Shown piece after piece: positions 1-34,390 of a stretch of 34,390 bases of DNA. The stretch's first letter is position 1. Every line of letters starts with the position of its first letter. Source of the stretch: Bacteroidales bacterium. GTDB taxonomy: Bacteria > Bacteroidota > Bacteroidia > Bacteroidales > WCHB1-69. The position numbers and the translations under genes are program-made. The DNA is taken from positions 1-34,390 of the forward strand of contig JAAYQB010000006.1 in NCBI GenBank assembly GCA_012519525.1, written 5' to 3'. The notes under the pieces are model-generated. The model ran no database searches. It had not been told where the DNA came from and saw only the letters and a list, made by a program, of their open reading frames with translations.

Positions 1-1380
1 AGGCAAGCCGGAATTTTCCGTATTATACACCGTCCAATCGGTACCATCAAATTTAATTAAGCCCCTTGCTCCTATCCATTTATTGCCCTGAGCGTCTATG
101 ACAAGAGAACTAATATAAATAGAAGACAAGTCGAATTTACCTGCATTATACACCCTCCAATTAAACCCGTCAAATTTGACCAATCCGCCACCCCAAGTTC
201 CTATCCATTTATCGCCCTCTGCGTCTATAGCAATAGACTCAATATTATTATTAAGCAAGCCGGAATTAGAAGTATTATATACCGTCCAATCGGTACCATC
301 AAATTTAATTAAGCCATACATAGTTCCTATCCATCTATTTCCATAACTGTCGATGGCAATAGAAGTAACAAAATTAGAACTTGAAGGCAAACCCGGGTAG
401 TTTGTATTGATAAAAATCGTTTCACGGGTGTTTTTATTCAATTTTACTAAGCCACTACCATCAGTTCCTATCCATTTATTACCTTGACTATCTATGATAA
501 AAGAAGTAATTCCATTACCAAATAAATCTAAATCAGAAGTATTATATGTTACCCAGTCAACATCATCAAATTTAGCTAAACCACCAAAATAAGTTCCTAC
601 CCATTTATTCCCCTGTGCGTCTATGGCAAGAAAAGTAATCCTATTATCAGGTAAGTCGGAATTATTTTTATTATACACCGTCCAATTGCTTCCATCAAAT
701 TTACTTAAACCATTTCTATCTGTTCCTATCCATATATTTCCCTGAGCATCTATGGCAAGAGAAGTAATTTTATTATCGGACAAGCCGGAATTAGAGGTAT
801 TATACACTGTCCTATTAATGCCATCAAATTTGATTAACCCCTTCCAAGTTCCTATCCATTTATTACCCTGTGCGTCTAAAGCAATAGAAGCAACATAATT
901 AGAAGGAAAACCGGAATTAGAGGTATTATACACCGTCCAATTGACACCGTCGAATTTGGCTAAACCACTCCAATAAGTTCCTATCCATTTATTGCCCTGA
1001 TTATCTATAGCAAGAGAAAGAATCCTATTATCAGGCAAACCGGAATTTTCCGTATTATACACCGTCCAATTGACACCATCAAATTTGACTAAACCAGCCG
1101 AAGTTCCTATCCATTTATTGCCCTTATCATCTATAGCAAGAGAAGTAATCCTAGCATTAGGAAAGCCGGGATGGTTTTTAGTAATAATAATCTTTTCATG
1201 GGTGTTTTTATTGAGTTTTACTAAATTACCTCCTCTTGTTCCAATCCACAAATAATCTCCTTCGATGGCAATGGCTGTTACATGATTCCCATCGGTATTA
1301 TAAGTAATCCATTGCGGATTTTGTGCTTTAGCTATGCATAGCATAAATAAAACAGCAAATAAAAAACTAATTTGTCTCAT
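1..1380 (-). CDS. Secreted beta-propeller repeat protein (two-component-regulator-propeller / PorZ-like repeats), 5' part only; runs off the left edge of the window
   Basis: Absent from the ORF track because its stop lies outside the window. The reverse complement from ATG at 1380 reads MRQISFLFAVLFMLCIAKAQNPQWITYNTDGNHVTAIAIEGDYLWIGTRGG... and stays open to base 1, with ~44-aa repeats SLAIDxQGNKWIGTxxGLxKFDGxNWTVYNxxNSGLP. It is co-linear with the 1574-3457 paralog. Confidence 0.9.
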   Translation of the reverse strand, partial: MRQISFLFAVLFMLCIAKAQNPQWITYNTDGNHVTAIAIEGDYLWIGTRGGNLVKLNKNTHEKIIITKNHPGFPNARITSLAIDDKGNKWIGTSAGLVKFDGVNWTVYNTENSGLPDNRILSLAIDNQGNKWIGTYWSGLAKFDGVNWTVYNTSNSGFPSNYVASIALDAQGNKWIGTWKGLIKFDGINRTVYNTSNSGLSDNKITSLAIDAQGNIWIGTDRNGLSKFDGSNWTVYNKNNSDLPDNRITFLAIDAQGNKWVGTYFGGLAKFDDVDWVTYNTSDLDLFGNGITSFIIDSQGNKWIGTDGSGLVKLNKNTRETIFINTNYPGLPSSSNFVTSIAIDSYGNRWIGTMYGLIKFDGTDWTVYNTSNSGLLNNNIESIAIDAEGDKWIGTWGGGLVKFDGFNWRVYNAGKFDLSSIYISSLVIDAQGNKWIGARGLIKFDGTDWTVYNTENSGLP

Positions 1381-1461
1381 AATCAGCATATTTTATCAAC
1401 ATCTCTTAATTTCGTATATTTTAATATGATAGGTGCATTAACATCTTAAAATAACACTTTG

Positions 1462-1469
1462 CAAAAGTA
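1462..1469 (-). promoter_or_regulatory. Bacteroidetes sigma-70 -7 box (TACTTTTG) for the first propeller gene
   Basis: caaaagta on + = TACTTTTG on -, matching the TAnnTTTG consensus about 80 nt upstream of the ATG; conserved in the duplicated upstream region of the paralog. Confidence 0.65.
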
Positions 1470-1573
1470 AACATTTTTTTATATGCACTACTATTTATTA
1501 CAAAAATTAAACATCATTGTTAGTATCTCATTTATTTAAAATTATTGAAAATCCTAAAAGTGGAAAAAAGGCA

Positions 1574-3457
1574 TCATTTTGTTGAAATAACAACTCCTTT
1601 TTCATTAAACACAACCAAACCGTTATACCAAGTTCCTATCCATTTATTGCCCTGTGCGTCTATGGTAAGAGATTTAACATAATTCAATGGTAAATCGGAA
1701 TTATCTTTATTATATACCGTCCAAGTAACCTCATCAAATTTGGCTAAGCCTACACCATCAGTTCCTATCCATTTATTTTCTTGTTCATCTATAACAACAA
1801 AAGTAATACTATTATTAGGCAAGCCGGAATTTTCCTTATCATATACCGTCCAAGTAACCCCATCAAATTTAGCTAAGCCTCCGCCATTAGTTCCTATCCA
1901 TTTATTTCCTTGACCGTCTACGGCGATAGAACTAATAAAATTATGAGGTAAGCCGGAATTATCCGTATGGTAAATTGTCCATTTGGTCCCATCATATTTG
2001 ACTAAACCAACCGAAGTCCCTATCCATTTATTGCCCTGTGCGTCTATGACTACAGAATAAATATCACTATAAGGCATGCCGGAATTACCTGAAGTATACA
2101 CCGTAGAATTAGTCCCATCAAATTTGACTAAGCCTCCCAAAATTCCTGCCCATTTATTTTCCTGAGCGTCTATGGCAATAGAACTAACACAAATAGAAGA
2201 AAAGTAGAAATTATCTATATTACACATCGTCCAATTAAGCCCGTCAAATTTGACCAATCCTCCGCCCCAAGTTCCTATCCATTTATTTCCTTGTGCGTCT
2301 ATAGCAAGAGACCTAACTTTATTATTAGGCAAACCGGAATTAAAAGTGTTATACACCGTCCAATTATTCCCATCAAATTTAACTAAGCCTCCGCCATTAG
2401 TTCCTATCCATCTATTCCCTTGACTGTCTATGGCAATAGAAGTAATAAAATTAGAACTTGAAGGCAAACTCGGGTAGTTTGTATTGATAAAAATCGTTTC
2501 ATGGGTATTTTTACTCAATTTTACTAAACCACCACCATCAGTTCCTATCCATTTATTTTCTTGACCATCTATGATAACAGAAGTAATAATATTACCGGAC
2601 AATCCGAAATCAGAGGTATTATATACTAACCAGTCAACATCATCAAATTTGGCTAAGCCACCTAAATAAGTTCCTATCCATTTATTGCCCTGAGCGTCTA
2701 TGGCAACAGAAGTAATATCATTATTAGGTAAGTTGGAATTAGAAGTATTATATACCGTCCAATTGGTACCATCAAATTTGGCTAAACCATCTCTAGTTCC
2801 TATCCATTTATTGCCCTTACCATCTATGGCAAGAGACATAACATTATTATCAGGCAAAGCGGAATTATTTCTATTATATATCGTCCAATTAACACCGTCA
2901 AATTTGATTAAACCCCTCCAAGTTCCTATCCATTTATTCCCCTGAGCATCTACAGTAAGAGAAAAAACAGAATGAATAGGCAAGCCGGAATTATCTTTAT
3001 TATATACCGTCCAATTAACACCGTCAAATTTAACTAAGCCTACACCATCACTTCCTATCCATTTATTTCCCTGTGCGTCTATGGCAAGAGATTTAACATA
3101 ATTAGATGACAAACCTGAATTATTTTTATTATACACCGTCCAAGTACTCCCATCAAATTTAACTAAGCCTCCACCGGCAGTCCCTATCCATTTATTGCCC
3201 TTACCATCTATAGCAAGAGAAGTAATCATACAATTAGGGAAACCGGGATAATTTTTAGTAATAAAAATCTTTTTATGGTTTTTTTTATTGATTTTTACCA
3301 AGTCACCCCCTCTTGTTCCAATCCACAAATAATCTCTCTCAATAACAATGCTTGTTACATGATTTCCATCGGTACTATAAGTAATCCATTGCGGATTTTG
3401 TGCTTTAGCTATGCATAGCATAAATAAAACAGCAAATAAAAAAATAATTCGTCTCAT
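1574..3457 (-). CDS. Secreted 14-blade (2x7) beta-propeller repeat protein, no C-terminal T9SS sorting domain
   Basis: 627 aa. Signal peptide ends AKA/Q (Gln at +1). There are 14 W(I/A)G repeats of ~43-47 aa, and the protein ends ...GLVVFNEKGVVISTK right after the last blade. Confidence 0.9.
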   Translation of the reverse strand: MRRIIFLFAVLFMLCIAKAQNPQWITYSTDGNHVTSIVIERDYLWIGTRGGDLVKINKKNHKKIFITKNYPGFPNCMITSLAIDGKGNKWIGTAGGGLVKFDGSTWTVYNKNNSGLSSNYVKSLAIDAQGNKWIGSDGVGLVKFDGVNWTVYNKDNSGLPIHSVFSLTVDAQGNKWIGTWRGLIKFDGVNWTIYNRNNSALPDNNVMSLAIDGKGNKWIGTRDGLAKFDGTNWTVYNTSNSNLPNNDITSVAIDAQGNKWIGTYLGGLAKFDDVDWLVYNTSDFGLSGNIITSVIIDGQENKWIGTDGGGLVKLSKNTHETIFINTNYPSLPSSSNFITSIAIDSQGNRWIGTNGGGLVKFDGNNWTVYNTFNSGLPNNKVRSLAIDAQGNKWIGTWGGGLVKFDGLNWTMCNIDNFYFSSICVSSIAIDAQENKWAGILGGLVKFDGTNSTVYTSGNSGMPYSDIYSVVIDAQGNKWIGTSVGLVKYDGTKWTIYHTDNSGLPHNFISSIAVDGQGNKWIGTNGGGLAKFDGVTWTVYDKENSGLPNNSITFVVIDEQENKWIGTDGVGLAKFDEVTWTVYNKDNSDLPLNYVKSLTIDAQGNKWIGTWYNGLVVFNEKGVVISTK

Positions 3458-3536
3458 AATCAGTATGTTTTATTAACACTTATTAATTTTGTATTTGTTA
3501 ATATACGAGGTACATTAACGTTAAAATAACACCTTG

Positions 3537-3544
3537 CAAAAGTA
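3537..3544 (-). promoter_or_regulatory. Bacteroidetes -7 box (TACTTTTG) for the second propeller gene
   Basis: Same motif and context (aaaataacac.ttgcaaaagtaaacatttttttatatg) as 1462-1469. Confidence 0.65.
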
Positions 3545-3644
3545 AACATTTTTTTATATGTAATACTGTTTTTGTAAAAAAAACTCCTAAAAAAGGAAAA
3601 GTATATCGCACTTTGAGTGAATAGAAATAAGCCGAAAAACAACT

Positions 3645-3676
3645 ATTCATCGGATGATTCAAATCATCCGATGAAT
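3645..3676. repeat. Perfect 15-bp inverted repeat, REP-like palindrome
   Basis: ATTCATCGGATGATT-ca-AATCATCCGATGAAT. It sits in a divergent intergenic region with no U-tract; a half copy (tcatccgatga) occurs at 27915. Confidence 0.8.
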
Positions 3677-3714
3677 GGATAACGCAATAAACTCACAACC
3701 AACTGAAAATCACA

Positions 3715-3743
3715 CCTCCCCTCTTAGAGAGGGCAAGGGTGAG
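3715..3743. repeat. GC-rich REP-like hairpin CCCTCT-tag-AGAGGG followed by GGGTGAG
   Basis: GC-rich island in AT-rich DNA. It resembles the widespread CCCTCTC...GAGAGGG..GGGGTGAG REP class (recalled, not searched). Confidence 0.5.
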
Positions 3744-3931
3744 TCAAATCGGGTGGAATCAATAAAAGTAGATGTTAATAAAAGCAAATTGACTAATTTT
3801 GAATTTTTATCGGTCGATAGCATAAGCTAATATTTTTATATACTGATAATTATTATTTTTTTTCATAATTGTATATATCTTTTCAAAAATTTACGTTATA
3901 TAAAACTGAAACATGTAATGATAATACGAAA

Positions 3932-4522
3932 ATGATAGCTTATATTCAAGGAAAATTAATTGAAAAAACGCCTACTTATGCCGTGATAGACTGTAGCGGT
4001 GTAGGTTTTATGCTCAATATATCCCTTAACACCTACTCTGCCCTACCCGATGTCAATCAAGATTGTAAACTATTTACACATTTATCTATTAAAGAAGATG
4101 CACACACTTTGTATGCCTTTGCAAGCGAAGCCGAAAGACAAATTTTTCGCTTACTCATCACCGTATCGGGAATCGGCGTCAATACGGCACGCATGATTTT
4201 ATCTTCTATCAATCATAGAGATTTAGTAACTTACATAAGTTCTGAAAATGCCGATATATTGCAATCCATCAAAGGCATAGGTGCCAAAACTGCACAACGT
4301 ATCATTATTGACTTAAAAGATAAAATACTAAAAACAGATATCGAACCTACGGAAACATTGTTAGCAGCAAACAATAATAACGCCAACGAAGCGTTATCTG
4401 CACTGATATTATTAGGTTTTTCAAAGCAAGTTGCCGGAAAAGCTATTAGTAAAGTTCTAAAGTCATCTTCAGGCGACTTATCTGTTGAAGAACTCATTAA
4501 ACATGCGTTAAAAATATTGTAG
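3932..4522 (+). CDS. ruvA: Holliday junction branch migration protein RuvA
   Basis: MIAYIQGKL... N-terminus, HhH motifs VSGIGVNTA and IKGIGAKTAQRI, C-terminal EALSALILLGF...VEELIKHALK. Start reassigned from TTG 3869 to the canonical ATG at 3932. Confidence 0.97.
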   Translation: MIAYIQGKLIEKTPTYAVIDCSGVGFMLNISLNTYSALPDVNQDCKLFTHLSIKEDAHTLYAFASEAERQIFRLLITVSGIGVNTARMILSSINHRDLVTYISSENADILQSIKGIGAKTAQRIIIDLKDKILKTDIEPTETLLAANNNNANEALSALILLGFSKQVAGKAISKVLKSSSGDLSVEELIKHALKIL

Positions 4523-4543
4523 TTTTTAGATTAATATATTGAG

Positions 4544-7500
4544 GTGAAAGTAATAAAGAAATCTTACTACATATTTTATATATTATTACATCTGGTAATA
4601 ATATATTCTTTTGTGCAAGTAGCCCATGCTAACAAACTTTTTTTTGATGCTTATATTTTTCCGAACGATACGGGAAAAAAAATAGTTCCACAACCTTCTA
4701 CTAATCCGTTTCAACAAACGCCTTCCAGTCCGTTTTACTTAAAAGACCCTAAAAACTTCTCAACAAAAATTGAGTATGACCCTAAAAACAACAATTACAA
4801 TTTCCAACAAAAAATAGGCAATACCAATTTTGGCAACCCCGGTAGCATGTCTCTCGACGAATACCTCCAATACGATATTCAAAAAGCGATGAGAGATTAT
4901 TGGCGTCAACGTTCCGGCATTGGCATCAACACCGAATCGCAGCAAGGTATTATTCCTCAAATACGTGTGCCGAGCGAAGCCTTTGAACATATATTCGGAA
5001 GCAGTTTAATTGACATTAAACCTTCAGGCTCTGTCGAATTAAAATTCGGTTTAATTCACACCCAAAACGACAACACTTCTTTAAACACGGACGCACGCCG
5101 ACAAACACGCTTCGATTTTGACCAAAACATTCAAGTCAATTTAAAAGCCAGCATAGGCGACAAGATACATTATAACATGAGTTATAGTACTGAAACCTCT
5201 TTTAATTTTGAAAATAAATACAAACTCGGTTATGAAGGAAAAGAAGATGAAATTATTAAATTAATAGAATTTGGCGATGTTAACCTTCCTTTAAACAGTA
5301 CGTTAATACAAGGCTCGCAAACTTTATTCGGTGTCAAAACCCAATTGCAATTTGGAAAAACAACACTCACTACCGTTATTTCACAACAAAAAGGCGACAA
5401 AACCAATATTGTAGTCGAAAACGGAGCCGAAATGACGGAATTTGAGTTTAAAGCCGATGATTATGAAGAAAACAGACACTTCTTCCTTGCTCAATACTTC
5501 TATGATACTTACGGAGAAGCCATGGCAACACTGCCATTAATTAACTCAAAAGTTACGATTACAAAAATCGAAGTATGGAGAACCAATATAGGTTCTGCAG
5601 TACAGGAAAACAGAAATATCGTAGCACTTGCCGACTTAGGAGAAATTAACCCTCATAATGCCAATGTAAAACGTAATGCAGCCTATCGCCACAACTATCC
5701 TGATAGCAATGCAAACGATTTATTGCAAAACATGGACTACAATAAATTGAGAAATATTAATACGGCAAGCACTTATTTGGAAAGCAAAGGAATGGTTGCC
5801 GGCTTGGATTATGAAAAAATAGAATCTGCCAGATTATTAAGTCCCAGCGAATATACTTTTAATAGCAAACTTGGATTTATCTCATTAACTTCCAAGCTAA
5901 ATGCCGACCAAGCATTAGCCGTAGCTTTTCAATACACTGTCATTGGCGACCCTAATATCTATCAGGTAGGACAATTTTCAAACGAAGTACAAACGCCGGG
6001 TTGTGTTATTGTAAAATTATTGAAAAGTACAGCCGTCAACACTAAAATTCCGATGTGGAAATTAATGATGAAAAACGTTTATTCACTCAACGCTTATCAA
6101 GTTTCAGGAGAAGAATTTCGTTTAAATATTCTTTATAAAGGAGAAGAAGGAGGAGTCGGATTAGGTTATTTCTCAGAAGTAAGCGAAGACTTAAAAGGCG
6201 TTTCACTCATACGTATTATGGGCTTAGACCGTCTGAACTATCAACAAGCGGCAATCCCCGACGGAGTTTTCGACTTTATTGACGGAGCTGCCACAGTTGG
6301 AGGAACCATTCAAGCCGAATACGGACGTATTTACTTCCCTACTGTCGAACCTTTTGGTAAAGATTTACGCGAAACATTGAAAAACAGTCCGGGAGCAGGC
6401 GATAAATATGCTTTCGATTCATTGTATACAACCACTAAAACCCTTGCTCAACAATATTCTGAAAAAAACAAATACTATTTGGAAGGACGCTATAAGTCCA
6501 CTTACGGCAACGAGATATCGCTCGGTGTTTGGAACATTGCTCAAGGCTCCGTTACCGTTACTGCCGGAGGTGTTACACTCACCGAAGGAGTCGATTATTC
6601 TGTCGACTACAATGCGGGAACCTTGCGTATATTGAACCAAAACTATTTAAGTTCAGGCACACCCATCAATATTTCCGTAGAAAGCACCAACGTCATGGGA
6701 ACCACAAAAACCATGTTCGGATTGCATGTCGACCATGCCTTAAACAAGGACATGGTAATAGGTGCTACCCTCTTAAATTTACGAGAAAGAACAGAAACTT
6801 TCAAAGTTAATTTTGGAGAAGAACCTATCAATAATACCATTTGGGGATTAAACTTTGCCATGCAAAAAGACGTTCGAGCAATTACAAAAGCTTTGAATTA
6901 TCTTCCTATCTATAAAACCAAGCAAGAATCAAGTATTCAATTCGATGGAGAATTTGCACACTTTATTCCGGGACATACTCGCAGCATAGGTAGAGGCAAT
7001 AAAGCACAACTGTATGTTGACGACTTTGAAGCAGCAAAAACAACCATTAATTTAACTACACCCGGTTTTTGGTTTTTAGCAAGCACACCTCAACACCAAA
7101 CTAAAAAAGGCATGTTTCCTGAAGCAGCATTGGGAAGTGGCTTACAATACGGTTTTAATAGAGCTAAAATAGCATGGTACATTATTGACCCTCTCTTTCA
7201 CAATAATAGCTCTTCAACACCTTCTAATATTACCGCAGACGACAAGTCGGAAATGTATTCACGACGTATTTTAATAAAAGAAGTTTTCCCTTATAAAAGC
7301 ATTGACGCTACAAGTCAAGACCCTTATTTATCCGTATTAAATTTGGCTTTTTATCCGAAAGAACGAGGTCCTTACAATTATGATGCCTTAGGTGTGGCGG
7401 GAATTTCTGCAGGATTAAATAGCGACGGAAGTTTAAAAAATCCGGAAACTCGTTGGGGAGGAATTATGAGAAAATTAGAATCTACTGATTTTGAAACATC

Positions 7501-10500
7501 TAATATTGAATACATTGAATTTTGGATGATGGACCCATTTTATGGAAATCCTAATCACAGCGGTGGAAAATTATATTTTAATTTAGGAGATATATCGGAA
7601 GACATATTACGCGACGGACGGAAAAGTTTCGAACATGGATTACCACCCGACGGAAGTGATGAAAATGTTGATTATACGATATGGGGAAGGGTACCTAATA
7701 CACAATCTATTGTTTCCGCTTTCGATAATTCGGTAGCTTCGAGAAAATACCAAGACGTTGGCTATGACGGACTTTACGACTCTTTGGAACGTATTCATTT
7801 CAGCGATTATTTAGCTACCGTAAAAGGAATCCTTAGTGCCGACGCATACACAGCAATAGCCAACGACCCTTCAGCCGATAATTACCACTACTTCAGAGGA
7901 AGTAAGTATGACAACGATAATATTAAAATATTAGAAAGATACAAATATTTCAACAATACGGAAGGAAATTCTCCTACCGACGATGATAACCCTGAAAAAT
8001 ATCCTACGCAATCCTCATCTTATCCCAATATGGAAGACATCAACAACGACAATACCTTAAGTGAAGATGAACGATATTATCAATACGTCGTTGAATTAAA
8101 TCCTGATAAAATGCAGATTGGCGAAAGCTACATTGTTGATATTATGGAAAACCAAAATGTACGTTTAGAAAACGGCAAAGTAGTAGCTATCAAATGGTAT
8201 CAATTTAAAATCCCGATTCGCAAACCCGACGAAGTGATAGGCAGTATTAGCGATTTTTCTTCTATCCGCTTTATGCGTATGTTTTTAAAAGGATTTAAAG
8301 AAGATGTTGTCTGCCGTTTCGGAACACTTGAATTAGTAAGAGGCGATTGGAGACAATACACAAAAGATCTTAAACAAAACGGAGATTATCCTATAGGAAT
8401 CGTTAACGACAACACTAGTTTCTACGTATCTACTTTAAGTCTCGAAGAAAACTATCATCGCAAACCCATTCCTTATCGTATGCCCGGAGGTTTGGAAAGA
8501 GAAGAGATATACTCCCCTACCAATACCATTAAAGAACTCAACGAGCAAAGTGTTACCATGAAAGTAACCAACTTAATCGACGGCGATGCTCGTGCTATTT
8601 ATAAAAACACCAACTTCGACTTCAGACGATTCAAAGTATTACGCTTTTATCTACATGCCGAAAAAGTATTTGAAGAAGAGCAACTCCAACAAGGTGATGT
8701 TACTTTCTTTATCCGCTTAGGCTCCGATGCTTCCGAAAATTATTACGAATATGAAATTCCTGTTGCTCTAACACCATGGTACACAAAAGACACTGCACTC
8801 ATCTGGCCTTCAGAAAACAACATAGAAATCGAGTTACAAAAGCTAATAGATGCCAAACAAGAAAGAAACATAGCCAACAGAAGCGGTGCCGATTTCCCTC
8901 ACAATGAACCCTATTTGGTAAGAGACGGAAAAAACACCATCCGAGTTGTCGGCGCACCTAACTTAAGCGATATCAACGTTATTGTAATGGGAATTCGTAA
9001 TCCTAAAAAACGAAGCCTTGACGAAAAAGACGATATGCTGCCAAAATCAGTGGAAATATGGGTAAATGAGTTGCGATTAGGCAATTTCGAGGAAAAAGGA
9101 GGTTGGGCGGCAAGAGGTAATTTAAAGGTAAATCTTGCCGATTTAGGCGATGTGTCTTTAGCAGGTAGCATACGAACTGCCGGATTCGGTGCCTTAGAAT
9201 CCAATACTTATACCCGCTTACAAGAAACAATAACGAATTTTGATGTCGCCACTAATTTACAGTTAGGAAAATTTTTACCCGAAAAATGGAGTGTTAGCAT
9301 TCCCTTTCATTACGATTATTCAAGAACTACCAGCACCCCGGAATACAATCCTCTAAATCCGGACGTAAAATTAAAAAATGATTTAAAAACTTATACTTCT
9401 AAACACGATATAGATTCTATTAAAAAACAAACATTAGAAATCGTACAACGTCAAAACTTCAGCTTAATGAATGTCAGTAAAGGCAAAACAGGCAGTGGAA
9501 AAAATTATGTTTGGGGACTTGAAAACTTCGATTTTTCTTATGCTTATACCGAAAAAAACGTACAAGACATTAATTACGAATACGATGATTTAGTTACACA
9601 TAGCGGTGAAATAGGATATACCTATGGCTGGAGTCCGAAAAACTATAAACCCTTTGATAAATTTCAAAAATTAAAATCCATCAAGTGGTTGCAATTACTC
9701 TATGACTTTAATTTTTATCTTCTTCCTAAGTCATTTTCTTTCTCTACCGATATTTATCGTTATTATCAAGAAAGTAAAATACGCAATAAAAGTCGGGGTA
9801 TTATCATAACAGAACCAATGTATGTTAAAGCTTTTGAATGGTCGAGGAACTACACAATAGCATGGGATATCACTCAAGCACTCAAATTTGACTTTTCGGC
9901 TAAAGCCGAATCACTGATTGATGAACCTCAAGGAAGAATAGATACAAGAACAAAAAAAGATTCTATTTGGCACAATGTAGGAAAATTAGGACGAATTAAT
10001 ACTTATTCCCAAAATTTCAACGCCAGCTATCAAATACCTATTAATAAAATACCCTTATTTAGCTTTATAACCAGCAATGTTCGTTATGCTTCTACGTATC
10101 GTTGGGAATTAGCACCTCCTGCCATTGATTATCTTGGTAACAACATAGAAAACTCAAACACCAAACAGTTTAATATCAATGCCGGATTTACAGCTATTTA
10201 CAACAAATCAAAATACCTAAGAAAAGTAAATCAAGGAACTTTCGGAAGCAGTTTATACGATAAACCTATTTTAAAATCAAAGCAAGAACAATGGAATAAA
10301 GAACAACAACAATTACGTGCAAGCAAAAACATCCTCAAAAACGACTCTACTGCCAACGAAGAAGAAGAAGAACCTAAACAAACTAAAAACTACGGTAAGG
10401 AAGTTTTAGATAATTTTCTACGTTTATTAATGTTAGTTAAAAATGTTTCTTTTTCTTATACCGAAGGAAACGGAATTTCCTTACCGGGATATATGCTTAG

Positions 10501-11788
10501 TCCTAATGTTTTCGGCTTATCTGTCAATGACAATTTCGCACCGGGTTTCCTCTTTGTCTTCGGACATCAAGAGCCTGATATTGTCGGCAAAGGTTCTCAA
10601 AACAATTGGCTCACCAATAGCGACTTGCTCAACACCCCTTATATGCAAAAACACAATAAGAACATGCAAATACAAGCTACGTTGCAGCCGTTCAGTAATT
10701 TCAGAATACAGCTTACGGCTACACGCAGCAATTCAACCACCGATCAATTTTATTACCTCGCCGACAGCAATGGCGTTTTCGACAAATACACCCGTCAACA
10801 AATAGGAAGTTTTAGCATAACAACAATCAGTCTTTCTACTCTGTTTGAACCAAAAAGAGAAAAAAATGCCAGCAAAAATTTTGAAACATTCAAATTGTAT
10901 CGTTTAGCAATAGCACAACGATTGGCTGAAGACAGAGCTGCCCGTCAACCGAGCTATACAAAAGGAAATGATAAATTCCCTGACGGATATAGCAACTTAA
11001 GTCAAGATGTATTATTATATTCATTTATAGCAGCTTATGTAGGAAAATCTCCCAAAGAAGTGAATATTTCATCTCCATTTTTCAATATACCGCTTCCTAA
11101 TTGGAACATTAACTACAGCGGATTATCAAAAATTCCGGCATTAAGCAAGTATTTCCAAAACATCACGATTGCACATGCCTACATGTGTACGTATCAAATT
11201 GGAGGCTATGCTACCAATCTCTTATACAATCCCGAAGATGGTGATTTACAAAACATACGCGATGCTTTAAACAATTTTATTCCCGTAATAGAATACGGAC
11301 AAGTGGCAATAGTAGAAAATATGTCGCCGGTAATCTCATTGAATATAAGCATGCAAAACAGCTTTGAGTTCAAAGCCGAATGGAAAAAATCACGTAGCGT
11401 AACCATGAGTACTTCCAGTTTCCAAATATCGGAACAAACCAACAATGAATTCATTGTCGGAACCGGCTATCGAATCAAAGACATAAAAGTAACCTACAAC
11501 TTTTCAGGAGTAAAACGTCAATCAATTAGTGATTTAATACTTAAATTGGATTTTTCTATTCGTGATAATAAAACCATCCTACGTAAAATAGAAGAAGGTG
11601 TAAATCAGCCTTCTGCCGGACAGATAATTTATTCTATTAACTTCCTTGCCGAATACGTGCTGACAAAAAATGTATCGCTGAAAGCCTATTACGACCACGT
11701 ATTCAACAAGCCTGTATTATCGGGGAGCATATCGAGTCTAACTATCAATGCCGGAATTGGAGTGAAAATCAATTTTACTCAAATATAA
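4544..11788 (+). CDS. sprA: Type IX secretion system outer-membrane translocon SprA/Sov
   Basis: 2414 aa, with motifs typical of SprA: IFGSSLIDIKPSGSVEL, FDFDQNIQVNL, YEENRHFFL, WKLMMKNVY, IEYIEFWMMDPF, FNLGDISEDILRDGRKSFEHGLP and VEIWVNELRL. ruvA-sprA adjacency is typical of Bacteroidota. The GTG start is uncertain. Confidence 0.95.
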   Translation: MKVIKKSYYIFYILLHLVIIYSFVQVAHANKLFFDAYIFPNDTGKKIVPQPSTNPFQQTPSSPFYLKDPKNFSTKIEYDPKNNNYNFQQKIGNTNFGNPGSMSLDEYLQYDIQKAMRDYWRQRSGIGINTESQQGIIPQIRVPSEAFEHIFGSSLIDIKPSGSVELKFGLIHTQNDNTSLNTDARRQTRFDFDQNIQVNLKASIGDKIHYNMSYSTETSFNFENKYKLGYEGKEDEIIKLIEFGDVNLPLNSTLIQGSQTLFGVKTQLQFGKTTLTTVISQQKGDKTNIVVENGAEMTEFEFKADDYEENRHFFLAQYFYDTYGEAMATLPLINSKVTITKIEVWRTNIGSAVQENRNIVALADLGEINPHNANVKRNAAYRHNYPDSNANDLLQNMDYNKLRNINTASTYLESKGMVAGLDYEKIESARLLSPSEYTFNSKLGFISLTSKLNADQALAVAFQYTVIGDPNIYQVGQFSNEVQTPGCVIVKLLKSTAVNTKIPMWKLMMKNVYSLNAYQVSGEEFRLNILYKGEEGGVGLGYFSEVSEDLKGVSLIRIMGLDRLNYQQAAIPDGVFDFIDGAATVGGTIQAEYGRIYFPTVEPFGKDLRETLKNSPGAGDKYAFDSLYTTTKTLAQQYSEKNKYYLEGRYKSTYGNEISLGVWNIAQGSVTVTAGGVTLTEGVDYSVDYNAGTLRILNQNYLSSGTPINISVESTNVMGTTKTMFGLHVDHALNKDMVIGATLLNLRERTETFKVNFGEEPINNTIWGLNFAMQKDVRAITKALNYLPIYKTKQESSIQFDGEFAHFIPGHTRSIGRGNKAQLYVDDFEAAKTTINLTTPGFWFLASTPQHQTKKGMFPEAALGSGLQYGFNRAKIAWYIIDPLFHNNSSSTPSNITADDKSEMYSRRILIKEVFPYKSIDATSQDPYLSVLNLAFYPKERGPYNYDALGVAGISAGLNSDGSLKNPETRWGGIMRKLESTDFETSNIEYIEFWMMDPFYGNPNHSGGKLYFNLGDISEDILRDGRKSFEHGLPPDGSDENVDYTIWGRVPNTQSIVSAFDNSVASRKYQDVGYDGLYDSLERIHFSDYLATVKGILSADAYTAIANDPSADNYHYFRGSKYDNDNIKILERYKYFNNTEGNSPTDDDNPEKYPTQSSSYPNMEDINNDNTLSEDERYYQYVVELNPDKMQIGESYIVDIMENQNVRLENGKVVAIKWYQFKIPIRKPDEVIGSISDFSSIRFMRMFLKGFKEDVVCRFGTLELVRGDWRQYTKDLKQNGDYPIGIVNDNTSFYVSTLSLEENYHRKPIPYRMPGGLEREEIYSPTNTIKELNEQSVTMKVTNLIDGDARAIYKNTNFDFRRFKVLRFYLHAEKVFEEEQLQQGDVTFFIRLGSDASENYYEYEIPVALTPWYTKDTALIWPSENNIEIELQKLIDAKQERNIANRSGADFPHNEPYLVRDGKNTIRVVGAPNLSDINVIVMGIRNPKKRSLDEKDDMLPKSVEIWVNELRLGNFEEKGGWAARGNLKVNLADLGDVSLAGSIRTAGFGALESNTYTRLQETITNFDVATNLQLGKFLPEKWSVSIPFHYDYSRTTSTPEYNPLNPDVKLKNDLKTYTSKHDIDSIKKQTLEIVQRQNFSLMNVSKGKTGSGKNYVWGLENFDFSYAYTEKNVQDINYEYDDLVTHSGEIGYTYGWSPKNYKPFDKFQKLKSIKWLQLLYDFNFYLLPKSFSFSTDIYRYYQESKIRNKSRGIIITEPMYVKAFEWSRNYTIAWDITQALKFDFSAKAESLIDEPQGRIDTRTKKDSIWHNVGKLGRINTYSQNFNASYQIPINKIPLFSFITSNVRYASTYRWELAPPAIDYLGNNIENSNTKQFNINAGFTAIYNKSKYLRKVNQGTFGSSLYDKPILKSKQEQWNKEQQQLRASKNILKNDSTANEEEEEPKQTKNYGKEVLDNFLRLLMLVKNVSFSYTEGNGISLPGYMLSPNVFGLSVNDNFAPGFLFVFGHQEPDIVGKGSQNNWLTNSDLLNTPYMQKHNKNMQIQATLQPFSNFRIQLTATRSNSTTDQFYYLADSNGVFDKYTRQQIGSFSITTISLSTLFEPKREKNASKNFETFKLYRLAIAQRLAEDRAARQPSYTKGNDKFPDGYSNLSQDVLLYSFIAAYVGKSPKEVNISSPFFNIPLPNWNINYSGLSKIPALSKYFQNITIAHAYMCTYQIGGYATNLLYNPEDGDLQNIRDALNNFIPVIEYGQVAIVENMSPVISLNISMQNSFEFKAEWKKSRSVTMSTSSFQISEQTNNEFIVGTGYRIKDIKVTYNFSGVKRQSISDLILKLDFSIRDNKTILRKIEEGVNQPSAGQIIYSINFLAEYVLTKNVSLKAYYDHVFNKPVLSGSISSLTINAGIGVKINFTQI

Positions 11789-11916
11789 ACCTTAAATTAT
11801 TAAGCTGATACACTAAATATCACTAACTTGTAGGATTAAACTTATCATATCAACTGTTTTTTGATAATTTTTTCTAAAAAAACAAAAAAAAGTTCTTTTT
11901 ATAACGAAATATTTTA

Positions 11917-11924
11917 TACTTTTG
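11917..11924 (+). promoter_or_regulatory. -7 box TACTTTTG upstream of rpmH
   Basis: TAnnTTTG consensus about 75 nt upstream of the ATG at 11999. Confidence 0.65.
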
Positions 11925-11998
11925 CAATTCTTAAAAAAGCAGGTATAAAGTCTGTCAAAACATAGCAAGTAATTAGAGAAATATAATACGATATAAAA

Positions 11999-12163
11999 AT
12001 GAAGAGAACATTTCAACCTTCGAATAGGAAAAGAAGCAACAAACATGGCTTTAGAAAAAGAATGTCAACGGCAAACGGACGTCGTGTAATAGCTGCCCGC
12101 AGAGCCAAAGGCAGAAAACGATTAACAGTATCAGACGAAAAATTAGGAGGAAAGAAATTTTAA
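11999..12163 (+). CDS. rpmH: 50S ribosomal protein L34
   Basis: Not in the ORF track (54 aa). Translates as [54 protein letters not shown]. Confidence 0.97.
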
Positions 12164-12184
12164 TTCGATTTTACATACATGGAC

Positions 12185-12222
12185 AAAGGAGAAAGTAATG
12201 CTTTATTGCTTTCTCCTTTCTT
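12185..12222 (+). terminator. Hairpin / probable intrinsic terminator after rpmH
   Basis: AAAGGAGAAAGTAAT-gcttt-ATTGCTTTCTCCTTT, a 15-bp stem with one G-U pair, followed by ctt. Confidence 0.65.
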
Positions 12223-12256
12223 ATATACCACTAACTCTAAATAGATAAAAGAAAAA

Positions 12257-14671
12257 ATGATTTACCCGGCTAACTTTGAAAAAAAAATAGATTTTCACCA
12301 AATCCGATTTTTTTTAAAAGAAAATTGCATCAGCACTTTGGGTAAAGACAAAGTAGATGACATCGAATTTCAAACCGACATACATCTAATTACTGCTTTA
12401 CAGGAAATTACTGAAGAATTTAGACAAATATTACTCTTCGAACCTTCCTTCCCGACACAAGATTATCTTGACATCCGACAAGCACTATCTCACTTGGAAA
12501 TTGAAGGAACAGCAATTGACATAGAAACTCTTGGAAACTTAAGAGCCGTATTAAAAACCATACAAGATTGTTTGGTCTTCTTTAGAGTAAAAAAAGAAGA
12601 AGAAAAATACCCTTTTTTACAACAGCTTGGCGAAAACATAATAGTAGACAATGCACTTATTCAAAACATTAATGCAATAATAGACAGCAAAGGCAATATA
12701 AAAGACAATGCCTCACCGGAATTGCAAACCATTCGTCAAAAAATAAAAGCCAAAGAAACTGAAATACAAAAACAACTACATAAAATTATCTCACAAGCTA
12801 AAAAAGAAGATATTATAGAATCGGATACAAGTTTTACCGTTCGCGAAGGGCGATTGGTCATTCCTATACCGGCAGCACACAAACGCCGAATGAAAGGTTT
12901 TATTCATGACGCATCGGCAACAGGACAAACTTTTTTTATCGAACCGCAAGAAGTATTTGAAGCCAACAATTATCTTCGTGATTTGCTTTCGATGGAAAAA
13001 AAAGAAATACTCCGCATATTAAAAAACTTCACCGATTTATTGCGACCCGACATTTCTTCTATTAAAGAAGCTTTGAACTACTTAGGACAATTGGATTTTA
13101 TCAGAGCTAAAGCCAAATTTACTTTAACGATAGATGCCGTTAAACCAATCATTAACAATCAATCCATTATCAATTGGAAAAAAGCAAAACATCCCATACT
13201 ATATTTAAACTTTCAACATCAACAAAAAAAAGTCGTTCCTTTAGATATTGCTATTGATAATCAAAATCGTATATTAATCATATCGGGTCCCAATGCCGGC
13301 GGAAAATCGGTCTGCTTAAAAACGGTCGGATTGCTGCAATACATGTTTCAATGCGGACTTTTGGTACCCGTATCGGAACTTTCCGAATTTGGAATATTTC
13401 ATAACTTATTCATTGACATAGGCGACGAACAATCCATAGAAAACGATTTAAGCACCTATAGTTCCCATCTGAAAAATATGGATACTATTTTAAAACATGC
13501 CGACGACCGCAGTCTTTTTTTAATGGACGAATTGGGCAGCGGTACCGACCCCCAATACGGTGGTGCTATCGCTGAGGCTTTTCTTGAAACTTTATCGAAA
13601 AAGAAAACATTAGGCGTTATCACAACACATTTCGGCAATCTAAAAACAATAGCTACCACTACCGAAGGATTACAAAATGCAGCTATGCTCTTCGACGACG
13701 AAACAATGAGTCCATTATTCATTTTAAAATCAGGAAAATGGGGAAGTTCTTTTACCTTTGAAATTGCAAAAAAAATAGGATTTTCACAACAATTACTCGA
13801 CGAGGCTATAAAAAAAATCGGAACCAATCAAATAGATTATGAATTATTGCTGCATCAGCTCGAACAAGAAAAAGTAGTAATCGACAATCAAAAACGCATG
13901 ATAGATGCTGTTGATAATCAATTAAAAGAACTAATTGACAAATATGAAACATTGAACGATACTCTTCGAGAGCAAAAAAATGAAATAGTGAAAAACGCTA
14001 AGATAGAAGCAAAAAAAATTATTGACAACGCCAATAAAATTATTGAAAAAACCGTTAAAGAAATAAAAGAACACAAAGCTGACAAAGAAGTAGTTAAACA
14101 ATTAAAAGAGGAAATAAAAAAAGTAGAAAAAACAATACAGCTCCCCACTACTCTACCCGTTTTGCCTACTTCTATAAAAAAACAAAAAAAAGAAAATACC
14201 ACAATAAAACTATCGGACTATGTAATTATTAAAGATACGAATACCGTAGGACAAATTACAGCCATTGATAATGAAAACATTGTAGTAACATTTAATTCCA
14301 TCAACTTTAAAACAACCATTGACAAAGTCGTAAAAACAAACAATATTCCAAAAACCCAACAACAACACTCTACAACTATTAATAATCAGAATATTTACAG
14401 TGAAATTCATCATAAACTCATTCATTTTACAACCGAATTAGACATTCGCGGGCTAAGAGTGGACGAAGCTTCCGAAAAATTAGAACGCTATATAGATGAT
14501 GCCATTTTATTGCACTTACGAGAAGTAAGTATCATTCATGGAAAAGGCAACGGCGTTTTACGCAGTATAACACGTGACTTACTGTCTAAAAATAAACAAG
14601 TTATAAATTTTCACGATGACGACCCATTGTTAGGCGGAAGCGGAAAAACAATAGTGCAACTTAAAAATTAA
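12257..14671 (+). CDS. mutS2: Endonuclease MutS2 (MutS ATPase + coiled coil + Smr domain)
   Basis: Walker A ISGPNAGGKS, DIGDEQSIENDLSTYSSHL, DELGSGTDPQYG, ITTHF, and a C-terminal Smr domain ELDIRGLRVDEA...IIHGKGNGVLR...GGSGKTIV. Confidence 0.95.
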   Translation: MIYPANFEKKIDFHQIRFFLKENCISTLGKDKVDDIEFQTDIHLITALQEITEEFRQILLFEPSFPTQDYLDIRQALSHLEIEGTAIDIETLGNLRAVLKTIQDCLVFFRVKKEEEKYPFLQQLGENIIVDNALIQNINAIIDSKGNIKDNASPELQTIRQKIKAKETEIQKQLHKIISQAKKEDIIESDTSFTVREGRLVIPIPAAHKRRMKGFIHDASATGQTFFIEPQEVFEANNYLRDLLSMEKKEILRILKNFTDLLRPDISSIKEALNYLGQLDFIRAKAKFTLTIDAVKPIINNQSIINWKKAKHPILYLNFQHQQKKVVPLDIAIDNQNRILIISGPNAGGKSVCLKTVGLLQYMFQCGLLVPVSELSEFGIFHNLFIDIGDEQSIENDLSTYSSHLKNMDTILKHADDRSLFLMDELGSGTDPQYGGAIAEAFLETLSKKKTLGVITTHFGNLKTIATTTEGLQNAAMLFDDETMSPLFILKSGKWGSSFTFEIAKKIGFSQQLLDEAIKKIGTNQIDYELLLHQLEQEKVVIDNQKRMIDAVDNQLKELIDKYETLNDTLREQKNEIVKNAKIEAKKIIDNANKIIEKTVKEIKEHKADKEVVKQLKEEIKKVEKTIQLPTTLPVLPTSIKKQKKENTTIKLSDYVIIKDTNTVGQITAIDNENIVVTFNSINFKTTIDKVVKTNNIPKTQQQHSTTINNQNIYSEIHHKLIHFTTELDIRGLRVDEASEKLERYIDDAILLHLREVSIIHGKGNGVLRSITRDLLSKNKQVINFHDDDPLLGGSGKTIVQLKN

Positions 14672-14735
14672 ACACTATTTATAATTATTTTTCATTATCT
14701 TTCAAAAAAACATCATTTTATATAAAAAAAAATAG

Positions 14736-14743
14736 TATTTTTG
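14736..14743 (+). promoter_or_regulatory. -7 box TATTTTTG upstream of the rplM operon
   Basis: TAnnTTTG consensus followed by cac, about 95 nt upstream of rplM. Confidence 0.65.
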
Positions 14744-14838
14744 CACGCTTGATAAAAGTCCGATATTATCCACAAACGAAGAAGGTGAAATATTTGTTTG
14801 TAAATAAATTAAAGAAAAAAATTAGATAATTAAAAAAA

Positions 14839-15294
14839 ATGGATACATTAAGTTACAAAACTGTTTCGGCAAATAAAGCGACAGTTGATAAAGAATGGTT
14901 ATTAGTTGATGCAGAAGGCGAAGTATTAGGTCGCTTAGCATCAGTTGTAGCAAAACTTTTAAGAGGAAAACATAAACCGAATTTTACTCCTCATGTCGAC
15001 TGCGGCGACAATATTATTATTATTAATGCTGACAAAGTACGTTTAACGGGAAATAAATTAACCGATAAAGTTTACGTCAGACATACGGGCTATCCCAGTG
15101 GACAGCGCTTTTCCACTCCTAAAGAGTTATTACAAAAACAACCGATTAAAATTATAGAACATGCTGTAAAAGGAATGCTACCTAAAAATAAATTAGGAAG
15201 TCAATTATACAGAAATCTATACGTTTACGAAGGCACTGAACACAAACAAGCAGCTCAACAACCCAAAGTCATCAACATTAAAGATATTAAATAA
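14839..15294 (+). CDS. rplM: 50S ribosomal protein L13
   Basis: MDTLSYKT..., WLLVDAEGEVLGRLAS, LRGKHKPNFTPHVDCGD, AVKGMLPKNKLG. Confidence 0.98.
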   Translation: MDTLSYKTVSANKATVDKEWLLVDAEGEVLGRLASVVAKLLRGKHKPNFTPHVDCGDNIIIINADKVRLTGNKLTDKVYVRHTGYPSGQRFSTPKELLQKQPIKIIEHAVKGMLPKNKLGSQLYRNLYVYEGTEHKQAAQQPKVINIKDIK

Positions 15295-15299
15295 TAATT

Positions 15300-15686
15300 A
15301 TGAATACTATCAATACCTCTGGCAGAAGAAAAACAGCCGTAGCACGCATCTATATGAAAGCCGGTAATGGCAACATTACCGTCAATGGACGCGACTACAA
15401 AGAATATTTTCCGACAGGAACACTTCAGTATATTGTCAATCAAGCATTTGTTGTTTCTAAAGAAGACAATAAATTCGACGTTAATGCACGTCTGAATGGC
15501 GGTGGCATGACAGGACAAGCGGAAGCATTACGCTTAGCTATTTCCAAAGCACTTTGCGAAGTCGACGCCGAACACCGACATGCATTAAAAGCGGAAGGCT
15601 TATTAAGAAGAGATCCTCGTATGGTCGAAAGAAAGAAACCGGGAAGACCTGGGGCTCGTAAAAGATTTCAATTTAGTAAACGTTAG
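15300..15686 (+). CDS. rpsI: 30S ribosomal protein S9
   Basis: GRRKTAVAR, GGGMTGQAEALRLAI, RDPRMVERKKPG...ARKRFQFSKR. Confidence 0.98.
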   Translation: MNTINTSGRRKTAVARIYMKAGNGNITVNGRDYKEYFPTGTLQYIVNQAFVVSKEDNKFDVNARLNGGGMTGQAEALRLAISKALCEVDAEHRHALKAEGLLRRDPRMVERKKPGRPGARKRFQFSKR

Positions 15687-15712
15687 CATTAGCATACAAG
15701 GCATCAATCAAT

Positions 15713-15760
15713 GTTTAGTATCTAAATTGCAAAGACTTTTGTTATCAAAACTACTTTGCA
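15713..15760 (+). promoter_or_regulatory. Candidate structured leader upstream of rpsB
   Basis: Two adjacent hairpins, TTTAG-tat-CTAAA and TGCAAAG-ac-TTTTG-ttat-CAAAA-cta-CTTTGCA, with no U-tract. The function is inferred. Confidence 0.4.
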
Positions 15761-15802
15761 GTTGCTTAATAAAATAAAGAATGTAAACATAAAAAAAATC
15801 AA

Positions 15803-16684
15803 ATGACAAGAGTAAATTTTGAACAATTATTAGAAGCAGGTGCACATTTCGGACACCTCAAAAGAAAATGGAACCCCAATATGGCTCCCTACATTTTCAT
15901 GGAAAAAAACGGGATACATATTATTGACCTTCACAAAACGGTAATCAAAACCGAAGAAGCATGCAAAGTATTGCAACACATTGCTCGTTCCGGAAAGAAA
16001 ATCTTATTTGTTTCAACAAAAAAACAAGCGAAAGAAATCATTGCCGAACACGTAAAAGCAGTTAATATGCCTTACGTAACGGAACGTTGGGCGGGCGGAA
16101 TGTTAACCAACTTTAACACCATTCGTAAAGCTGTGAAAAAAATGTCAACCATTGACAATTTGATGAAAAGCCCGGAATGGAATAGCATTTCAAAAAGAGA
16201 AAGACTTCAAATACAAAGAGAAAGAGCTAAATTAGAAAAAAACCTCGGCTCTATATCCGATTTAACAAGACTGCCGGCAGCCGTTTTTGTCGTTGACATT
16301 ATGAAAGAACATATCGCCGTAGCAGAAGCACGTAAATTAGATATTCCTATCTTTGCTATTGTAGATACAAATTCCAACCCTAACTTGGTAGACTATCCTA
16401 TTCCTGCCAACGATGATGCTTCTAAATCAATAGCAGTAATTATCAAAGCCGTATGCGAAGCTATACAAGAAGGATTGAACGAAAAATCTTTAGATAGCGA
16501 TAAAGAAGAAGAGGAAGAAATCGTAGAAAAAGACATCATCGACAAAGCCGACGAAGAAGAGGAAGAAGAAAAATCGGAAAGAACAGGAAGAAGACGAAGA
16601 AGAATCGGCGAAGCAAGCGGTGATGCTTCTTCCATGGACGAAAAGAAAAAACGTCCAAGCAAACGACCTGTTTCTAAAAAATAA
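15803..16684 (+). CDS. rpsB: 30S ribosomal protein S2 with charged C-terminal extension
   Basis: LLEAGAHFGH, WNPNMAPYIF, RWAGGMLTNF, VDTNSNP...IPANDDASKS. Confidence 0.98.
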   Translation: MTRVNFEQLLEAGAHFGHLKRKWNPNMAPYIFMEKNGIHIIDLHKTVIKTEEACKVLQHIARSGKKILFVSTKKQAKEIIAEHVKAVNMPYVTERWAGGMLTNFNTIRKAVKKMSTIDNLMKSPEWNSISKRERLQIQRERAKLEKNLGSISDLTRLPAAVFVVDIMKEHIAVAEARKLDIPIFAIVDTNSNPNLVDYPIPANDDASKSIAVIIKAVCEAIQEGLNEKSLDSDKEEEEEIVEKDIIDKADEEEEEEKSERTGRRRRRIGEASGDASSMDEKKKRPSKRPVSKK

Positions 16685-16712
16685 TGTATAATCTTAAAAT
16701 AATAATATAAAA

Positions 16713-17543
16713 ATGGCAATAACAGCAGCAGATGTCAATAAATTAAGACAAGCTACCGGCTCGGGAATGATGGACTGCAAAAATGCACTCGTCGAAGCCG
16801 ATGGTGATTTTGAAAAAGCAATTGACATATTAAGAAAAAAAGGACAAAAAGTAGCAGCTAAAAGAGCTGATCATAGTGCTAACGAAGGTTTTATCGTAGC
16901 TAAAACTACCAACGACAATAAATTTGGTGCAATAATAGCTTTGAATTGTGAAACCGATTTTGTTGCAAAAACAGAAGACTTCATTAACTTAGCCAATAGC
17001 ATTATCGATTTAGTGATAAAAAATCGCATTAAAACCATAGAAGCGTTAAAACAAAGCACCTTAAACGGTCAAACTGTAGAAGCACTTCTTACCGAAATTA
17101 CCGGTAAAACAGGCGAAAAAATTGAATTAAATCAATTTGCTATTATCGAAAAAGAATTTGTTTCCTACTATAATCACAATGGAAACAGAGTAGCTACTAT
17201 CGTAGGATTCAATAAGAAAGCTAATAATATTGAGGTAGTCGGACACGATATTGCAATGCAAATCACAGCAATGAGCCCCATTAGCGTTAACGAAAACAAC
17301 GTTCCAAAAGATATTATTGAACGTGAATTGGAAATTGCACGCGAACAAATCCGTAACGAAGGAAAACCCGAACACATGGTAGATAAAATAGCACAAGGAA
17401 AATTAAATAAGTTTTTCAAAGAAAACACCCTTGTACACCAAGATTTTATTAAAGACAGCAAAAAAACTGTTGCTCAATACATGAGCGAAAACGACAAAGA
17501 CTTAATCTGTGAAAGTTTCTTCCGTTTTCAATTAGGTGCATAA
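16713..17543 (+). CDS. tsf: Translation elongation factor Ts
   Basis: ITAADVNKLRQATGSGMMDCKNAL, LNCETDFVAK, GKPEHMVDKIAQGKL; follows rpsB. Confidence 0.98.
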   Translation: MAITAADVNKLRQATGSGMMDCKNALVEADGDFEKAIDILRKKGQKVAAKRADHSANEGFIVAKTTNDNKFGAIIALNCETDFVAKTEDFINLANSIIDLVIKNRIKTIEALKQSTLNGQTVEALLTEITGKTGEKIELNQFAIIEKEFVSYYNHNGNRVATIVGFNKKANNIEVVGHDIAMQITAMSPISVNENNVPKDIIERELEIAREQIRNEGKPEHMVDKIAQGKLNKFFKENTLVHQDFIKDSKKTVAQYMSENDKDLICESFFRFQLGA

Positions 17544-17561
17544 ACAGTTTTTACTAATAAT

Positions 17562-17594
17562 AAAAGCACTCTTTTCGAAAGGGTGCTTTTTTTT
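17562..17594. terminator. Bidirectional intrinsic terminator between tsf and the UDG-family gene
   Basis: AAAAGCACTCTTT-tcg-AAAGGGTGCTTTTTTTT between convergent genes. Confidence 0.85.
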
Positions 17595-17607
17595 ATTGAC
17601 CTCTCTC

Positions 17608-18189
17608 CTACCTTCCTTCTTTCACCAACACTTCTTCCAACATTTTCTTATACAGCCTTGCTTTTTCGTCCAAGGATTTCGGATAAGCACGAGAAGTGGA
17701 AGGCAAACGATACCAAGACATTTTTCTATCAAGGAAATCAAAAAAAATCGGCTCATTAAAACTCGGCTCTTTTATTTTCAAGACACTCGCTAAAACTTCC
17801 GTTGCCTTTCCGCCTGTAGTAACTATACTGTAACAGTGAGGAATCGACAATAAAACAGCCTCTAAATCTATCGCTTCTACTACTTCTAAAAAATTATCGG
17901 AAGAGTTGTTTTTTGCTCTATGCACTTTTACTGCCGTATCGCCCAAAGCAATTCCCTTATCTTCCAAAAATGCTATTATTTTTTCTTTATCGAATACTTT
18001 TTGAGACGGAAGTAAAAAATGATTTTTATCATTAAAAAACACCAATCCGATGATACGCCACATATCGTTCTGTAAATTAGGATAATAAAAATCCATTGAC
18101 CAACGATTTTTAGTCGGTGGAAAACTTCCCAAGAATAAAACTTTTGCATTTTTCGGCAAAAAAAACGGTAGCGGATGTAGCTCAAACAT
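17608..18189 (-). CDS. Uracil-DNA glycosylase superfamily protein (MUG/HDG-like)
   Basis: HPLPFFLPKNAKVLFLGSFPP, FYYPNLQNDMWRI, C-terminal RLPSTSRA motif. Confidence 0.85.
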   Translation of the reverse strand: MFELHPLPFFLPKNAKVLFLGSFPPTKNRWSMDFYYPNLQNDMWRIIGLVFFNDKNHFLLPSQKVFDKEKIIAFLEDKGIALGDTAVKVHRAKNNSSDNFLEVVEAIDLEAVLLSIPHCYSIVTTGGKATEVLASVLKIKEPSFNEPIFFDFLDRKMSWYRLPSTSRAYPKSLDEKARLYKKMLEEVLVKEGR

Positions 18190-18210
18190 AGACTATGTGT
18201 TTTAAAATAT

Positions 18211-18243
18211 AAAAGTTGCCCATTGGGAATAACAGGCAACTTT
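18211..18243 (-). terminator. Probable intrinsic terminator downstream of the DUF1015 gene
   Basis: AAAGTTGCC...GGCAACTTT inverted repeat, followed by a T-rich tract on the minus strand. Confidence 0.6.
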
Positions 18244-18268
18244 CCATGAAAACTATAAACTTAAATGC

Positions 18269-19519
18269 TTACTCTAATTCGTGAATAACTAAACCTGAGC
18301 GTAACTTAGGTTCAAACCACGTTGTTTTTGGCGGCATAATATTGCCCGTATCAGCAATATTAATAAGTTGTTGCATAGAAACGGGATACAATGCAAAAGC
18401 TACTGCCATCTCACCACTATCAACACGACGTTTCAACTCGCCTAAACCTCGTATTCCGCCAACAAAATCAATACGATTCGATGTTCTTAAATCTTTAATA
18501 CCTAATATTTTATCTAAAACCAAATTCGATAAAATAGTAACATCTAACACACCAATAGGGTCGCTATCATCGTAAGTAGACGGCTTGGCTGTTAAACGAT
18601 ACCATTTTCCATCGATATACATACTAAATTCATGTAATTGAGCCGGTTTATAAATGTCTTTTCCCATTTCCTCTACTTTAAAAGTAGCTTTTAGTTTTTC
18701 GATAAACTCTTCTTTCGATAAACCGTTCAAATCTTTTACCACTCGATTATAATCTATGATTTTCAATTGATTATCAGGGAAAATAACCGTCATAAAGTAA
18801 TTATATTCTTCTTTTCCCGTGTGGTTTTTATTTTTCGCTTTTTGTTCTCCTCCTACCAATGCTGCCGCTGCCGTACGATGATGACCGTCGGCTACATATA
18901 AATAAGGAATTTCTTTATCAAAAATATCAACAATACGTTGTATGATTGCTTTGTCTTTTATCACCCATAGGGTATGTCCGAAACCTTCGTCGGCAATAAA
19001 ATCATATTCCGGCTCTTGCGTGGCAACGATATTCGACACTATCTCATCTATCTTTTTATTAGCCGGATAGGTGAAAAACACAGGTTCAACATTCGCATTG
19101 GTATTGCGAATATGTATCATGCGGTCTTCTTCTTTTGCTTTGAGTGTCAATTCGTGCTTTTTAATCTTTTCGCTAAGATAATCATCTCGATGAGAACAAG
19201 TTAATATTCCATACTGTGTTCTTCCATCCATAGTTTGGGCATAGATGTAGAGGTATTCATCTTCGTCTTGAATCAACCATTTATTATCTTTAAACTTTTT
19301 ATAATTTTCCGTTACTTTATCATAGACTTCTTGACTATGCTCATCGGTACCTACAGGAAGGTCTATTTCCGCTTTTGTAATATGTAACAAAGAATAAGGA
19401 TTATTAGCTGCTTCTGCACGTGCTTCTTCCGAATTCAATACGTCATAAGGACGGGATGCTAATTGCTTAACGATTTCTTTAGGTGGACGTAAGCCTTTAA
19501 ATGGTTTTATGATTGCCAT
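18269..19519 (-). CDS. DUF1015 family protein
   Basis: MAIIKPFKGLRP, SRPYDV, IKKHELT, YVADGHHRTAAA, IMPPKTTWFEPKLRSGL. Confidence 0.92.
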   Translation of the reverse strand: MAIIKPFKGLRPPKEIVKQLASRPYDVLNSEEARAEAANNPYSLLHITKAEIDLPVGTDEHSQEVYDKVTENYKKFKDNKWLIQDEDEYLYIYAQTMDGRTQYGILTCSHRDDYLSEKIKKHELTLKAKEEDRMIHIRNTNANVEPVFFTYPANKKIDEIVSNIVATQEPEYDFIADEGFGHTLWVIKDKAIIQRIVDIFDKEIPYLYVADGHHRTAAAALVGGEQKAKNKNHTGKEEYNYFMTVIFPDNQLKIIDYNRVVKDLNGLSKEEFIEKLKATFKVEEMGKDIYKPAQLHEFSMYIDGKWYRLTAKPSTYDDSDPIGVLDVTILSNLVLDKILGIKDLRTSNRIDFVGGIRGLGELKRRVDSGEMAVAFALYPVSMQQLINIADTGNIMPPKTTWFEPKLRSGLVIHELE

Positions 19520-19585
19520 ATTTCTTAATTTATTTTTATTATTTAATTGATTTTCAATAGTAGAAACTTATTGTTTCATCCGTTG

Positions 19586-19593
19586 CAAAAATA
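19586..19593 (-). promoter_or_regulatory. -7 box TATTTTTG for the DUF1015 gene
   Basis: caaaaata on +, about 65 nt upstream of the ATG. Confidence 0.6.
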
Positions 19594-19662
19594 CAAAATT
19601 ATTCAATGATAATAAACAGTATTTGAAAAATATTTAAGCATTTATATTTTATTACCTACAGC

Positions 19663-19687
19663 AACAAATAAATGTATATTTTTGCAA
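19663..19687 (+). repeat. 25-bp direct repeat copy 1 (AACAAATAAATGTATATTTTTGCAA) containing a -7 promoter box
   Basis: Identical to 20292-20316 and 20942-20966; contains TATTTTTG. Confidence 0.9.
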
Positions 19688-19738
19688 AAAACATGAAATT
19701 AACATGATTAACTAAACCACATTAAAATTCAAAATAAT

Positions 19739-20200
19739 ATGAAAAAATATCTTATAGCTTTTGTTTTAATTTCTACTTTTTATTCTTTTTGTTTTTCACA
19801 AGAGTTTGATCTAGAGGTAGAGTCTGATTATCGAGAATTTCGTTGTGGATGTAAAAAAGGGATTGATACATTTAATATAGTTATTTATGATACAAATATT
19901 CTAAACGAATATATAGGATTTGCTTTGATAGAATTCACTTTAAATAGTATTGCAGCAGATTCTATTGAACTAATTGATGTAAAAATTGTAGGAATTCAAT
20001 TACAAGATATCAATACAAAAGAAATAATTATGACTCTGAAAGACAATAAAGATAGTCTATTTAAGTTGTATGAAAACAAACTTCTTTTAATTTTGAAAGG
20101 ATATAAATGTTGGTTCATTAAAAATGATATTGATAAAACATTTTGTCATAGAGTTTTAGCTTTTTATCCATTAAATGTTAGCAATTCCCCACATAAATAA
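19739..20200 (+). CDS. Hypothetical exported protein (153 aa)
   Basis: Signal peptide MKKYLIAFVLISTFYSFCFS/Q, very AT-rich codons, preceded by the promoter repeat; no family recognised. Confidence 0.75.
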   Translation: MKKYLIAFVLISTFYSFCFSQEFDLEVESDYREFRCGCKKGIDTFNIVIYDTNILNEYIGFALIEFTLNSIAADSIELIDVKIVGIQLQDINTKEIIMTLKDNKDSLFKLYENKLLLILKGYKCWFIKNDIDKTFCHRVLAFYPLNVSNSPHK

Positions 20201-20291
20201 TGTTCCATTTGATACTTTTTTGTTGTTGTTTTTAGAAAACAGAAAGAAAAAAAAACTTCGGTCAAAATACTTTTATTTTTTTATCTACTGA

Positions 20292-20316
20292 AACAAATAA
20301 ATGTATATTTTTGCAA
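20292..20316 (+). repeat. 25-bp direct repeat copy 2 containing a -7 promoter box
   Basis: Identical to copies 1 and 3. Similarity to copy 1 extends ~15 nt upstream (ttat.tt...ctac.g). Confidence 0.9.
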
Positions 20317-20405
20317 CATTAAAAAATAAAAATATTAACAAATAAAAAAAACTGTCCTACTATAGGGGGACACTTTACAATTATTGCAACAACAAAATAA
20401 CACAA

Positions 20406-20981
20406 ATGAAAAGAAGTCAAATTAACTATTTTGTTTTTTATATCCTATTTTTATTAATAGGAATGCCGTATGGTTGTAAATTTAAAAATATTGGGAAGAT
20501 GAATTCAAATAAAAATTCTCTTTGTTATTATTTTGGAGATGAATACGTAATTTCAGGAACACTTTTAGTGCGAGATTTATATGGAGCACCAAATTATGGA
20601 GAGACACCTGACGTTGATAAACTTGAAAAATTTTATTTTATAATCATAGATACAGCTATAAATATATTTGTCAAGGATACTATTAATTCTTACAATTTAA
20701 AAAATAAATATTCTCAATCATGTTTTCAAATTTTAGGATATGATTCAATTATCAATGGTAAATTTTGTAGTTATTATTCACTTTATTTAATGAAATTACA
20801 ATCTGGATCAAAAATTTGTCTAAAAGGGTATTTTGATAGTGCAATAACTGGACATCATCATACGGATGTATTATTTATTGTAGAAAAAAATCCCCCGATA
20901 GATAACCCCTCTTCAGTTGCAAATAAAAAAAGAAGAAAGAAAACAAATAAATGTATATTTTTGCAAAACGAAATAATATAA
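20406..20981 (+). CDS. DUF4431-like protein, probable lipoprotein
   Basis: Hydrophobic N-terminus ending PYGC. Motifs ISGTL...YGAPNYGETPDVD and KGYFDSAITGHHHTDVLF are recognised as DUF4431-like. The last ~28 codons look like read-through over the third repeat. Confidence 0.7.
   Translation: MKRSQINYFVFYILFLLIGMPYGCKFKNIGKMNSNKNSLCYYFGDEYVISGTLLVRDLYGAPNYGETPDVDKLEKFYFIIIDTAINIFVKDTINSYNLKNKYSQSCFQILGYDSIINGKFCSYYSLYLMKLQSGSKICLKGYFDSAITGHHHTDVLFIVEKNPPIDNPSSVANKKRRKKTNKCIFLQNEII
20942..20966 (+). repeat. 25-bp direct repeat copy 3 containing a -7 promoter box
   Basis: Identical to copies 1 and 2; followed only by an 11-codon ORF (MHLTYNAIKSQ, ATG at 20987). Confidence 0.9.
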
Positions 20982-21063
20982 AAAAAATGCACTTAACCTA
21001 TAACGCAATAAAATCGCAATAAGCTGTAAAACAAAGGAAAGCTGAAAGAAGTTACTTCCTTAC

Positions 21064-21112
21064 GTCCATTCGTAATTTTTAATTGTCAATTCGTAATTTG
21101 TAATTCTAAATT
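21064..21112. repeat. Degenerate 7-bp tandem array (NNNAATT x7)
   Basis: gtccatt cgtaatt tttaatt gtcaatt cgtaatt tgtaatt ctaaatt. Confidence 0.8.
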
Positions 21113-21125
21113 CTACCTTTTTAAC

Positions 21126-21143
21126 CGCAAAGAACGCAAAGAA
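21126..21143. repeat. 9-bp direct repeat CGCAAAGAA x2
   Basis: ttaac-cgcaaagaa-cgcaaagaa-tt. Confidence 0.6.
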
Positions 21144-21216
21144 TTCCGTTTGAAATTTTTCCACTAACTATTAATGCTAATGTATAACATGTGTCAACTT
21201 TTTTCAGGACGCGACA

Positions 21217-21251
21217 CTAAATTCTAATTTCTAAATTCTAATTTCTAATTT
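21217..21251. repeat. 7-bp tandem array CTAA(A/T)TT x5
   Basis: ctaaatt ctaattt ctaaatt ctaattt ctaattt. Confidence 0.8.
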
Positions 21252-21271
21252 TTTTAGGACATATCAAACAA

Positions 21272-23368
21272 CTATATTTTCACTATCATTTGTAAGTGTA
21301 TATCCGATTTATTATTTCCATTAATGGCATCTAAAGCGGTTCCTATCGTATGTTTGTTTTTATAAAAACTTTGAGCTACTCTCAGCCATAGGTCTATATA
21401 AGAAGTGATTTCTACTTTCATCATCGCATAAAGTCGGCTTCCTATGCCGTAATAAGCAGGAATAGAGGAAGTATACAGCACATCGTTTTCGTAAGCATAC
21501 AAACGCGTATCGTAAGAATCGGTATGAAACAAAGCGTAGCGTCCTGTCAATGTTAGCCATTTGTATTGCCAAGCAATATCTTGATAGATTAAATAACCCT
21601 TCGATTTTTCCTTGTTTTTTTCCGTCTTACACACCACATATTCTAAGCAGCTTTTTAATTGTAAATTGGAAAGAGGTTTATAGATAGCATTGAAACGATA
21701 ATTTTGTTTTTTTACCGCTGTCAATTGATTGTAATATTCCATGGATTCATTGGTGTTTTTATCGGAATGTTTGAACTGAAAATAGCAAGAAAATTTTCTG
21801 TTTACATTACATATCAGCCTTGCCAACACTTTATAAGAACTTGAGGGTGCGTCGCTTGTGTATTTCAGCCACATAAAACGATAATAGTCTATATTGGCAT
21901 TAAGGATTAAGTATTTATTTAAAAACACCTGCGTTCCTATTACTAATCCGTTTTCATTGCCGATATTGGTTGCCTGCCGATAGGCATTGCCTTGTATAGC
22001 CTGATAATCTTTACTGTAATAGCGATGTAAAAGCGTAAAATTCAGTAAAGGGTCTGCATAATAAATCAATCCGTTTAAAAGAGCAAAACCCCCGTAATGT
22101 GTTACTGCATTTTCGCCAAAAACACTTACTTTTTTAATGATTGCATTATAGCTAACACTTGCATTCAACACATCTTGTTGATTGATTTTATAGAAGTTAT
22201 AAGGTTTCGGCTCTACATAAAACGGACGATTGTAATGCGAATAAAACACCCCCGCTCCTACTCTTACCACACGATGGGTGTAATGAGCAAACATTCCCGC
22301 TACTTGTTGGTCAACATTGTTTTTTCTTTCTATTTCCGTCGTAGTGCGATGATAGCCTGTTTCTTGTAAAGAATAAATAAACTCTTGCTCGCTGTTTTCC
22401 ACTTTATTCACATTCGCATCTTTTTGACGATAGGAATAAAATAACGCCAAGCGAAACTTTCTAAATTGCAGTTCCGTAGCAGCACCACGCAAAAAATTAT
22501 TTTCATTGGAAGAAGTATAAGGTGCAACAGCTTTTGCATAACGATAAATTTCCATAGGATTAATGATAGTCGGCGGTTGAAAACCTGTCCACATTGCCAA
22601 TCCTTGTCCAAAACGAATTTGATAATCACCTACAGCTAACGATTTTATACATTTAATGTCTTTCATAAAAAAATGAAAAGAATAAAAATCGAAACCGTAT
22701 CTGTTACTTCCTTTAAAAAACTCTTCTCCCGCATCTTTTTCGGCAGTAAAGCCAAAACGCACTTTAGATGCATAATCAAATTTATACTTAAACAATAAGT
22801 AAGGCTGACTTCCTCTATAAACGGCATTGGGTTTTAATTCCAATAAAGAATCGGATAAGGTAGTGTAACCGACTTGCTTATTCAATACTTGACGGTAACG
22901 CATTAAACAAGTGTTTTTTCCATATTTAAAGACCTTTTTAAAGGTCATTTTTCGACTTTGGTCAACGGGTAACAATACGATATAAGGCAAGAGCATACGA
23001 ACCGTTTCCATCGTAAAACCCTCAACAGCTGCCAATTCGTATAAACTAACCATAGCTCCGTTGACATCTAAATACATTTTAAGATGGTATATTTGATAAT
23101 CCGTTAACTTAAATACCGCCATTAAAACATCGTAATCAGGCTGGTTGATATTGATTTTATTTTCACGATAATAAGCGTATTCTTCTATTATTTCACTATA
23201 ATCTTGCTCTTCTTCCGCTTCTTCGGCTAAATTTTCGAGTTGCAACATAAAATCATCTTCTTGTATCAACTCCTTCTCTTTAAAAACAATCGTATCAATT
23301 TGAGCTAACAAAAAAATACTTTTTTGACAAAGCAAAAACAAACAAGCTATCAATAAGTATTTACGCAT
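21272..23368 (-). CDS. Helix-hairpin-helix (ComEA-like) domain outer-membrane protein
   Basis: Signal peptide ...LLA/Q; HhH-like segment KININQ...GAMVSLYELAAVEGF; then a beta-strand-rich region with GFTAEKDAGE, DFYSF, GDYQIRFGQGL and YDTRLYAYENDVLY; barrel-like C-terminus HLQMIVKI. Confidence 0.8.
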   Translation of the reverse strand: MRKYLLIACLFLLCQKSIFLLAQIDTIVFKEKELIQEDDFMLQLENLAEEAEEEQDYSEIIEEYAYYRENKININQPDYDVLMAVFKLTDYQIYHLKMYLDVNGAMVSLYELAAVEGFTMETVRMLLPYIVLLPVDQSRKMTFKKVFKYGKNTCLMRYRQVLNKQVGYTTLSDSLLELKPNAVYRGSQPYLLFKYKFDYASKVRFGFTAEKDAGEEFFKGSNRYGFDFYSFHFFMKDIKCIKSLAVGDYQIRFGQGLAMWTGFQPPTIINPMEIYRYAKAVAPYTSSNENNFLRGAATELQFRKFRLALFYSYRQKDANVNKVENSEQEFIYSLQETGYHRTTTEIERKNNVDQQVAGMFAHYTHRVVRVGAGVFYSHYNRPFYVEPKPYNFYKINQQDVLNASVSYNAIIKKVSVFGENAVTHYGGFALLNGLIYYADPLLNFTLLHRYYSKDYQAIQGNAYRQATNIGNENGLVIGTQVFLNKYLILNANIDYYRFMWLKYTSDAPSSSYKVLARLICNVNRKFSCYFQFKHSDKNTNESMEYYNQLTAVKKQNYRFNAIYKPLSNLQLKSCLEYVVCKTEKNKEKSKGYLIYQDIAWQYKWLTLTGRYALFHTDSYDTRLYAYENDVLYTSSIPAYYGIGSRLYAMMKVEITSYIDLWLRVAQSFYKNKHTIGTALDAINGNNKSDIHLQMIVKI

Positions 23369-23369
23369 A

Positions 23370-24224
23370 TTATTTTGTTTGTTTTATGTTATATATCAAT
23401 GATATTCGAGGGCTATATCCCAAAACAAAATGATAACTGAAAGCAAAATCAACCATAAGATAGTTCGTTTTCCAGCCTGCTCCAAGGCTACATTCAAAAT
23501 AAGGGAAACCGCAACCTGTCCGTATCTGTAATTGCTCTAAAATACTATATTCCAATCCGACACGATACACGAATTTTTTATCCAAATCTTTTTCTATTTC
23601 GGCTGCCAATATACATTTTTTCGATAAATCGTACGACAAGCCTAAACGTAAAATAGTAGGAATATACTCTTTGGTATCGTTGTAGGTACACATTTTTAAG
23701 CGAGCCGGATTAAAAGCATGGAATCCCATTCCCAAGCGTTGGCTTATTTGTCCGTAAACTCCTATATCGAAGGTAAATCCATGACAATTACCATAGGTTT
23801 TTTCAGAAAAATAATTCATTAAATAATGAAAACCTAATCCGAAAGAAATAATATTTCCAAACGATTTGGCGTAAGAAAAGCCCGTGTGTAATTCGCCGTA
23901 ATTGACATGTCCGAAATGCGACAACTGCAAGCCAAAAGCCCCCACTTTCTCTACGGGCAAGACAAAACCCAAGCTCGAAGTAGAAGTTTCTTTCAATAAA
24001 AAGCGATTATCGTAATGCAAGCCGACACTTATTTCGTCGCCAAATGCCATTATGGCAGGATTGTTAAACAATGCACTTTTATCTTTTAAAGCCACCGAAA
24101 CACCTCCCATCGCAGCAGTTCGCGCTCCTTTAACCGAAAAATAATTAATAGCATTTAATGATAACACATTGTATACTAAAGCTAAAACTATTAGTATATA
24201 CCTTATTTTTCTATCTGTGTGCAT
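23370..24224 (-). CDS. PorV/FadL-like outer-membrane beta-barrel protein
   Basis: GARTAAMGGVSVAL...ALFNNPAIM N-terminal motif with alternating aromatic/Gly strands. It ends 1 nt before the HhH gene start, so the two form an operon. Confidence 0.7.
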   Translation of the reverse strand: MHTDRKIRYILIVLALVYNVLSLNAINYFSVKGARTAAMGGVSVALKDKSALFNNPAIMAFGDEISVGLHYDNRFLLKETSTSSLGFVLPVEKVGAFGLQLSHFGHVNYGELHTGFSYAKSFGNIISFGLGFHYLMNYFSEKTYGNCHGFTFDIGVYGQISQRLGMGFHAFNPARLKMCTYNDTKEYIPTILRLGLSYDLSKKCILAAEIEKDLDKKFVYRVGLEYSILEQLQIRTGCGFPYFECSLGAGWKTNYLMVDFAFSYHFVLGYSPRISLIYNIKQTK

Positions 24225-24248
24225 AGCTTTTTAATTAATTTCCAAAGA

Positions 24249-24256
24249 CAAAAATA
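24249..24256 (-). promoter_or_regulatory. -7 box TATTTTTG for the barrel/HhH operon
   Basis: caaaaata on +, about 25 nt upstream of the ATG at 24224. Confidence 0.5.
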
Positions 24257-24443
24257 ACAAAAAAAACAATAAGTCATAAAATAATCCTGTTTATTTTTCG
24301 TTAAATTTGTAATTATGTTAAATATAAATCGTTTACGCAATTATACACAGAAATAATTTGATTTTTCCCTTTTATTTTAAGTTTGGAAAGATTTTTGATA
24401 CATATAGACAGCGATAAAATATAACAAAAAGAGAGAAGACACC

Positions 24444-24956
24444 ATGAGCGAATATAAATTTCAACAAGACATCATAGCCTTAGAAAGCGCTTTACGCAAC
24501 TTTGCTTTTTCATTAACTCTTAATCAAGACGATGCCGATGATTTATTGCAAGACACTTTCTTAAAGGCTCTTTTATATAAAGATAAATTTGAAGACGACA
24601 CTAATTTAAAAGCATGGTTATACACCATTATGCGTAATACCTTCATCAACAATTACAGACGTAAAACGAAGTCGAATTCTCTGATTCAACAAACGGAAGA
24701 TATGAATTATTTACGCAATATGATTTCTAATCGTTCCGACAATGCAGATATGAAAACTTCGGTAAAAGAAATCACTGAAAACATCAGCAAAATAGAAGAA
24801 AATCAACGTATTCCATTTGAAATGTTTATCGACGGCTATAAGTACAAAGAAATTTCATCTCAAATGGACATATCCATAGGCACCGTAAAAAGTCGCATTT
24901 TCTTTACGCGTAAAAAACTGATGAATTCATTAAAAGATTACGTCCACAGCAACTAA
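24444..24956 (+). CDS. ECF-type RNA polymerase sigma-70 factor
   Basis: Region 2 DADDLLQDTFLKAL...NLKAWLYTIMRNTFINNYRR; region 4 GYKYKEISSQMDISIGTVKSRIFFTRKKL. Confidence 0.93.
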   Translation: MSEYKFQQDIIALESALRNFAFSLTLNQDDADDLLQDTFLKALLYKDKFEDDTNLKAWLYTIMRNTFINNYRRKTKSNSLIQQTEDMNYLRNMISNRSDNADMKTSVKEITENISKIEENQRIPFEMFIDGYKYKEISSQMDISIGTVKSRIFFTRKKLMNSLKDYVHSN

Positions 24957-24966
24957 ACAATATCGT

Positions 24967-26121
24967 ATGAACAAAAATTATCTTTTAATTATCCTACTTT
25001 TTGTCTATTGTGTAGGTTTTTCACAGTATAAAGTAATCAATGTAAAAGAACCTTTAGAGAAATATCCCAAAGAAGCGGGATTTTTCTACTCTTTACCCAA
25101 AAATTTTATTACCCTACACATTACCGTAAAAAAAATCAATAAATACAAAGGACCTTTCAGCGACTATGCTGAAAATATGCTGGGTGTTAACGGCATTCAA
25201 GAAAATCAAAATTTCTATACAATCAGCAATATTGACGTCGTATTGGGCTATCAAGCTGACGTATCGGAAACATACTATGTCAATTACCCGAAAAAAACAA
25301 AAGACCCTCTGTATTACCAATTCATTAAAAACGGATTACTTCTAAACAATACGGCTAACTCCACACAACAAGAGCTTTCCTGTTTACAAATAGATTTCGG
25401 CACTCCCAATACCAAAGAGCAAAGCATGTTCGATATGTATGCTAACTATGGAATGTACGAAAAAATTGATACGATTTACGAATCTCAACTTATTGATTCT
25501 ATTTATGTGCAAGTACCTATCATACGTAGAACAATGGCGGTAAAAACAACAGAAGAAAAGGCGAATGAGACCTTGGAAGAAATAAAAAACATACGTGAAG
25601 CACAGCGTTTACTGCTAACAGGCGAACATGAGGTTGACTACAGCAAATTAGAATACATGATTGCTTGCTTGAAAGAACAAGAAGAATCCTATCTTTCGTT
25701 GTTTACCGGCTTTACGCTTAGCGAAGATATCCGATACACTTATTATTATCCTCTTCCTGAAAAGTCGGATACTGTCCACCTCCCCTTGTTTTCGTTTACA
25801 ATCAACAACGGAATTGATAAAACACTACAAAATGAAGCCGACATATACTCATTGCAACTTATTAACACTCACACCACAGACCCTATACAAACATTCAAAG
25901 AGAATGTTGGCAAGCAGCACCCAAAACAGTCGGAAACCGGCTTCCGTTATCGCATTCCTGAAATATATACCTTTAATCTGTTACGCAATAATATAACAGT
26001 AAATACCATAGGCGAACTTCCCATCAACCAATACGGCATTATCAACACACTGCCTCAAAATGTTATTTCGTTTGAAATCGACCCTCATACAGGTAATGTT
26101 TTGAATACGAAATTCAAATAA
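24967..26121 (+). CDS. DUF4831-like exported protein
   Basis: Signal peptide ...VGFS/Q; FYSLPK...GPFSDYAENMLG, KTTEEKA, YLSLFTG, GFRYRIP and INQYG motifs. Confidence 0.7.
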   Translation: MNKNYLLIILLFVYCVGFSQYKVINVKEPLEKYPKEAGFFYSLPKNFITLHITVKKINKYKGPFSDYAENMLGVNGIQENQNFYTISNIDVVLGYQADVSETYYVNYPKKTKDPLYYQFIKNGLLLNNTANSTQQELSCLQIDFGTPNTKEQSMFDMYANYGMYEKIDTIYESQLIDSIYVQVPIIRRTMAVKTTEEKANETLEEIKNIREAQRLLLTGEHEVDYSKLEYMIACLKEQEESYLSLFTGFTLSEDIRYTYYYPLPEKSDTVHLPLFSFTINNGIDKTLQNEADIYSLQLINTHTTDPIQTFKENVGKQHPKQSETGFRYRIPEIYTFNLLRNNITVNTIGELPINQYGIINTLPQNVISFEIDPHTGNVLNTKFK

Positions 26122-26122
26122 A

Positions 26123-27643
26123 CTATTTAAGCTGTAATAAAAAATTTAAAAACAGCTTATTATCACGTTGATAATTCAACTGCAAACGACATAAGGCTAA
26201 GTTTTTCTCAATCGAATGAGTCGAAAGTTGATTGTGTTTATTCTTTTTATAATACAAAAAATTACAGCCTTCGCTAAAATAAGTATCCAAAGCCGTAAAA
26301 TTAGTGTCGGCTGATAATAATTCATTGTCTTTTAATAAATTAATATAACGGCTAATAGCTTGTTTTGAGTCTGAAAACAACACATAATCATCAATAACCG
26401 TATAGGCTTTTATGCGTTTTATTTCTTTTGCCATTTGGAAGCGTGTCAGAAAAAAATTAGCCACATCAATTCCTCCTACCATCAAACCATTTTCATAAAA
26501 AGTATCAAGAAGATAAATATTGTTTTCAAAAGCACTATTTAAACAATTGTTCAGATGGAATTTAGCCTCTTCTATATCGTCCGACTTTATCAATATATAG
26601 CTTATCAGCGTATCTTCTTCCTCCAAGTGAAACGAAAAAACGGTATTCGGCTTCATCATCGTCATAAAATCCTCGCTCATACTTCTTTTCGATTGATACA
26701 ATGTAGATAAGGAAACAAAATCTTTTCCGAAAAAACCGGTGATAAAAGTCGTATTTTTAGGTAATAATTTAAGGTGAGTCGTAATCTGATTCGTATATTG
26801 ATAAAATTTATGCTGATGATGAGCCGTATCTAAAAACACATCACCCGAAAAGACTATTTTCCCATTTTTAAAACTCACATCTAATTCAGCCTTCTGAAAA
26901 ACCGATAAATACTCCCATAAATAATCGTCTATAAAACCGTACTTATTTTCAGATATATAATGATTAAAAATTGATTGACGCACCAATAAATGGACTGACG
27001 TATTGGTATTCGTTTTCCACCTCTCCATTGATTTCACAAAAAAAGAAGACGCATTTTCAGGCGGTTCTAACAATTGATTTAACGAAGCATACATAGATTG
27101 TTCGTCCGTTGCAAACAAAAGCAAACCATTGGTATAAGTGTAATAGATAGTTTTTTTATTGACTGTCATCTTCACGACTTCCCAGTGTTTATACAAAAAA
27201 CTTTGATTATTATATCGTTGCTGTAATGAATTGAGAAATTTGTTAATCGTAGCATTGTTCTTTTTTCCTATTTCCCACACATATAAATAAGAGAGCTTAC
27301 TGTCTTTATAAGCTAAAGAAATATACAAAGGATTGTTCCGAGTAATTGAGTGCATATAGGACAAGGAATCCGCATAATTAATGATAAATCGTAGGTCGGT
27401 CGCATTGTTCTTATCCAATAATGCATCTAAGTAAGCATAGTCATCATTATCTAATTCTTTAATTGAACGCAAATTATCGCACTTAACGACCATAAACGTG
27501 GAAGGCGTAATCAGTTCTACCATATCTTTATCCGGAATTTGCAAAAAACGATACGCTTTAACTAAAAAAAATACGATAATGCCTACTATCAATAACGTAA
27601 ACACCAAGGCGATGATTCGGATTGTATTTTTAGTTATTCGCAT
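26123..27643 (-). CDS. Membrane-anchored hypothetical protein (DUF3352-like)
   Basis: 506 aa with a single N-terminal TM helix and two related YxxxxxxLLF(A/S) segments (YTYTNGLLLFAT and YTVIDDYVLFSD). The family assignment is tentative. Confidence 0.6.
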   Translation of the reverse strand: MRITKNTIRIIALVFTLLIVGIIVFFLVKAYRFLQIPDKDMVELITPSTFMVVKCDNLRSIKELDNDDYAYLDALLDKNNATDLRFIINYADSLSYMHSITRNNPLYISLAYKDSKLSYLYVWEIGKKNNATINKFLNSLQQRYNNQSFLYKHWEVVKMTVNKKTIYYTYTNGLLLFATDEQSMYASLNQLLEPPENASSFFVKSMERWKTNTNTSVHLLVRQSIFNHYISENKYGFIDDYLWEYLSVFQKAELDVSFKNGKIVFSGDVFLDTAHHQHKFYQYTNQITTHLKLLPKNTTFITGFFGKDFVSLSTLYQSKRSMSEDFMTMMKPNTVFSFHLEEEDTLISYILIKSDDIEEAKFHLNNCLNSAFENNIYLLDTFYENGLMVGGIDVANFFLTRFQMAKEIKRIKAYTVIDDYVLFSDSKQAISRYINLLKDNELLSADTNFTALDTYFSEGCNFLYYKKNKHNQLSTHSIEKNLALCRLQLNYQRDNKLFLNFLLQLK

Positions 27644-27691
27644 TTTTTACAAATTCTTATTTATCAGCTATTTTAATATCAATATTTTTCG

Positions 27692-27699
27692 CAAAAATA
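27692..27699 (-). promoter_or_regulatory. -7 box TATTTTTG for the 26123-27643 gene
   Basis: caaaaata on +, about 50 nt upstream of the ATG. Confidence 0.55.
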
Positions 27700-27757
27700 C
27701 ATCTTTTTTCAAAACCTATTTTGAATTTTTAATAAATTTATAAACAAAAAAGTTAAC

Positions 27758-27806
27758 AATTACGAATGAACAATTAAAAATTACGAATTGACGCTTACGA
27801 ACTGAC
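27758..27806. repeat. Degenerate 7-bp tandem array, inverted copy of 21064-21098
   Basis: aattacg aatgaac aattaaa aattacg aattgac gcttacg aactgac. The first 35 bp match the reverse complement of 21064-21098 at 32 positions. Confidence 0.8.
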
Positions 27807-27850
27807 GCTTCGAGAACTTCGACAAGCTCAGTAACCAAACCTCAGCGTCC
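27807..27850. repeat. Nested REP-like motifs CTTCGA-nnn-CTCAG
   Basis: gcttcgagaa[cttcgacaagctcagtaacc]aaacctcagcgtcc. Confidence 0.6.
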
Positions 27851-28044
27851 GAAATCGCTACAAGAGGAAAGGCTGGATGGAGTAAAATCTGCTCATTAAG
27901 CAATGCACCTTAATTCATCCGATGAGTGAAAAAACAAACTCTTTCTTCTTTTTCGTATATTACATTTATATTACATTTTCTATAAGTTTGTGAAGTTATC
28001 AGTAAAATTTGTTCTTTTGTAAAAAATAAAAAGCGAAAAAAAAC

Positions 28045-29811
28045 ATGGGTGCCGGAGCAATTATTTTATCGGCAGGACAGATTATCGGAGCTTTAGCTTT
28101 GTTTCTTTTTGGAATAAAATATTTAAGCGAAGCTTTACAAAAACTTTCCGGTGAAAAACTACGACACGCACTGAGTTCTTTTACTTCCAATCGCTTTAAA
28201 GCTGCCCTAACGGGAGTTGTTGTTACAGCTACCATCCTATCTTCAACTGCCTCAACTGTTATGACTATCAATTTTGTCAATGCCGGCATTCTTAATTTAA
28301 CCAATGCTATCGGAGTGATTATGGGAGCTAATATCGGAACATCCGTAACCGCATGGATAATTACCGTATTTGGAGTAAAATACGACATTACGACTCTTAC
28401 CCTACCGATTATTGGTATTGGTTTTATTCTCATGTTCCTAAAACAAAAGCAAATAAAACATATAGGCGAATGTTTAATCGGTTTCGGATTGCTTTTTTTA
28501 GGATTTGTTTATTTAAAAAACGGCATTGGAAGTCTTGACTTAGCCAACAACGAAGCTTTCATTGAATTTACGAAAGGCTTTATCGTTGATGGTTCCGTAT
28601 CTTATAACACTATCTTGCTGTGTGTTTTAATAGGAACGATTGCCACCATTATTTTACAATCTTCGTCGGCTATGATGGCTATTACCATAGTGTTGTGCTG
28701 TGAAAACGTGATTCCTTTCGAGATGGGAGTAGCTTTGGTTTTGGGCGAAAACATCGGTACCACTTTTACCACTAATATAGCGTCAGCCATCGGAAACATA
28801 CAAGCCAAAAGAACAGCACGTTCCCATTTGATATTCAATATTTTTGGTGCTGTATGGGTGTTGATTTTCTTTCGATTAATTATTTCAATTATAGCTAAAC
28901 TTACTTTCAGTATCGAAAATCAATCCCCTTTAACAGAAGCCTGTGTTATGCCTTTCGGACTAGCTTTATTTCACACTTTATTCAACACTGTCAATGCATT
29001 GATACTGATATGGTTTATTCCTCAAATAGAAAAGCTATCCGGCTTCATAGTAAAACGCAAAGCATTGGATGAAGACGAAGTCTTTAAATTAGAATATATT
29101 TCCACCAGATTTGTTGAATTGGGCGAGATAGCGGTTGACCCGGCAAAAAAAGAAATACAAGTCTATGCAGGAAGAGTTTGTCGCATGTATGAGTTTGTTC
29201 CTCAATTGATGGATATAAAAGACAAAAAAACGTATCATCTCTTATTGGAAAGACTCGAACGCTACGAGCTGATTTCCGACCGTATGGAAATAGAAATTGC
29301 CAACTTTCTCACACGCATATCATCCAGTAATATAACTGCCGAAACATCCGTACGCATTAGGACTATGCTAACCATTATAGATAATATTGAAAGCATTGCA
29401 GACCAAAATTTTCAGTTGGCAAAAATGATAGATGAGAAAAACGAAAAGAAAATCTGGTTTAGCCCTGAAATGAGAGACAATCTCAAGAAAATGTTTGACT
29501 TAGTGAGAAATGCTTTGCAAATTATGAATAAAAATCTAAACGAACATTACAGTATGGTTGAAATAACGGCTGCTTTAGAAGCGGAAAACCTCATTAACGA
29601 ATACCGCAACAAATTACGTTTTCAACATTTAGAAGATTTGAAAAACAACGTTTATTCCTACGAAACAGGCATTTACTACAGTGGAATATATGCTTTATTA
29701 GAAAAAATCGGGGACTTTGTCATCAATATTACCGAAGCTATTGTTAATGCTAAACATACCAAAGACAATACAATTAGTCGTACGTTAACTACGAAAGAGG
29801 AAGAAAGCTAA
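28045..29811 (+). CDS. Na+/phosphate cotransporter family protein with PhoU-like C-terminal domain
   Basis: ILSSTAST...GVIMGANIGTSVTAW, ILQSSSA...LGENIGTTFT, ARSHLIFN, and a helical C-terminal domain with LEKIGDF. Confidence 0.92.
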   Translation: MGAGAIILSAGQIIGALALFLFGIKYLSEALQKLSGEKLRHALSSFTSNRFKAALTGVVVTATILSSTASTVMTINFVNAGILNLTNAIGVIMGANIGTSVTAWIITVFGVKYDITTLTLPIIGIGFILMFLKQKQIKHIGECLIGFGLLFLGFVYLKNGIGSLDLANNEAFIEFTKGFIVDGSVSYNTILLCVLIGTIATIILQSSSAMMAITIVLCCENVIPFEMGVALVLGENIGTTFTTNIASAIGNIQAKRTARSHLIFNIFGAVWVLIFFRLIISIIAKLTFSIENQSPLTEACVMPFGLALFHTLFNTVNALILIWFIPQIEKLSGFIVKRKALDEDEVFKLEYISTRFVELGEIAVDPAKKEIQVYAGRVCRMYEFVPQLMDIKDKKTYHLLLERLERYELISDRMEIEIANFLTRISSSNITAETSVRIRTMLTIIDNIESIADQNFQLAKMIDEKNEKKIWFSPEMRDNLKKMFDLVRNALQIMNKNLNEHYSMVEITAALEAENLINEYRNKLRFQHLEDLKNNVYSYETGIYYSGIYALLEKIGDFVINITEAIVNAKHTKDNTISRTLTTKEEES

Positions 29812-29813
29812 AA

Positions 29814-30938
29814 TTATTTTTTCACATCCAAACGTTCGGTAATTGTTTTAATGAAATTATTATTGCCGAAAAACTCTTTGGTAAATACTCTCACAAAAGT
29901 ATAAGCCGGGATTGCCAACATCATACCGGGAATTCCTGCTATCATACCCGCTAATAATACAATCAGAAATATTTCCAACGGATGTGCTTTCACCGACCTT
30001 GAAGCAATAAAAGGTTGTAAGATAAAGCTATCCAATAACCTCCAACCGACCGAACTCAAAGACACTTTTAATAAAACAACAGCAATATTAGCATCACCGC
30101 CAAGGATAAGTGTACTGCTCACAGCGATAAGACAAGCCGAAACAAGAGCAATAATAGAACCTATGTAAGGAATAATAATCATCAAACCGCTGATAACAGC
30201 TATCAATAAGGCATTAGGAATACCCAATAAAGTAAGAGTTACAAACTCTAACAATCCGACAATGAGCATTTCCAAAAACAATCCCACAAAATAATTGGAC
30301 AGCAATCGTTTCGAATTCGACATAATATTGGTTATCTCTGCTTGGTACTCATCGGGTACCATTCTAACTACTTTTTTTTGTACTTTGCCAAAATCAAGTA
30401 ACATAAAAAAAGCAATGAAAAAAATAGAAAATATGGCTAAAAACAAAGAGCCTATGCCTTGCAATACTCCACCGAAAATCGAAGATATATTAATTTTTCC
30501 TAAATATTTAGCCGTACTATCAATAAGTATATCTTTCACATTGTCATTATCATCAATCAAATTATAATCCTTAAGAGTAACATCTATTTTTTCTAAAGGA
30601 GCATCAACGACATTCGAAATCTGAAAATCTTTTATATTGCTCATCAAATTTATTTGATTAATAACGGGAGGAGCAACAACATACACAATGACTCCCAAGA
30701 TAAACATCAAAGCAAGAAGCGACAACATAGTCGTAACAGTATTGGATATACGATGGTTTTTGATGTGAATTTTTGATAAAAGATTTTTAAACGGCGAAGC
30801 TATCAATGCGAATATCAAGCCCAAAATAATATAAATAGTGAGCGTTGAAAAATACCATGCCAAAAAAACAACAATCGCTATTCCTAACAAAAGCGATATT
30901 TTCTTCACATTTAATAATGTACTTGATTTATTTACCAT
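29814..30938 (-). CDS. AI-2E (PerM/TqsA) family transporter
   Basis: Multiple TM helices; IIPYIGS and ILQPFIASRSVKAHPLEIFL...AGIPGMMLAIP. Confidence 0.9.
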   Translation of the reverse strand: MVNKSSTLLNVKKISLLLGIAIVVFLAWYFSTLTIYIILGLIFALIASPFKNLLSKIHIKNHRISNTVTTMLSLLALMFILGVIVYVVAPPVINQINLMSNIKDFQISNVVDAPLEKIDVTLKDYNLIDDNDNVKDILIDSTAKYLGKINISSIFGGVLQGIGSLFLAIFSIFFIAFFMLLDFGKVQKKVVRMVPDEYQAEITNIMSNSKRLLSNYFVGLFLEMLIVGLLEFVTLTLLGIPNALLIAVISGLMIIIPYIGSIIALVSACLIAVSSTLILGGDANIAVVLLKVSLSSVGWRLLDSFILQPFIASRSVKAHPLEIFLIVLLAGMIAGIPGMMLAIPAYTFVRVFTKEFFGNNNFIKTITERLDVKK

Positions 30939-30945
30939 AATATAA

Positions 30946-31968
30946 TTATTTTTTTTGAAGTTTATCCAAACGATTCAATGCCTCTATTGCCGGCATGTAT
31001 TTATCGTCTAATTTCAATGTATAAGCATAATCTTGGCGTGCATTATCGTATTGTTTTAGGTTTTCAAAAGCAATTCCTCTATTATAAATAGCATCAATAT
31101 AATTAGAATCAACTTCTATTGATTTCGTAAAAAAAGCGACCGCTTCGTCGTATTTTTCTTGTTCAACCATATAAATCCATCCTATATTATGCAAAGCATA
31201 TTTATAAGAAGGATTAATTTGTAAAATCATCTTATAGTGAGTAATTGCTTGCTCATCGTCGCCCGTTTCTTGATAAAACATCGCTAAATCATATAGTATT
31301 TGCACATTTTCGGGCTGTATATTAATTGCATTTTTATAATAATTGATAGCAAGCGGGTCTTTTTTACGATGGTACAACAAAGCCAATTCTTCATAAGCTT
31401 CAAAATAATCCGATTGCTGTTCTACCGCCATTAAATAAGAGCGTATAGCAGCATTCGTATCTTTTTCCTCCTTGTATATCCAGCCTCGAATAAAATAAGC
31501 TTTTGGATTATAAGAATCTATCAATAAAACCTTTTCTAAATATTCATGTGCTTTTTCATAACGCTTATGTAAGAAATGCAATTCCGCCAATTTCAGATAG
31601 GCTTCTTGGTTTTTACTATCCATAGCTATTACTTTTTCCAACATTTCTTCAGAGGCATCAATGTTTTTCATTGCAAAGTAAATATCAGACAGTTTTAAGT
31701 AATAAGTTGTATTATTTGAATCTAAACGCACCGCCTTCAGTATGGCATTGAGGGCGCTATCTACCATTAAAGCATTCAAATAATAATCGGAAAGTTCGCT
31801 ATAGTATAAAGGATTATTAGGATGTTTATCTATTTTTTTATAAATCTCAGCCAATGCTTCCGGCATATTTGCATATTTATCTTCCTTATTTTTTGAATAA
31901 CGACAATGAGTGAATGAAAACACAAACAGCAAGATAGCAAGTGTAAACAGCAAATGTTTTTTTAGCAT
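30946..31968 (-). CDS. Tetratricopeptide repeat protein, probable lipoprotein
   Basis: Signal ending FTHC; multiple 34-aa TPRs (AYLKLAEL, AYFIRGWIY, ALHNIGWIY, AIYNRGIAF). Confidence 0.88.
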   Translation of the reverse strand: MLKKHLLFTLAILLFVFSFTHCRYSKNKEDKYANMPEALAEIYKKIDKHPNNPLYYSELSDYYLNALMVDSALNAILKAVRLDSNNTTYYLKLSDIYFAMKNIDASEEMLEKVIAMDSKNQEAYLKLAELHFLHKRYEKAHEYLEKVLLIDSYNPKAYFIRGWIYKEEKDTNAAIRSYLMAVEQQSDYFEAYEELALLYHRKKDPLAINYYKNAINIQPENVQILYDLAMFYQETGDDEQAITHYKMILQINPSYKYALHNIGWIYMVEQEKYDEAVAFFTKSIEVDSNYIDAIYNRGIAFENLKQYDNARQDYAYTLKLDDKYMPAIEALNRLDKLQKK

Positions 31969-31970
31969 TC

Positions 31971-32981
31971 TTAGTCTAATTTAATCGCTTCTTTGATTTT
32001 AGTTTCTAATTCCGTCATCATATCGGGATTATCCAATAATACTTGTTTGGAGCTATCTCTCCCCTGCCCTAATTTGATTTCATCGTAAGAAAACCACGAA
32101 CCGCTTTTCTTAACAATATTGTATTCTACTCCTAAATCAATAATTTCGCCCACTTTTGATATGCCCTCTCCATAAATAATATCAAACTCTGCCGTTCGAA
32201 AAGGAGGTGCTACTTTATTCTTTATCACTTTCACTTTCACTCTATTACCAACAGCATTTTCGCCGTCTTTGAGTTGTGATTGTCTTCTTATATCCAAACG
32301 TACGGAAGCATAGAATTTCAATGCGTTTCCTCCTGTAGTTGTTTCAGGATTACCAAAAATTACTCCTATTTTTTCTCTTAACTGATTAATAAAAATACAA
32401 CAACAATTTGTTTTACTTATAGTTGATGTTAACTTTCGCAATGCCTGCGACATTAAACGAGCCTGCAATCCCATCTTTGAATCACCCATCTCGCCTTCGA
32501 TTTCACTTTTAGGTGTTAAAGCTGCTACCGAATCAATTACTATAATATCAATAGCGCCAGAGCGTATTAAATTATCCGTTATTTCGAGTGCTTGCTCTCC
32601 ATTATCAGGTTGCGATATCAATAAATTTTGAACATCAACGCCTAATTTTTCGGCATAAAATCTATCAAAAGCATGTTCGGCATCAATAAAAGCAGCAATA
32701 CCTCCGTTCTTTTGCGATTCTGCAATAGCATGCAATGCCAAAGTTGTTTTACCCGAAGCCTCAGGACCATATATCTCTATAACTCTTCCTTTAGGAAATC
32801 CGCCTACTCCCAAAGCAATATCTAAACCGATAGAACCCGACGATATAACATCCATGTTTTCAGATGGCTTATCACCTAACTTCATCACGGCACCTTTACC
32901 GTAAACTTTTTCTAAACGCTCTAAAGTTGAATGTAAAACTTTTAGTTTTTCCGTATTTTCCGTATTATTTTCTTTAGCCAT
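31971..32981 (-). CDS. recA: Recombinase RecA
   Basis: [64 protein letters not shown]. Confidence 0.99.
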
Positions 32982-33020
32982 AATTATTTATCTTTTAATG
33001 TACATTAATTTGTGTTTCTA

Positions 33021-33028
33021 CAAAAGTA
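33021..33028 (-). promoter_or_regulatory. -7 box TACTTTTG for the recA operon
   Basis: caaaagta on +, about 40 nt upstream of the recA ATG. Confidence 0.6.
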
Positions 33029-33262
33029 TAAAATAATATTACACTTTTTCACTATTTAATCAAATTTTAATGTTTTTTATTGTTTTACCATCAATTTCAT
33101 CGTTCATTGAATTAGATAAAAAACTATCTAAAAAGCATTTTCTTTCATTATTTCAACTATTTGAACCATTTCAAGACATTTAAAAAAAGTAGTCTTACTT
33201 TTTTAAATGCAATTATTTTTTTAAAATTCACTTCTATTGACTATGAATTCAAAATAAAATAC

Positions 33263-33270
33263 TATTTTTG
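33263..33270 (+). promoter_or_regulatory. -7 box TATTTTTG upstream of the carbonic anhydrase
   Basis: TAnnTTTG followed by caa, about 110 nt upstream of the ATG at 33383. Confidence 0.55.
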
Positions 33271-33382
33271 CAAAAAATATATCTACTATTAAAAGATATT
33301 AAACAGGCTGACATTAAAGGTCATATTAAAAAAAGAAAGAAAAATAATCAATAGCTGTGTTAAACAATAAAAAAAGAGGATT

Positions 33383-34009
33383 ATGAAAAATTTAAATGAA
33401 GGTGCCGTCGCTTTTAGAAAGAAAGATTTTGACAAACATAAAGATTTATTTGGAGACTTAAGTAGTTCTCAAAAACCTCACACCATTTTTATTGGATGCT
33501 CGGATTCTCGTTTAGTACCATCGCTTATTACTTCTACTATTCCGGGCGAGTTATTTATAATACGTAGCGTTGCCAACATCATCCCGCCTTACAAAAAAGG
33601 CTCAAGCTATCCTGCTATCAGTGCGGCGATAGAATATGCCGTCTTAGCCTTAGGAGTTGAAAATATTATTGTCTGCGGACATTCGAATTGCGGAGGCTGT
33701 GCAGCTTTGTATAAAAGTGAAGAAGAGTTACAGCATTTACCCCATACCAACCTTTGGCTCGAATTATCGCGTCCGGTAAAAAATAAGGTAACGCAAATGA
33801 TTCCCAACGCCACACAAGCCGAACGAGAGTGGATGACTGAACAAATGAACATCGTACAACAAATCAGCCATTTATTTACTTATCCGTATATACTAGAGCG
33901 TTATAACAACGATACATTAAAAATCTTCGGATGGTATTATATCATTGAAACGGGCGAAATTTATAACTACGACGTTGATAAAGGTTATTTTGAATTGATT
34001 AATGGATAG
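33383..34009 (+). CDS. Beta-class carbonic anhydrase
   Basis: Zn ligands CSDSR and HSNCGG; PGELFIIRSVAN; AAIEYAV. Confidence 0.95.
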   Translation: MKNLNEGAVAFRKKDFDKHKDLFGDLSSSQKPHTIFIGCSDSRLVPSLITSTIPGELFIIRSVANIIPPYKKGSSYPAISAAIEYAVLALGVENIIVCGHSNCGGCAALYKSEEELQHLPHTNLWLELSRPVKNKVTQMIPNATQAEREWMTEQMNIVQQISHLFTYPYILERYNNDTLKIFGWYYIIETGEIYNYDVDKGYFELING

Positions 34010-34390
34010 CATTGTATAATTTAATAAAAGATTGAAACATTAAATACAAACTACTATATAAGCTATAAGCAATAGCAGATTCAGTGCAAAATTTAGACTT
34101 TGTAACCAAAAAAACAGTAGTGATATGCCGACAAAAAAACAAGAACAATCAAAGTTTACATAGAAATTCTGCATATAGTAAAGAAAAATAAGAAAAAATA
34201 GTAGAAAAAAATAAATGTGCAATAATTTAAATCAATCTGATAGACAATATTATGTCAATAAGAACAACTTTTTCGACTTGATATAAATAAAAATATCATA
34301 TATTATACTACTAAATATCAAACACATATAAACTAAACTAATTTTTTTTCAAAAAATATATAAATTCTCAAATAATATATAAAAAAAAAC

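Follow-up and report, generated by a model that had tools for sequence, protein, structure and literature searches.

The window analysed here (the whole 34,390-nt stretch of Bacteroidales DNA) contains an AT-rich block in which three identical repeats, very probably promoters, stand in front of two short genes for exported proteins and one decayed leader. The block and its flanks comprise the following features.

18269..19519, minus strand: left flank, DUF1015 housekeeping gene (PF06245, E 2e-113), divergent from the array.
19663..19687, plus strand: putative promoter copy 1 (P1), exact 25-mer of a 42-copy family, with a -7 box, TATTTTTG, at 19677-19684.
19688..19738, plus strand: leader of cassette 1, delimited by comparing the flanks of all copies; a related leader type occurs at C132 and C149.
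19739..20200, plus strand: g1, encoding a 153-aa orphan with a signal-peptide-like N-terminus and no Pfam or NCBIfam family.
20198..20213, plus strand: degenerate cassette-end motif of the TIR-L type, aligned by eye to the C26/C56 junction type.
20292..20316, plus strand: putative promoter copy 2 (P2), exact 25-mer of the 42-copy family, -7 box at 20306-20313.
20317..20378, plus strand: shared leader module with a palindromic TIR-R at 20351-20373, present in 25-60 genome copies by BLASTN depth.
20406..20981, plus strand: g2, encoding a diverged DUF4431-family lipoprotein; its stop has been lost and the frame enters P3.
20942..20966, plus strand: putative promoter copy 3 (P3), exact 25-mer of the 42-copy family, -7 box at 20956-20963.
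20967..21036, plus strand: Rhs-toxin leader stump, 82-94% identical to 14 other copies.
21037..21271, no strand assigned: repeat-rich tail of short dispersed repeats, CGCAAAG-type near 21124-21150, each position recurring 3-46 times by BLASTN depth.
21272..23368, minus strand: right flank, gene for a 698-aa exported protein, convergent on the array (PF21687, E 1.5e-4, below cut-off).

The 25-mer occurs exactly at 19663, 20292 and 20942, always on the plus strand and at spacings of 629 and 650 bp; no further copy was found in the window with up to three mismatches allowed, and 100 shuffles gave 0 matches (0 expected). TAnnTTTG is the consensus of the Bacteroidota-type -7 box, and TATTTTTG, which fits it, lies inside every copy. 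An initial annotation of this DNA had described these three exact repeats with their boxes, and the search of the window bears it out; its reading of the repeat as a promoter gains support as well and is very probably correct. A sigma-70-type promoter scan is uninformative for the phylum Bacteroidota, no intrinsic terminator was predicted, and Rfam returned nothing near threshold for the window region or for two loci with intact leaders. P1 is followed after 51 nt by the 153-aa frame (19739-20200) and P2 after 89 nt by a 191-aa frame (20406-20981), while downstream of P3 lies only a 12-codon frame (11 residues and a stop, 20987-21022). The sequence common to the three promoter regions amounts to the 25 nt only, and GC content is 0.22-0.25 across 19501-21000 versus about 0.31-0.40 over the greater part of the window. 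The list of open reading frames in the window contains no integrase, in agreement with the initial annotation.

The genes behind P1 and P2 had been described as unrelated, exported and low in GC, and an all-vs-all BLASTP (E ≤ 1e-3) is indeed blank between their products. The g1 protein has a single match, 95% identical, among 5.8 billion proteins; it is found in none of the seven congeners, has one weak match (31% identity) in 120 genomes of the family, and retrieves only unnamed Bacteroidota clusters at TM <0.45 from the ESM Atlas. Its stop codon falls at the position of the TAG in intact TIR-L copies. The g2 protein matches PF14485 with E 0.011 and 16 bits, below the 24-bit cut-off, but a profile built from it and its close relatives collects 290 representative proteins; of the 40 that were aligned, 38 have a PF14485 match (E ≤ 0.01). 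It is the sole DUF4431 protein of this genome and is absent from all seven congeners, and a scan of genome contigs gave no matches. Relatives at 84% and 71% identity have the lipobox and terminate some 24 codons sooner, so the g2 frame overruns into P3; these relatives lack the promoter, and the two loci of the 71% relative recovered in a metagenome scan are likewise without it. In another genus, the neighbours of a g2 relative are an exported orphan and a large ORF of no recognised kind; inspection by eye showed no toxin there. No solved structure gave a real match to the DUF4431 profile, and a literature search found no paper on this family. AlphaFold2 models of g1 and g2 were unusable (pLDDT 36 and 30, respectively), so the case for an immunity function comes from the association of these genes with others.

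That association becomes visible at copy 3, which had been annotated as resembling an empty or decayed slot; comparison with intact leaders elsewhere in the genome identifies it instead as a decayed Rhs-toxin leader. The window retains only the first 70 nt of this leader, and its beginning, cut short by a premature stop, is the 11-residue frame at 20987-21022. Intact leaders open ORFs of 281-338 aa with the TIGR03696 RHS-associated core (56-63 bits, cut-off 32.5); there are three such ORFs, two at C16 and one at C91, each followed by a small exported gene. At C57, a 457-aa ORF aligns by the same core stretch to the other three (phmmer, E 4e-14 to 6e-33) and is followed by a 144-aa lipoprotein gene and then two promoter-headed orphans. 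Genome-wide, four of 13 leader matches are intact, the remainder being stumps or lying at contig ends, and in the two congeners that carry the promoter it mostly heads the same Rhs leader. Since intact copies of the leader open Rhs-core ORFs, the window can be read as two orphan immunity-type cassettes and a decayed leader. A small-RNA interpretation of the leader (z -0.85 against shuffles for the window copy; no consensus structure in a 14-copy alignment) was dropped because the leader proved coding. Pfam and NCBIfam immunity families match neither g1 nor g2, and no cognate toxin adjoins either gene. Neither a full-length YD-repeat Rhs shell in the assembly nor a T6SS sheath gene in the genome was found; PF05593 (RHS_repeat) gave one weak match of 23.6 bits at a contig end, and long repeat genes may be unassembled. 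Judged by their genomic company, the products of g1 and g2 are most likely immunity-type orphans held in reserve.

The promoter family extends far beyond the window. The exact 25-mer is confined to it, but the element itself is genome-wide rather than local, and 54 sites of the genome fall within three mismatches: a degenerate form has 42 sites at up to one mismatch in this 1.96-Mb genome, five sites in each of two of the seven congeners and none in 38 other genomes searched, with no sites for the reversed 25-mer used as a control. A same-strand ATG-initiated ORF of at least 40 aa begins within 260 nt of 46 of 55 copies, and all-vs-all BLASTP (E ≤ 1e-3) finds only two related pairs among the 46 proteins. 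No Pfam family (E ≤ 0.01) was detected in 31 of the 40 downstream proteins scanned, the other nine belonging to housekeeping, LysM or DUF families; among 34 hand-labelled orphans, 31 have an N-terminal hydrophobic, signal-peptide-like stretch. The cargo of the module thus consists mostly of small, low-GC, Pfam-less and mutually unrelated genes, in cassettes scattered across more than 25 contigs, some of them singletons between housekeeping genes. Because the promoter family heads dozens of unrelated exported orphans and Rhs pieces across the genome, the locus is better described as an outpost than as a new capture machine.

We therefore assign a probability of roughly 0.6 to the reading that 19663-21271 is an outlying array of a family of Rhs-type polymorphic-toxin cassettes, made up of two single-gene cassettes and a decayed 5' stump. 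Each of the three units would be headed by one Bacteroidota-type promoter, firing into g1, g2 and the stump, and the promoter, leader and tail modules common to some 50 cassettes would serve as homology patches, at which ordinary recombination or gene conversion could swap, add, delete and relocate cassettes. This would be the mechanism by which C-terminal displacement proceeds in Rhs loci, and it would make a dedicated integrase unnecessary. Flank comparison shows that upstream and downstream module types are freely combined around an invariant core: the partners of upstream type U1 are D1 (6 copies), D2 (4), D3 (2), D4 (1) and unique flanks (5). Copies also tend to match their neighbours, identical pairs making up 9 of 20 neighbouring pairs versus 181 of 1465 others (permutation p ~0.001), and three private variants occur only in neighbouring copies. 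One of these is the variant shared by the window copies and found nowhere else, which points to local copying and speaks against an independent arrival of the three repeats; local copying or conversion may thus have produced all three.

Orthologues of the DUF1015 gene are 80-91% identical in all seven congeners, with a different array-side neighbour, and comparison of this neighbourhood shows the array to be absent from the orthologous sites; in the closest relative its place is occupied by panD/panC. The right-flank gene, whose PF21687 match is a weak helix-hairpin-helix, does not lie beside DUF1015 in the five congeners with enough flank. A parallel case is the C132 cassette: the closest relative has a gap of 179 nt between the corresponding two genes, against 1049 nt here, and lacks the low-GC orphan gene together with the junction. 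The initial annotation had proposed a gene-capture array; activity of the locus is not supported, since it is letter-identical in the one other metagenome compared (run X3) and 98-99% of its sampled words recur in 14 DNA runs. On the Rhs-type reading it would now be stable. A caveat applies to the adjacency of g1 and g2, which depends on the window's own assembly, the independent contigs listed for run X3 breaking at 20332 and 20348, in the repeated leader. Contig joints that skip 580-871 nt were not used as evidence, since their sides of only 21-26 letters make them probably other repeat copies.

A first competing explanation is capture of an integron- or rAID-like kind, in which a recombinase, either unassembled or the host Xer pair, would insert circular cassettes at the TIR motifs or the promoter core, so that half-sites would end up on either side of a gene and the promoter within the junction; we regard it as doubtful. 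The arrangement of the ends speaks for it. Genes are bracketed by inverted motifs of about 17 nt, TIR-R before and TIR-L after, and homology ends sharply at them; the pairs lie 390-706 nt apart in 9 of 11 cases, TIR-R is itself a 7+7-nt inverted pair, and TIR-L stands directly 3' of long ORFs genome-wide, its TAG serving as the gene's stop in 8 of 37. Site-specific systems show bracketing and sharp ends of this kind more commonly than plain homologous exchange does. In this genome the TIR-R pattern occurs at 25 sites; the seven congeners have none, and two genomes of other genera have four and one. Taken with its lack in those congeners, the occurrence of the junction module outside the genus, and even outside the family, suggests horizontal spread. 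The assembly, moreover, is fragmented exactly at cassette repeats, many of its 169 contigs ending in them, and a long array or a recombinase gene may have escaped assembly. Against this, both TIRs occur at only about 5 of 55 junctions, and the private variant common to the three window copies is better explained by local copying. The 97.7%-complete assembly contains two Xer-like tyrosine recombinase genes (PF00589, about 300 aa each, at C61 and C104), which lie beside housekeeping genes and not beside arrays, and no resolvase, Y1 transposase or rve transposase, so the 25-mer gains no support as the site-specific recombination site that the initial annotation had proposed. None of the listed contig joints, whose shorter sides of 21-26 letters are often repeat-derived, changes strand, contigs being prone to drop rare variants; inverted motifs flank some junctions, and no promoter copy faces away from both neighbours, as a check for invertible promoters showed. 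A search of the genome for adjoining "empty" TIR-R/TIR-L pairs found none.

CALINs are attC clusters without an integrase, and integron cassettes are mostly promoterless. The present units share with these systems the single-gene format, common strand, separation by repeats and, as in CALINs, lack of a nearby integrase, but here the junction carries a promoter instead of an imperfect-palindrome hairpin. Folded as DNA, the junction at 20198-20405 has z-scores of -1.41 (plus) and -2.39 (minus), and its centroid keeps one local 5-bp hairpin; this is not an attC-like fold, so an attC-like junction is not supported, and no IntI-type integrase is present in the genome. A neighbouring possibility, also unlikely, is a dispersed cassette system that is integrase-free or borrows the host Xer enzymes, with the promoter junction and its palindromic ends acting as both expression signal and exchange site. 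If that were so, digester Bacteroidales of different families would be trading ready-to-express immunity and toxin-tip cassettes and inserting them at many chromosomal sites rather than in a single array.

It is rather improbable that the mobile entity is the junction alone, a Correia- or MITE-like element of about 125-300 nt with an outward promoter, to which the genes would be bystanders. Promoter-bearing mobile repeats are known (PMC3575422), and Correia-type repeats (cited in PMC3575422) resemble the present family in being short and dispersed, with inverted ends and outward promoters. The fullest junction copies do have inverted ends; at least six contigs have one common stretch of ~125 nt (99% identity) at their start or end, the same end recurs at contig ends in a genome from another family, divergence begins immediately past the end of TIR-R, and a same-strand ORF is sometimes missing after it. 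However, one or both ends are missing from most copies, a gene usually stands between the two ends, and the modules re-assort rather than moving as one unit. The combination of both terminal repeats, target duplication and an element-only empty site that such elements display was not found: no target-site duplication was seen by eye, and at the C132 orthologous site, the one site compared, orphan gene and junction are absent together. No matching transposase was found; the assembly holds one partial DDE transposase, and the contig carrying it lacks a matching terminus, so that an insertion-sequence origin of the end motif was also rejected.

Less probable again, and very unlikely in our estimation, is an explanation without mobility, in which the 25-mer would be the preferred strong promoter of the lineage, possibly with a palindromic operator for one regulator, kept by selection in front of an exported-protein regulon. 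The family consensus contains a perfect 14-nt palindrome across the -7 box (commonest variant, 18 of 55 copies), and the module also heads the genes for rubrerythrin, HydF, H+-pyrophosphatase and capsule synthesis, a tRNA-like gene and others; in the closest relative, the rubrerythrin promoter holds a near-identical core. A generic promoter of housekeeping genes, which the initial annotation had itself raised as an objection, is therefore partly borne out (rubrerythrin, HydF, the capsule gene), and some of the copies may be no more than a favoured strong promoter. Selection on a binding site nevertheless fits poorly with the stretches of 60-125 nt at 85-99% identity that in many copies reach past any plausible site before unrelated ORFs, with 42 copies here versus 0-5 in the seven congeners, with private variants shared by neighbours, and with a window variant that disrupts the palindrome at two non-compensating positions. 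Finally, a simple tandem duplication that left g1 and g2 as diverged paralogues with a kept promoter, as the near-equal spacing (629 and 650 bp), single strand and common 25-mer might suggest, is already contradicted by the dissimilarity of the two proteins, by the membership in DUF4431 of g2, with promoterless relatives at 71-84%, and not of g1, and by identity that ends exactly at the 25-mer edges between leader modules of different types.

The Rhs-type reading places the locus beside the Rhs orphan arrays of enterobacteria and Snodgrassella, as set out in the relevant sections of Steele et al. (2017, PMC5727410). Common to both are truncated Rhs genes that begin close to the core, each with a small immunity-type gene behind it, leftover stumps and orphaned immunity genes, and, on our reading, recombination at a conserved sequence as the driving process. 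Truncated TIGR03696 ORFs with a variable C-terminus are found elsewhere in this genome on the same modules, which head both Rhs-core fragments and small exported genes and lend support to the likeness to orphan-immunity arrays first noted in the initial annotation. The present family departs from the arrays covered by those sections in several respects. Searches here turned up neither a T6SS nor a full-length YD-repeat gene; the orphan modules bring a start codon and a copy of the common promoter with them; cassettes are dispersed rather than trailing one rhs gene; and genes are flanked by additional conserved motifs, TIR-R and TIR-L.

The rAID-1 arrays (recombinase-associated acquired interbacterial defence) of gut Bacteroidales, headed by a XerD-family recombinase, offer a second comparison within the scope of the portions of Ross et al. 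used here (10.1101/471110; PMC12247911). Both systems occur in Bacteroidales and consist of co-oriented genes of 100-300 codons with GC below that of the genome, intergenic motifs, unrelated cargo and signs of expression, a resemblance that also counts in favour of capture; g1 and g2 in particular are two co-oriented short genes with GC below 41% and with junctions that recur 20-60 times in the genome. No XerD-family recombinase heads the present array, the PF00589 genes lying elsewhere at C61 and C104, and no Pfam immunity match was obtained for the 31 family-less proteins or for g1 and g2. Unlike rAID-1 as covered there, the host is a digester organism in which no T6SS was found, and toxin fragments lie among its scattered cassettes. 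Putative mobile promoters, defined by upstream regions that are highly similar over 50 nt or more before unrelated genes within one genome, also between taxa, are a third relative, and their mechanism was reported as unknown (Nijveen, Matus-Garcia and van Passel 2012, PMC3575422). Many copies in this genome exceed the threshold for such promoters, 80% identity across 50 nt before non-homologous genes of one genome; among themselves, the three window copies have 25 nt in common. With far more members than the pairs prevailing in that survey, this family differs further in its one functional cargo class and defined 5' and 3' end motifs.

Should the Rhs-type reading be true, orphan toxin and immunity collections would extend beyond gut Bacteroides and T6SS bacteria to a small-genome digester lineage, and in a different organisation, with a promoter copy for every cassette, dozens of sites and no array-linked recombinase found. 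Through the shared promoter, the complete set could be traced in metagenomes and joint activation of the cassettes examined, and the junction module shared with another family is a lead on the travel of such genes between species. For annotation, dozens of "hypothetical exported proteins" in such metagenome-assembled genomes may represent one functional class. Contigs from RNA libraries of three runs lie on g1, g2 and the stump region with 0 mismatches, such libraries being able to contain DNA, and stretches without RNA cover were not counted as evidence; one of these contigs (run X17, 0 mismatches) begins at 19706, near P1.

The locus between the DUF1015 gene and the gene for a 698-aa protein, both on the minus strand, most likely holds orphan cassettes belonging to a polymorphic-toxin system. 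The three exact 25-mers reported in the initial annotation are present, all on the plus strand, with no further copy in the window at up to 3 mismatches and none in 100 shuffles. TATTTTTG lies inside every one of them and matches TAnnTTTG, the Bacteroidota -7 consensus. Copy 1 is followed after 51 nt by g1 and copy 2 after 89 nt by g2, two genes which, as first described, have no mutual similarity; downstream of copy 3 there is only an 11-residue frame. GC content over 19501-21000 is 0.22-0.25. The elements of the locus are as follows.

19663, plus strand: copy 1 of the 25-mer, a putative promoter
19739-20200, plus strand: g1, an orphan ORF of 153 aa
20292, plus strand: copy 2
20351-20373: TIR-R, a 23-nt palindromic motif found just ahead of genes, 25 sites in the genome
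20406-20981, plus strand: g2, a DUF4431-like lipoprotein ORF of 191 aa
20942, plus strand: copy 3
20967-21036: stump of a conserved coding start (the leader)
Just past genes: TIR-L, a motif of ~16 nt, 49 sites at up to 3 mismatches including a few spurious ones

The scope of this observation is much larger than first thought. In the source assembly, which includes the window as contig C156 (G000; 1.96 Mb, 169 contigs, 33% GC, rated 97.7% complete) the exact 25-mer occurs at this locus only, and sites within 3 mismatches number 54. A degenerate pattern allowing 1 mismatch finds 42 sites in G000, 5 in each of two of the 7 congeners and none in the remaining 38 genomes searched, with 0 for the reversed-pattern control. 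A same-strand ATG-initiated ORF of at least 40 aa begins 5-196 nt downstream in 46 of the 55 copies lying within 3 mismatches of the consensus. BLASTN depth over 19400-21400 reveals three inter-ORF stretches repeated 20-60x and unique coding parts. Contigs C4, C38 and C45 (starts) and C55, C104 and C141 (ends) have in common ~125 nt, 99% identical, composed of a promoter variant, a leader and TIR-R, and their sequences diverge as soon as TIR-R ends; much of the fragmentation of the G000 assembly is due to this repeat.

The junctions have an invariant core of ~22-25 nt, around which a few upstream module types (U) and a few downstream leader types (D) are freely combined. U1 is paired with D1 (6 times), D2 (4), D3 (2), D4 (1) and unique flanks (5), and U2 with D1 (3 times), D3, D4 and D5 (1 each) and unique flanks (3); both flanks are unique in 15 of 54 copies. 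The consensus core carries a 14-nt perfect palindrome over the -7 box (read by eye from the consensus), broken in the window's variant. TIR-R and TIR-L are mutual inverted copies over ~15 of 17 positions, as read from the alignment. At 37 sites TIR-L comes after an open frame 80 or more codons long, its TAG being the stop in 8 of these, and the interval from TIR-R to the next TIR-L is 390-706 nt in 9 of 11 cases, which corresponds to one gene. In the window, the g1 stop falls inside a degenerate TIR-L, TIR-R lies in junction 2, and the 3' motif of g2 is gone. Another short repeat, richer in GC, of CGCAAAG / CTCTGCG type and in many cases tandem and hairpin-forming, occurs at 21124-21150 and many other G000 sites (e.g., C149:2888-2935), nested in many junctions between cassette-end motif and promoter.

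The genes headed by this module are mostly orphans. A Pfam scan of 40 of the 46 downstream proteins (g1 and g2 were scanned separately, four were left out) gave no family at E ≤ 0.01 for 31; the other nine matched rubrerythrin, nucleotidyl transferase, YhcG nuclease, H+-pyrophosphatase, HydF, PGA_cap, DUF2007, LysM and, below threshold, DUF3397. The 46 include just 2 related pairs, and a signal-peptide- or anchor-like N-terminus is assigned to 31 of 34 hand-labelled orphans by a crude rule based on hydropathy. Type IX secretion could serve as the export route for the signal-peptide cargo. At G000:C130:10060-11200 the same junction type flanks a small antitoxin-like gene and an apparent Fic/Doc gene (HPFREGNGR motif, by eye), next to which comes a YhcG-like nuclease gene; the cassette family therefore also includes toxin-antitoxin or defence-type genes. 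Elsewhere in the window, a 2414-aa protein at 4544-11788 is a homologue of SprA (PF14349, E 1.6e-186), the translocon of type IX secretion, and is adjoined by RuvA (3869-4522) and a MutS2/Smr protein (12257-14671).

The link to toxins comes from copy 3, initially likened to an empty or decayed slot and found to be followed by a decayed toxin-leader stump with a premature stop, which breaks off ahead of the core. These 70 nt recur with 82-94% identity at 14 further places in G000, at three of which the frame (MHLTYN...) runs on into ORFs of 281-338 aa. All three score 56-63 bits (cut-off 32.5) against NCBIfam TIGR03696, the RHS repeat-associated core domain, and have no match in a Pfam scan. 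A fourth ORF (C57, 457 aa), which phmmer aligns with these three across their core stretch (E 4e-14 to 6e-33), is succeeded by a 144-aa lipoprotein gene and two promoter-headed orphan genes; a small exported ORF stands after every core ORF. Four of 13 leader matches are intact, the others being stumps or cut by contig ends, and in the two promoter-bearing congeners the promoter is mostly upstream of the same leader. Truncated "orphaned" toxin domains accompanied by immunity genes, produced when conserved regions recombine, are described for Rhs loci (PMC5727410), and the core ORFs of G000 with their small neighbours have this arrangement.

The single database match of g1 is 95% identical, and none was found in the congeners; g2 was likewise not found in any of the 7. 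Relatives of g2 at 84% and 71% identity, the latter from another genus, have a clear lipobox and terminate ~24 codons ahead of the window's g2 stop; the original stop has therefore been lost and the frame reads into copy 3. A search profile combining g2 with its relatives found 290 representative proteins, with a DUF4431 match in 38 of 40 aligned; this supports the DUF4431-like label first given to g2, which itself stays under the family cut-off. Judged by association, an immunity function of g1 and g2 has slightly less than an even chance.

The proposal of a gene-capture array akin to rAID stands as regards the orphan cassettes and the layout, but membership tests place the locus outside both rAID and integrons. 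No attC-like fold was found at the junction. G000 yielded no mobility engine: its two tyrosine recombinases, each of ~300 aa, lie among housekeeping genes, neither a resolvase nor a transposase of the Y1 or rve kind was found, and the one DDE transposase is partial, with ends unlike the cassette motifs. In the simplest mechanism, recombination at shared modules would move the cassettes.

That the 25-mer is a generic promoter before housekeeping genes is partly true, since the module heads some such genes, but identities over 60-125 nt, the jump in copy number and the cargo bias indicate propagation by descent rather than convergence. The orthologous rubrerythrin gene of the closest relative (G002) has a near-identical core with one additional A, so a strong housekeeping promoter may have been the origin of the core or its recipient, matching the described "promoter reuse" (PMC3575422). 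Compared with G002:C13, G000:C9:17361-17790 contains 387 additional nt, made up of repeat modules, upstream of rubrerythrin, between its promoter and a tRNA gene; junction material has been cleanly inserted here, and no gene came with it. An apparent tRNA gene (by eye) at G000:C15:11011-11100 is immediately preceded by a promoter that shares the right half, GTATACTTTTGCAA, in keeping with the core as a type of strong promoter in the lineage.

Of 20 neighbouring pairs of promoter copies 9 are identical, compared with 181 among the 1465 remaining pairs (p ~0.001 by permutation), and three private variants, the window's among them, occur only as neighbours. This fits local copying or gene conversion and does not fit three independent arrivals.

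Comparisons with other genomes argue for turnover on an evolutionary time scale. In none of the 5 congeners with enough flank are g1, g2 or the 698-aa gene found beside DUF1015, whose neighbour there is a different gene; for the closest relative, whose DUF1015 is 91% identical, this neighbour is panD, and the G000 panD sits only 14 nt away from the end of a contig. The closest relative also lacks one C132 cassette: the two genes enclosing it are 179 nt apart there, against 1049 nt in G000. TIR-R is found in none of the 7 congeners, and TIR-R, its leader and a related promoter occur together at contig ends in one genome of another family and one of another genus. Homologous contig-end junctions are located at G026:C8, C35 and C66 (starts) and C62 (end) and at G011:C27 (start). 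In a landfill metagenome, depth over 20314-20414 is ~165x that of the flanks, above what 25 G000 copies would give, and the junction module seems common in the community. Fourteen DNA runs, belonging to at least 11 studies, contain 98-99% of the sampled words of 18900-21900; all are flagged as possible sources and thus not independent. Among the contigs listed for the landfill run, there are 0 differences over 18900-20332, 20348-21136 and 21219-21900. Both results speak against current activity at this locus.

Contigs of three metatranscriptome runs, uninformative as to level, strand and ends and derived from RNA libraries that can contain DNA, match with 0 mismatches on g1 (19706-19860, 19957-20313, 19995-20157), g2 (20346-20603, 20682-21000, 20712-20988) and the stump and its tail (20831-21217, 20959-21209, 20998-21209); two of the g2 contigs span copy 3. 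Within 19563-19600, DUF1015 RNA-library contigs of three runs all end at 19563-19567, ~45 nt upstream of the start codon and a little downstream of a TATTTTTG box on the minus strand, and one DNA contig continues; these ends are a weak hint of the DUF1015 transcription start.
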